Shown: positions 1 through 64,000, counted from the stretch's first letter. The stretch: DNA of 64,000 nucleotides from Blepharisma stoltei ATCC 30299 (GCA_965603825.1 CBFDEM010000011.1:1054001-1118000), one strand, 5' to 3'. A program made the numbers and translations. Notes: generated by a model from the letters alone, not told the origin.

Positions 1-894
1 ATTTTGAGCACGTATCAGATTCATGAAGAAGAGAGGATGAAGCTGCTAAAAGAGTCATTGGCGAGGATGGTGGAGTATGAAAAAACGTTTTTTAAGTGCT
101 TGGAATATACTCTGGATGCGTTAGCTTTGGTAAGGGTTATGTAGCCAATTGAAAGTTTTAATCCAAGTGTAGATTTAAAGAAATGGGTAGATGATACGTA
201 TATAGAAAGCGTTATTGAAGAAATAGTTTTTGAGCCTTTTCATCATAATATGGAATTTGACAGGTTTTTGGTTGAATTAAAATCCTCACACCAAGGCGAC
301 ATTGTGAAAAAAATTATTGATAAATGCTGAAAAGGCGAGGTCATCGATTTTGATCAAAGATGTCAGTTTTCACAAACTATTGCCGAGCCTGAAGGGAAAA
401 AAGCCTGGATCGCTTTTCTTAATGAAAAGCGAAATCAAGGCCAATTTAAAATCCCTACTGAAACTTTTGTTATCATAGGAGAATTATTGCACGATGTCTT
501 GACAAGTATGCTTAATTCTTCCGCGTACAATTGTGCAAGCCAATGTATCATTTTATCACAAACATTTTACTATGAAAATGAAGGCCAAAAAAATTATTTG
601 CAAAATGAGGTCATAGATCATGCATTTTGGAAGCAAGAAGATGTATGGAAAACTATTATAACAGAAGCTATTGACCACGAAATAAAAAAATGCAATGAAT
701 ACTGCAAGGACATAATGCAGAATGATGAAGATTCCCATGAAAGATTAGGAGAAGTCGTTGTTTCACAGCTATCATCGTATGCACATATAATGGAAAGTTT
801 TCATGTCCCTGAGCACGAAATCCAACAAATTCTTAATACATTTGTTAAGAATTATAATTTGCCTGATGATATATTAATTACGTTTATGGCTTAA
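1..894 (+). CDS. 5'-truncated protein; helical (F-BAR-like) region plus SBF1/SBF2-like C-terminal domain; intron 130-144
   Basis: Frame 1 is open from base 1 once the 15-nt intron (in-frame TAG) is removed and TGA 328-330 is read as Trp. HAFWKQEDVW...QLSSYAHIMESF resembles the SBF2 domain. Ends TAA. Confidence 0.6.
130..144 (+). other. 15-nt spliceosomal intron GTAAGGGTTATGTAG
   Basis: GT..AG, A at position 10; removes an in-frame TAG from an otherwise continuous frame. Confidence 0.85.
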
Positions 895-932
895 TTGCTT
901 AAATTCATATTTTTAGCAATTCTGGAAAATAA

Positions 933-2228
933 TTAATCAAATTTATATTTTTTCGTTGGGCATCTTTTGGTTAGAAGAATCTCACAAAGAGCTTGATACT
1001 CTGGGGAAGGCGCGTTCACAATTTTTGGCTTTACGTCTATTTCTTTAGACATCTGTTTAAGCTTTATAGGGGCATGGTGGTGGGATGGAGTATGGTTTTC
1101 TGCATTAGAAATCATTGGAAGATTTATTGTTAATAAAAAAGACTTATCAATGTGAGTGCTGAGCTTGGAGTCTTCTTCTATGATTTTTGATAGAGATACA
1201 CCTTCAAGAGGAGTTTGTGTTTTTGAGCTAATAGAAATAGGAGGGCATTTCTTTCAAATACCTGCAGTTGATATAGCAAGTGGAGGCTCATTATCCATTG
1301 ATATGGCTTTAGAATGGTAAGATTTATGTTTGAGAGTGGTAGTCGGTCTTTCAATTTCTTCACTTGTATTTTCATATATTAAGAAAGGGTTTGGGGATTT
1401 TTCCCGTTTTTTGCAGACTGAGCTAGACACTCTGTGATGTATAATTTCATTTAAAAACTTGGGCAATTTAGCTGATTTTTCTGGAAATTCTAATATTCCT
1501 AAGGAGTGATTTTTTGTCTCATCATTTTTTGGTGACAAAATTGGACTTTTTTCTCTCGAATTCCTTGGCAAATAGTCCGCTACTTCGATCTCAAAAAATG
1601 TTTCTGAGATTATACAAGTATTAGAGGGGTAAAGCTTTATTATATAAACAAAAACAATTTCTTTTCCATTAGCTATCTATCTAGAGCTTACTTTGATATC
1701 TTCCCCTTCTTTTAGCACAGAATAATTTACTAATCCTCTCCTTATTCTCTCTATTGCTAACGTTCTAGATACAAACACTTTCACTTTTTGGCATCTCGGC
1801 AAAACATATCATAATGAGTTTGAAAAGCCTGCAGGATCTATAGGCTTTAAAGGCAAAGATTGCAAATAAATCCCATTTTTCAGGTTATTTTGATGTTTTT
1901 GGTGCTTAAATGCTTTGAAACCAAGGCGTTTTAGCAATATCATTGGCAGATAAATGATGTCTTCTTCAGAAGTGAAATATAGAGGAGCACAATATATAGG
2001 GGAACGATAGACTCGCTCTGGTTTCAGTATAAACAAATAAGGGCTCGGAAGATTTAATCTTGAGATATCCAATAAAACTGATTTCGGCAGAATTATTCTA
2101 TCTGATAATTCTAACTCTGAGCTATATTGAGGATAAAATGAGATTGGCAAAAAGCTTCTAAAATATTTAGAATACTGCGGAATACTATATAAAAGCTACT
2201 TATCATTTCGCTTGCTGCTAGAATTCAT
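933..2228 (-). CDS. UFD1-like domain protein with low-complexity C-terminus (~421 aa); introns 2185-2199 and 1677-1691
   Basis: ATG 2228. SDRIILPKSVL...PYLF...CAPLYFTSEEDIIYLP matches the UFD1 N-domain pattern. ORFs 1809-2150, 1254-1571 and 933-1115 join in one frame via two TGA=W and two 15-nt introns. Confidence 0.75.
1677..1691 (-). other. 15-nt intron GTAAGCTCTAGATAG
   Basis: GT..AG, A at position 10, removes in-frame TAG. Confidence 0.85.
2185..2199 (-). other. 15-nt intron GTAGCTTTTATATAG
   Basis: GT..AG, A at position 10, removes in-frame TAG and links ATG 2228 to the UFD1-like ORF. Confidence 0.8.
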
Positions 2229-2254
2229 TGCTCTCCTTTATTAAAATTAAAAGA

Positions 2255-3019
2255 ATGAGCAATTCCAATGACAAACTTTTATTTTTAAATCTGACTGAAG
2301 AATCTGAAAGATATCCATACACGCCAGCAATAAGTGATTTAAGCAGCTGAAATGATAATAAACAAATGATTTTTTTGAAAAAAAATATCCCATCGCCTAG
2401 GTCTCCCTTATCTTTAAGAAAAACTCCAATTAAAATAAATACTGATTTTAATGAAAAAACAAATGATAGTCTGCATGTGAATTATTTAGTGTTTAGCCCA
2501 GCTGAATCTTCAGCTTACAATCCTACCCCAAAGATGCGTAAAACTACGCCTATGAAATTTAGCTTGAAAAAAGAAGATTGCGAAGGGTTTTTAATTGCAA
2601 AATGCAATTGTATAGCTGTTGGGAAGTTGCCTGAAAATGATCTTATAAGTTTATCATTTTCTGGGTCTTGTGGCTCACCTAACTGCATCAATAAAAACAA
2701 AGTCGAGATAATTCAAAGGCGCACTAAAAAGCTAAAAACTAAAAGCCTTGAAAGGAAAAACACCAACCAAACTGACCTCAATAAGCAATCCCGCACAATG
2801 AAACTTCGTAAAAAACTAATAGAACTAAACAAATCAGTCAGCCCCAAAAATGTAGTAATTAGCATAGAAACCACAAAGAAAAATGATTTTTCTAAATCCA
2901 GCTCAATGAGAAAAGCATTTTCATCAAATGTAAGGCTTCCTTATATCAGGGTAAAGCCAATTTTTCATCTTGGGACGAGTATAAGAAGAGATTATCATAA
3001 TTTAAGTATGATAAATTAA
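2255..3019 (+). CDS. Hypothetical basic, Ser/Lys-rich protein (~254 aa)
   Basis: ATG 2255 is in frame with ORF 2366-3019 through one TGA; ends TAA. Confidence 0.65.
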
Positions 3020-3046
3020 CCTTTTCCATTTATTCCCTAAATAAAT

Positions 3047-3985
3047 ATGCTTATGGATAACTTTACAAAGACCTATAAAACTAAGCAATGCAGGAACTTT
3101 TCAAGCTCGATAGGCTGCACCTTAGGCCTGCTTTGCAATTTTTATCACACAGAAGAGGACCGTCGAAGGCTTCCAGATCAAACTTATGAGCCTATCCTCT
3201 GTATAGAAGCTGTGATCTCTGATGTATGTGCCCATGAATCTTGCCAATACTGCAGAAACCAAGTGGAGTATTTATTCCACCCTTCAAATTATAAAACTAA
3301 AGAATGCATATATAGAAGGGCAAGCCGTGAATGTATTCATAAAATGTGCCCATATACACATCCTGAAGATAAATCAATATCTCAGCAAGTCGAAGAAATT
3401 AAAGCATTTGAGCCGTCTATTATAGTGCCAGCAGTAGAATTAGCCTCACCTGAAGAAAGAAAGTTTTATATCTACAAAGAAGAAATTAAAAAATATGAAG
3501 ATCGAAAAACTGAATTTAAATCTTGCTCTTATAAGTCATTTAATGTGGCCTACGCTGTAGATCTCGTAGTTCCATACGTCAGCGCATTTTTAAATACAGA
3601 AGGAGGGACCCTTTATTATGGAATCAGAGATGATGGAATGGTGACTGGCGTCATTTTAACGAGAAAAGTTAGAGATAATTTTATTGTCACTTTGGACTCA
3701 AATTTAAATAGATTTAGCCCTCATTTGACTGGGGATGAATATGAAATAAAATTTGTGGACGTCATGAAGAAGGAGGATTTGAAGAAAATCAATGATATGT
3801 ATGTCATTGAGATTAAAGTGGAGAAAAGCAAAAATAATGAAGTTTATTTTACACATAAGAGTGAAGCTTATATTAAAAGAGATGCAAGCATCACACAGCT
3901 GAAAGGATTGTCATTAGTTAAGTTTTATGAAAAACGAAAAGGAGCGGCGTCTGGAGGGGCTACATCTGAAGGAGCTGCGCCATAG
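3047..3985 (+). CDS. Tandem CCCH (Unkempt-like) zinc finger + Schlafen AlbA_2 domain protein
   Basis: YKTKQC-x8-C-x5-C-x3-H and E..FHPSNYKTKEC...C...CPYTH fingers. C-terminal YEDRKTEFKS and YVSAFLNTEGGTLYYGIRDDG are the AlbA_2/Schlafen signature. Confidence 0.88.
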   Translation: MLMDNFTKTYKTKQCRNFSSSIGCTLGLLCNFYHTEEDRRRLPDQTYEPILCIEAVISDVCAHESCQYCRNQVEYLFHPSNYKTKECIYRRASRECIHKMCPYTHPEDKSISQQVEEIKAFEPSIIVPAVELASPEERKFYIYKEEIKKYEDRKTEFKSCSYKSFNVAYAVDLVVPYVSAFLNTEGGTLYYGIRDDGMVTGVILTRKVRDNFIVTLDSNLNRFSPHLTGDEYEIKFVDVMKKEDLKKINDMYVIEIKVEKSKNNEVYFTHKSEAYIKRDASITQLKGLSLVKFYEKRKGAASGGATSEGAAP

Positions 3986-6608
3986 AGAGTTTTGGGGGAT
4001 TTTATTATTAAGTTTCAAGAATATTAATATAAGGAGTTTAAGCCTAATTAATTGAAAAATTTAGACTGAAGTTAATAAATATAGAAAATAATGAAAATCC
4101 TTGAAACCATGAGCTAAGAAAGCAGATTCAAAGTATTATCAACTTTTGATGGGTAAAAATGCCATAATTCTGTCAATGCTTTAGAAGAATTATTTTGATT
4201 GACTATAAAATATGCATAATAAGAATTATCAGACACATATCACTACCAAAAGATTCATATACCTAAAATTTGTCTCAAAAATCCTATATCTATACATCCT
4301 CTAATTTTTCTTCAAATTCAGACAAAGCATTATTATTAATCCAATGGTTAGACCAGGACTATAAAGTCGCTCTGCTTGTTTATATTCTTCATCGGTCTTA
4401 GTAGCAATGATCCCATTCTTAATTGAGGCAGAAAGGAGAAATTTCTGTTACAATTTTCAACCCTAATAAAACCTTCTCAAAAGGTAGAAAATTCCTCAGA
4501 ATAAAAATTATAATAGAGATTGCTCGTATGTTTGGAATAATTTTATTAGAAATTGTCCTGCTAGGAAACTTTACATTGTGGTGCACTAAATGGGATGAAG
4601 GTTGACTAAAAGTTTACTTCATTAATTTTACGATGATTTTGTAAGGATAGTAAAAGGAACTGCATTTATGACTCAGTTCATATCGTTGAGGGGCTAGTTT
4701 TTTCTTAAAATCTGTTCGTTTTTTAAAAAGATTGTTAATTAGGCCGTTTCAAATTGCTTGTTATACTTTAATTGCAGAAAACACTTCAAATAACTGCATG
4801 AATGTATCAGTAGATCATCTAAGGCTTTATTATACAACAGGATATGGATTTCCTTAATGAATCAATTATTTAATCTGTGCCAAGAATTAGGATTACATCA
4901 GCCTAAGTTTTTAATAAATTGAATACTTGTCTATAAATAAATATTAGCTTGAAAGATTAAATTTATTTTACACAAATAACAAAATAAAATTAGTTTAAGC
5001 ATTAATAATGATAATAAAAAGCTTTTTAATTATAAAATTTTCATATTAATAAAATATTAGAACGATAATCAATCCGAAAAGTGACCGCATATAGCTTTAC
5101 AGATTGAATTATATGCACTAATAGGCTGATCAGTTAATTTTTTAATAGCATAGCTCAAATCTTTAAGCTATAAAACTGTTTAAGTAAATTTTTTAGCATT
5201 AAACATAAATGATCACTGTTGTGTCTTTAAATTGCTTATCAAGTTTCTGAGAAATAGATTTAGATTTATTACTAAAATTACTTAGCATTATAAATATATA
5301 TCTGCTATGCTTAATCTTTTTATTTATTTAAAACAATTTATATTGATTTAGGCTATGATATTATTAGACTTTTTCTTATAATATCAACGCATTATAAAAC
5401 ATTAGCGGCTTTATTGTTAATTAATCACTTTAAACAAACTAAAAACCTGCCGTTAAGCATCATATTTAAATTTCAAATTATGTTGAACAAAAGTTTTATA
5501 AATTATAATGGCTTTCTATTTAGGCTTCATATTTTAAATACTTTAAAATTCAAAACCTAAATAAAAATAATTTCGTTAGCAATAATTATATATTTTATTT
5601 GAAATTTTGGTATTATAGGCATTATAAATTTATTCTATAATGAATATTTATAAGAAAAAGCCTAAATAGGTATTATTAAAGCGGGCTACTATTATGCTTA
5701 AGTTAGCGATTATTTGTCTTAATTTTTTGTTGTCTCGTTCATGAAATACAAAATATAAGTATTTTTGCCAAAGAAAGTCACGGAGATACCCTAAAAGCTG
5801 AATTTAAACTTATAACGAGTTATAATAGACAGACTGACCACCATCTTTTTAATGAATCCATTACTGACTATTCATAAATGGAACGAAACAATAACTTGAT
5901 CAAATTTTCCACACAAAAAATCCTGCTTAAATAACTATTTTAAGCAGTAGAATCCAAAACTTTTAAAATCTAAATTTTTTTTCAAGCAATAAGTTGCATA
6001 AACATCTATGATATAAATGTAATTAAACTATTTAAATGAGATATTCAAAATTCATCAAATCAATACTTTACATTAAAAACGAGCAAGCTTATGATTATAA
6101 AAAATTATTATATTGAAAATACACTGTGCTATTAAAATTGTTGTAGGCTTTACAAAGCTCTTATAGCGAGCCCTAATAGTTTTTTTATTTATCTCATGAC
6201 TGACGTTGCTGACTGATTAGCTATACCTTCCTGGATAAAAATGGTGACTTATAAATGGGTTTTAATTCAATAATAAAGTTTCAAAAATGCCAGATGAGTA
6301 AATTTAATAACTCAAACTGATAGTTATTTTTCTATTTTCTTCAAAACTTTCCTTCTTCTCACATTTTCGTGATTGTCAGCATCTTCGCTTCTATTTTTGC
6401 CTCATATCCTATCCATTTTGAACTTAAAAAAAATTGAAATCAGAACTTTTTCTCCGATTTTTGGTGCAATTGTTGATTATGGTTTTTTAAAGCTATAGGA
6501 TCTTTAATTTGCTTTAAGATCTCATTCCCTTCACTCGCTTTCTGCCCTCAAGTCTTTTTTTGCTAGTTCATTTTTGTCAGTAACGTTTTGTTATAATATA
6601 TAATATAA

Positions 6609-7370
6609 ATGTCCGCAGCATCAACCCTCACTTTAAGCACTTCTGATCTATATAACTGCATTAGGCAGACTCAAGAACAAGTAATAAGTTCAACCCCACA
6701 ATTCAGTCCAAAATTTATGTTCACTGTACTCATCACAAATGACCTGATTTCTCTGCTAGGAAAAGTTCCTAATGAACTTTTACTTACAGGGCTTTCCAAT
6801 ATTCCACAGATCGCAGAAAACATTTCACCTAAATCATTTTACCCATCACCTCAATCACTATTTACAAAACGAACAGCACCATTTCTTCCAAATTATTCAC
6901 ATAAAAGGCTTACACTTGTTCTAGATTTAGATGAGACTCTAGGACACAAAATTCAAGAAAAATACTTAGTAAGGCCTTTTGTGTCAGAATTTTTAAGTAC
7001 ACTCAGCGAACACTTTGAAATCATTTTGTTTACTGCTGCTTCACAGAGATATGCCGATAGCGTTATGAACTTTGTTGATCCAGAACGAAAAATAAATTTA
7101 AGGCTCTATAAGCACCATACAATTGAAGTAGACGGAGTCTTGGTAAAAGATTTAAACTGTCTTGGCAGAGACCTTTCCAAAGTTATTATAATTGATAATT
7201 TTGCGAATAGTTTTCAAAGGCAGTCAGAAAATGGCATCGAAATTCAGTCTTGGCTGGGTGACCCAAACGACCATGCTCTAAAAGACCTGCTACCTTTTTT
7301 ACTAAAAGTGGCTAATGAAAATACTGAAGACGTAAGAATGGCCCTTACAGCATTTAAATTGACTAACTAA
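6609..7370 (+). CDS. NIF/SCP-family CTD small phosphatase-like (HAD fold)
   Basis: TLVLDLDETL, RPFVSEFL, FTAASQRYAD, KDLNCLGRDLSKVIIIDN motifs. Confidence 0.93.
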   Translation: MSAASTLTLSTSDLYNCIRQTQEQVISSTPQFSPKFMFTVLITNDLISLLGKVPNELLLTGLSNIPQIAENISPKSFYPSPQSLFTKRTAPFLPNYSHKRLTLVLDLDETLGHKIQEKYLVRPFVSEFLSTLSEHFEIILFTAASQRYADSVMNFVDPERKINLRLYKHHTIEVDGVLVKDLNCLGRDLSKVIIIDNFANSFQRQSENGIEIQSWLGDPNDHALKDLLPFLLKVANENTEDVRMALTAFKLTN

Positions 7371-7409
7371 TAAAAATGTAACATTAAAAAATACTTGTAA
7401 ACTTAAATC

Positions 7410-8873
7410 ATGTCTGATGCAAGAAGTAGAAGGAATGAGCACTTTCAATCGTCAATTTTTGAGCCTGCCCCTATTTCTAATAAGAAAGAAATAAGTGGGA
7501 GAGAAAATTATAACACAGGACAACAAAGACAGCGATCATGCGATACATTTAATTCAGAATACAGTAAAAGTAGACAAGGGGAATATAGAAAAGCGCAGGA
7601 AAATAGATTTGATGAGTATGAGACAGATAAATATAGCAGAAATAACAAGGACGAGCGCCAAAATTTAAACCGCTCTCTGTATGAAGGGTCAAATACTTCT
7701 TCATATAAGCCAAATGATACACGAAACTTGTTAGGAAACGACCAAACTAACTATTATCAAAGAGAAAACAAAACAAAACCATTTTATGATTTTGAGCCAA
7801 AATATGCAGAGACTTCTGCATTTAATCGAAAATATGCAGATTTATATGGAAACTCACAATCCTCGATTCCAAGCTACCCTAGAGAAGAAGCTCTATCAGA
7901 AAGCCGAGATATCTCTTCAAGGCAACGAAAGCAAGATAACATGGAATCAAATATTTTTTATCCTCCACAGTATCGGAATTTCAAACAAGAAGCCCCTCAA
8001 GAATCCCAAAGTTCCCAATTTTCCCCAGAGTCCAGAAGTGCTGAAATGAGGGAATCTTCTGTATTCGGCAAACAAGAGCCTCGACAAATCCCTAATCAAG
8101 CCATAGAAACATCTAATGACGACAAACGAAGAAAAAACCACATGTACTCAGACATTTTTGGTGAGCCAGAATACGAAACTAGTAGCAAAAAGCAAGATAA
8201 GCTAATCGCAGCTACTCAAAAATGAAGTGAAAACGACGCAAGAACTTATACAAGAGAAGAAGACTATGACGTCCACAAATTTAAATCAAAAAATCTCTGG
8301 GGTGATGAAAATTACTATCAAGAAAGAAATTTAACCCCTAAGCCAGCCAGAATGCCAGCACAAAATCCGCAGCAGTATAAAACAAGAGAAATGACCAGCT
8401 CTATGCAAGATTATAATGAATTTCCTACAAAGCAAGCCCAAGAGCCTGCTATAGCTGAATATGATTTAGAAAACCTCCCACGAAACACTACCAAAGATAG
8501 CCTAAAAAGGATTTGCAGCAGCGTCCATATTGTTTCGATACAAATTGATACTGATAATCTTACAGGATTTTGTAAAGGAACAGGGAAAATGATGATAAGG
8601 ACTTCAGCTAACGCCGAAAAAGACTTGCAAAGGCTGCAGCTAGATTTAGCAGACGAAGACATTGTGCTGAAAATCCACAGAGAAAATGTCGGGCTAAAGT
8701 CAAATTATTCAGAGCTGAGTGGGCTTAAATGGAATGACCCACATATAGTAGGAACCCCATCAGAGCATTCAGTAAAAAGCAAAGAATCATATAATAGGCC
8801 TGCATTGGACGAAACTTATATGGCAAATATACAATGGCAACGGACTAAAAATCCAAGATATGAATATAGGTAA
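7410..8873 (+). CDS. Low-complexity protein with repeated S-x-I/V-F motifs and C-terminal RRM-like domain (~487 aa)
   Basis: ORFs 7410-8225 and 8352-8873 are in frame across TGA 8223-8225. LENLPRNTTKDSLK...DNLTGFCKGTG is RNP2/RNP1-like. Confidence 0.75.
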
Positions 8874-8892
8874 TAATAAAAAATTCAATTAA

Positions 8893-9111
8893 TTAAGGAG
8901 ATTCGCCATTTGGCCTGCTTTTAATTTTTGCAGCAACTTTTTTGGCTTTGATGACTGCTTTTTGAAGCCTGTCTATATTAGATTTAGTGTCTTCTTCTTG
9001 GCTTAATAGCTGGACAAGGTGGCTTTCTTCTCTATCAACGCGTCATGTCCAAAATCTATCATCTTGTACATCTACAAATCCTCGTGTCGGCTTCTGTTGT
9101 CCTTTTTTCAT
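8893..9111 (-). CDS. Small 72-aa protein, possibly ciliary LLC1/CIMIP1-like (MKKGQQKPTRGFVDVQDDRFWTWRVDREE...)
   Basis: ATG after AT-rich leader, one internal TGA=W, TAA stop; absent from the ORF track because of the TGA. Confidence 0.65.
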
Positions 9112-9371
9112 TTATTATTAACTGATTCTAGATTATTAGTTTAAATAATTGCAAGTAGAAATATTTTATTTATTAAGAATATGCATATAAAAAGACTTAT
9201 TTTACAATAATTTTCAAATAATAAAAGGAATCGTAATGTTCCAGTTTTAATTTAAATTCCTAACTAAATATATCTTCTTATTGAGAATATAAAGCTGCCT
9301 TTACAGTATTTTTACTCTCTCTGTAATTATGTTTAGAAACTTTAATTGAAACCAGTTTCATATATAAAATT

Positions 9372-12053
9372 ATGGAAGAAGGACCAAATCTTAATCCCCA
9401 CAAAAAAATTGTCAGAATAAACAGCAACTTTCGTATCTGGTGAGACGTCTTCATGATTTCTATGGCGCTTTTTGAAATGTTCGCAGTTCCTTTTTACGTT
9501 GCATTTTTTGAGGCCGAATTCGATACTTTCTTTTATTGAAATTTCCCTGTAAACATGATTTTTTGCAGCGATGTTTTGTTGAATTTTGTGACTACATATA
9601 TCGATGAAAGCGGTGAAGAAATTTTTGATTACAGAAAAATTGCAAGGAACTATATGAGATTCAATTTTTGAATTGACCTTATTGGCTCATTGCCACTTGG
9701 CGACATTTTGGCTGCAGCACTCAAAAGCCACCAGGAATCCTATTGGGCACTCGATAACCTGCTGCAGCTAAACAGAGTTTTGAGAGCTGGAAGAATAATC
9801 CGGTATATCAGGACAGTCAAGACAAAAGTGATTTACAAGCTAGTCCGTATCATTGTTTATCTTATCATATGGTTTCACTTTTCTACCTGCTTCTGGTGGA
9901 TTACTGTCAGTGTCCACGGCGATTGAATACCATTCCCTGATTTTCTCCCAAGGAAAACTGACGTCTGGCATTCAAATATCTGATATCAGTTTTGGGCTGC
10001 ATGGTATCATGGCTCATTTCTGGTAAGAGGCGGAGAAGTGGCTCCTATTCATTTTAACGAGACTATGTTTGCGTCAGTTTTTATTATGCTTGGAGGACTC
10101 GTGACTGCTTTTTTGTTCAGAGAAATGATGTTCTTGTTGACAATTTTAAGGCAGAAAAAGACCAATTTTTATGGAAAACTGGACAGGTCAATAGAAGCGA
10201 TGAGCAATATGCAGCTTTCTGAAAGTTTGAAAAGGAAAATACTGGACTATATAATATCAACAGAAGTATCATTATCAGCCCAAGAAGAATATGAAACTTT
10301 TCAAAACTTTATTTCGCCGTCCTTATTAAAGGAAGTATCGGCATGTATTTATTATCCTATTATATCATTAAACCCAATTATGAGCAATGAAGAAGGCACA
10401 GTTGAAATGATTGTTAAGCATTTAAGCAATATATTTACAAGGCCTGAAGAGGAAATTATAAGGGTTGGAGACCCAGCGGATGCTATGTATTTTTTAGTGC
10501 ATGGAGAATGTAGCGTCAGTATGCACGATCGCTATGGGTCATTTAAAACTTTATCAATTCTTACCCCTGGCTCTCATTTTGGAGAAATTGGGATTGCTTT
10601 TAACTCTTTAAGAACTGCTAACGTCATCAGTCTTGGCTACTGCACAATTGCAAAATTAACGAAAACTGACTATAACAACTGAATAAAAATGTTTTCCCAT
10701 TTAGAGCAAAAAGTAAAAAGCTACGCATTTAGTTATAAAGACCCTTGGAAAGAATTTATTATAAGCTGCTTAAAGCAAGCCAATTTTTTAGAATTTTTGC
10801 ATCCAGACGCCCTTAGCGAAATTGTCTATAGTGCTGAAGTGACAAAGCTAGAAAAAGATATGTATTTATTCAAGCCTGGAGACCCAGTATCAGCAATGTA
10901 TATTATTGCTGATGGTGCTGTTGATTTATCAATAACCATAAATGAAAAACATATTCACACTCTCAAAAAAAGCGAAAATATTTTGGGAATTGAAACCTCT
11001 CCAAGGAAAAAAACCAGAAGGCCAGTAAAAAATACGGATTATGGGAAATATTATATGGATATCGGATTTATGAAAAATCTGAAGCATAGGGCTGAGGTCA
11101 TTCCTATTATGAATGATAAAGCTACAGTAGGGAGCATTGGCCCTGGTGAAGCAATCCCTGATAAAACAAAAGCAATAGGAAACTACCCCCAGGAAATTAT
11201 AATTGACACTTTAACACAAGGAACCTTAATTAACCCTTACCTCATGCTGTACAATGAAACAAATGAGCTCCAATGCAAAACAATCCAGCCCTCCACGATA
11301 TATACTATAAAAGCCAGTTTATTTGAAAAATTATCAGGAAATAACAATACAGACTGCAAGCGAGAATTCAAAAAATTAACCCAATCAAGGCCGAGGACTG
11401 TAGATTGGCTTGATTATTATAAGCTTGATATTAAAAACGAAGACGCCAAGCAAAACTGGAAATCGGCTATAGTCAGAGTTATATTGGAAGAGAGAAAAGA
11501 AAGAAAAAGATTTTTGTCGAGATTTGGGGTTTTATTATCAAAACTTCACGCTGTAAAAGCTTGTGAAAATGCTGGGAATTTGGATTTAGCTGATAAAGTA
11601 ATCAGTGGACAAATAGACCCAGAGTTGATATTAGATGATGGGACTTTGGATATTACAGATACGAAACAGATGATAACTAATTATTTGCCGAGGAGTCATC
11701 CTATAATGAAAGCTTTTAATACTGCCATTTCGTCAATTTCGACTGCTGAAGGGCATATATTAAAAGAATATAACACTTTGGAAGCTCATATTGACAGACA
11801 GTCAAAAACACTTAACAGTATTGGGAACCAAATTGAAGATTTACAGTTCAAAATGTCAAAAATCAATGATGTGCTCCATCGAGGAGGGCTTCACAAGCCA
11901 AGAAACATCAAATCTCCTGATATGAGAAAATCAATTGATGGGAGAAAATCCCCAGGCCTGGCACCAATCAGAAAATCAGCCCCAACTAGTGAAGATATAT
12001 TAGCTAGTCCAACCGACGAGCAGATTCCTTTCTTTGACTATGGCGAGCAATAA
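9372..12053 (+). CDS. Cyclic-nucleotide-binding-domain cation channel (KCNH/CNG superfamily), ~893 aa
   Basis: One frame with six TGA=W (9441, 9537, 9669, 9924, 9981, 10680). FRIWWD, FWIDLIGSLP, S4 LNRVLRAGRIIRYIR, CNBD GSHFGEIG...RTANV, and a second CNBD-like region. Confidence 0.92.
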
Positions 12054-12092
12054 TTATTAATCTTTTATAGCTAGACAATTTAATGTAATTAT

Positions 12093-12317
12093 CTAGTATC
12101 CTATTTTCTTAAGTAAATATAAATTTAATTCAGATTGAGCGTCCTTGCAGAATGCCCTACTTTGATTAAAGTAAAGCATGCTATGAAGTCAGCGTGCTGC
12201 TTTTTGCAGTGTTGTGTGATAATTTTCCATCAGATTAAGATAGATTTGAGTAAGTATAGTAAAGCCTGTAAGAAGGGCCGGAATCAGCATTTTTGCAATC
12301 GAATAGCTCCATTCCAT
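12093..12317 (-). CDS. Possible small 74-aa protein with N-terminal hydrophobic segment
   Basis: MEWSYSIAKMLIPALLTGFTILTQIYL... with one TGA=W, ending TAG; GC is elevated relative to flanks; no family recognised. Confidence 0.3.
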
Positions 12318-13152
12318 TTTATTAGTTCATTTTTTTTTAAGTTTTAATTGATATTTAAATGCAGTTTTAATGATTATTGTTAGAAAATTTGAGTAAAATT
12401 ATTGGAAGTTGAGTTTATATAGATACTTAATTTTATTATTAAATATATCGCATTCTGCAGAATTATTCCACCCTTTAATCTATCCAATGATGCCAGGCAA
12501 TCCGTAAATCATATTCTTTTTATGGCCTGCGGACATTCCTAGGCAGTGGTCTTGACAAATATGAATCTCATAATCAAATAGCTTTTCTGAATTTATAAAA
12601 AAAATAAAGAATGATCTATAATAATTTTTATTATGTTTATTTTAGAAATATAAAAATTAAAGAGAATGATAATAAAATGTAAAAATCAAAGAGAAATTTA
12701 AGTAAATTATTATTTTAAAATGATTCTTTATTTATAAAAGTGAGATTCTACCATTTTGTGCATTTAAATATATTAGCTGGTATAAATTTAACTCAGTCAA
12801 TTCAAGTAAAATAAAGAGTCCTTATTTAAATACCTATAAATTAAAAATTTTTGTGCGGTAAAATTAATTAGACTTTTTAAGCTGAATATTTTACATCACA
12901 AACTCGAAATAAAAAATAATCAGATTGTTTTGAAGCTGAAAAAAATTATTTAATTATGAAAATTCTATTATTATATTTCATAAATTTCTTTAAAGCTTTA
13001 TTAAGTTAATTTTATTTTTTGAAATTCCAGTCTATATCCGCTCTCTTTTTACAACTTTTCGAATTAAAACATATTTTTTTTATAATCCTTAAGATTATTA
13101 AATATTACTTACTAAATTTATGGCTATTCCTAAAATCCTTACATAATTAATT

Positions 13153-14343
13153 ATGTCTCTTTATAAAACCTTTTCACAATCATGCAAAGCCAGCCCACAG
13201 GCTACTCCAGATAACCCAATTTACCACCAAAACCAATCTCCAATAAATTTGACAATCAGCCCATCATCAATAACTCTCCCCAAGCATAAAAAAAATGCGC
13301 ATTCTACAACCTCCCCATACGAAATTCCACTTTTAATAAAGAAAAACAAGCCTAAAACACGTACAAAAATAAACTCAGATTTCAGTAAAAGTTTTGCATT
13401 TTCAAAGCTAAGCAGTTCTTCCCATTCTTTAAATGCAAGTTTTATTATGACTCCAGACCCTTTTCCTAATAATCAAAGAGGGGATTCAACTGATTCTACC
13501 TTATCATCTATTGACAAAAATAGAGAAATTTTAGCTTTAGAGTACAGATTATTTGAAAAAATAAATAATAACAGCCCAATTTCCTATGGAAAATTTCAGG
13601 CCTATCAAGATGTATGAGATGAGTTACTACTTATTTCAAACCCATTAACCAAAATTTTAGTTAGCATAAAAAAAGGCTATGAGGAATGAATAGAATACCA
13701 AGCCAAAGAGCTAAAAATTAAAGCTGATTTATTAAAGTCACACTCAGAAGATTTAGAACAAGAAAAACTTTCAGTTAAATTACTCACAAAAAGGTTTAAA
13801 AAACTTGCAAGCGAAAATTTAAATTTAAATACAGCATTAAAAGACAAGGACATTACTATTGAAGAATTAAACGTACAAATTGATATGCTGATGAGGAGCA
13901 ACAGAAAAATCAAAAGTAAATTAAAAAAAAGTACTGAAAATTTTAAAAAAGAAATGGACAAAAATAGAGAAGAAAGAGACAAAGTTGAGCAGAAAATTAA
14001 AGAATTGTCTGAGAACTTGCAGTTTTATAAGAATTTGTTGAAGAGTATGAAACCTGAAACTATATGTGTAGAGGAGGGTTGTGATAATAAAATTTCAAGG
14101 AAATTTTCAAGCCAGTCTATGATATCAAATGCCGATTCTTTGAATCGGCCTTTGACAACAAGTTTTTCAATAGAAACATTGAATGATATTGATAGAATGG
14201 GTTCTGATTTAATATACAGCCCTACTCTAAACAACAGTCCAGACAGAAAAGATTTTGATACATGTGTTTCGGGCGATACCTCATTCCGAGAGCAAAATCT
14301 ATGAGAAAATTCTAGATACCAATTTCTCTATAAAAGAGATTAG
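13153..14343 (+). CDS. Coiled-coil protein with TSNAXIP1-N-like domain (~396 aa)
   Basis: Single frame via TGA at 13615, 13687 and 14302 to TAG 14343. FQAYQDVWDELL...LTKILVSIKKGYE resembles the translin-associated factor X-interacting N domain. Confidence 0.7.
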
Positions 14344-14393
14344 CAATGTAAACTATTCTTATAATTTAAAATTTAACCAAAAAATTAATAAAA

Positions 14394-15221
14394 ATGCGCA
14401 GGTGCTTTTCATTCCTAGCTAATGCACCATGGGTATTCAAAAACTCATCTGCCCCCAGCATACTCAGAGAAATGGACCCAAAATTCAAGCAAGTAGTCGA
14501 AGAAAATCTCACTGAAGGCTTTACCTTTGCTTTTAGATCTATATGTGAAGCCTTATCTAATCATGATAAATCTATACTCTCAGAGTGCTTAGAAGGTAGG
14601 TTATTTGAAACGGTCAGTTCTCGTATAGATGCCTTGGAAAATTCAGGACACCAGTTCAAGCTTCTTGACACTGAAAATTTTGATTTAAAAGAATATAATT
14701 TGTGTATATCCATGGGAGTTGAAATAGAAAGAAAAAACAATAAACCGAAAGAGGATTACGTAAAAATAGCTAGTTTAGAAGAGATTAAACCTATGGCGTC
14801 TCTTGGTTCTATTAAAGAAGAAATAGGAAAAGCAGGTCTCCCATGGAGTGACGATTTATGAAAAAATAACATGGACTATATTTGGGTGTACATAAGCCCT
14901 TCAGCCCCAGCAAATATAATATTTTCGATAGACGCTGTTTTTTATGGCCAAAACCCTTTAACTTTGATTCATAATTCAAAAGACGTTGTGTATAATGATA
15001 ACAGAGAAAATGAAATACATGTCTTGAAATTCGAGTCTTGTGCTATAAATAAAGGCTTACAAAAAAATATTCTTTTTACAGGAGGGTTTCAGGGTTTAAT
15101 TGAGCCTTTGAAAAGATTAGGATCAGAATTACTTAAACAGTCATGGGTTGTAGTTGACATAGACAATATTATGGGAGGAAATCCTTATGTCATCTCAAAA
15201 AACAGTAAAAAATTATCATAA
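14394..15221 (+). CDS. Putative mitochondrial Tim44-like domain protein (~275 aa)
   Basis: Two ORFs are in frame across TGA 14859-14861. MRRCFSFL is presequence-like, and AFRSICEALSNHDKSILSECL is Tim44/MRPL45-like (function tentative). Confidence 0.55.
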
Positions 15222-15235
15222 TTTCTAAAGGTTAT

Positions 15236-16759
15236 CTAAAAATCATTAAATTGTTCTTGATTTTGCATGACCATTCTTAGCCTGTGTTCAGGGACAACTG
15301 AATTAATAGCCTCTTCACTTGTAAACTCAGTATCGAAATTTTCTGCGCTTAATACATTGGTGATTCTCGGTGTAAATGGAGTTGGTAATTTTTTCTGAAG
15401 TAATAAATCCCAATTAATTGATGCAAAAAAGGCATGATTTTTAATATCATCGAAACTTCTAGCTCCAAGCCTCCTTGTCGGATCTCTATCAAGCAGTCTT
15501 GTAATGATATCTTGGGCTGGCTGAGATAAAGGAGTTCTTTGAGGGAATCTTAGATCCCCATGCTGGATAAGTTCGTACATTAACTGGACGTTTTGGTTAT
15601 AAAAAGGTGGGATCCCGACCATCATTTCATAAAGTAATACACCAAAACTCCACCAATCTGCTGTTCCATTGTGTCCTTGGCAAGCAATTACTTCTGGGGC
15701 TAAATATTCAGGAGTTCCCACAAAGCTCTGAGTTGATCCTCCTTCAGGTAAAAATTTCGCCATACCAAAATCAGTTAAATAGACATTTCCAAACTCATCC
15801 ATAATTATATTTTCTGGCTTTAAATCTCTATACACTATATTCTGCTCATGTAAATGAGCTAGCCCTAACCCGATTTGGGCGCCATAAAATCTTGCGCGGT
15901 CTTCACTGAATTTTCTGGCTTCTTTTAGATGGAAAAATAGTTCTCCTCCTTTCATAAATTCCATCACAAAATAAATCTTCGCAGGGTTTGTAAACGCGTA
16001 TTCTAGCCTGACTAAAAACGGGTGATTAATATGCTCTAAAATTAATTTTTCTGTCCTTGTATGTTCAACTTGTTCTCTTTCTAATAAAGCATCTTTTCTT
16101 AAGCTTTTCATGGCATATAATTTTTGGTTATCTTTTTTCTGCACAAGCATCACTTTTCCAAAACTTCCTCTGCCAAGGACTTTTAAAATCGTAAAATCAT
16201 CAAGCGTCACACTTGTAGAGTTATCCTGTGCCGCAAAAATCGTCCTGCTTCTTTTTCCTCTCGTATCTTTGCTTTCTTCTTGCCCAATATTATTATTTCT
16301 AAAATTCACCGCATTTTCAGGTGCAGGGATTCTGCTGACTCCTTTTTTCTTGTCATTTTTTGTAGTAGTCAGATCTTTCAAGTTAATTTCATTTGTTTCC
16401 CACAGGTAAAGCGTCCTTCCTGTTATGTCCCTAAAAGCTTTGGACATGGTTTGTATGGCTTGGTCTTTTAGAGGTGAAGAAAAGCGATAGTCGTATTCTG
16501 TTGCACAATGCAGGATAAATTCGTCACCATTTCGGCTGCGAGTGATGCCGCTGAGGATTTCGTACTCCATTCGTCGTTGGAGCTTTTTGCCTTTTAAGTT
16601 TAAGATTCCAGCAGTTGTTAATGCTATTGTTCGCTCTTGGGCTTTGTTTCGCTTGTTGAATTTTATGACTTTGAAGCTCATTAGTAAGGTTTCGCCTGGC
16701 GAAATGTGCTTGGTGAAAGCTTTGTCGCCGCCTAAGGACATGTAGTCGTGTGACTCCAT
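15236..16759 (-). CDS. AGC Ser/Thr kinase (Akt/SGK-like core) with N-terminal PH-like/TH1 domain
   Basis: GRGSFG, YAMKSL, YRDLKPEN, DFG, GTPEYLAPE, AGC C-tail NFD and FNDF. Confidence 0.96.
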   Translation of the reverse strand: MESHDYMSLGGDKAFTKHISPGETLLMSFKVIKFNKRNKAQERTIALTTAGILNLKGKKLQRRMEYEILSGITRSRNGDEFILHCATEYDYRFSSPLKDQAIQTMSKAFRDITGRTLYLWETNEINLKDLTTTKNDKKKGVSRIPAPENAVNFRNNNIGQEESKDTRGKRSRTIFAAQDNSTSVTLDDFTILKVLGRGSFGKVMLVQKKDNQKLYAMKSLRKDALLEREQVEHTRTEKLILEHINHPFLVRLEYAFTNPAKIYFVMEFMKGGELFFHLKEARKFSEDRARFYGAQIGLGLAHLHEQNIVYRDLKPENIIMDEFGNVYLTDFGMAKFLPEGGSTQSFVGTPEYLAPEVIACQGHNGTADWWSFGVLLYEMMVGIPPFYNQNVQLMYELIQHGDLRFPQRTPLSQPAQDIITRLLDRDPTRRLGARSFDDIKNHAFFASINWDLLLQKKLPTPFTPRITNVLSAENFDTEFTSEEAINSVVPEHRLRMVMQNQEQFNDF

Positions 16760-17022
16760 TAGAAATAATAAGAATTATTACCACTTATTAAGAATAATAA
16801 AATCAGTTTCAGTAATGATATGAATAGATATTTATGATAATTTATGATAATTTATAAGGATTTTTTCAGTCATTTTTTGTGCAAAGATAATGATCTTAGA
16901 ATTATGGTAATTATAAAAATTAATTTAAATTTATTCCAATAATAAATGGCCTAGCTTCCAAAATTAAGGATATAGAGATATATAAAATTAAATAAAGGCA
17001 ATATTAATTAAAATTTTTACTG

Positions 17023-17949
17023 TTAATCATAACTTTTTTGTGATACAACTTTTACTGTATCTTTTACATGAATTTTTCCGTTATTAAGCTCTTGTGCTAA
17101 AATACCAAAATAAGCTCGCAGCCTCATGCTATGAATTCTTCTCAATGTATTTAAAGGGTCATTGTGTTTATTAAAATCAAGTGTTCGTGGGTTAATAATA
17201 CAAGCTTTTCCGACCTCACACATTTTCAATGTCCTAAGCTTGATCTCTCCTATTTTAAACTCGATTCACAAGTCTTCTTCAAACTCCAATACATTTTTCA
17301 CAATAATGTTTGGTCTGAATCCCATAAGGCTCACATCGTCTTCTCTAAACCCCGGAATTTCATTTAAAATTGCTTTAAAACTTGCTTCACCTACAATTAA
17401 TGCATTATCTTCTGCTAAATATAAAGCGTGTTTATCAAAATTTTCTTCAGTGTTTTTCTCATCGTCCCCAGTTTTCCATTTTTCACAGATTTTCATCAAC
17501 CTGTAATCTCTTTCAAAAACCATTTCCAGTCACCTATTAGCTTCCTCCCCTGCTTCTATTCCTTTTCCTTTGATATTAAACCCTTCAAAATCAAATTCTT
17601 TGCTATGATTGCAATGAAAATTTACTTTTAAATCAGGAAATCCTGCATAAGTTAATGTAATATTTGTGGGTTCTCCATCTAAGCCAAATTCAAACCTTGG
17701 CTGGAGTTTTATAAGCCGAGGATCATCTAGTTGGTCAATTATTGTTTTTTTTGGAGAAATTATAGCTCATTCCCCGTCTCTTTTCAGACCATTTTCCACA
17801 AACTCAGCTTCAAACAGATGTATGCCGGCACAGTGTCGTATTGGGTAATAAATGATATCAGCTACTTTTATTCCTTTAACTGGTTCTTCGTTGAAATAAT
17901 AGATAATCAGTCCAACCACAATTATAGATAGATAGAAGAATATTTCCAT
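17023..17949 (-). CDS. MOSC-domain (mARC-like) protein with N-terminal membrane anchor (~308 aa)
   Basis: One frame via TGAs (17767, 17266 and others). IYYPIRHCAG, GLKRDGEWAII, PRLIKLQP, FRPNIIV, FEEDLW and YFG motifs. Confidence 0.88.
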
Positions 17950-18015
17950 TGTTTATCGCGTTATGGAGATTCGTCACATTTTATTCGTAAATTTAATATA
18001 TTAAGAGGATTAGCT

Positions 18016-18888
18016 TTATATTGAGCATTGTCGTTGTAAAAACCCTTCCCAAGTGTTCAGACTTTTGATATCGTAGAATTTAAAGAGCTTGGTAGAATTC
18101 GTTAGAACTACTTCTAAGAGAAGATTTTCATAGTCTTTTATCTTGCAAGATACAATCTCGTCACTTATTGTTTTGTCGTCGCCTTCAGCTCGCCAGATTA
18201 TGTGCTTTTTCTTGAGGTCAAACCAAATGTTAAAGGCGAAAAATCTGTTGCTGCCTTTTTTCAGCTGCATTTGGACTTTGGTTTTCCAGGCGGTTTTGAT
18301 AGGAGATTTAGATCGTTGGGATTGAGAAGGAGGGTCTGGGCTTGGAGGCCTCAGTTTTGTTTTTTTTGAACTGTCTATCATAGCTAACTGCTTAGTTTTA
18401 GCTCTCCTAATTAGTAAAAGATAGCTGTCTACTATGCTGTCGATTTCTTTCTTTTGGTCGTCTGTTGCAGCTTGGATTATTCATTTGAAACTGCTTAATA
18501 AGGATATAAGAATTGGATAAAATAGAAAATTCAAGCAAGAATATAAAGCATATTGGGTTTTATCAATAATAGTTTCAATCCGATCGATATGATTTTGAAA
18601 TTTAAATAAAATTTTGATCGCTATTGATTTTTCTATTAGCAGAATTGAGATTAGAATGCTTTTTCATAGATAAAACCAAGGAATTCAGCTTTCAAAGAAG
18701 TAATCTAAAAGGTCTTTGTAGTAAAGTAGGCATGTGCAAGCCACCCATTCCAAAAGGACTTTTTTGCGGATATGGAGAAGGTCTTCACCTGCAGCTTTGA
18801 GGGCTTTAAATGATAAATACCCAAATCTCGCATAAATTATGTAACTAAGTAAAAATTACATGATAATCTCGGAATAGATGAGTACCAT
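18016..18888 (-). CDS. TB2/DP1/HVA22 (REEP-like) domain + C-terminal PH-like region (~285 aa); intron 18845-18859
   Basis: Frame extends upstream of 18381 through three TGA=W. GYLSFKALK...LEWV...DYFFESWIPWFYLWK matches the HVA22/REEP pattern. Confidence 0.75.
18845..18859 (-). other. 15-nt intron GTAATTTTTACTTAG
   Basis: GT..AG, A at position 10, removes in-frame TAA. Confidence 0.85.
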
Positions 18889-19380
18889 CTTAGATATAAT
18901 TTAATGTGGAATTGAAATCAATTTAAACGAAGCCCTTATTTAGACTTATAATTTTTTGCGTATTTTTTAGCTTCTAGTGTATTTTTATTAGTCATCTATT
19001 GACTAAAAATAAAAATTTCTAAAACTGTTATTTATTGTTTTATTGATTTTGTTCAAAGCTTTTATATTATGTGATTAAAGGAAGATATGCTATTCTTAAG
19101 AGTTAATTTTTTATAATTTATATTTCAATGCTATGCTTACTATGGTGAGGTCTAATAATAGTTAATTGCTCTTCAATACAATACTTATGGAAATTAACTA
19201 GCCTATTGCTATATTCTAGGTTCAGAAATTCTAAATATTTAATTATATTTAGCTATTTATTTATTTAAAGTCTAATTAAAATAATGCATTTTTTTAATAA
19301 ATTAATAGTTCTTATTTATGTTCTGCCATCTTTTTAATTTTTCGTTTATTTTTAAAATAATAATTTATTTAATTTAACAA

Positions 19381-21810
19381 ATGTGGCCATCTCCACAAAG
19401 CTCAAAATGTCAAGCCTTTTCACCTAAGATAAATTCTCGGCTTGTAGCGAGGCGTGAAACATCTTTATATACAGCTGATTCCTTTACAAAATCAAGAATT
19501 CATTCACGAGATTTATCTGAATTTTCAAATTCATTTGATATGACTTATTCAAATACTTCACATACCCCAACAAGTCGGCAAAACTACGATTTAATGTACC
19601 TGAAAGAATACAAACAAATTGAAGGAGAATTAGATAAAGACGAAATTGATATGAAAACTTACAATTTCTCTGATAAATATGACTATGAAAATGCAGCTAA
19701 AGAATTTAATGCTTATTTTCGCTTTTTAGAAAATCTTGGGTACTTAACAAAGAAAAAAGACCAGAGATTAAGTGCTAGTCTATTTAGAGGCTTATTAGGG
19801 GTCGAAAAAACATTTAAAAAATTAATTAGCCAAGAAAGCACACATATAAAGCCAGCTGTAATTGAGCCAAAGAAAAAGATAAAGTTAAAAGAAATCTCGA
19901 CGCAGACTCAGGAAATAATAATAGATGATACTATTGCGATGACTGAAGAAGAATTGGAAACTTTGAAAAAATTAAGAATGAAGCTTGAAAAAATTAAATT
20001 TTCCAAAATAAGTCTTAGACTTTGTGATTTATATGACTCTCTTATAAAAATAAACACAGAAATCCCTGAACTATCATTTGAGCCTGAAACTGTTGAATTT
20101 GAGAGCTTAAATATCATAAGAGATTTAGAAACCAACGTCAAACAGTTCCAATCAGGAATTAAAAATCGGCTTTCTCAGTTATGAGCAAAAAAAGTCTTTG
20201 ACATAGAGTGTCAAACTGAATTTATTGAGCAGACTTCTCAAGCAATTATTCCTGACAATAAATATGAAGACCTAGAAATTCAAATCGGGCATCTTCGACA
20301 AAGATATGATAGGGTTGTTCATGATAAATCTAAACTTGAAGAAGAATTTCATAGGAACAATTTAATCTGCCAAGACATTGCTAAACGTTATAATGATTTA
20401 GAAAAAGAAAGCTTCACCTATGAAGAGAAAAAAAAATATTTAGAAGACGCAATAAAATTATTAAGGCAAAAAATTACAGACCTCTCAGAAAATTTAAATA
20501 GAAAAAGAAAGAAAAAAATTATCATTAAGAAAAAAATAGAGGACCTTAATGTAATTTTGACTGGAAAAAGGACGAGGCTTAATCATCTGCTTAATGATAT
20601 TTACCAAATTAAAATCCATTGGAGAGTTTCTCAAGAAAAGTTACACCAAATTATGGAAGCGTGAGAAAAAACGACTGGGGTACCATTTGATTTTAATGTA
20701 AATATAGATCAAATTATTGAGAAGTACAATATAAAGAAAAGTGACTCAGAAGCAAGTATCCACTTGTCAGATGACGATGAGGTAGAAAAAATAGGCCCAC
20801 AAAAAGAAGTAAAATCCATTAAAAAAAATAAAAAAATATCATCACCTGAGTCTTCTGGATTATCTCAAGAAGAAAGTATCAGCAGTGAAGAAAACAAAAA
20901 TTCTGCTGAAATCCCTGAGAAAATTGGAAAATCTCGTCGAATACAAAGGAGAACCAGAAAATTCGCCCAAACTCAGCCTGAAAAATTAGCTTCTCGGCAA
21001 AACACAAATGAGTCAACCAGACATTCTGAAGAAAAAAAAATAATAAAAAAGCCATCAAAAATATTTTCAACACCAACTTCAAAAGAAGGAAATTTAAATG
21101 CAGATTCTAACAAATTAGCTACACCCCATCATGAAAATAATTTAAATACTAGCAAATTATTATCTAAAAGAATTATAAGAGAAGAAAGTGCAGAAATTTG
21201 CCAAAATACTCCAAGCACTTTTGAAAATACTAATAGCCGGCTCATAGAAAGCCCTGAAGATTTATTTATTTCTTCTTTAAATGAAAATCAGCTTCAATTA
21301 TATTTAAAGTTAAAAGAGCAATTAGAAAATGACGCTTTGTATAAAAAACAACAGAAGTTATTGCATAATTCAAAATGGACTCAATATACCTGCGAATTTA
21401 CAACTTTATACACCCCAAGAAGCCGCTCCAAAAGTCGCTCTATTTCACGACCCAAGAGGCCTTATACAAGAGCTGAAGGTGACACCTTGTTTGTCGGAAA
21501 CCCCAAAGTACTTATCCATAAACCTGCCATTCTAGATAACTTCAATATAGAATACCAAGGAAACTTAGACCCAGCAAAAGCTAAAAAATTAAGAGGGATA
21601 GGCATGCTTATCAGCATATTTAAAGGTGACCCAGATTTTGAATTTTTATCACCTAATATTAAGAAAGAGATGATTAAATGCTTAGATGGACACGATGATA
21701 AAAGGTGTAGTGAAGAGTGCATTCATTTAAAAAGAGTTTTACAAGTAAGGGCAAGGTCACGAGGAGTCCCTTATCCGATAAAAACTTCATCAATTGATGC
21801 TGATTTATAA
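19381..21810 (+). CDS. Large coiled-coil hypothetical protein (~809 aa) with C-terminal H-x4-C-x3-C-x-H motif
   Basis: Continuous frame through TGA 20182 and 20662; ends TAA. Confidence 0.8.
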
Positions 21811-22280
21811 TAGTACCTATAGGTATAATACATTTAAATTTAATAATTGCGAAATATAAAAAACTGCAGAATAAGGTAGGAGCTACTTAGATATTGGTTA
21901 TTAGAGAATGCTAAGCGTAATCAGATATCATTTATTTCCTATGCAGCCATATATAAAACTTATGATATGAGCTTATATCAATAAAAATAAGGCAAATATT
22001 TTAATTTATCTAAGAAGTACTTTTATATTTGTTCAGATTTGCTTAGCCCTATTAACTTTTTATGATTTTTCAAAAACTGTATCAATCCAAATTATTATGC
22101 AGAATTATTTTTTATCGTAATATTTTAAGTATCATGTCTTATGAGCTTATCCTTACTATTATACTAGTTAGCTAAAAATTAAGATATAACACCTAAATTT
22201 AGGAGAAATTAAATAAATATGAAAATTTAAGGAAGCACAGGCAGTAATAAACAGAATTAACGAAATTTATAAATAATTCA

Positions 22281-22655
22281 TTATATATCTTGCATATACT
22301 CATCACGAAGCCTGGCAGGAAGTGAAATAAAATCTGGGAAATATTTGCTGTTTTTTGCGCATATTCCTTTGCTCAATTCATTCATATAACTTTCTAACCC
22401 AACTTTTCTTTCCTCAATGTCTTCAGAACTAACTTTACGAAACAAAGTCTTAAACAGCATTTGGCCAGGGAAATGAGGAAGTGGCTGGTTGATAGAAATT
22501 CTAATTAATTTCATCACCCTATGAAGTTCTAAGAACTCTGAATAGCGTTTTTCAAGGACAACTTGCCAATCCTTATACTTAACCTCAAATTGGTATATGA
22601 AATGCTTATCGGATTTGTCACTTGCTTCTCTTATGGATAGGAATTTGAATTCCAT
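22281..22655 (-). CDS. Stand-alone PX domain protein (124 aa)
   Basis: VLEKRYSEFLELH, LPHFP, IEERKVGLESYM; first ATG in frame is at 22655. Confidence 0.9.
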   Translation of the reverse strand: MEFKFLSIREASDKSDKHFIYQFEVKYKDWQVVLEKRYSEFLELHRVMKLIRISINQPLPHFPGQMLFKTLFRKVSSEDIEERKVGLESYMNELSKGICAKNSKYFPDFISLPARLRDEYMQDI

Positions 22656-23086
22656 TGGTTTTTTTAATATTTTATAATAATCATGCAATTTTCACCTCGG
22701 AATTTATTGATAAATATTACGATAACTAAGGAAGCAAAGAATTAAAATTTTTTGGGCATTTAAGATAAAATTCCAATTTATACATGAATCTTAAAAACTT
22801 ATGAAAAAATAAAGTAATTTTTACAAAACTGTTTTATAAAGAAGAGCCATTTTTACTAAGCCCACTTCTGGAAACAAAAAGCATTACGTCACCAGAATAT
22901 AATGAAAGAGTTTAAAAAAAGTACTAATAAATTAAAGCACAAGTGTCCATCCTCATTCAAAATATCTTATAGTGCCTTGAAATTCCACACGTGGACTGCC
23001 CTCTCATCAAAATTTTAAATAATAAGCATTTTTTAATAAAAATGTTCAATTTTTGCTTATTAATTCTATCAAAAAATTATTATCAG

Positions 23087-24964
23087 CTAAAATATATCAG
23101 GCAAATCAGAAAAATCTCCTATCTCTTTAGCTTCCCAGTAGCCACCTTTATAAACCCATTCATCATCTTGATACACAAACCACCTTGGCTTATACTCAAT
23201 CCCTCTATCTTCTCTTCTCTTTCTTGCATCTCTTTGCTTTTCTTCTAACCTCCACTTTTCACTTGCAGCTAATTTTAGATTTCCATTTTCCAATGCTCGT
23301 TGATCAGGCCTTTTTCTTACATCAGTTGGCGGTAAATTATTAAAATGCTCAGGCAATATATTTAACTGTAAAGCAAAATCAGAAAAATAATAGCTCATTT
23401 CATGATTGTCTGGATATGGGGCCATTTCGAATCCCTTTATGATTTTTCCTGTCGAATTTTCTTTGATGTTTACTTCCTCATTCCATTTTCCTTCTAAAGA
23501 ATATTTTTCAACTCCATAATTATCATAGACCCCTCCTTCAATCTCATAATTGACTTTTTCAAACATCCCTCGTTTTTTATATACAACAGTCGCCCTATCT
23601 CCTGTAGAAAAATTGGACATTTCTATGGTCCCTGACAAATCAATATAAATTTTTCCCATAATGAAATTATATATATTTGTGTTTGGCTTGTGGAAAATAA
23701 AATGGTCGTTGAATTCTTTTAAAATTAAATGGAAAGCGCCGACAAGGTTTGCCTGAATATAAGTGCCTTTAAAGCGGGTTTTTACTTCGGTGTTTCCTCA
23801 GTATATATATTTAGGATGTTCTGTGTGCATTGCTGCAATAGGTGGATGATGGCTTACTTGTTCAGAAAGACAGCGAAAGCCTTTGGTTTCTAATTCAAAA
23901 GTTTCCCCTAACAGAGGGTTAAATGGCTTCATTGTCCGATTAATACACATAGAAAATTGACTTATAGCAAAACACGCTACAAGAGCAAGGCGCAGCTGAG
24001 GATCTTTTTCTTCACAAGCCCTTTCTATAATTTCAGAATAAGTCATATCTTCAGTAACTCTTTGAATAAAGCTTAAAGGCTCGTTAAAATAAACCGGGAC
24101 AGTAATTTTATAAAATTCTTTTCCAATTGAATCTTTTACAACTTTCCAAATATTCATCCTTTGGTTCGGGTTTCTTAGGACTGGCAATGATTTTCTATGA
24201 GGAATTATTTTTAAATTATTTTTTTCAGAATCATCAGAATAATGACTTTTGGCGTCCTCAAATTCGATTTCTTCAATCTCTTTGCATTCTTCTTCATATA
24301 TTACTTTTTGTAAACCTACAGGCTTTTCTAGCTCAAAAATAGGCTCAGAATAATTCATATCCAAGCTCTGCCTTGGAAGAAACTTTTCTTCGTCAATAAC
24401 TGTGCTATTTATACTAAGCCTCGGCTTATGTTCTTCTTCATCAATCATAGCAAGAGCTTCCGAAGCTACTTTTTTGATTGCATTAGATAATGATAAAACT
24501 GAGTCTAAACCTGGGATACTTTGTATGACTAATGGAGGAATCATGTCAACTGCTTCCTGCATTTGTGCATGAATCCCTCATATTTCACTTAATTTTAAGG
24601 CTAAGGAGTGAGTGAAAGCAGAATTGTCAGGGAGAATTGGGCTTCTTGGAGATAAATTTGACAGAGATGGCGGCAATGATAGGTGGATGTGGGCGTCCCG
24701 TTGGGCTTGTTTTAAAGCTTGGATTCATTGAGAAGCTTCTTTTGGAGAAGAAGCTTTAAGGTAATAAGAAATTGTGTCCCCTTCTATAGAAAATCTTTTG
24801 GGATCAGCTGGGTGCTTAACGATCTGTGAGCTTAATAGTCTCATTTCTCCTTTCTTTTTGGAGTCTTTATTTTTAGAATAGCTTATAAGCCCATTTTTCA
24901 CAGAGAAATATCTTCTTTTCCACCCATAAACATAATTAGTCCATTTCATCAAAAACCCTTCCAT
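23087..24964 (-). CDS. Oxysterol-binding protein-related (PH + ORD), ~625 aa
   Basis: PH domain MEGFLMKWTNY...KEASQW(TGA), OSBP fingerprint EQVSHHPP, KPFNPLLGETFE and LPPTD.R.RPDQRALE; TGAs at 24725, 24578 and 23798. Confidence 0.95.
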
Positions 24965-26149
24965 TATATTTGCTCCAATAAACGTGAGAAAGCAATTTTT
25001 GTGATTTTTGTTTATTTAATATCATTTTCTGCAAGAAGTTAAGCATCTTTCTAATGAAAATTCATCAGGTGCTATAATCAACTAATTTAAATATATAATT
25101 CGATTGAGTTAAATAAGTAATAAAGTTTGAATTATATCAAATTTATATAAAACTTAAGAAAACAAGCAAAACAGCTTAAAAATACTGCAATTTTTAATAT
25201 AAAAAGCCTATCTGATACTTAGCAGGCTTGATATTTGTTAAAATTTGGTAATTTTTACTACTAAGAATTGATTGTGAGCTGGAATTCAATTATCTAATTT
25301 AGACAGCAAAAATCCAAGAGAAATAATTGGCATAAGAGTTTTACCACTTATGGTTTATCAGCTTAAACGCCACCAAATGATTTAAAATTTTAGATGCTTG
25401 GCAATTAATTTAATTTTTCATTGAAATAGTATGTGTGTTGCGGACTTTGACTAAAGAGAACAGTCTCTATAGGGAGATTTGCTACATTTTATATCTCCTT
25501 CTTTTGACCCTCATAAGGACTGCCTTACCAGGAACACAAGAAGGATAAACTTTGATCCCATATTTATTTATGATCACTCATAAAAGTCATATTTAAGATT
25601 AAAATTAGCAATTTTATTAAACGTTTTTAAGCTTATTTGGCTTTTAACGATTGAACTTTAAAATATAAATTTTTACGCAATTAATATATTTATTGCAAAA
25701 TAGGAAATTTATTTTTGGGTCATTAATTTTTAAGCTCCTGATTTACCAATCAGATCGTAAAATATTCGTATTGAATAATTGAACTCTATTTCATATTTCT
25801 TATGAATCTCTAGATAAAATTATAATAAATTATTTATTATAAAAATTTTTCTTTCTATTTATATATTTGCATTATTAAATATTTAGCTTATATTGCACAT
25901 ACTTATTAAAATCTCTTCAGATGTCTTTAAAAAAGACTATTTATTGTTTATTCAATATAACTTATCCCTAAAATGATATGATTACAAACTATTATTTTCA
26001 AAATAGTTTATATTAAATTATTTAATAACTTTGACCACTAATCAATTAGAAAGTAAATAATCTCAGAGCTGCTTTTGGGTCTATTTAGAAAAACTCTTCT
26101 ATTTTTTTGTTGACATAATGAAATTAGTAAGAGGATAATATTTTCAGCC

Positions 26150-28161
26150 ATGGTTATTTGCAAGCTCACAAAATGCCTTTTTGAACAAACTATAGAGTGC
26201 TGTGGTCAAGGGTGATGCAAGCGGCATTATATAGAACACTCTTCAGTAGACCTACAAAGTCATAAAGGCAAAAAACTTTATCATGCAGTTAATGTAGAAT
26301 CTAAAAATGAAATATTAAACTGGCTTTACGAAGTAAAACGCAAATTATTAGGATTGCTAACAAAAATTACAATTAAATGAATCAAAAAATTTAAGAAAGG
26401 CTATCCAGGCTATTTTCTTATCAAAAAAATCAGAGATGTTATGATGAGCTGTAGAGAAATAGAATTAAAGGTCATATATACTTTTGAAGTTCCTAAAAAA
26501 ATTTGCTACAATCCTATTGAGTATTTTTTGACTCAGCCTTTAGATAAGACGAAAATTTATTTAAAGCATCTAAATCTTGACTTTTCTGAGAGGATTTCCA
26601 TGGTGGAGAAATTATAAATGAAGACCAACTTCTAACAGAGCTTTTTAATCTTGCTGGAAGCTTACTTTATGACGATGAATATTATCAAGCTAAATGCTTA
26701 TATAAGGAATGCAGAAGAATTTTTGAGAAAATTAAATACCATAAAAAAATTGACTTATTTTTTATTGATTATTACATATTTATGATTAATCACAAAATAA
26801 AGGACTACCCAATTAATTCTCAACCTGTCCCAAGACCAGAGAATTTTATTAGTCCATACTTTGTGGAATTTTTGGAATTTATTTCATGCATATATTTAGA
26901 TTGAAATGAAAAATATGAGCCAAGAAGGTTTCTTAGAAATACAAAATCAATTTCTAAAGAAGCTTTTCGCAAAGATAATGATAATTATGATGAGTATGGT
27001 TATATTAATTGGATGGCATTTTGAAAAGGAATAATGTATCTCTATAGGACTAGTTTAAAGAAAGCACTTAAATTCCTAGAATCAAGCGAAATTTATTTTC
27101 AAAATACTGGCCAATTATCATATTTAGCTCTTTCTGAGTATCTATTAGGATATTTGTACATAATAAAAATAAAAGCTGGAAAAGGCAAGCCTTATTTAAA
27201 AAAAAGCAAGAAAATATGTAAAGACCTAGGAATTTGATCTCTACTGGATAAAATTTATTTTATTCTTGGGTATTTTTCTATATTTGAATGCCTATTTGAC
27301 ATTGCAGAAAAATATTTGAAAAAGGGCAAACTGATATCAAAAGGATCTGGAAAGCATTACGATATTGCTCTCTTAAAGCTCGATATTTTAAAAGGTAATT
27401 TGGTAAGTCCATTTGCTTATGTAGAAAAAATTAAAGGAGGTTTCATTATTTTTCCTATTCAAAATCGATTGCTAGCGTGACTTTTTGCGGAAATTGGAAG
27501 CATATACTTTTTGCTGGGGTCTTTCAATCAGGCTGAGATATATTTTGATAAAGTCAAAATCACAACACTAAAATCATCTGATGTGCCTAACTTCATAAAT
27601 ATTGCATTGATACTGATGATATATTATTCATACAATTTTAAACAAAAAAAAGTTGAACTTGAAGAACTCCTAAACATATTTAAAAAACAAACTGCCCATT
27701 TTTTACACAGATTTGAATTTTATTATTTTTTGTTCGAAGTAATATTAAGAGCTATTTTTAAGATAAAATTTGAAAAAAATGATAAAAAATTCAAAGAGCT
27801 CACTGAGAAGATAATAGTTAAGGAATTGAAAAAAAGCGAATATATTTACCACAAAATTATTAGAATTCTCTTATCACTTTTAAATATCAATGGATGGGAT
27901 AGTATAGCAGAAAAAATTATTGATTACGCAATTTATAAATTCGCTTATTCTGCAAAAAGTCCTATTTGCGCCTATATCTTTAATGCAAAGTCTAATTGGG
28001 AACGAGATCATGGAAATCATGAGTCTGCAAGAGCATATTTGATAAAGTCTAAGAAAATGCTAGGACGTTCTATGTCACAAAAGAATAATCAAGTAAAAAT
28101 GATTGAAAGGCAGTTAATTGAAGTTGAGGAAGAAATTGCAATGAAAAACAGCGAGAAATAA
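26150..28161 (+). pseudogene. B-box-like zinc finger + TPR-repeat gene with one frameshift (pseudogene, assembly indel, or two genes)
   Basis: The ATG 26150 frame (MVICKLTKC...CCGQGWCKRHYIEH) stops at TAA 26615-26617. A -1 frame is open 26548-28161 with TPR-like repeats and several TGA=W. Confidence 0.65.
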
Positions 28162-29352
28162 AACTATTTTTAAATAAATAATTTACCTAATTCAAGTAGA
28201 TTTATATTTATTTAATAGATGTTCCATAATAGTTTGATAATTATTTTAGCCATATGAGATTTAAAATCTTTTATTTTCAAAATAATTTAAATTGTGTTGG
28301 TGAGTATATAATTTATTGAATATATCGATCAACCTCAGCTCACTATGATTGCTAATGAGCTAAAAACTCAGGCACTTAATTCTTACCTCAAGTGTCAGCA
28401 ACAATTTTTCAATTCAGATTTGAAATTATTGGCTAAACATTCTCAATTTTATAATATTTTGTTAATGTATTAATAATTGAGCTTAAAAAGATCAATTATT
28501 TTTCAAAAGGACTTATCATATACAGTTGAGCAGCCACAAGGGGCTAATCTGTAATATTGTTATGTATACATTGAAATTTAGCATGAAGATTAAAATTAAA
28601 CTAGTTTCATGTCAAATTTTCATCAAATTAATTTTTTTTTTGGCGGATGGCCTTCCTTGACAGTATTTCCTTTGATTAAGTTTTTCTCAGCCTTTCAGCC
28701 TCTATTTTATAAAATTTCGAGAATTTGGAGTAAATAGGTTATGAGCTTGATGCCCACTCTTATATTATAGTTTCAAATATGAATTGTTCCCATTTAATAT
28801 TGACACCAACCATGCCTTCAATATCAGAAATAGTAGTATAGGGTAAATAGTCATCATTTCAAAATTTCCATCAGAAAGACATGAACTCATTATTTTTAGG
28901 GCCAGAAATCAAAATTAGGAATATAATTTTCATGCAACCTTAAAATCTGTTTCCTTCTCAATTGTGAAATAAGCCTAATCAAGGTTTCAAAATCTGTTTT
29001 ATATCTTTTTTTAAAAATTTTTAAATAATTATTTATTTAAAACAATAATACCTAGATCAATGTCTATTAAATGGTAGATTTTACGAATCAAAATTCTAGC
29101 GCATTTACTCTGTTCTAATTTAAGCTGCCATTTTTATCTCTAACCTTAGTAACTTCACCATTTCCTATGCATGCATTTGGGCTTTTTTAGTGATGCTAAA
29201 TAAATTTTAAGAGCTTCATAGTGATAGGCTTTTAGGAGTTATTATGGCAATCTTATAGTATTTTATATGGAGTTATGTGCAAAAATATTTTAAATTTATT
29301 TCTATTTTCTATTGCTAGTTAGCTTTTAGTAGAGTATATATATTTTTCAACC

Positions 29353-30620
29353 ATGGATTTATGCAGTTTCAATTTCGGAAAATGCCTTTTTGAGGCAGGC
29401 ATAAAATCTCAGTGGCAAGTAGCCCATATCCCATAGTGGTTCTCCTGTTTATATGAGGGCGTGTTTATTTAGTGCTGATAGCTGTTCAAAGATTTGATTA
29501 GCCTAGATTACTTAGTGCCTTGCCTAGAATGGCATCTTTTTGGAACTAATCCAGGAGAAAAGGGGAAGATAAGGTTTGCCGAAGATCTCAAGGGATGAAG
29601 TTTCTCCGGCTTAAAGTAATCCTGCTAAAGGGGCAATGGCTATGAACTAAGCATAATTAATATGGTTTCTCGGCCATGCAGCCTAGAGCAAATATTTAAT
29701 TATTTCTTAAAAATAAAGATATAAAAATCTGAGAAAATTTAAATGTTATATACAAAGGAAAGCACTCCTGGAGGAAATCTTTCTAAATATTTGAAACGAG
29801 GAAAATTACTAGCAAAAGGACAAGGGAGGCATTATTCCGTTGCTATCCTTAAGTCTATATTCTTAAAGGTGATTTGCCAAGAGCTGAAAAATATTTTGAA
29901 AAAATTAAAGCAAATTTTAATACTGTTTTTCCAATGCAAAATTGGTTAACGTCCTGACTGTATACAGAAGCTGGGTGCTTATACTTTTTTTTTGGGAAAT
30001 CAGAAATTGCTGAATACTATTTTAATCTCGTGACTATAAGACGATCTGATGTAATTTGAATTTTAAATGCATTTTATATCGGTTTTTTCTTTTATGTATA
30101 TAAATTGAAACGCGAAAAAGCTGAAGAGGTCTTGGAATCTTTTAAGAAGAAATATGCTCATTTTTCACATGAAGCTAAATTTCATCTTTATATGGCAGAA
30201 ATAGGCTATAAGGTCATTTTTAATATAAAATATGAACAAAATGACAAAGAATTTGAAGAACTCGGAAATAAACTGAAAAATAAAAAATGAAGTGATGATA
30301 CATTCTTTATGGGTCATATGGGCGCAGTGTTCAGATCTTTTTGGAGCGAAGGCCAAAGCTGAAATAATATAGCAGAAATAATATTTAATTGAGCAATAGG
30401 AGGAATGATTGGGAAAAGTCCATTGTTTGCTTATACTTATATTGCGAAATCTAATTGGGAGCGAAGTCTTGGGAATCATGAAGTATCGAGAGAATATTTG
30501 GTAAAGTCTTTGGGAATGTTAAAATCTGTTATGTCGCAAAAGAATGATCAAGTAAAAATGATTGAAAACCAATTAATTGAGGTTGAGAAAGAAATTGTAA
30601 AGAAAAATAATGAAAAATAA
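29353..30620 (+). pseudogene. Disrupted tandem paralog of the B-box/TPR gene
   Basis: 5' end (CCATGG...AAATGCCTTTTTGA) and 3' part (29785-30620, KSPLFAY..AKSNWER..GNHE..SQKNDQVKMIE) match 26150-28161. The middle is replaced by unrelated sequence, with a further frameshift near 29845. Confidence 0.8.
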
Positions 30621-30882
30621 GAGTCTTTTAATAAATGAATGAATAAAATTAAAACGAAGATAATTAAAACACTAAGAGAGGGAGAATTATTGATTGCTTA
30701 TTGCCAATTATCGCACAAGTAATCTATTTAAGGCTTCTTTTCTTTTCTTGGTTTCCATATTCTGAATAAATTTCTTTTAAGGATCTTTTTCTCTTCAGTT
30801 TTTTCTTCCTACTTTACCAAATTTAGATGCTAAATTGAATTTCTGCTTAGCTATAATAAAAACCCATTTATAGCAAAGTTTT

Positions 30883-31023
30883 GAAAAATCATGAAATGTC
30901 AAGAAATTTTTTGGGTATGAATTTAGAACTGCTAGAATCTGTTATGTCTCAAAAAATATTAAGCAAAAATGATTTAGAAATACTTAACCAGGAGCTATTT
31001 AGATATTGCAATGAAATAAATAA
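30883..31023 (+). pseudogene. Third, heavily decayed 3' remnant of the TPR gene
   Basis: AATCATGAAATGTCAAGAAA...TCTGTTATGTCTCAAAAAA aligns by eye with the C-terminal coding ends at ~28015-28161 and ~30470-30620. Confidence 0.6.
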
Positions 31024-31234
31024 ATTATTAATTTAAAACTAATTAATAAAAACTGAAAGTAAAGATCTAAATAATAAAAAATGTAATTATATAATGGAAT
31101 AAATAATTTGTCTATACATAATTAAATATATAAAATCTATTATTTTTTTATTAGTAGTGGCTGTAACTTGCACATAGTTTTAGCAGTTTATCTATCTTCA
31201 ACATAAATTTCCGACGAAGTCTTTATAATTAGAA

Positions 31235-31999
31235 ATGGAACCTAGGCCGCAGGCAGGAGGCCATGAAGGCATATTAATATTCAGGCGTGATAAAGTATTA
31301 AAGAGAGCTCTCCCCTGTGAGCTTAATTTCTATACAAACTTGTTTAACCCAAATAATCAAATTCCTATTTTGCTAGAATTTCAAAAATTTGTTCCAAAAT
31401 TTTACGGATCCCAACTAATAGATGGGAGTAATTACATAGTTTTAGAAAATTTATTATGAGAATATGAGAATCCTTCAATAATGGACTGCAAAATCGGAAG
31501 AGTTACGTGAACTCGAGATCATTCACCACCAAGATGTGTAACTCAGCAATTACGAGCCTCAAAAACAACCACATCAAGTTTAGGTTTTAGAATAACGGGG
31601 CTTTTAATTAAAGATCGCGAAGGACATGTAACTGATTCAATTCGGAAAAAACAAGTATTTGATATCACGCCCGATAACATTTTGGACTATTTTGCAAGAT
31701 TAGTTATAAGAGACGACGTTTTTCAAGAAGAAGTGGTTGACCAATTCATTATGGAAACTCAAGAAATCCTTGATTGATTTAGAAAACAAAGAGTTAGTAC
31801 ATTTTTCACATGCTCTGTATTATATGTGAACGGCTTTAATAAAGCGCAAACGAAATTTATCGATTTTTCTTATGTATATGAATCAGATGGACAGAGAGAT
31901 ACCAGTAAGGGTTATTTAGATATGATTGAAGGGTTAGAAAGCTTAATTAATACCTGGGAGAAGCTCAAAATGAAGTATGCTAAATCGTATTATTTATAA
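31235..31999 (+). CDS. Inositol polyphosphate kinase (IPK/IPMK family), ~249 aa; intron 31905-31919
   Basis: QAGGH, IVLENLL, PSIMDCKIG (PxxxDxKxG), LGFRITG and IDF motifs; three TGA=W; ends TAA. Confidence 0.92.
31905..31919 (+). other. 15-nt intron GTAAGGGTTATTTAG (no in-frame stop)
   Basis: Consensus match; splicing restores the IPK D-x5-GL spacing (DTNMIEGL). Confidence 0.7.
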
Positions 32000-32220
32000 A
32001 AGATTAACTTTTATGAATTTAAATTAAATCTAATATACATCGGGAAGGTTATTTTATATTTGAAATGAAAATGCTTAATAAAAATGAAATTTTGATCAAA
32101 GCTCATGTTTTTAATTATAATAAATATTGGAATAGGTTTAAATGCCATTTTAATTAAAATTAAATGCTAAATCTTACTTTTAACATAAAAAACAAATTAT
32201 CTAACAATTTCATTGCTACA

Positions 32221-33579
32221 TTATTTTTGAATATTAAAATAAATATCAAATTTTTGCTTGACCCTCTGTAACCTTCTTAATGAACCTAATAAACTATTTT
32301 TATGTGCCTCAGTAGCATCCCTTATAAGGTTAACTTTTTTCTCCATAATATGCTCTGCCGTATCAATTTGATATACTCCTTTTCGTTTTGCTCTGGTAGC
32401 TCTAAAGGCTGCAATACTTTTAACTATTTTTCCAGATTGGATTAATATTTGTTTTGGAGTTGCGCTGCCTTTTCTCAATAGTACTCTATACCGAAAAGCT
32501 GAAGTTAATAGCCTAGCCGCACTATGCTTTAGCTCGATTTGAAAATTCAATCTCTCCAGCAGCTCAACAGCTTTACGCTCCCCGATCTCAAAATTAAGCA
32601 ATGTGGTTAATGACACAATCATCATTGATAATAGTATATTTCCATATATCGAATTAAAAACCTCAATTATTCTCCCAGGAAGAGTTACAGGAAATGTATC
32701 TCCGTATCCTACTGTAAAAACTGTGATTACAACATTTCACATGGAATTATTAAAATCACCAAAATTTTGATTGTTATTTTTCCCTGCAAGAGGAGTTTCA
32801 AAAATTCTTAACATATAGCTGAACATCATTATTCCCACGAATAGCATTATTCCGACAAAAGGCATAGGGTTGTCAGTCATCATTCCTCTGAAGAAAAACA
32901 ATGCACCTCCTTCAGTTCCGTTCATTTTGCATACTCTTTGGGCTCTAGGTGCGTTATATTTGCTTCAGAAGATCCAAAGTCTCATTAAATGATAAACTCT
33001 GGAGACTTGAATAACAGAAAGTAAAGTATTTCATGGGTATTCTATATAGCTGTGAGTGTATTCACAATAGTATTCATATGAAGAGTCATCTAAAAACCAA
33101 ACTGGATGAAAAAGATTATATGCCAGTTCAACTATTAGTTTAGGTATATACCCAGCCGAATACAAATTGTCTTGCTTGCTATATATAAGTCTCTCTTTTT
33201 TCCATTCCAAATCGAAATAATTTCTAATAATTAGAAATATAAGTAATATAAAAGTAGATAAGCTTGATAAAAAATATAAAATTTTCATCCCAAATTCTAT
33301 ATCAACATCAACCTGCTGATGCTCATTCGAATCAGCTATTATTGCACCTACAATAAATCCTGATCAAGCAGCTATATTTATTAGCAGCTCACTAATTTTT
33401 AATCTATTAAATTGTTGCTCAATTTTTTTCTCATTTTCAGAGACTGAATGAAACCAAGATTTTTTTGCATTTTTTGAAAAAGCTTCAATATAATCTTCTA
33501 ATTTCCATAAAGTTGGAGTAGTTTGGCACTGAAAAGTTGGGATATCAAAAGACTCATTCGCCAATTTTTTCCTTCTCAT
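32221..33579 (-). CDS. SK/KCNN-like potassium channel, copy A (~452 aa)
   Basis: Four track ORFs lie in one frame via TGA=W; pore TVFTVGYGDTFP; PRAQRVCKMNG. Confidence 0.92.
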
Positions 33580-33626
33580 GATTTAATTATAAATAAGAAA
33601 ATATTTTTGCATGTTATTTATTATGA

Positions 33627-34994
33627 TTATAATTGTTTATTTCCGTATATTTCTGCAACCCTGCTTTTTATGTCTTTAAGGCTTTCTAATGACTTCGCCC
33701 ATTCTTTTTTATTACCCTCAGTAAGTTCTTGCATATAATTAACTTTTTTTTCGATTAAATGCTCAGCAGTGTCTATACCGTAAATTCGTTTTCGTTTTGC
33801 TCTCGTAGCTTGGAAGCCAGCGATATTTCTTCGAATATTCCCTTGCTGAATCTTAACTTCGAGTCTTGAAGAGTTTTTAGATTTTAGTAAATTCCTATAA
33901 ACAACAGCTGACTGCAATACTTTAGCTGCTTCTTTTTTCAGCTCTTTTTGGAACTCCAGTCTCTCCAACAAGTTTTTCGCTTTAAACTCCCCTGTTTCTA
34001 GCTCCAGCATATTCGTGAGCGTCACAATCATAAGTGATGTTGACAAAATCCCATAAAATGCGTTAAAAAATTCCAAAATCCTCCCAGGAAGTGTTACAGG
34101 AAACGTGTCTCCATACCCAATCGTCAAAATCGTAATAACCACATTCCACATTGCATTGTTAAAATCCCCAAAATTCTGATTTTCATTCAAACCTTCAGTA
34201 GGGTGCTCAAAAACCCTTATAGAGTAGCTAAACATCATAATTCCTATAAGCAAAATAGAGCTCACAAACTGCCAAGGCGAGTTTTTCATGATTCCTTTGA
34301 TGAAGAATTCTGTATTTCCATATGTCCCGTTCATTTTGCATACCCTTTGAGCTCTGGGAGATGTGTAATGGCTTCAGGTCACCCACAGTCTGAATAAATG
34401 GTAAACCCGACCGACTTGGATTACCGATAATGTAGCGTTTCAGGAGTAATTTATGGTCTGGCCTGTGAATTTGCAGTCGTATTCATAGGTATATTCGTCT
34501 AAAAATCAAACAGGGTGAAAAAAATTGAATAAGCATTCTATAAAAAGAATAGGGACATATCCAGCGCTTCATAAGTTGTCGTAGCGACTATATAAAAACC
34601 TTTCTTTTCTCCATTCAAGGTCAGAATATGACCTATAAATTATAGCAAAAACTAATAAAAATGCTGAAAGAGTAGACAAAGTATATAAAATCGGCATCCC
34701 TACCTCTTTATCTACATTATAATTTAATCCTGCATCTACATCAGCTATAATTGCTCCGACAATAAACCCTGAAAATGCACATAAAGTAATAACTACCTCA
34801 GACCATTGTAAATGCAAATATCTTTTTTTGATTTTCTCTTCATCTTCTGGCTCATGGTCAAACCAGGATTTTGTTAATTTTTTTTTATAGCTTGAGGCTT
34901 CTTTAAAAGCATCAACGACATGCATCATTTTAAGCTCAATAGCATTAGAATTGCCTGATAAAGCAGCTTTTTTGTTATTTTTGCTCTGGGCCAT
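33627..34994 (-). CDS. SK/KCNN-like potassium channel, copy B (~455 aa), tandem paralog
   Basis: One frame via four TGA=W; pore TILTIGYGDTFP; collinear with copy A. Confidence 0.92.
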
Positions 34995-35236
34995 TTTAAA
35001 TTTTATCACACAAATGAATTGATTTTTGAATTAAAAATATTTTGAGACCTTGGCGTTAATTATATATTTTAAAGAATCAATATTTTTTTGGGTTAATGAA
35101 TTTTTTTATAAGAAATCAGGGATTTTTCTTGCAGATTGATCAGTATTTTATATTATTTTTAAGAAGAGGAATTTTTTATCTTCCTTGGAAATTAATTTAA
35201 TAATTTCTTAATTAATGTTCTATTAATTTCTATAAC

Positions 35237-35818
35237 ATGTCTTTATCTTATCATTCTGAACACTTGGCGTGGCAGCAGCGTATTAATCAAGAAAAAACTC
35301 GTGCAAGCGATTTCAATAAAACTTTCAGCAATTTTTCCACCTTTAACGAAGCCCTTCAAACAGGAAAAACAGTTTTTCCTAAAGCAAATCAATTAGACAA
35401 GCCTATAAATTACAACACTCTTCGCTTCAATCTTGCTTATTCTTTTGGGGGAACAAAGCCAATACGCCATGCATTGCAAGATCAAGACGTTCGGCATAGC
35501 TTAAGTCCTTCTAAGCGAGTTACTACTGATTCATTTAATAGATCTTCTATTAAAACTGCTTCAGAGTCCCCAAGAAAAAATGCAAGCAAAGATGAATCAA
35601 GCCCTAAAAAGTTAAAGACATTAAAAGAAATTAACCCAGAACTAGCCAAGCTAGAAGAAGAATTAACTGAAATGAAATTAAACGCAAGCAAAAGCAGTTT
35701 TCAAGATGCTGGAGATATTTATATGAGAGACCTAGAAAAGAAGCTCTCAAAAGAAAGAAAAAAGAGGATTCAGGTTGAGCTGGAAATTGAAAAAATTAAA
35801 ATAGCAAGAAAATCATAA
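35237..35818 (+). CDS. Hypothetical protein with N-terminal AWQQRINQE motif and C-terminal coiled coil
   Basis: Intact 193-aa ORF, ATG to TAA. Confidence 0.75.
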   Translation: MSLSYHSEHLAWQQRINQEKTRASDFNKTFSNFSTFNEALQTGKTVFPKANQLDKPINYNTLRFNLAYSFGGTKPIRHALQDQDVRHSLSPSKRVTTDSFNRSSIKTASESPRKNASKDESSPKKLKTLKEINPELAKLEEELTEMKLNASKSSFQDAGDIYMRDLEKKLSKERKKRIQVELEIEKIKIARKS

Positions 35819-35960
35819 ATTAATTTGCATTAAAAAGCTGAATATTAAAGATCAATTTTTCTTAAATTAACATAAGGTTTTGTGATAAAAAATTCATGAA
35901 AAGCAGCTTGCATTGAAATTTAATTAAAAATAGCCTTAAATTTGGTGAATAAATATTGCA

Positions 35961-37043
35961 ATGGAGCCAGGACTTCTTTTCACTCCTCCATCTTCAAATA
36001 AAGCTCGCAAAACTCTGCTTGCGTTATCAGGCATTCTTGGTGTGCTTTGTGTAATCTCAGTAGTTTCTTATTGCAACCAGCCTTCTCTATCAGCTTCTGC
36101 AACAAAGCAATATCAGTTCGAAGAACAAGAATTCCAAGACTACATGAAAAGATACCACAAGCAGTATACCCCTGAAGAATATGAGAGCCGCTTCTATATT
36201 TTCACTCAAAATTCTGCCTTTATTCGCATCCACAATTCCCTCAACAAATCCTGGACACTAGGCTACAATGAATTTACAGATCTTTCCCCAGAAGAATTTA
36301 AATCAATTTACTTACAAACCACACCAGCCCCTAGAATCCCAGCAAAGCCTTTATCTTCTTCTTTTGAAAAATCACTGAAAATCCCGCTAACTATCGATTG
36401 GAGAACACAAGGAGCTGTTACACCTGTAGGAAACCAAGGATCTTGCAAAGGAGGCTGGGCATTTGCAGCAGCGGGCGCTATTGAAGGAGTCTGGAAAATC
36501 GCAGGAAATCCTTTAGTTGCCTTATCAAAAGAGCAGCTTGTATCTTGCTCATCATCTTATGGAGCCGACGGCTGCAATGGTGGACTTCCAGAACAAGCTT
36601 TTGAGTACGTAATCGGAAATCCTGGACTTGCTAGCGATAAGGTCTATCCTTTTAACTCCGGAAACGGAATTGTCAACAACTGTGTACCTACCTTAGCAAG
36701 CCAAACTGCAGCCTCTATATCAGGATATGCAAATGTCGCACCAGTTGACGATCCTGCAGCTTTGATAGCCGCCATAACACAGCAGCCTATTGCAGTTGGT
36801 GTAGAAGCTGATCAATATGTATGGCAATACTATAAGACTGGAGTTATCACCAATAATTGTGGAACTAATATTAACCATTTTGCGTTGGTTGTAGGTTACA
36901 ATAATTCAGCCCAAGTTCCTTATTACATTGTGAAGAACTCATGGGGTGCTAATTGGGGAATGAGCGGGTACTTATATATTGCAATTGGAAGTGATACAGG
37001 AGTTTGCGGAATCCAAATGCTTTCGTCTTATCCAACCTTATAA
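35961..37043 (+). CDS. Papain-family (cathepsin L-like) protein lacking the catalytic Cys
   Basis: I29 propeptide, IDWR, QGSCKGGWAF (Cys25->Gly), GCNGG, NH, KNSWG. Confidence 0.93.
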   Translation: MEPGLLFTPPSSNKARKTLLALSGILGVLCVISVVSYCNQPSLSASATKQYQFEEQEFQDYMKRYHKQYTPEEYESRFYIFTQNSAFIRIHNSLNKSWTLGYNEFTDLSPEEFKSIYLQTTPAPRIPAKPLSSSFEKSLKIPLTIDWRTQGAVTPVGNQGSCKGGWAFAAAGAIEGVWKIAGNPLVALSKEQLVSCSSSYGADGCNGGLPEQAFEYVIGNPGLASDKVYPFNSGNGIVNNCVPTLASQTAASISGYANVAPVDDPAALIAAITQQPIAVGVEADQYVWQYYKTGVITNNCGTNINHFALVVGYNNSAQVPYYIVKNSWGANWGMSGYLYIAIGSDTGVCGIQMLSSYPTL

Positions 37044-37330
37044 GTTAACTTCAATTTCGTTAATTTAGATTTATAATTCTTTATTAAATTTGATATTAGC
37101 ATAATAAACTAATTGCATATGCTATTTAAGATTGTTGTATACATAATAGTAATTTTAAAGTACTATGGAATACATATAAGGATAAAATATTGAGGATGGT
37201 CAGTTATTGAAAGAACTATTTAGTATATTTTAAGCTGAAAAATAGCCTGAAAATAATAAAATTATGAATACTAATGCAAATCTCATATATTTTCACAAAT
37301 TGAAAAAAATAAAAAATTATCTAAATAATT

Positions 37331-38326
37331 ATGAGGAGAAGTCTTAGTGTCAAATCAATTGACGGATCTGTAGCCTCTTTCTCACAAAATACCCCAATTT
37401 TAAATTACCTACTAGAAAGAAACCAGAAGAAAAGAATAAATTCAACTAGCCAATGAGATGGATTCATGCTTAAAAAGTTAGAAAACGGCCAAGAAAATAC
37501 TCGAAGGATTAAATCCCCTCAGAGATGAAAAGAATTCACAAACGGTATAAGAACAGTCGACCCAACCTACCCAGTGCAAGAAGACAAACCAATCACAAAC
37601 CCAAAATCTGTGAAAAACCTAAACTCAGGAAACTTGACACAAATGATTTTTCAAGGGCATTCTAAAGATGAACTAGGGAATATGCATAAGCAAGTATTAA
37701 AGGAAGGGAAAAGAGTCCATAATAACGCAAACAGCAGTGAAGATTATGTTGAAAAAAGTATTGTTGATACCTATAAAAAGAAAAATTTTTATTTTGGCAG
37801 CAATAATAAAACTGAAAAAAGATTAAGAAGAGAAAATTCAATCAGCGTCGATAAGAAACAAAGCCAAATTACTACGATACCAGGACCACATAAACCATTC
37901 TATGAAAGACCTCAAACTGTTAAAGTTAAACGTGATTTTATATCACAGATATCAGAGCTTCCAGGCTCTTTAAAAAGCTCTGAGCCAGATTTAGATTCTT
38001 ATAATCCTTGGATTAAATTGTCAAGGCAAACCATAACCTCGGTCGAAAGTGAAAAAATTTATGGGACTCCTAGAGCAAGAAATGGACCAAAACGAGAAAT
38101 TTTACCAGGGAATATTCAACATTTTTCTAGCTATAGTTCAATAGGAGAACAAATTGAAGTATTTTTTATATAGTTTCATCCACATTACAAAGGCAAATTA
38201 ACAGATAAAGAAGCGTCCAAAAGACTGCTCAGCCCAAGTCGTATGGAAGATTCAGGGTTTACTAAAAGAAGTAAGCCAGAAAACGCTAGAGATATGTTCA
38301 GGAGCTCTATATCAATTTTAGGCTAA
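37331..38326 (+). CDS. Hypothetical basic low-complexity protein with SQIxx[IL]PG repeats (~326 aa); intron 38159-38173
   Basis: ATG 37331 is in frame through two TGA; the intron removes TAG 38173 and the frame continues to TAA 38326. Confidence 0.75.
38159..38173 (+). other. 15-nt intron GTATTTTTTATATAG
   Basis: GT..AG, A at position 10, removes in-frame TAG. Confidence 0.8.
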
Positions 38327-38420
38327 TTACTAAATTAATCAGAATCTCTACTAAATTATTTCTCTTTATTTTGATAAATCATCTAAATCTTCCCATTAAA
38401 AATTAGCTCTTTATTATTAA

Positions 38421-39800
38421 ATGGAGGAATTTTTTCAACACAAACAAATTCTGTTAGAGAATGATCAAAAGGACTTTAATTTTTTATCCCCAACTGATAT
38501 TGAATTGCAAGCATCCCAAAAATTCAATTGATTAAAAAATGATTTTTTAGCAAATTTCACTATAGAAGAAATGCTTGATTATTGAGATGTCAAAGATTCA
38601 GTTATTCACACAAAGCTCTTTGAAGTATTGAAAAAAATGCCAAAAGGAGCTTTATTGCACATTCATAGCAGTACAATGATGCACTCCCAAGAGTTTATAG
38701 ATTTTTTGAAATCTGACTCACAAATTTATGTGCAATTAATAGATGAGAAAATAATTTTATTACCAAATTTTATTGAAAATTCAGTCCCATTATCCGAATT
38801 TTTAAAAATTGATGGGAATGAAAAAGCTTTATTAGACTCACTAGAAATGACACGAGGAACTTCAATGGGCTTGCCTAGCGAGCGTTGGATTAAATTTGGT
38901 CAACTTTTTTCTACTTCAGCAAAATTATTTAGCGAAAAAAGATTCCGAGAAAATTATTTTAACTTGGCATATTCTCAATTATATGAAGACAACATCCAAA
39001 GGGTAGAAATAAGGACTAACTTCGGGAGAACTGGCTATATTGATAACGGAAGAATTCTGACTATTGATGAAGCTGCAGAATCATTTAAAACTGCCACTGA
39101 TAGATTTCGGTCTATTCATAATGATTTTTCTAGCGGGTTTATTATAGCTTGCCATAAACTTTTGTCTCGTCAAAAAGTTATAGAAGCTGCTGAAGATGCC
39201 TTGAGGCTTCATTTATTATACCCAGATTTTATTTTAGGATTTGACATAGTAGGTGAAGAAGAACAATATAATGAAACAGAAGAAATTTATGAATGTGTTT
39301 ACCAGGTAAAAAGCAAAGCCAAAGAAAATGGGCAAGATTTTCCTATGTTTTTTCATGCTGGAGAAGTAGTAAGCAAGCATGCTCCGACTATTTATGATGC
39401 TTTTGTACTGGAAAGCAAGAGGATTGGCCATGGAATTTCTTTGATCAAGCACCCAGTCCTTATGCAGATTGCAAAAACTAAAAAAATTACTATAGAGTGC
39501 TGCCCTATTAGTAATATGCTGCTTGGGTATGTGAGAGATTTAAGGGTTCACGCAGGCCTTGCCTATTTAAATCAAGGTCTTTCAGTCGCTATTGGCTCAG
39601 ATGCACCTGGATTATTTGGGTATAGAGGAGTTACACATGATTGGTTGTGGATTTGCATATTATGGGGAATTGATTTAATGCAGGTTAAAAGATTGGTAAA
39701 AAATAGCATTGATGGGTGTACAGAACCTGATGAAACTAGAAGAATTTGGGAGCCGAAATGGGCTGAATTCGTTAATTATTTAGCTAATTTAGAGATTTAA
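38421..39800 (+). CDS. ADA2: Adenosine deaminase 2 / ADGF-like (~459 aa)
   Basis: MPKGALLHIH, GFDIVGEE, FFHAGE, RIGHG, ECCPISN; ATG 38421 in frame via TGA 38583. Confidence 0.9.
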
Positions 39801-39920
39801 TTATATTTTAGTATAAATTAAATTTGTTTTCATCGTCTTGACATAAAAAATTAATTATCTATTATATTTAATAATAGAAATTCACAATTTATACATTATT
39901 TCATAGAAGACTAATTAAAA

Positions 39921-40952
39921 ATGTCTAGATATTTCGGAAAACTTAAAGATTACCTATATGGCTACTCCAATTGCAGCACCCCAGAACCAGAGCCCACTCC
40001 TTCCGAAAATTCCAAAAAAGAAGAAGCCGAGCCTATAATTTTTGATGAAATGGAAAATCCTGCTCTAATTGAGCAAATGCGTAAACATCCCTTACGTCCT
40101 TCAAGCTTCGAAGCTCTTGTGCAGCCTCTTAAAATGGCTACAATGGTAGAGCCATTAGAAGGTTTTAAATGTGACTTTGGCATTGGGCTTTCTCCTCATT
40201 TATCAATACAAAACTCAATCACTTTGAATCAAGGCCCAGGAGGCAATTATGAGGCCAATTTTATGTATGTAGGAGGCCAAATGGCCAATGCTTATGACTA
40301 TATATCTCCAAGCCCTTTTCTAATGGCCAGAGTTACACCTGGAAGCGGAAAACAAGATATTAAAGCAATTTTTAAAGGAGAAAATGATATGGAATACAGA
40401 CTTACAGCTAATTATATGCCGGAATACCAAAAAGATGGCCAAGTTATGTTAGAAGTCGACAAATCTGGAGAAGATTATGTCGCAGGCTTCAAATTTGGCA
40501 TCGCTGGTGAGCTTTTTTCATATCATTACACACAAAGTTTGACGAAAAATCTTGTAGCAGGCATTGATGTAATGAGTATGCTGAAACCTCGCTCAGTGGT
40601 CTTGTTCAGCTATGGAGGAAAATATACCTTTGGATCCACATCTTATTATTTCCAACATTTTGCGCCTGCCGGAATCTACCAGTTTGGTGCCTTAATAAAG
40701 TCTACCAATAATATAACTTATACTACAGAGCTGAATTACAGCAAAATGGGACAAGAAAACTTTGAATTTGTAGGAGGGATTAGTATAAGGTTTAGCAGAG
40801 CCAAAATGAATGCTCAATTTAAGAGCTCTGGAGTTGTCTCAGCCGTATTAACCCAAGTGATAAACCCAATTATCAGAATTAGCTTACATTCAGAAATGGA
40901 TTTAGCAAAAGGAGGACAGAAGTTTGGGATTGGGGTAGCTGTAGGGCAATAA
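39921..40952 (+). CDS. TOM40: Mitochondrial outer membrane translocase Tom40 (Porin_3 beta-barrel)
   Basis: PSSFE...EGFK.D...GLSPH, YTQSLTKNL.AG, and C-terminal beta-signal KFGIGVAVG. Confidence 0.85.
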   Translation: MSRYFGKLKDYLYGYSNCSTPEPEPTPSENSKKEEAEPIIFDEMENPALIEQMRKHPLRPSSFEALVQPLKMATMVEPLEGFKCDFGIGLSPHLSIQNSITLNQGPGGNYEANFMYVGGQMANAYDYISPSPFLMARVTPGSGKQDIKAIFKGENDMEYRLTANYMPEYQKDGQVMLEVDKSGEDYVAGFKFGIAGELFSYHYTQSLTKNLVAGIDVMSMLKPRSVVLFSYGGKYTFGSTSYYFQHFAPAGIYQFGALIKSTNNITYTTELNYSKMGQENFEFVGGISIRFSRAKMNAQFKSSGVVSAVLTQVINPIIRISLHSEMDLAKGGQKFGIGVAVGQ

Positions 40953-40994
40953 TTTAAATAATATAAGTTACAGAAATATTTAATTTCTAAGAAA

Positions 40995-42041
40995 ATGTCA
41001 ACTCCTTCTCCTATAACCCAAACCACCCCAAATCAGCGTATCAGAGGACCTCCTGAGCTTGATCCGGATTTTGCTATGAAATTAATTGAAAAAGAAGTCG
41101 AACTCGAAAAAAGTTGACAAGCAGAAACTGTCCATGACTTAGTGCTTCTGTATACACAAATTATTGAGTATTATGAGTACTATAAGGACCCTAAATATTA
41201 TGATTTTCAAGATAGGATGCATAAAATGCTGGTAAAGCCTAAAGTTATTGAAGCGATACAGGAAGAGAAAAAGGAAAAAATACAGGTTAGGGATAGGTCG
41301 ATGTCTTCGTCACCAAAATTGACTCCGATACAAAGTAATGAAGAAATTATTTTGGAAAGAAAAAAAGAAGCTGAAAAACAAAAAAATCATTTGAATGCTG
41401 AATTAAATAAAAATATTGTGAATACTTCTCATAAACAAGTGAGAAATGTAAATAGAATCATAAAAATCCATGAGACCAATACAAAAGAAATAGCAAGCAA
41501 AGCAATGGGAGATTTTAAGTCTCAAGATGAAGATTTAGAACGAAGGCTTGCTAGTAGGAAAAAAGTAATGACAGATCGAAGTATGGACTCTGCTAATGGG
41601 GATTATCAAAGATCATATTCCCCTCAAGCTCCTAAAGTTTATGATATTGATGAAGAGGAGGAATATAAGGGGGAAGAAAATGTGCTTTGTAAATCAATGG
41701 ACATTGAAAATGAAGTAGAAGCAGCAGAAGAAGCTGCAGAAGCAGGAGCAGATGAATCGGGAGGATTAGGCTTAAGCTTTTCATTAATAGGCGGCCTAGA
41801 AGACCAGCTCGAAGACTTAATGGAAAAAAGTTTTTCTGAAAAAGCTGCAAAAATCGCTGAAGTCAAAGTAAAATACGAAACCCAAATTCGTGAGCTCGAA
41901 GGCCAAGGTGGCTTAATGAACTTAGTAATAGACCAAATGAAAGAAAACATGCGCCAAGAAATTGAAAACTTAACCATAGAGCTCGACAATAAAAGAAGGC
42001 AGGAAATCAGAAATTTAAAAGAAAGTTTCCAGTTAAAATAA
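40995..42041 (+). CDS. Hypothetical coiled-coil protein (~348 aa)
   Basis: ATG 40995 is in frame with ORF 41142 via one TGA; LY..IIEYY motif; ends TAA. Confidence 0.8.
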
Positions 42042-43718
42042 TTAATTAACGCCATGTGCTTCTTTGTACTTAATAAATTCCACCAAATTTTCTAATGCTT
42101 CCCCACATCTTTCTTTAAGTTCTTCATCCTCTAATTTAGCAGCATGTCTGAATACTAGATTTGAGCCGCTTTTCATAAGCCCAATCACTCTCAGCTCAAT
42201 TAAAACACTATCATATCTTTCGTCATTAAAAATATCGAAAAAGGCGTTTAAGACTTCGCATTTCATGTTCATGTCTCCTTTTGTGGCACAGAAAAGAAGG
42301 GTGTTAACAATCATTCGGGCTTGGTCGACGGTGAGCTCTTCTTGGGCACAAACTGATAAAGCTGCGATTAGGTTGCTAGCGATGGGGATTGGCAATTGGT
42401 TTATTAAAGTACAGATTTCTTGGATATAGCTGACCTTGTTAGCCTACATAAAAATTACAAATGCATTTCCATATTTTTTACCAAAGCATAATAAGACTTG
42501 ACTTATAATATCAAGCAGTTCTTCTACGTTTTCTTTGCAATCCACATCTTCTTCAATAAAGTCTGCAATTTTCCGGATTTGTCCGAATAAAAAGTCCCAA
42601 AAATTTTGGGCTCCGACAGTTTGAACCAAATGATCAGTATTTAATACTAAATTTTGGACACAATAAAAAGCTGCACATTGAAGCTCAAAAACTTTGCTTA
42701 AAATTTCTGGAAAAGCTTCTAAATTTTGACCGAATTCTTGTGTAAACCCATTGGCAGCTCTCATTATATCATTTATCAATGCATTATTCATAAATTGATT
42801 ACCTATAGGGACTTCTTCATCTTCTACAGCTAATAAATTTGTAATTATTTCGAGTGAAATTTCTTGAGCTTTTACCCCATTGTTTCATATTTCTAAAGCA
42901 TTCCCATTGTTTTCTTCATTAATTACAGGTATAACATGATTCATTAAATCTGAATACACATCAACCTGCAAGCTTTTTCCACAGGGGAATATAACATATT
43001 CCCCAAGCAGCTGCGTTTGGTTTTTAACAATGCAAAAATTAGAGATAAGCAAGACTATATTCATTTTATTGTCTGGTGTTAAATCTCCATCAGTGACTAA
43101 GCTATATAAATTATTGAAAAAGGTTCCAATTAAGTCACAAGCTTGAGCATTTTCTTCAGAAAAAGCATTTAACAGATCCAAACAAGGCGAAATATAGCTC
43201 GCATTTTTTGCGATGATTTTATTTATGCATTCTTGGATTATTGGGGAATTTTGTAAAGACTGTATAAAAGTCTCGTTTTCTTGGCATAAAGATTCTAATA
43301 AATATAAGGTTGTTTGGACTATAGTAATGATTAATTGCTCTTCTTGTTTAGAATTAGGTAGGATTGGGTCTACTAGGAAATATTGATTTATGATAGGGTC
43401 TATTAAATTTAGAACTCCTAAACGTAATAAATCGCCTGAATATTCTTGTGTAAGAGAGATTGCTGCTTGGAGTGCTGAAAGCTGGACTGATAAAGATGCG
43501 TCTGAAATCCTTTCTACTATAAGCTTGACATAGCTAATATCAGGGATGCTTTTCATGTTAGCTACTGCAATGCAGCCGATTTCTCTTTCTCTTTCAGAAG
43601 TACTTCTGAGCTAAATTAGAGTTACATAGCCTTTTAAATCGCTTTCGGCTGGGAAATTCTCACTTTTAAGGGGATCAAAGCGGAAATTTTTGTTTCGTGA
43701 AGGCTTTGATTTTACCAT
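42042..43718 (-). CDS. HEATR3: HEATR3/Syo1-like ARM/HEAT repeat protein (~548 aa); introns 43611-43625 and 42444-42458
   Basis: N-terminus MVKSKPSRNKNFRFDP and C-terminal EVLNAFFDIFND...EALENLVEFIKYK are characteristic of Syo1/HEATR3; joined via two introns and TGA 42885. Confidence 0.8.
42444..42458 (-). other. 15-nt intron GTAATTTTTATGTAG
   Basis: GT..AG, A at position 10, removes in-frame TAG. Confidence 0.88.
43611..43625 (-). other. 15-nt intron GTAACTCTAATTTAG
   Basis: GT..AG, A at position 10, removes in-frame TAG. Confidence 0.88.
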
Positions 43719-43983
43719 AATTTTTTATTAATATTTATTGTGGAGAAGAAGAAATAGAAATAATAGTTATTATAGATGCTTTGCAGTAGGGGAGTATGAA
43801 TAATGATTCGTTAATCGTTTTAGAGAAAAGAGTGTTTTTTGGACTATTTGGCTATTTATAGTTAGGGTAAATGTTTTAAATGATAATGAATTTATGAACT
43901 TCAATTAAAATTTACCTTGGAATGTGTTGATAAAAATAATAATAAATCTTCATTTATTTACAGTTATTTTTCAATAAATAGAT

Positions 43984-45366
43984 ATGCGTAAATCCATTCC
44001 TCTCAGGATTTCCATAAAAATGGTTTCAGAAGCACCAAAGCTAAAAATTTCAATAAAAACAGAAAATAGAGAACAAGTAAAATCAAGAGAGCAAACTAAA
44101 AGAGAAGGTATCGTAAAAATTCTTGAAAAACCAGGAGCTTTAAAATGGTTAAAATCCACATCAGGTGCTAGATTCCAAAAAGTATGATCATCATTATCTC
44201 CTTCTCCTGTAATAAGTATTTCACAGTTAAATAACTGAGATGTTATCAATGGATATATTGGCCCAAAATTTAAAAATCGAGATTCTCAGCTCCCCCATGC
44301 ACCTTTCACAAAAAGTCCTGGTCTTCAAATGGGGATGATCTGTCCAAAAGTTTTATCAGAAAAAGAGCCAAAGCAATCTTTAAACAAAGCATTATCCTAT
44401 ATTGGGCTAAGAAAAAAAGGGCATGATAGGGCTGATGCGATTTATTTGAGCTCAATACAAGCTTTTCGGGCTGAGAAAAATAAAGAAAAATGCTGCTCAA
44501 AAGAAATGCTGAAGCTTAAAACATTTGAAGGTTTTAATGAAAATAAGGATGAGGCTTATGGGTCGTTGATAAATGATTATGATGAATTTCGAAAAATGTT
44601 TGAAATTTCTAATGGAGCTATTAAAAAGAAAGAAAATTATGAAGAACTTTTTAAGCCCACACATGTAATGACTGCGAGAGAAAAAAAGAAAATAAATATA
44701 GATTGTGTGAGTGATGCTTTTTCCGCTGGATCAGCTTCGCCGCACTACTTGAGACAGTCTGATTTTATAAGTATTTTAAATAGTGAAAATAGCGTGCTAG
44801 AAGCGGAAACAGAGGAATCTTATAGGAAACCTATTAGGAAAGGGATTCCAAAGTCTCAAAGAATTTCTAAGCATATTGATAGGACTTTTAATAATAAAAT
44901 TTCCCATGAAAAATTAGACGAAATAAAAGATGATTCCGTTGAAATTGCAGGAAAAGAATTAAAAGGCATTTTAGATGGAAATAGAATTACATTTAACCTT
45001 GATGACCTTAATCAAGAATTGATAAATGAGTTAAAAGAAAAAAAAAAGAGAAATGAGAAAAAGACAAAAGAAACCATAAAAGATATTAGAATAAAACAAA
45101 ATAAAAAACTGAAAGGCAGAGAAAAATTAGGAACTTCACAAAATATTCATAATCAATATCACCAAAATTTAAATCTAATGAGATTATCTGTGAGAAAAAA
45201 TAAAAATGAAGAAGAGGAAATGATCAGAAATATTCTTTTGGAAAAGAGTAAAAATCCAAAGAAAAAGGAGCTTTCACGAATAAAAAGCTCTGATAAGGAT
45301 TTTTTCAATTCACAACTTGAGAAAAAACTGTCATCTATAAGCAGTATCAGTGAGCGTTTTTCTTAA
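43984..45366 (+). CDS. Hypothetical Lys-rich protein (~460 aa)
   Basis: ORFs 43984 and 44329 are in frame via TGA 44185 and 44236. Confidence 0.75.
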
Positions 45367-45850
45367 TTTTATATTATATTATATGAGGGGGTTATTAACA
45401 AGAAACTCAAGATTAAAGTGTAAAATAATATTAATTAAATATAATTTCCAGAGATAAACATAAATCTTACACATTTGCTTCTGAAAGATAATTTATATTA
45501 GTTATAAATCTACTGCTCAAAGTCTATAAATTATGTAAGCATAAAATGGCTAATCATTTAGTAGCTGACCTAACTAAAATTTTTTCTAAGATTATTTGAA
45601 ATTCATTTTAAATGGCTCAATTATCTTGTGGACGCTTAATTTAATCCTTCTTATTATATACATGATCAAAAACTTATTTCCATTTTGTAAACAATTCACC
45701 ATTATTTATTTATAAATTCATTGATCCTAAATTTTCCAAATTATGTTAAAAATTTTCACTAAGAAATAATGTATGGTAAATAAAATTTCCAACACTCCTA
45801 TTATCATCTTATCAGCTTATTATTTAAAATTTTATTATAATTATATTGAA

Positions 45851-47665
45851 ATGGGCTTTTTAGAAGTTGGTGAACCTCCATTGTCCTTTGAAGAATCAAA
45901 AGCACTGGCTGAGTACATTCGAGAACATGGTGCTATCCAATTTGTGCAACTCTATAACGGTCATAAAGATCATCACACCCCAGCTCTCCGTTGGGGGGAA
46001 GAAATGGAATATCATGCAGTTCAGCTTGATGAAGAACATCATAAAGCCAAAATATTTCTCAGAGCAATTGATGTTATCAATGCATTAAACGCTGCAGAAG
46101 AGCTAACGAATGGTAGCTTGATTTGGCATGTGGAATATGGTGCATGGATGATAGAAAGCGTCCCAAAATTTCCTTATAATCATTACATTCAAGATTTATT
46201 AACAGTCGAACCTAAAATGGTCCTAAGAAGAATGAAAATGAAGACTATTTTGCAAGCTATAAACCCTTCCCTTTGTCCTTTATCTATACCTTGCTTCCCA
46301 CTGCTTGGAGTTGGTGATGACTATTTTTGTCCAAAAGAAGGACCAGATTTTTTAAATAATGCAAGCCAAAGCTTATACCTTGACGATAGAGTTATATGCC
46401 CTCATCCTAGATTCCCAACACTTACTAAAGGAATTGTGACACGTCGAGGAAAACCTGTAAATATCAAAATTCCTTTATTTCAAGACGAAAATACAAACCC
46501 TCAAGATGAGCCATATCCAGGTTTTATTCATATGGATGCATGTGGATTCGGAATGGGTATGTGCTGCTTGCAGGTAACATTAAATGCTACAAGTCTATTT
46601 GAAGCAAGGTCACTCTATGACCAGCTTGCTCCTTTGACACCTGTTATGCTTGCATTATCAGCCTGCACACCATTTTTTAAAGGAAAATTAGCAAATACTG
46701 ATACGAGATGGGAAGTTTTGGTTCAAGCTATGGACGATAGGACTGATGAAGAAAAAAATATAGGCTGAAGATCCCGATATGGAGGAGTTTCCCGATACAT
46801 TTCTCAATGTGCTAAATTAAAGCCTGAGTATAATGATATAAATGTCCCTTATCACGCTCCTACCTATGATTATTTACTATCTCAAGGTATTGATGAAATT
46901 TTAGCAAAGCATATAGCAGTAATCATGATTAGAGATCCATTAGTTATTTTCCCTGATAAAGTATATGTAGATGATACTACCACTACAATGCATTTTGAAA
47001 ACCTTCAAAGCACTAATTGAAACTCCTTAAGGTTTAAACCGCCGCCATCAATGGACTCAGATATCTGCTGAAGGGTAGAATTCAGGCCTATGGATGTCCA
47101 GATTACTGACTTTGAAAACGCAGCATATTCAATTTTCTTGATTTTATTATCCCGCATGATTGTAGCTTTAAAATTAAACTTTTTGATACCTATGTCACAA
47201 GTTGATGAAAATCTTCAAAGAGCTTCTGTTAAAGATGCAATTTTAAGCCAAAAATTCTGGTTTAGGCTAAATGTCATTGGAGCTGACTGCAAGGAGCGGC
47301 AATTTTTCATGGATTCTACTAAAAATTCTCAAGACAGAATTGAAGAGCTTACCATGAGAGAAATCTTTTTAGGGACGCCAGAGTTTGAAGGGCTTTTAGG
47401 CTTGCTTGAAATTTATCTAAAAGAAGTAGTAAAATGTCCAGAAGAAGATTATAACCAGCTGAAAAAATATTTGGATTTAATTAAAAGAAGGGTTATTGGG
47501 GAAACCCCTACAGGAGCTGCATATTTGAGAAATTTCATTGTAAATCACCCGGATTATGCGAAAGATTCAATTATCAATGGAAATATTGCATTTGATTTAG
47601 TGAAAATTTGTGCTGACGCAAGAGTTGACTGGCTGCTGCCAAAAATAAATGGCACAAGTAGTTAG
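45851..47665 (+). CDS. GCLC: Glutamate-cysteine ligase catalytic subunit (~604 aa)
   Basis: MGFLEVGEP, WGEEMEY, MDACGFGMGMCCLQVT, HFENLQSTNW(TGA)NSLRFKPPP, W(TGA)RVEFRPMDVQITDFENAA. Confidence 0.97.
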
Positions 47666-47709
47666 GTTAAGATAAAAATTTCTAATAAATATGATTTTTA
47701 ATAAGAAAA

Positions 47710-48297
47710 TTATTGGAAAAAATCGTGAGAAATATACTCTTTATTACAATCCGGGCATCTTGGGTGTCTTGCTGTGGTTAGTCATTGCTCTATACAATTT
47801 GTGTGAAACGCATGCTTGCATTTGGTAATCCTCACTGGGTCACTTGTTTTAAAATCTGTTAAGCAAATCGCACACGTAGGCTCTCCAGTGAATTCGGTAT
47901 TTTCTGTGTATACAAATGTGGAGGCATCTTGATCTATTTGCTGCTTTGTTATATGATTTTCATCGTTTTCTTCATAAGAAGCATTTGGACTGATTCTATT
48001 GAACCAGCTGAAAAAATTGATCTTAGTTGATATATATATAAGGAGTGCCCTAAATATATGTTACAAAATAAAAATAATACCTATTACGCATCCAAGTATT
48101 ATGCATATCTGTTTTCAATCAAATTCACTGTCAGAGCTGTTACAGCTCTTGTTATCATAATTGCATTCCTTTGTATTGCAATCTTTATCGCATTTATCAT
48201 TATTAAGCTGCTCTTCTGTGCATAAACAGCCAGGCAAACTTGATTGTTGATAAGATATGTGAAGTATTGCCAGCGATATAATAATACCGAGTGACAT
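47710..48297 (-). CDS. Signal peptide + LNR (Notch) repeat + TM + RING-H2 protein (~190 aa); intron 48050-48064
   Basis: LNNDKCDKDCNTKECNYDNKSC (LNR), hydrophobic ICIILGCVIGIIFILALLIYI, CAICLTDF...CKHAFHTNCIEQW(TGA)L...CPDC. Confidence 0.88.
48050..48064 (-). other. 15-nt intron GTAACATATATTTAG
   Basis: GT..AG, A at position 10, removes in-frame TAA inside the TM helix. Confidence 0.88.
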
Positions 48298-48523
48298 TTT
48301 ATATTAAATAAATTTGATATCTCATTAATCCTCAATTAAATTGTATTTTTATGAATTTGCAATAATAATTCTCCTTATTTTACAGCTAACAATACTTCTT
48401 TTTATTATCTGCTAAATATTATATAAAATTATCAATAAATCAATCTGAGCTCATCAAATATAGCCAAACCAGCTTAATTTAATTGAAAATCTATTCCTAT
48501 AAAATCAATTCATATTTGAAAAT

Positions 48524-49084
48524 ATGGATGAAGTGATCAAAGATCGTCTTCACGCTGAACAAATTTTAAAGCGGCACGGTGTACAAGTCGGAGCAAAAGC
48601 TGCAGGCGAACTCATGATGCATAGCGCTAGACTCGGCCTTCGCAATATTTTAGAGTTTTTCGGAAGAACAGTCCAAGTTGACTATAAAAATAAATTCCAC
48701 GATACTTTATTACATTATGCAGCCCGAGGTGGGAATATAGATATTGTGAGGCAGCTAATTGAATTAGGTGTAAGCCCACTAGCGAGAAATTTATTTAATG
48801 AAACTCCTCTGTTTTATGCTGCAGAAGAAGGCCACGTTGACGTTGTCGAAGTTTTAAGTGAGTATGGAGGAATTGATTACCAAGACAAATTTGGTGACAC
48901 TGCTTTGCATTTTGCAGCTAGAGAAGGAAATGAAGCAATTTGTGTGATTTTGCTGAGAAAGGCTAGAAATGTAGTAAATATTGCGAATGATAATAATCAG
49001 ACAGCACTATCTTATGCGCTAGAGCAAGGGTATTTAGACGTTGCGAAAACTATAGAGAGATATGGAGGAAGAGTTAATGCATAA
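48524..49084 (+). CDS. Ankyrin repeat protein
   Basis: TLLHYAARGG, TPLFYAAEEG, TALHFAAREG, TALSYA repeats. Confidence 0.95.
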   Translation: MDEVIKDRLHAEQILKRHGVQVGAKAAGELMMHSARLGLRNILEFFGRTVQVDYKNKFHDTLLHYAARGGNIDIVRQLIELGVSPLARNLFNETPLFYAAEEGHVDVVEVLSEYGGIDYQDKFGDTALHFAAREGNEAICVILLRKARNVVNIANDNNQTALSYALEQGYLDVAKTIERYGGRVNA

Positions 49085-49367
49085 TGAAACATTATTTATC
49101 TTATAAAACAGCAATTTAAACCAAAAATAACAAATTTTTTATATAATAAAATTTTCTGATAAGATTCTTATGGACAGCTTATTCTTTCTTCCATTTTGAA
49201 TCCGCATTATTTAAATTTTCTTTATAAATTCTTATTTTTCTAACACCTCGAATTTTTTAATATAAATTTTATTAATTCTTTTTCATTTAACACCCCACCT
49301 ACCTAAAACACATAAATCAGGTCTTTTCGCTATATAATAAATTCTCCCCGCCATTTATTATCTAATA

Positions 49368-51167
49368 ATGAATTTGAACAGTCCTCCCTCTGATAGTGAT
49401 ATCCCTGAAACATTTGGCAGCTCTGCCATGCGCAGTCATCAGCGCCGTGAAAACCGCCGAACTATCCAATCAGCCCAACTTGATACTTCAGAAGCTTTAG
49501 ACCGGTTCACCAAGGTTGTAGAAATGCTACATACAAATAAAGTGAACAAAAGCAATGCATTTGAATTAAGGATCATGGACTATATTTCTGAAGTATTTAA
49601 AGGTGTTGAAGCCCAGTCCAAAGATACTGAATTTGTATGGCAAAAATATTCTACTGGGATTGATTCTTGTGCAAAAATTTATGGGTATTGTGTTGATTTT
49701 ATACACTCAGAAACCTTTAGGGTCTTAGGAGGGCTCAATCGAACACATGCCCCAGAAGAAGAGGAAAATGACGAAAATAATGAAAATCAAGATGAAAATG
49801 TTGAAGATAAACCCAAAAAGAAAAAGAAATGTCCAGGTGGGTCATCAACGCTAGAGAGAAGTGCTGATGCTATTAATACCACGAAATTTGAAAAATCTGA
49901 TGACTTTGACCCTTATTTTAGACTCATGTCAGCAAGATTTGACGCCTCAAGTGCTGAAGGTCTTCTTATCAACAATTTGTCCATAAATGGAGCAATTGAA
50001 CTGATTTTAGGAGACGATGATAGACTTGATATCACTGAACCCCTCAACCAAGAGCCATATTTGAATTTAGAAGGATTTTTTAAGAGTTCTTATGAAGAAC
50101 TACTGGAAATGGATATAAGCCCTGAGCTTTCTGAATTTGAAAGAGTCAGACTCAATGGACAGCCAAGTGGAGCTGGCTTAGAAAAAATTTTAGAAAACAT
50201 GAACGCTGAGTACGATCTTTTTGAAGCTTCAGGCTCAGAAGCGTCTTTACCTGAAGAAGGTCCACAAGAACAAATAGATCTTGCTGACCTCGCTGACTCA
50301 ATTTTTAAGAAAAAAGAGAGAGACATGTCAGAAGCTTTTCATTCAGATGTAAATACTGCTAATTTAATAGAAAGGCTCAATAATATTGAGCAACGTGACG
50401 ATTATCGCTATTTCTCCAACCCCAAACTCGGCACCTGGGCAGGTTTTGAATTTTGGAATCGCATCTCCAACCCTAACCCAAACAAGCCAAAATCTGAAAA
50501 AAAAATCCGCAAAAAAAAAGAGCCGACTGAGATAAACCTTGACTATACCACAATAGCCAATAAAGAAGAAGTTTTTGCACCTCCTAAGAGAGGATACCCA
50601 AATTTTTATAGTGACCAAGCCTTAAAAAAATGGGAAGAAAATTCTAATTCGATTCCTTATGACTATGGGTTTTCCCTTTTTAGGCTAACACAGCTATTTA
50701 CAAGGCCACAGACCCAGGTGAAGTACTTAAAGCAAGGCTTAGACTTTGAAAATGTGATTGTTGATAATGTGGATGTCCCGACTTCTGGAGAAGAAGGACA
50801 TGAAGCTGAAATTTTGTTTGCTGAAGAAATTGAGCCACTGCCAGGTGAAGATTATGCACAAAACTTGCAATTTGCGACGACATCGAAGACTATTGATATT
50901 AAGAGATTAAAAGAAACCATGTGGCATAAGCTGAACACGAAGACTAAAATGGATATCGATGATAAAGAAAATACAAGGGTTATTCATGATGAAAAAAATA
51001 ATACATTTTTGGGAGTTTTAAACGCCTTGCCTGGGACATTGCCACAACAAGAAGTGTCTAATTTGTCAGTGCACTCGTGCTTTATTTCCCTTTTACATCT
51101 TGCAAATGAGCATAATTTAAGACTTGAGGCGACTGACGAATGCGATTTTACTATTATGGAAAATTAA
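49368..51167 (+). CDS. NCAPH: Condensin complex subunit 2 (CAP-H/Barren kleisin)
   Basis: NKVNKSNAFELRIMDY, WQK...DSCAKIYGYCVD.IHSET..VLGGL, DPYF...SA.FD, IDIKRLK..MW, SVHSCFISLLHLANE. Confidence 0.93.
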   Translation: MNLNSPPSDSDIPETFGSSAMRSHQRRENRRTIQSAQLDTSEALDRFTKVVEMLHTNKVNKSNAFELRIMDYISEVFKGVEAQSKDTEFVWQKYSTGIDSCAKIYGYCVDFIHSETFRVLGGLNRTHAPEEEENDENNENQDENVEDKPKKKKKCPGGSSTLERSADAINTTKFEKSDDFDPYFRLMSARFDASSAEGLLINNLSINGAIELILGDDDRLDITEPLNQEPYLNLEGFFKSSYEELLEMDISPELSEFERVRLNGQPSGAGLEKILENMNAEYDLFEASGSEASLPEEGPQEQIDLADLADSIFKKKERDMSEAFHSDVNTANLIERLNNIEQRDDYRYFSNPKLGTWAGFEFWNRISNPNPNKPKSEKKIRKKKEPTEINLDYTTIANKEEVFAPPKRGYPNFYSDQALKKWEENSNSIPYDYGFSLFRLTQLFTRPQTQVKYLKQGLDFENVIVDNVDVPTSGEEGHEAEILFAEEIEPLPGEDYAQNLQFATTSKTIDIKRLKETMWHKLNTKTKMDIDDKENTRVIHDEKNNTFLGVLNALPGTLPQQEVSNLSVHSCFISLLHLANEHNLRLEATDECDFTIMEN

Positions 51168-51726
51168 GCAAACTAAATAATATATTTGGCTTAAATCTTA
51201 AAAGAATAACAATCTGCTCAGTTTTTCCTTATAAATGGGAATTTAGCTTTACCATTTATACAATATTTAATAAAAATATGTATTCCCTTTATAATATAGA
51301 CTATTTTTGCATATTAGTTCAATCTCAATCAAGTCGAAAATAATTATAATTAGGGGAAAGCAAATTAATATCTGTAGGATTTTGAAACTAATTTTCTTAT
51401 ATCCTAAGATGCCTTTCAAAGTTAAGGGCTATTAGAATCCTTCAAAATTTACAAAGGATAAATTAAGAACTCTTCAAGCCCTTAATGAAATATAAATTCT
51501 AAAAGAGTCAAGAATGGTCGACTTTTTTAAAATATGAAAACGTATAAGCCAATGATTTGTAAAAGCATAGCTAGCTGCCTAATATAGTATTAGCATTAGC
51601 AAGATCTTTAAAATTTTGAAAATTTCCTCAATTTACTTCTGTAATTTTACTTAAAATTGCATTAATTCCTAAGTTTCTGCCATTTTTCCGAGGATAAAAG
51701 GCTGTCGGTCGAACAAATAATCTAAA

Positions 51727-52782
51727 ATGGAAGGCTACTTCGCCCAAGGCTCAAACAGCCAAAAATCAAAAAAGACTGTATTCGCAGTCTTAGGTCTCCT
51801 AGCCGTTGTAGGAGTTGTTGCTACAGTTGCAGTTGCTTCTAGCTCTTCAGTATCGCCAGCATTAGCCCAATTTGTCATTGAAGAGCAAGAATTCAGAGAG
51901 TTTATGGATACTCACGGGAAATCATACTCATCCAACGAAGAATACCAAATGAGATTCAAAATTTTCCGTGACAACTCAGCCTACATCCGCATTTTCAACT
52001 CTTTCGGAAACTCCTGGGCTCTTGGTGTCAATAAATTCGCTGACATGAGCTTCCCAGAATTTAAAGCCAAATATCTCCCATACAAGTTCCCAGCCAAAGA
52101 AAACACCAATGTTGTCATGCTCGACGAGGTCTCAGTCCCAAGCGCAATTGATTGGACTACTAAAGGTGCAGTAACCGCTGTTAAAAATCAAGGACAGTGT
52201 GGAAGCTGTTGGTCTTTCTCCACAACTGGATCAGTTGAAGGTGCCTGGTTCCTTTCAGGCCATACTCTTGTATCCCTCTCAGAACAAGAGCTTGTAGACT
52301 GCTCAACATCTTATGGAAATCAGGGCTGCAATGGTGGACTTATGGATAATGCTTTTAAATATATCATTGCTAAAGGGATTACTTCAGAAGCGAACTACCC
52401 ATACACCGCTAAAGATGGTCTTTGCAACAAAGCTAAGGCTTCCCAAGTTAATGCTACCATTAGCAAATACACTGATGTCGCTAAGGACAATATTTCCCAA
52501 TTATTTGCAGCTGTTGCCCAACAACCAGTCTCTGTAGCTGTTGAAGCTAATCAAGATTCATGGCAACTTTATAAATCAGGAATTGTAACCAAGGACTGTG
52601 GAACTGCTTTGGATCATGGTGTTTTGATTGTAGGATACAACCAGACAAGCACTCCTCAATACTGGAAAGTCAAAAACTCTTGGGGTGCAGATTGGGGTGA
52701 GCAAGGGTTCATCAGAATTGCAGTCAAGGCAGGAGCTGGAATTTGTGGTATCAATATGCAACCATCATATCCTACAGTTTAA
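51727..52782 (+). CDS. Cathepsin L-like papain cysteine protease (intact triad)
   Basis: I29 propeptide, QGQCGSCWSF, LDHGV, KNSWG. Confidence 0.97.
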   Translation: MEGYFAQGSNSQKSKKTVFAVLGLLAVVGVVATVAVASSSSVSPALAQFVIEEQEFREFMDTHGKSYSSNEEYQMRFKIFRDNSAYIRIFNSFGNSWALGVNKFADMSFPEFKAKYLPYKFPAKENTNVVMLDEVSVPSAIDWTTKGAVTAVKNQGQCGSCWSFSTTGSVEGAWFLSGHTLVSLSEQELVDCSTSYGNQGCNGGLMDNAFKYIIAKGITSEANYPYTAKDGLCNKAKASQVNATISKYTDVAKDNISQLFAAVAQQPVSVAVEANQDSWQLYKSGIVTKDCGTALDHGVLIVGYNQTSTPQYWKVKNSWGADWGEQGFIRIAVKAGAGICGINMQPSYPTV

Positions 52783-53324
52783 GAATAACTAAAAAATTAT
52801 GATAAAATGACTAGTCTATTTATTTGATAATATGAATAAAATTACCAAATAAACCAAGATTTCTTGTGCATAAATTATAAGTCCTCTTTATCAAAGCTGT
52901 ATAAAATAAGTTTATTTTGATTTTAGTATTATTGTTTGACCATAATAAAAATCTTTCGAAAGAATAAAGCTACTATTACTTTTTCCCGTTAAGCAAACTT
53001 GAAAAAAATATCAAGTAGAAACTTATTGATTCAGAATCAGGCTTAGCAAGGTTTTTATAAAGATTTTTGATTGCTATCATTTGTAAAAACTCATAAATCA
53101 AAAATTTAAAAAATCGTTATTTTAAGATAGCCAAAGCTTCACTATAAGCCAGACATTAATATATGCTTAATTATATTCTCTTGATTCATATTAAGCTTAA
53201 TTCTAACCAAGTAAGTAGTTTTTTACTTCATTAAATAAATGTTTCAAAAAGCAGCTTTTGCTATATTATAGTTGTCAGATTCTCATTTCACATAAAATGG
53301 CAGCTTATATAAGCTGATAATAAA

Positions 53325-53828
53325 ATGTCTCAAGATCTCAAAGACTTCTTAGACAGAACCAAAAACCTAAGATCTTCATTTGCAAAAAGAGCCAATTTAA
53401 TAGCATCTAGTGCCACTGCTCCAATATCTGATAACAATTTTGACGAATTAGATGTACAAATAACCAAACAAATCGAAAAAGCTAACTGTTTAACCTTGAA
53501 TTATGACTCGTCAATTTTAGGCTACAAGCCACATACAAAATCAGCAAGCTCTAGAAGTAACTTGAAGCCATCTCAAGTCGAAAATTTTCGTCTCCAAAGG
53601 CTCGCTTTCTCTAGAAACCCTAAAGCTACAAGCACTGATATTTTTGAATTTTTAACACCTAGAACAGCTCAAAGTCCTATACATTTAAAGCTGCCGACGC
53701 TAAAAAATCCTTATTTGTCACAAACAACACCTATTATAAGGCTGAAGAAACCAAAAAAGATACATTTGATTGTGAATAAAGCATCGCCATCCTTAAAAAT
53801 CTCTAGATTAGAAAAAGCATACAGTTAA
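53325..53828 (+). CDS. Hypothetical basic protein
   Basis: Intact 167-aa ORF, ATG to TAA; no family recognised. Confidence 0.65.
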   Translation: MSQDLKDFLDRTKNLRSSFAKRANLIASSATAPISDNNFDELDVQITKQIEKANCLTLNYDSSILGYKPHTKSASSRSNLKPSQVENFRLQRLAFSRNPKATSTDIFEFLTPRTAQSPIHLKLPTLKNPYLSQTTPIIRLKKPKKIHLIVNKASPSLKISRLEKAYS

Positions 53829-54041
53829 AGAAATATAACATGATCAAGTATATTAATATAATTTTGTTATTGATCCTATGCTATAGAAGGATTTCTATAA
53901 TTTTTTCTTTTTTGTGTATTTTGGTTTTCTTGCAGTTAAATACAAATTGTCGAGCAATTTTACAAAATTTTCACTTAGGCTTGAAATTATTGCATATTTA
54001 AGTAAAATATTTTTATTATTTATTCCTATAAACTTTTTTCT

Positions 54042-56639
54042 CTAAAAAGGCCAGAATTTTTTCCCTTTTTTAAGTGCTTTTTGTTTTAGGTCAATTAAAT
54101 TCAAACTGTCGAGTAGTTTTAGCAGCCTCTCTCTCAAGCCGATGTTCATTTTATCCTTAGAATTTCCCTTGCAGGCTTTTCTAACTTGGTTCGTTATAAT
54201 TTCCAACACGTGCTTTGACTTGTTTACTAATTGATCTGAATATAGCCTGCTAGGCGAAATATTTTCATCAGGTTTAAACATCCAGTTTCTTACCTTTAAT
54301 TCAATCTGAGCTCCATTTTTTATAGAAACTTTTGCAAAAATTTGATGCACAGGCTGGACATCAATAAACTCAGGAATAATTAAGCCGTTATACGTAATAT
54401 AAATTTTATTTTGATGAGTCATCCCAATCCCTACAGTATCCCACGATCCATATCTAGGCCCTTTCATGACAGGCTTATCTTTTATTGTAACATTTCCATT
54501 TTTCCCACAGTAAAATACATCTAACCCTTCAAATCCAATAGAAATATTTTCATATTTTCCCGCTTTATGGACCCTTATTTCAAAATACGACACTGTCCCT
54601 ATTTCTAGTTCATTTCTTATAATTAAAGGTTTTGTTGTCATAATTGTTAGCTCAGAATCTGCATAGAAAATATTTTCTTTTTTTTCTTCATATAAGGTTC
54701 CTTTTGAGTCAATAAATTGGATACCACTATAATAGGTAGGTAGCTTAAATTGAGAAATGTCATTTGGAGCGAAATCATGGATTTCTTCACAGTTGCAACG
54801 ACTATGAGGACTTTGGTATAATAAGTAATTTTTCTTATGATCAATATGTTTAGGAGAATTCGAGCAGCTGACACATAAGGCTTGAGAACAAGTTAAACAG
54901 TTTACAAGCATTGGGTGCTTTCCTAGTAGCATTATAAACTCATTGTTAAAATGAGTGTTGCATTGTCCAATTAATTGAAAATATTGCAATGTCATAGGCA
55001 AGCACAGCAGTTCTTCCAGAATAAAAATTGATGCCTTTAAAATATCATAAGCACTGTCCGGCTGATTTTTTATGCCATTTATAATAGATTCTGCTAATAT
55101 TTCTAGCAGTGAGTCTTCTTTTTCAAGCTTAAAGTAATAAGGAACTTCAACAAGAGCTTGAATTACATTAAATTCAGGAAGTTCTGCGATTTTTTGACAA
55201 TTTGCTATAAATTCTATAGAATTCGGCCCAAAAAACGACATAGTTGACTTGATAAAATTTAAATCAATTCTGATGTTTTTTCTTGCCCCGCCCAGTGCAA
55301 AATCATTTAATCCGCTTTCCCAGACAATTTGAAGAGGGGTCAAAGTATTGGAATATGTAAACCTATTTATAAAATCATATAAAATATCACGATTTTCCAA
55401 TGATAACTTCATGGCTACGTCCAATATTTCTAGCACCCCAATTTCAATTAAATATTCATTATTTTCACCTGCTTTGTCTTGCAGAATCTTAAAAACCGCG
55501 TTCATAAGCTGTGAGGATTCTTTTCAATCGTATTTTATGCACCTTTGCAAGAAAATTGGTAATAATTTGTAGCTGTTTAAATAATAAGCAACTTCAGCAG
55601 AATGGTCGTCTTCATCAGAAATTAATAAAATTTTTTTTAGGCTGCGGAATCTAGCGTGAGGAGATTCAAAAAGGAGCCCTGAATGCAAGCCGTCAAGGTC
55701 TTTAAAAGTGCAATTATTTAATAAATTTCAGTCGTTCAGCCATAAGCCTTTCCATATTTGGATTATTTTGTTGTCAAAAGGCGCGTTGTCGATACCATTA
55801 AAAGAGCTGAATAATAAAGATTCTAATGCAGGGTCTTCAAATCGAATTTCTAAATTTTCATATTTTTCATTATTTTCAAGGTCTCTAAGAACTGGCAACT
55901 CTGATAAATCCTTGATGCCTGCTAAGGAATATAAGCATAATCCTAATCCTCATAGTTCTCCAGCTAAAGTTTTATTGATTTTCTCATCAGGGTAAATTTT
56001 ATCAAGTTTTGATTTTCCGCATTCCAATGAATGTTTAGTAGTTACCGAAATTTTGACACTATATGAATAATTTGATGTATAAATAACTGAGCGAGATTTT
56101 GTAGGCAGCTCTCTTATAACCAAAACCGAGTCAGGAAAAATGCTTTTAAGGCAGATATTTTGGCTCTGGGATGCCTGAATTATATCTAATAGATATAAAT
56201 ACAAATAAATCGATGCTTCTTTAGGCAAATAACTATAAATATTCTCAATTTTCATTATTTGTGATAACTCTTCTAATGAAAGACACTCAATAAACTCACT
56301 TACAATAATAAGTAATCATGAGTCTTCGTCATAAACCTCAAATAAATCTTGAACTTCCACAATTTTTCACGCTTCTTTAGACTTTTGGAGATTTTGGATT
56401 CACTGAAAATTCTCTTTTAAATGATCATAGCATTTGCAGTGGACAACTTTTATATGATGGCGATTACCTTCGAGGTCATTGCCAAGAAATGCGTTTGAGG
56501 AAGAAGAAAATTTGTGGGTGAGCTGGTATTCTTGCAGTGAGTAAGAGTTTGATAGGAGTATCGGCTGATCTAATGGAACTATTAGATTTGAGAAACGATA
56601 CTCTAGCATCTCAATTCACTTAGTGTCAAAATTTTCCAT
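54042..56639 (-). CDS. Pseudokinase-like + helical repeat + UBR-type zinc finger + SPRY domain protein (~865 aa)
   Basis: Single frame from ATG 56639 through multiple TGA=W. Kinase-like remnants IVSEFIECLSL, ICLKSIFPDSVLV, ELWGLGLCLYSL. CLTC..LCVSC...H..H...CNC. SPRY YFEIRV..ISIG..GPRYGSWDTVGIG..ITYNG. Confidence 0.8.
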
Positions 56640-56740
56640 TTAGTAACTTATTAACAAAAATCTATATTAGCATATTATAAATTCTTGAAAAAATATTAAT
56701 TATTTGTTGAGAAAGCTAAATGCCTATTAAAAATTTGTGT

Positions 56741-57577
56741 TTATTGCCAAATTTTATGATGACTGATTTTATCTTGGTTTTTAGGGGAGAGTTTTCCCCT
56801 TGGAAAGCTCCCTCTTCTTTTCAATGCATTTAGTGTTTTTTTGTTCTCCATATATAGATCGTCGCATTCTTTCATTATATCATTTAAAATTTGTAATTCA
56901 TCTGCCCTTTTAATTTCTTTATAACTCCTAGCAGTAAATTTCGGTGTATCTGATTTAAGAATTTCTGTTCTGGAAAGGCTAAATTTTGGTGAATTTGCTT
57001 GGATAAAAATTCGTAGAGCTGTATTATCGTCCATTTTCTTAGGATTTGCTGGGGTTGTTAATGAGGATTTTGCTGAAACTTCGGCTTTGTATCTTTTAAA
57101 TTTAATAACATTGGCTGCATCTTTCATATGCTCATATGACAGAAGCTCTTTTGTATTTTTTTCTCCTCAAAAATCAGATATAGTCAAGCTTTTTTTCCTT
57201 TCCATCCTTTTGCTGAATCCAATTATTTCTGGTTTGTAACCAACTTCTTGTGGTAGTCCTACACTTTCTAGAAGTGAAATTTCTTTTTTATATATTTTCT
57301 CTAGCCCTGAGTATGCTGTAGACTGTCTTTTTAGAGGCTTTTTAAGCGCATTTCCTAAATTTTCTTCATTATAGCATTTTGGGCTTGAAATTCCTGAATA
57401 TGTTTTAAAAATATTTGAGTCATCATAGTTTTCTTTTAAGTCTTTTAAACCTACTTTATTCCGGCATTTTAGCAAATTGAAATTCATCTCAGAATTTATG
57501 TTCTTTCTATGCAAATTTTTCTTCAAAGCAAGCTGATATGCCTTTTTTTGTAATTTCTGTTGTTGTGAATTTTCCAT
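56741..57577 (-). CDS. Hypothetical basic protein (~278 aa)
   Basis: ATG 57577 (MENSQQQ); ORFs are in frame across TGA 57167. Confidence 0.7.
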
Positions 57578-57644
57578 TTTAAAACAGTCGTTAAAAATAA
57601 TTTTAAAACTTATTAATTTTTCAATGAATTTTTTAATTACCAAG

Positions 57645-60600
57645 TTATGCAGCTTGTGATAGAAGTTTGACAAATACCTCTAATCTCTTTTCAAAGCTTC
57701 CTGCACAGTGCATATTTTTTTCTATTTGAATTGGATCATCTTGGCCGACAAGCTGGAACCAGTTAAAATTCAAGTTATTCCACAAAGCTTCCAAACCTTG
57801 AACTATAAGTGGCTGGCGTTCTGTACCCTGCGCAAATGTTAATTCTGGACAAATTTCTCTATAATAAACTTGGTTTAAGTTTATTAGCCCTAAAAGGATT
57901 CTATTAATAATACCTAAATTTTTAGCCTCACCTCTTAGAACCATCAGGAAAATGGTTTTGAGGAGTTTTTTAAGCGGCTCTGACTGAATCATTCTGAAGT
58001 TTAGCTTTATATCATAAGCAGGTGGTTCCTTTGGAAGACATAAATCTCTTACTATATTTTTCAGTGTCACAAGGGAAACTAATGCAATACTTTGATCAAG
58101 TGACTGTATTCCTTCATTTATGATATATAACAACTGTGCAGATTTATCATGTGGCAAAGAATAAAAAGCAAGCGCCCTAAGCTCAGCTGTACAGGTTATT
58201 AGCTGCAGCAGCTCAAACACAATTTTAAAGATTTTTACATAAGAAATCATATCTTCTATTGGAATGGTAACTATTGATAACAGAGCTAATTCTAACGTCT
58301 GTTTTATTGATAAATCTTTGGGTAAAGCTTTTAAGGAGATGCAGCCACTTGTGATGAGTCTAGTGAAAATTACTAAGGCCTGAGATATTGGTTTGTATTT
58401 ATCTGTGTATAAATCAGCTGGATTGGCAGAGTTAAGGATTAACGTAAAAAAAGAGATAATGTTTTTTTCGCAGTATTTGAATAAGGAAAATCCTTTATGA
58501 GAGTCTATATAAAAGTTACCTTTAAATGCAAAACTCAGCCTTTCTGTTCTATTAAAAGAAAGTTCTTTTAAAAACTTCAAAAATGGTATCGCAATTTCTC
58601 GCTTATCTCAGTTGCTACATATAAACACACTTAGTGGTTCTGAAAGCTTAGGATAAAACCAATCAAAAAACTTTGTCATATGGTCGGAATCTAAAGACCC
58701 CTCTAAGACTCCTCTAAGGTCATATAAGGCATTTTGCATCATGATGATATTATTAGTCTGTAAAGCAGTTTCTATACACAAACTAATAGGCGAAAAAAGC
58801 ACTTCAAAGCTCATAGACAATTTTACATTTGACATATAATAAAGTCTTGATATCGCCGTAATAAAATACCTGCGAGATTTATTTATAATCAGAGGATCCA
58901 TAAAAGTAAACCTATTTTGGCTATAAGTGCTGAGGATTTCTATAGCGTTATTGTCAGAAAATCCTATATTTCCGCATACTAAAAATGTTGAGTTTTCTAA
59001 AGGGTGGGTAATAAGTCGTGTTCCGTCAATTATGTCTGAGAACATTTCTAAGCAGACTTTATAGGTATTTTGTGTGGCTTCTTGCAAGTGTGTAAAAAGC
59101 TTGCCTAAAATGTGGCTTAAGACTAAGCTTTCGTTTTCTAGCTGAAGCTTGGAGGCTAAGGCTGTAAATGTACCGCTTACGTTAGATGAAACTTCTTTAT
59201 TGAAGTAAAGTTTAATAAATGACCGAAGGAAGGACAAGCAAGCTTTTACTAGTCCAGTAGATTTTAATGAAGGATTTACATCAATATAGCTCATCAACTG
59301 TAAAATATGATAGGCAAGATTCCCATTTATCATGTGTTCTTCATATGTAGTCTCCGACGCTTTTGGCCTTATAGTCCCATCTCTCTTTGGTGCTACAAAT
59401 TTTGAGTAAATTTTTTTATTTTCTATAATAATTACGCTCAATATATAAACCATAATTTCCAACTGCACCGCTGCTTCTTGATTTGTCAGTACAATCAAAG
59501 CTAATTCTTCAAATTTCATTATGATCCATGATGTTATGCCTTCAAAATCTGCCCTTGACAATGAACAAATCACTGATAGCTCAGCCAGAAGCATTTCTTC
59601 GTCGTCAACTCTATCGTCCTTAGTCAGCATTAAGGTAATATAAGATTTTGTAATTTCCACAATGCATTTTTTCAAATCCTCTGGGAATGTTTTTACTTCT
59701 GGGCATAAAAAATCCCAAAAAAGCAGTTGATAATGAATAATATTATCAGGGACATCAGTTTCTATAGAGTTTTTAGTGAAATAAAAAATTTTGCCTAGAA
59801 ACTCTAACAAATTCATATGGTTTTTTACGTCAAAAAGTGCTTTACTGCTTGTTAGTTTAGCTACAAGTCTGACAAATTCATAAAGGATAGTTTCATCGTC
59901 AAGCCCAATTTTGCCTTGCAAAATTTCTCTGATTCCTTGGACTATTTGTATGATAATTGAAATTCTTATGTCTTGGGAAGTGAAAAAGTTTTTATTTATT
60001 GATAGGTATAACGCCTGGAATTTTAAGCAGTTTTGAGCAGCCTCTTTGTTAGAAAGCCTGAGCATGTATTGGTAAAGCTCAAAAATCTGCCTAGAAGTAT
60101 CAATAGACTGCAAGGTGCCCCAGCCAGGATTTTGTGAGGGCGAAATTTCGAAAAAATCTGTATTTTCTGCATCATTTTGTCCGAATTCTAATATATTGAC
60201 AAGGATTTTTAAAAATAAAAGGATAATCCCAGATTTATCAGACTCTGAATAGCTTTCGCTAAGAGTTAAAGCCAGAGCACTTGTGCAGCTACCAAAGAGT
60301 GCTGGGAGAGAGTCCTGCTGGAACTGCTTGGCATTTCTCTTATGCTGTGTTAAAGCATTTTCAGAGCTTGGGCTCATATCTTCGATTAGAGTGTCTATAA
60401 GCTGTAAGCCGATACATATATAGACTGGGGACTGTGTAAGAAACTCTAGGGCATAAGTCGGAAGCTTCGTGAATTCTGTGCTATCATTCCATGATTGTCT
60501 AGCAATCCTACATAAAAGTCTTAATAATGATAATAAAACCATATTTCCTGCTTTGTATATATCTTCCCCTTTACTTACTAAATTTGATAAGATATGCTTG

Positions 60601-60866
60601 TATAAGCTCAGCCGACACTCGTGACTGAATAAGCTCCACTTTCTGTATAAAAATTACTTTGTAATAAGATTGAAAAGAACTTGGGAGGCAAGATACACAG
60701 ACTGGTGAGAGGTATCTTGGAGTAATACATAGCTAGAAAGCTGAAGTCCAATAGGATTGTATACAAGTTCTTGGAAATAGGCGTGCGCTGGTAGCTGCTC
60801 TTCTGTGTTTGAGCTGAAAAAGCAAGAACTTTGCCTTAGAAATTCGCTGACTAAATTTTCGTCCAT
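57645..60866 (-). CDS. XPO7: Exportin-7/RanBP16-like karyopherin (~1068 aa); intron 60643-60657
   Basis: RLLCRIARQSW, HKRNAKQFQQDSL, EFVRLVAKL, KFLKELSFNRTERLSF, YK.IS motifs; joined via the intron and TGA 58608. Confidence 0.85.
60643..60657 (-). other. 15-nt intron GTAATTTTTATACAG
   Basis: GT..AG, A at position 10, removes in-frame TAA. Confidence 0.88.
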
Positions 60867-60944
60867 TTATTATAGATTTGGGGGTTTTGATTGAAATTTC
60901 TGTTAATAATTAATTGAATTTTCATGATAATATGTTATTTATCC

Positions 60945-61412
60945 TTAAGGCTCGTTTCCCACCTGGTTTTCTAATTCTGAAATTCTTCTCTGCAAAGCGA
61001 TCAGCTGCTGCTCTAATGCAGTTTTTTCACCTTTAAGCTGAGTGATTTGCTGCTGAAGCCGGCTATTTTCAGCTTTTTGATGAGAAAAATGTCTTTTCAT
61101 CTCCTCTTCAACTCTTGAAATTTCGTTCATCAAGCTTTTTCTAACATCATTTACTTTCATATTCAGCACATTTTCCAATGTGTCTTTTTCTGATCTTAGG
61201 ATTTGGACTTCTTTTTTGTGGAAATTCATTTCTTCAGTTATTTGTCTGATCATTTCTTCAAGACTTAAAAGTTTCCCCTTCAAGGAAGCTGAGCCTGCAG
61301 CAGTTTGAGTGCCGGAAAGAGAGACCATTGACCCTTGAGTTTGAGCCATCCTGCTTTGAGGGGAAGCTGTTTCTTCGAGACCTGGACGGAATGATCCTGT
61401 AGTGCTTCTCAT
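60945..61412 (-). CDS. Coiled-coil protein (155 aa), possibly cortical/cytoskeletal
   Basis: ATG 61412 (MRSTTGSF); continuous heptad pattern; ends TAA. Confidence 0.8.
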   Translation of the reverse strand: MRSTTGSFRPGLEETASPQSRMAQTQGSMVSLSGTQTAAGSASLKGKLLSLEEMIRQITEEMNFHKKEVQILRSEKDTLENVLNMKVNDVRKSLMNEISRVEEEMKRHFSHQKAENSRLQQQITQLKGEKTALEQQLIALQRRISELENQVGNEP

Positions 61413-61651
61413 ATTTTTTATATAATAAATCAAATGGAGTATAAAGGAGAAATTACATTTCAAATAAATAGATCTTTTATATTTATTATACAGCTTCTAA
61501 ATTGAGATTTTTGAATTGTAGCTAATTATTATTTTTAAGTAATTTTTACGTTAAATTATTAGCAGTTGTGCCAATAAGAAATAACCCGATATTTAGATTA
61601 ATTTTAAAGCAAGGAAAAAAGATATATTTGCATTAACACGCCATTAAGTAA

Positions 61652-62221
61652 ATGAAAAGTGTTTTGTATTATAAAGACAGATTTTATGATCACATCCACA
61701 CAGTCCACAAACCAACTTACTACGATATTTTACCTGGAAAAAGACCATATTCAGTTCTTAGAAAAAGAGTTATTTCACTTATAAGGGAACCAAAAGAACT
61801 TGATCCTGTTAATATTTTAAGGTCACAAAATGAAGAAATCTTTATCAGTCCCCACAAGCCTGCACTATTTAAATGTGAGTTAAGACCGAAAATCAAGCGA
61901 AGAAACGTGCTTTCTTTAGATGGAAAATCTTATGAAAAATTAATACAAGATAGAAATAAAATCCAGGATGGAGCCATAACTGATAGATCTATAAGAAGAA
62001 GCATTTCGCCATTACCACTCAGAACTGATATAAACAAATTATGCAATATTAAGCCCATCCTCCCTAAGCGTTCACAAAGTGTAGGGAGAAAGTCTATGAA
62101 AATGATTATAAAAATCCCTGTAGAAAAAATTAGAGAAGAAGTGCCAATTACGTCATGGGAGCAAAGTCCTCATGATATGAAATTTATATACGATTACTAC
62201 AATCTCCCAACCGTCAAATAA
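61652..62221 (+). CDS. Hypothetical basic protein
   Basis: Intact 189-aa ORF. Confidence 0.7.
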   Translation: MKSVLYYKDRFYDHIHTVHKPTYYDILPGKRPYSVLRKRVISLIREPKELDPVNILRSQNEEIFISPHKPALFKCELRPKIKRRNVLSLDGKSYEKLIQDRNKIQDGAITDRSIRRSISPLPLRTDINKLCNIKPILPKRSQSVGRKSMKMIIKIPVEKIREEVPITSWEQSPHDMKFIYDYYNLPTVK

Positions 62222-62248
62222 CAATTTTCGATACTGCTTATTTATAAG

Positions 62249-63154
62249 CTAAATAATATTGCATGCACAAATATCTCTCTTAATATCTTCAATCTTTGCC
62301 AACCCTCCTTTCCCTTCTCCTTGCACAACAGGTTTAAAAGTTTTACTGTACGCTCTTCTTACATTCTGATAGCAAATTTGGCACAAGTTTTCTTTGATAA
62401 TTTGTACAGGGACTTGGCTCCTAATAAACTCTTTCAGCTCATTCAGTTCATTTTCTACCTTTTTCTTCTCTTCAAGCATTCCATTAATTTTCAGTCTCAT
62501 GATTTCTACCTCTTCATGGCCTCTAGCTGTTTTTTGTACAGTTCTTTCTTCTATAGACTGTGAAGCTTCTAATTGTAATTTTAATTCTTTTATTTCTTCT
62601 TCCATCTTATAGTTATTGTCACATTCTTTTTGGAACTGCTGGTCTAGTTCCCATTCTTTTCGCTCATGATCAGCCTGCTGCTCTTTTTGTTTATTTTCAA
62701 GTTTGCGTGATTTTGAGATAAATTTTGTGAGCTGCTTGGTTTTGTCGTTGCGTTCTTCAATACATTTTTGGATTTCTTGGGCTATTTCTTGCTTAACTGC
62801 TTGGGATTTTGAATCAGTCTCTTCTACAAGCTTTTCGTGATGGCAGGATTCACAAAGACGCTCTTCTTCAGCACCCTTGGAAATAGAATGGTCCTTGCAG
62901 ACTAGTCTGCCACAAGATAAGCAGGTATGCTTTTTTTGAATCAGTGTAAATGGGGTTTCACAAATATAACAAACTTCATTGGTTTCAATGACTTTATTGA
63001 ACAGGTTAACTGATAAGTTGACTGGCTGGGTAATCAGACCTACAGTGCCTTTTGCTAGACCTTTTAATGCCCTTTGAGCAATATTAGGATCAGATGGAGA
63101 GCTTGAAGAGCTGTTGTTAGAGTTAAACTTTAAGAGATTGGTAAAGTTTTTCAT
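62249..63154 (-). CDS. FYVE-like zinc finger + coiled coil with C-terminal CaaX (CNII)
   Basis: CYICETPF...KKHTCLSCGRLVCKDHS...RLCESC; ends CACNII*. Confidence 0.85.
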   Translation of the reverse strand: MKNFTNLLKFNSNNSSSSSPSDPNIAQRALKGLAKGTVGLITQPVNLSVNLFNKVIETNEVCYICETPFTLIQKKHTCLSCGRLVCKDHSISKGAEEERLCESCHHEKLVEETDSKSQAVKQEIAQEIQKCIEERNDKTKQLTKFISKSRKLENKQKEQQADHERKEWELDQQFQKECDNNYKMEEEIKELKLQLEASQSIEERTVQKTARGHEEVEIMRLKINGMLEEKKKVENELNELKEFIRSQVPVQIIKENLCQICYQNVRRAYSKTFKPVVQGEGKGGLAKIEDIKRDICACNII

Positions 63155-63341
63155 GTTTTTATTACCATATTAAAAACTCTTTTTTAGATTTTATAATAAT
63201 TTAGATTCCATTAGAAAATAATGATATAAAAGTTGATTTTATATAAAAAAATTTTTCATCATTTCACTATTTTTGAGATTTTGGCAATCATCCTATATTT
63301 TTATAAGACATTTGGTTAATAAGGCATGCTTAGGAATATTT

Positions 63342-63998
63342 TTAATTGCTAGGGCATGTATTAGAGTTCGTAGGAGAAACTTCAAATTTCAGCTCCCTCC
63401 AGTTCAGCTGGGCTTCTGGAAATTCGTTATATCCTTTAGAATTTCGGCACTCCGATCTAGAAGTGTCATCATCTAATATACCACAAAACATATAGCTGCA
63501 GTTGGCAAAGCCAAATTTATTAGCTCTATAAATGTCTTGATTGCAGACAGGACACTTATGCTCTCTTCCATCAGACATCTCCAAAATTGCGTCGAACTTG
63601 CCCATACCCAAACAAATGCACACTCTTTGTTTGTAGGCAACACATTCATGATTCATGCAAATTCCTTCTAAAACCAATCCTGATTTTTTGATTTTTCACA
63701 CCGGAACTACTGTATCTCTCCTCCCACTGTTATTATCACTAATAAGCACTGTAATAATTTCGCTTTGCTCAACTCCATAGTCAAGAAGCGTGTTGTTATC
63801 GTCCAGCTCAATTTCTTTATACAGGATTTTGACTTTATTTCGATAATCCCCACTCCCGCAGAACCTTTTCCTTAAATTCGAAATTTTTTCATTCCTTGGT
63901 AATGACGCTCTGAGGACCTTTTTGGTATTTTCACAAATCATAAAGGAAAGTGTTATTTTTTCAGTTAAATCTTCAGTAACTTCGAGCGAAAGAGAGTC
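63342..63998 (-). CDS. 5'-truncated ubiquitin-like domain + Cys-rich domain protein
   Basis: Frame is open to the window edge. ILYKEIELDDNNTLLDYGV is Ubl-like, followed by PVW(TGA)KIKKSGLVLEGICMNHECVAY...CPVC...FGFANC. Confidence 0.8.
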
Positions 63999-64000
63999 TC

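Follow-up and report, generated by a model that had tools for sequence, protein, structure and literature searches.

Schlafen nucleases matter in antiviral immunity, in cancer drug response and in piRNA biogenesis, and SLFN11, SLFN13 and SLFN14 cleave tRNA or rRNA. To our knowledge, all Schlafen-fold proteins with an E-x4-E-x-K motif tested so far have proved to be metal-dependent endoribonucleases, and the AlbA_2 domain was originally described as a nucleic-acid-binding domain. How Schlafen nucleases choose their targets is still being worked out. In Regnase-1/ZC3H12A, a small protein, a CCCH finger is combined with an endoribonuclease for the degradation of selected mRNAs, and Unkempt is reportedly a translational regulator. 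Ciliates depend on small RNAs for DNA elimination.

The bacterial protein pSlfn carries a single Schlafen domain and cuts the anticodon arm of tRNA (PMC13056530); Cash, also with a single Schlafen domain, cuts the T- and anticodon loops of tRNA (PMC13462974), and SAMD9 is a single-domain, metal-dependent tRNase that cuts tRNA-Phe (PMC10246899). In SLFN-pAgo, tRNA cleavage follows guide-dependent target recognition, and two lobes pair to form a horseshoe in which one gives the active site and the other the basic patch; single-lobe SLFN domains function as oligomers imitating this two-lobed core (bioRxiv 10.64898/2026.05.29.728809). PUCH cuts capped piRNA precursors (PMC10567574). The features that define active Schlafen nucleases are E-x4-E-x-K, SAFxN and an Asp (bioRxiv 10.64898/2026.05.29.728809; PMC13056530), where the SAFxN motif was defined in the former report. 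Functions other than that of a nuclease are known for some mammalian Schlafens, and several of the mammalian proteins are without the catalytic residues (PMC13462974). The ZnF4-6 cluster of Unkempt binds a UAG core motif (PMC12136788).

Here we describe a gene of Blepharisma stoltei ATCC 30299 that joins an Unkempt-like cluster of three CCCH fingers to a Schlafen domain. The window, that is, the whole stretch of 64,000 nucleotides that we analyzed (positions 1054001-1118000 of CBFDEM010000011.1; GC content about 20-39%), lies in a 41.46-Mb assembly of 64 contigs. The Schlafen-CCCH gene occupies 3047-3985 on the plus strand as an uninterrupted ORF from ATG at 3047 to TAG at 3983-3985. The starts of orthologues coincide with the Met at 3047 (for example, MENLTRVYKTKQC), and M3 (3053) is a possible alternative start. 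The features of the gene, in window coordinates, are the following.

3047..3985, plus strand: complete CDS, 312 codons and TAG, intronless, 312 aa
3074..3148, plus strand: CCCH finger 1, TYKTKQC lead-in, C15-x8-C24-x5-C30-x3-H34
3200..3280, plus strand: middle finger, C52-x8-C61-x4-C66-x2-C69, then E..FH78P linker, from the alignment with 5elk
3290..3361, plus strand: CCCH finger 3, NYKTKEC lead-in, C87-x8-C96-x4-C101-x3-H105
3362..3451, plus strand: linker, with a predicted helix (residues 106-120) and then an acidic low-confidence segment (residues 111-135, pI 4.1)
3452..3946, plus strand: single Schlafen/AlbA_2 domain, residues 136-300, counterpart of the mammalian SLFN catalytic C-lobe
3497..3520, plus strand: E-x4-E-x-K motif, E151-D-R-K-T-E156-F-K158
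3581..3607, plus strand: Schlafen box SAFxN and Gly pair, SAFLNTEGG (S179-A-F-L-N183-TEGG)
3620..3634, plus strand: GIRDD, G192-I-R-D195-D196, with the third acidic residue, D195, at 3629-3631
3986..4070, plus strand: 3' UTR with cDNA cover, to the end of the contig from run X4

The transcript evidence consists of public contigs from four runs of one 2022 study. We take these four runs to be cDNA because their contigs are devoid of 15-nt introns and leave the AT-rich spacer at 4673-6008 uncovered. In run X4, a 1014-nt contig is colinear with 3062-4070 with zero gaps and zero differences. From the layout of the cDNA contigs we conclude that the Schlafen-CCCH gene is transcribed, intronless and distinct from the gene upstream. 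Ten substitutions in the ORF distinguish variant cDNA contigs, which come from a different allele or strain; eight of the ten are synonymous as compared to 19% expected if substitutions were random (P = 6e-5). Since the variants are mostly synonymous, we can also conclude that this frame is under purifying selection. In one variant contig, indels begin right past the stop codon. The Schlafen-CCCH gene is real and transcribed.

The gene upstream (2255-3019, plus strand) encodes about 254 aa with TGA read as Trp, has no match in Pfam, and ends only 27 nt before the Schlafen ATG in the same frame, a spacing that is extremely tight for separately transcribed genes. We considered this ORF (2255/2366-3019) as an N-terminal extension of the Schlafen protein, and rejected it since two in-frame TAA codons (3017 and 3038) lie between the two. 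A connection by way of an intron was rejected because no 15-nt GT..AG intron bridges the gap. Since the orthologue starts match 3047 and the upstream cDNA contigs end at 3024-3026, we can also eliminate the possibility that the upstream ORF is otherwise part of the Schlafen gene. A genetic code with TAA and TAG as Gln was dismissed because Gln codons here are all CAA or CAG, because neighboring ORFs merge when TGA is read as Trp, and because the lengths of the orthologues (296-331 aa) are similar. With TGA as Trp, the ORFs called at 7410-8225 and 8352-8873 (plus strand) under translation table 11 become one 487-aa ORF (7410-8873), hence the bacterial code splits genes in the Blepharisma genome. 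The joining of ORFs by TGA as Trp, the 15-nt GT..AG introns of a nearby gene (see below) and the GC content are all consistent with a heterotrich.

A minus-strand gene at 1500-2230 contains two 15-nt GT..AG introns (1677-1691 and 2185-2199) that are absent from the public cDNA contigs; one cDNA contig omits 19 nt at 1673 instead of 15, which may reflect alternative splicing or an assembly slip. On the other side of the Schlafen-CCCH gene, cDNA contigs cover 4102-4668 in all four runs, and this segment contains no ORF of 60 aa or longer on either strand, even with TGA as Trp. Possible explanations are a non-coding RNA, a long UTR, or a gene that is interrupted by several tiny introns. The adjoining spacer (4673-6008; GC 21-27%, no cDNA cover) is unusually long for a compact genome. 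The neighborhood of the Schlafen-CCCH gene provided no link to known genome-editing genes.

A preliminary description of this DNA had proposed three CCCH fingers followed by a Schlafen (AlbA_2) domain, and profile comparisons confirm this architecture. Residues 9-118 are colinear with RNA-bound ZnF4-6 of mouse Unkempt (PDB 5elk): the single sequence matches with an E value of 2.1e-8, and the family profile with 1.4e-10. Foldseek matched the finger region to the same structure with a probability of 0.99. The general Pfam models remained below their thresholds: zf-CCCH scored 15.9 bits against a gathering score of 20.5, zf-CCCH_UNK scored 15.2 against a cutoff of 31.1, and the UNK-like model scored 14.3 against 27. 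One orthologue (P0003) carries PF23035. The four ligands of finger 3 are all kept in 27 of 27 family members, those of finger 1 are kept in 25-26 of the 27 full-length members, and both fingers contain an aromatic residue two places past the third Cys. The middle finger has R70 at the position of Unkempt's His, the C/R variant that the preliminary description had also reported, and EYLFH78P downstream. C69 and H78 are conserved in 25 and 27 of the 27 members, as compared to 12-13 for each of C52, C61 and C66, and the Cys ligands of this finger are poorly kept outside heterotrichs. Because C69 and H78 are better kept than the other three positions, zinc ligation in the middle finger is uncertain; from this pattern, C69 or H78 is a possible fourth ligand. 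Unkempt-like CCCH clusters without a Schlafen domain occur at at least eight more loci in the Blepharisma genome (contigs C56, C20, C1, C14, C33, C41, C15 and C53; L004-L010), and this finger module is an expanded family in Blepharisma.

The second module matches Pfam SLFN_AlbA_2 (PF04326) over residues 151-285 with 67 bits (cutoff 25.3, E = 2.8e-18); like the match of the fingers to Unkempt, this is far more than chance would give. A profile made from 121 related domains recognizes SLFN14 (E = 9e-21), SLFN13 (7e-19), SLFN12, SLFN11 and SLFN5; the family profile finds SLFN14, SLFN13, SLFN12 and SLFN11 with E values of about 1e-21 to 1e-14, and aligns E-x4-E-F-K and the Asp with these four proteins column for column. 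E151 and E156 fall on E206 and E211 of SLFN14, K158 on the motif Lys, and, by sequence alignment, D195 on D249 of SLFN14 and on the second Asp of the GVDD motif of SLFN13. In the chain of the SLFN14 E211A mutant (9jr9) the Ala stands opposite E156. E151 and E156 are each kept in 24 of 27 fusion proteins, K158 in 25 and D195 in 22; D195 is also present in 77 of 94 other AlbA_2 domains, and a few family members are without E151, E156 or D195. N183, G192 and G201 are invariant in the 121 aligned domains, and G186 and G187 are nearly so. Judging from this alignment and from the fold match described below, the acidic triad appears to be intact. The conserved residues R206-K207-x-R209 and R278 are candidates for a basic patch.

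An AlphaFold model based on a 14-sequence alignment (pLDDT 59) had an unusable motif strand and was superseded by a model based on a 121-sequence alignment, with a mean pLDDT of 84 and values mostly between 92 and 98 per 10-residue block in residues 141-300. Structural comparison by VIA-align matched this model to the tRNase domain of SAMD9 (Z 16.0; rmsd 3.5 Å over 171 residues for 9o0d and 3.4 Å over 169 residues for 7ksp), to the C-lobes of SLFN5, SLFN12, SLFN11, SLFN13 and SLFN14 (Z 12.4-14.1; for example, model residues 134-270 with SLFN11 192-327), and to bacterial DIP2311 (Z 11.4). For the C-lobes of SLFN11, SLFN12, SLFN13 and SLFN14, the rmsd is 2.2-2.6 Å over about 129 residues. The model contains no N-lobe: residues 134-300 alone align to SLFN, and to the C-lobe only, and residues 1-118 are the fingers. 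As modeled, the protein is a single-lobe Schlafen and not a two-lobed SLFN horseshoe core. The preliminary description had given E-x4-EFK (3497-3520), SAFLNTEGG and GIRDD correctly, and had spoken of a catalytically intact Schlafen domain and of a Schlafen core. E-x4-E-x-K, SAFxN, the aligned Asp and the match to the catalytic C-lobe speak for the former; the latter is to be replaced by a single lobe.

The same description was not aware of any characterization of the fusion and had named it the best candidate for a new system. The Blepharisma genome contains two AlbA_2 genes in all, each of them fused to CCCH fingers; the paralogue on contig 23 encodes 331 aa with 48% identity, and is identical in every residue to an NCBI "unnamed protein product" of Blepharisma stoltei (P0004), in agreement with the origin of the genome. 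An exhaustive profile search returned 4713 matches, the top ones of which span fingers and nuclease. Members that carry an organism name come from Stentor coeruleus (SteCoe_7169), Climacostomum virens, Furgasonia blochmanni and Protocruzia adherens, and the fusion is also found in several Paramecium species (GSPATT00029501001, GSPATT00024817001). The family spans at least three ciliate classes and the separately placed Protocruzia, with most matches being without a taxon label. It is present in one or two copies per genome with 46-56% identity between genera, and its members are labeled only as "unnamed", "C3H1-type domain-containing" or "Schlafen AlbA-2 domain-containing". Extra homologue searches with the family profile and with a Paramecium member added no new taxa. 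A literature search, including the Paramecium and Stentor gene identifiers, found no study of a Schlafen-CCCH family in ciliates. By this search, the fusion is uncharacterized. Its occurrence extends well beyond this locus, in a ciliate-wide family of proteins that are already in public databases.

The nearest AlbA_2 relatives without this fusion carry a cold-shock domain (bacterial in at least one case), a UBA and a cold-shock domain (for example, in Paulinella), two CCCH fingers and WWE, ankyrin repeats, or an RRM. The cold-shock, UBA plus cold-shock, CCCH plus WWE and RRM partners indicate that this Schlafen subfamily has repeatedly been combined with binders of single-stranded RNA. In a quick tree of 120 AlbA_2 domains, the CCCH-fused ones are strongly clustered (15 changes as compared to 38.6 with shuffled labels). 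We make no claim of a single origin from this tree because its backbone is weak and the architecture labels are crude and pattern-based. Two relatives differ in their arrangement. P0015, an NCBI protein of 2337 aa from a 401-kb contig, contains 23 stretches that match the family profile and at least eight EDEKMEVK motifs, which form three runs with a spacing of 181 residues inside each run. This protein looks like a series of Schlafen-like domains in tandem. A bacterial fusion of cold-shock and AlbA_2 domains (P0175; L015 4001-5170) is preceded, at a distance of about 520 nt, by an upstream gene for a MazE/PrlF-type antitoxin. This is a hint that a close relative of the ciliate AlbA_2 domain may be part of an arrangement similar to a toxin-antitoxin system.

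How may this protein work? From its domains, its fold, the conservation of its motifs, the fusion of related AlbA_2 domains to other RNA binders and the activities of characterized relatives, it is somewhat probable that the protein is a metal-dependent, oligomerizing endoribonuclease, the fingers of which bind single-stranded RNA and select or license targets. Catalysis, RNA binding by the fingers, oligomerization and the nature of the substrate are inferred. The protein would be a small RNA enzyme of the cytoplasmic type, with E151, E156, K158 and D195 as the active site of a divalent-metal-dependent Schlafen endoribonuclease. The three-finger cluster would bind a short single-stranded RNA motif, and this binding would bring the nuclease to particular RNAs, or license it on them. 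Because only the catalytic lobe is present, and by analogy with the single-lobe Schlafens of prokaryotes, we propose that the protein would form a homo-oligomer or pair with its paralogue, and thereby create a two-lobed RNA-binding cleft as in mammalian Schlafens. The two Blepharisma paralogues might function as a heterodimer.

As in Regnase, the cut may occur in the RNA to which the fingers are bound; alternatively, it may occur in tRNA once an RNA has been sensed, similar to pSlfn. Since characterized Schlafen-fold nucleases mostly cut tRNA and in some cases rRNA, with PUCH as the exception, an mRNA or a small RNA is only one option for the target, and the fingers may serve to regulate the enzyme instead of aiming it. 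The low copy number and the steady conservation of the family are mild arguments for housekeeping RNA processing or decay over an arms-race effector. It is unlikely, in our estimate, that this family represents the first eukaryotic Schlafen nuclease aimed by a built-in reader of single-stranded RNA that cuts particular mRNAs or precursors in a Regnase-like pathway. If this were nevertheless true, a finger cluster with a UAG-reading relative would have given rise to a ciliate-wide decay or processing pathway on the Schlafen fold. In general, one catalytic lobe fused to sequence-reading fingers would offer a simple model of the way in which a choice of targets can be added to this fold, in a family that is conserved across the RNAi-tractable ciliates Paramecium and Stentor. 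With this family, the Schlafens would also gain a branch among non-animal eukaryotes, and ciliates possibly a new route of RNA decay or processing.

Among the alternatives, the one that survives best, even though we consider it rather unlikely, is that of a stress or defense tRNase: the Schlafen domain would cut tRNA or rRNA, and the CCCH fingers would sense foreign or aberrant RNA instead of aiming the cut. The top fold match is indeed the tRNase domain of SAMD9, fused domains serve as triggers in prokaryotic relatives, and the combination of two CCCH fingers, AlbA_2 and WWE recalls antiviral proteins of the ZAP/PARP12 type. Moreover, all characterized Schlafen-fold nucleases except PUCH cut tRNA, and some also rRNA (PMC13056530, PMC13462974, PMC10246899). 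However, immune effectors typically expand or evolve fast, and this family, with one or two copies per genome, 46-56% identity between genera and mostly synonymous cDNA variants, does neither; no virus or trigger is known.

Distinctly less likely is a non-catalytic RNA-binding regulator of translation, stability or localization, similar to Unkempt, in which the acidic motif would serve binding or folding. The E-x4-E-x-K motif and the Asp are conserved across ciliate classes and across a set of 94 related domains, and this conservation is hard to explain without catalysis, even though AlbA_2 was first described as nucleic-acid-binding, Unkempt is reportedly a translational regulator, and the SAMD9 domain was crystallized as a DNA binder (7ksp). 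Some mammalian Schlafens are also inactive (PMC13462974). If the protein proved to be inactive, or merely a tRNase, it would be an ordinary addition to a well-known superfamily.

A DNA-directed factor (in transcription or developmental genome rearrangement) or a PUCH-like processor of small-RNA precursors is very improbable: ciliate DNA elimination relies on small RNAs, HTH regulator is the annotation of many bacterial AlbA_2 proteins, and PUCH is an example of a Schlafen fold that processes small-RNA precursors (PMC10567574), but the protein has no DNA-binding module, its fingers are of the single-stranded-RNA type, its neighborhood shows no link to known genome-editing genes, and the trimeric, membrane-anchored make-up of PUCH is absent. 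Of the roles suggested in the preliminary description, small-RNA precursor processing during genome rearrangement and defense against symbionts found no support here, and neither did a piRNA-like function.

The finger-guided or finger-licensed endoribonuclease that we favor can be compared with six known systems. With mammalian SLFN11, SLFN12, SLFN13 and SLFN14 (and with the fold of SLFN5), the ciliate protein shares the C-lobe fold, E-x4-E-x-K, SAFxN and the catalytic Asp. Unlike these proteins it has no N-lobe, no inter-lobe zinc finger and no linker or helicase, and consists of just 312 aa with a CCCH cluster at the N-terminus. The SA domain of SAMD9 and SAMD9L (9o0d, 7ksp), a single domain of the AlbA_2 type, is the best structural match, and SAMD9 is a proven anticodon nuclease, but it has no detectable sequence similarity to the ciliate protein, and its site (E184, E196, E218, D241) could not be mapped onto it. 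SAMD9 is also a very large multi-domain STAND protein, unlike the 312-aa ciliate protein.

Unkempt ZnF4-6 (5elk) and the ciliate protein have three colinear fingers, the YKT lead-ins and the E..FHP linker in common. In contrast to Unkempt, the ciliate protein has one finger cluster instead of two, no RING, no disordered effector region, and an Arg in place of a His. With one three-finger cluster and without a C-terminal RING, it is not an Unkempt orthologue. Regnase-1/ZC3H12A is a functional analogy only, since it has a PIN-like nuclease and a single finger, and shares neither sequence nor fold with the ciliate protein. PUCH (C. elegans TOFU-1/TOFU-2/SLFL-3/4) is a Schlafen-fold endonuclease that makes a sequence-dependent cut in a non-tRNA substrate. 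However, PUCH acts as a hetero-trimer, depends on an m7G cap and a U at position 3 of its substrate and contains no CCCH fingers, and as compared to this trimer of SLFL proteins, Blepharisma has just its two AlbA_2 genes, both fused to CCCH fingers. No result of this analysis ties the ciliate gene to small RNAs.

The general arrangement of the ciliate protein is that of pSlfn, Cash and SLFN-pAgo, which also combine a single catalytic lobe and an E-x4-(D/E)-x-K motif with a sensing or guiding module. Since this prokaryotic principle of a Schlafen nuclease with a sensor or guide has been established since 2025-26, the novelty of the ciliate fusion is lower than it would otherwise be. The prokaryotic proteins act as oligomers and cleave tRNA. 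Their partner modules are Ig-like, Csx15 or Argonaute/GHKL, none of them CCCH, and they belong to bacterial defense, whereas the ciliate fusion is a conserved eukaryotic gene.
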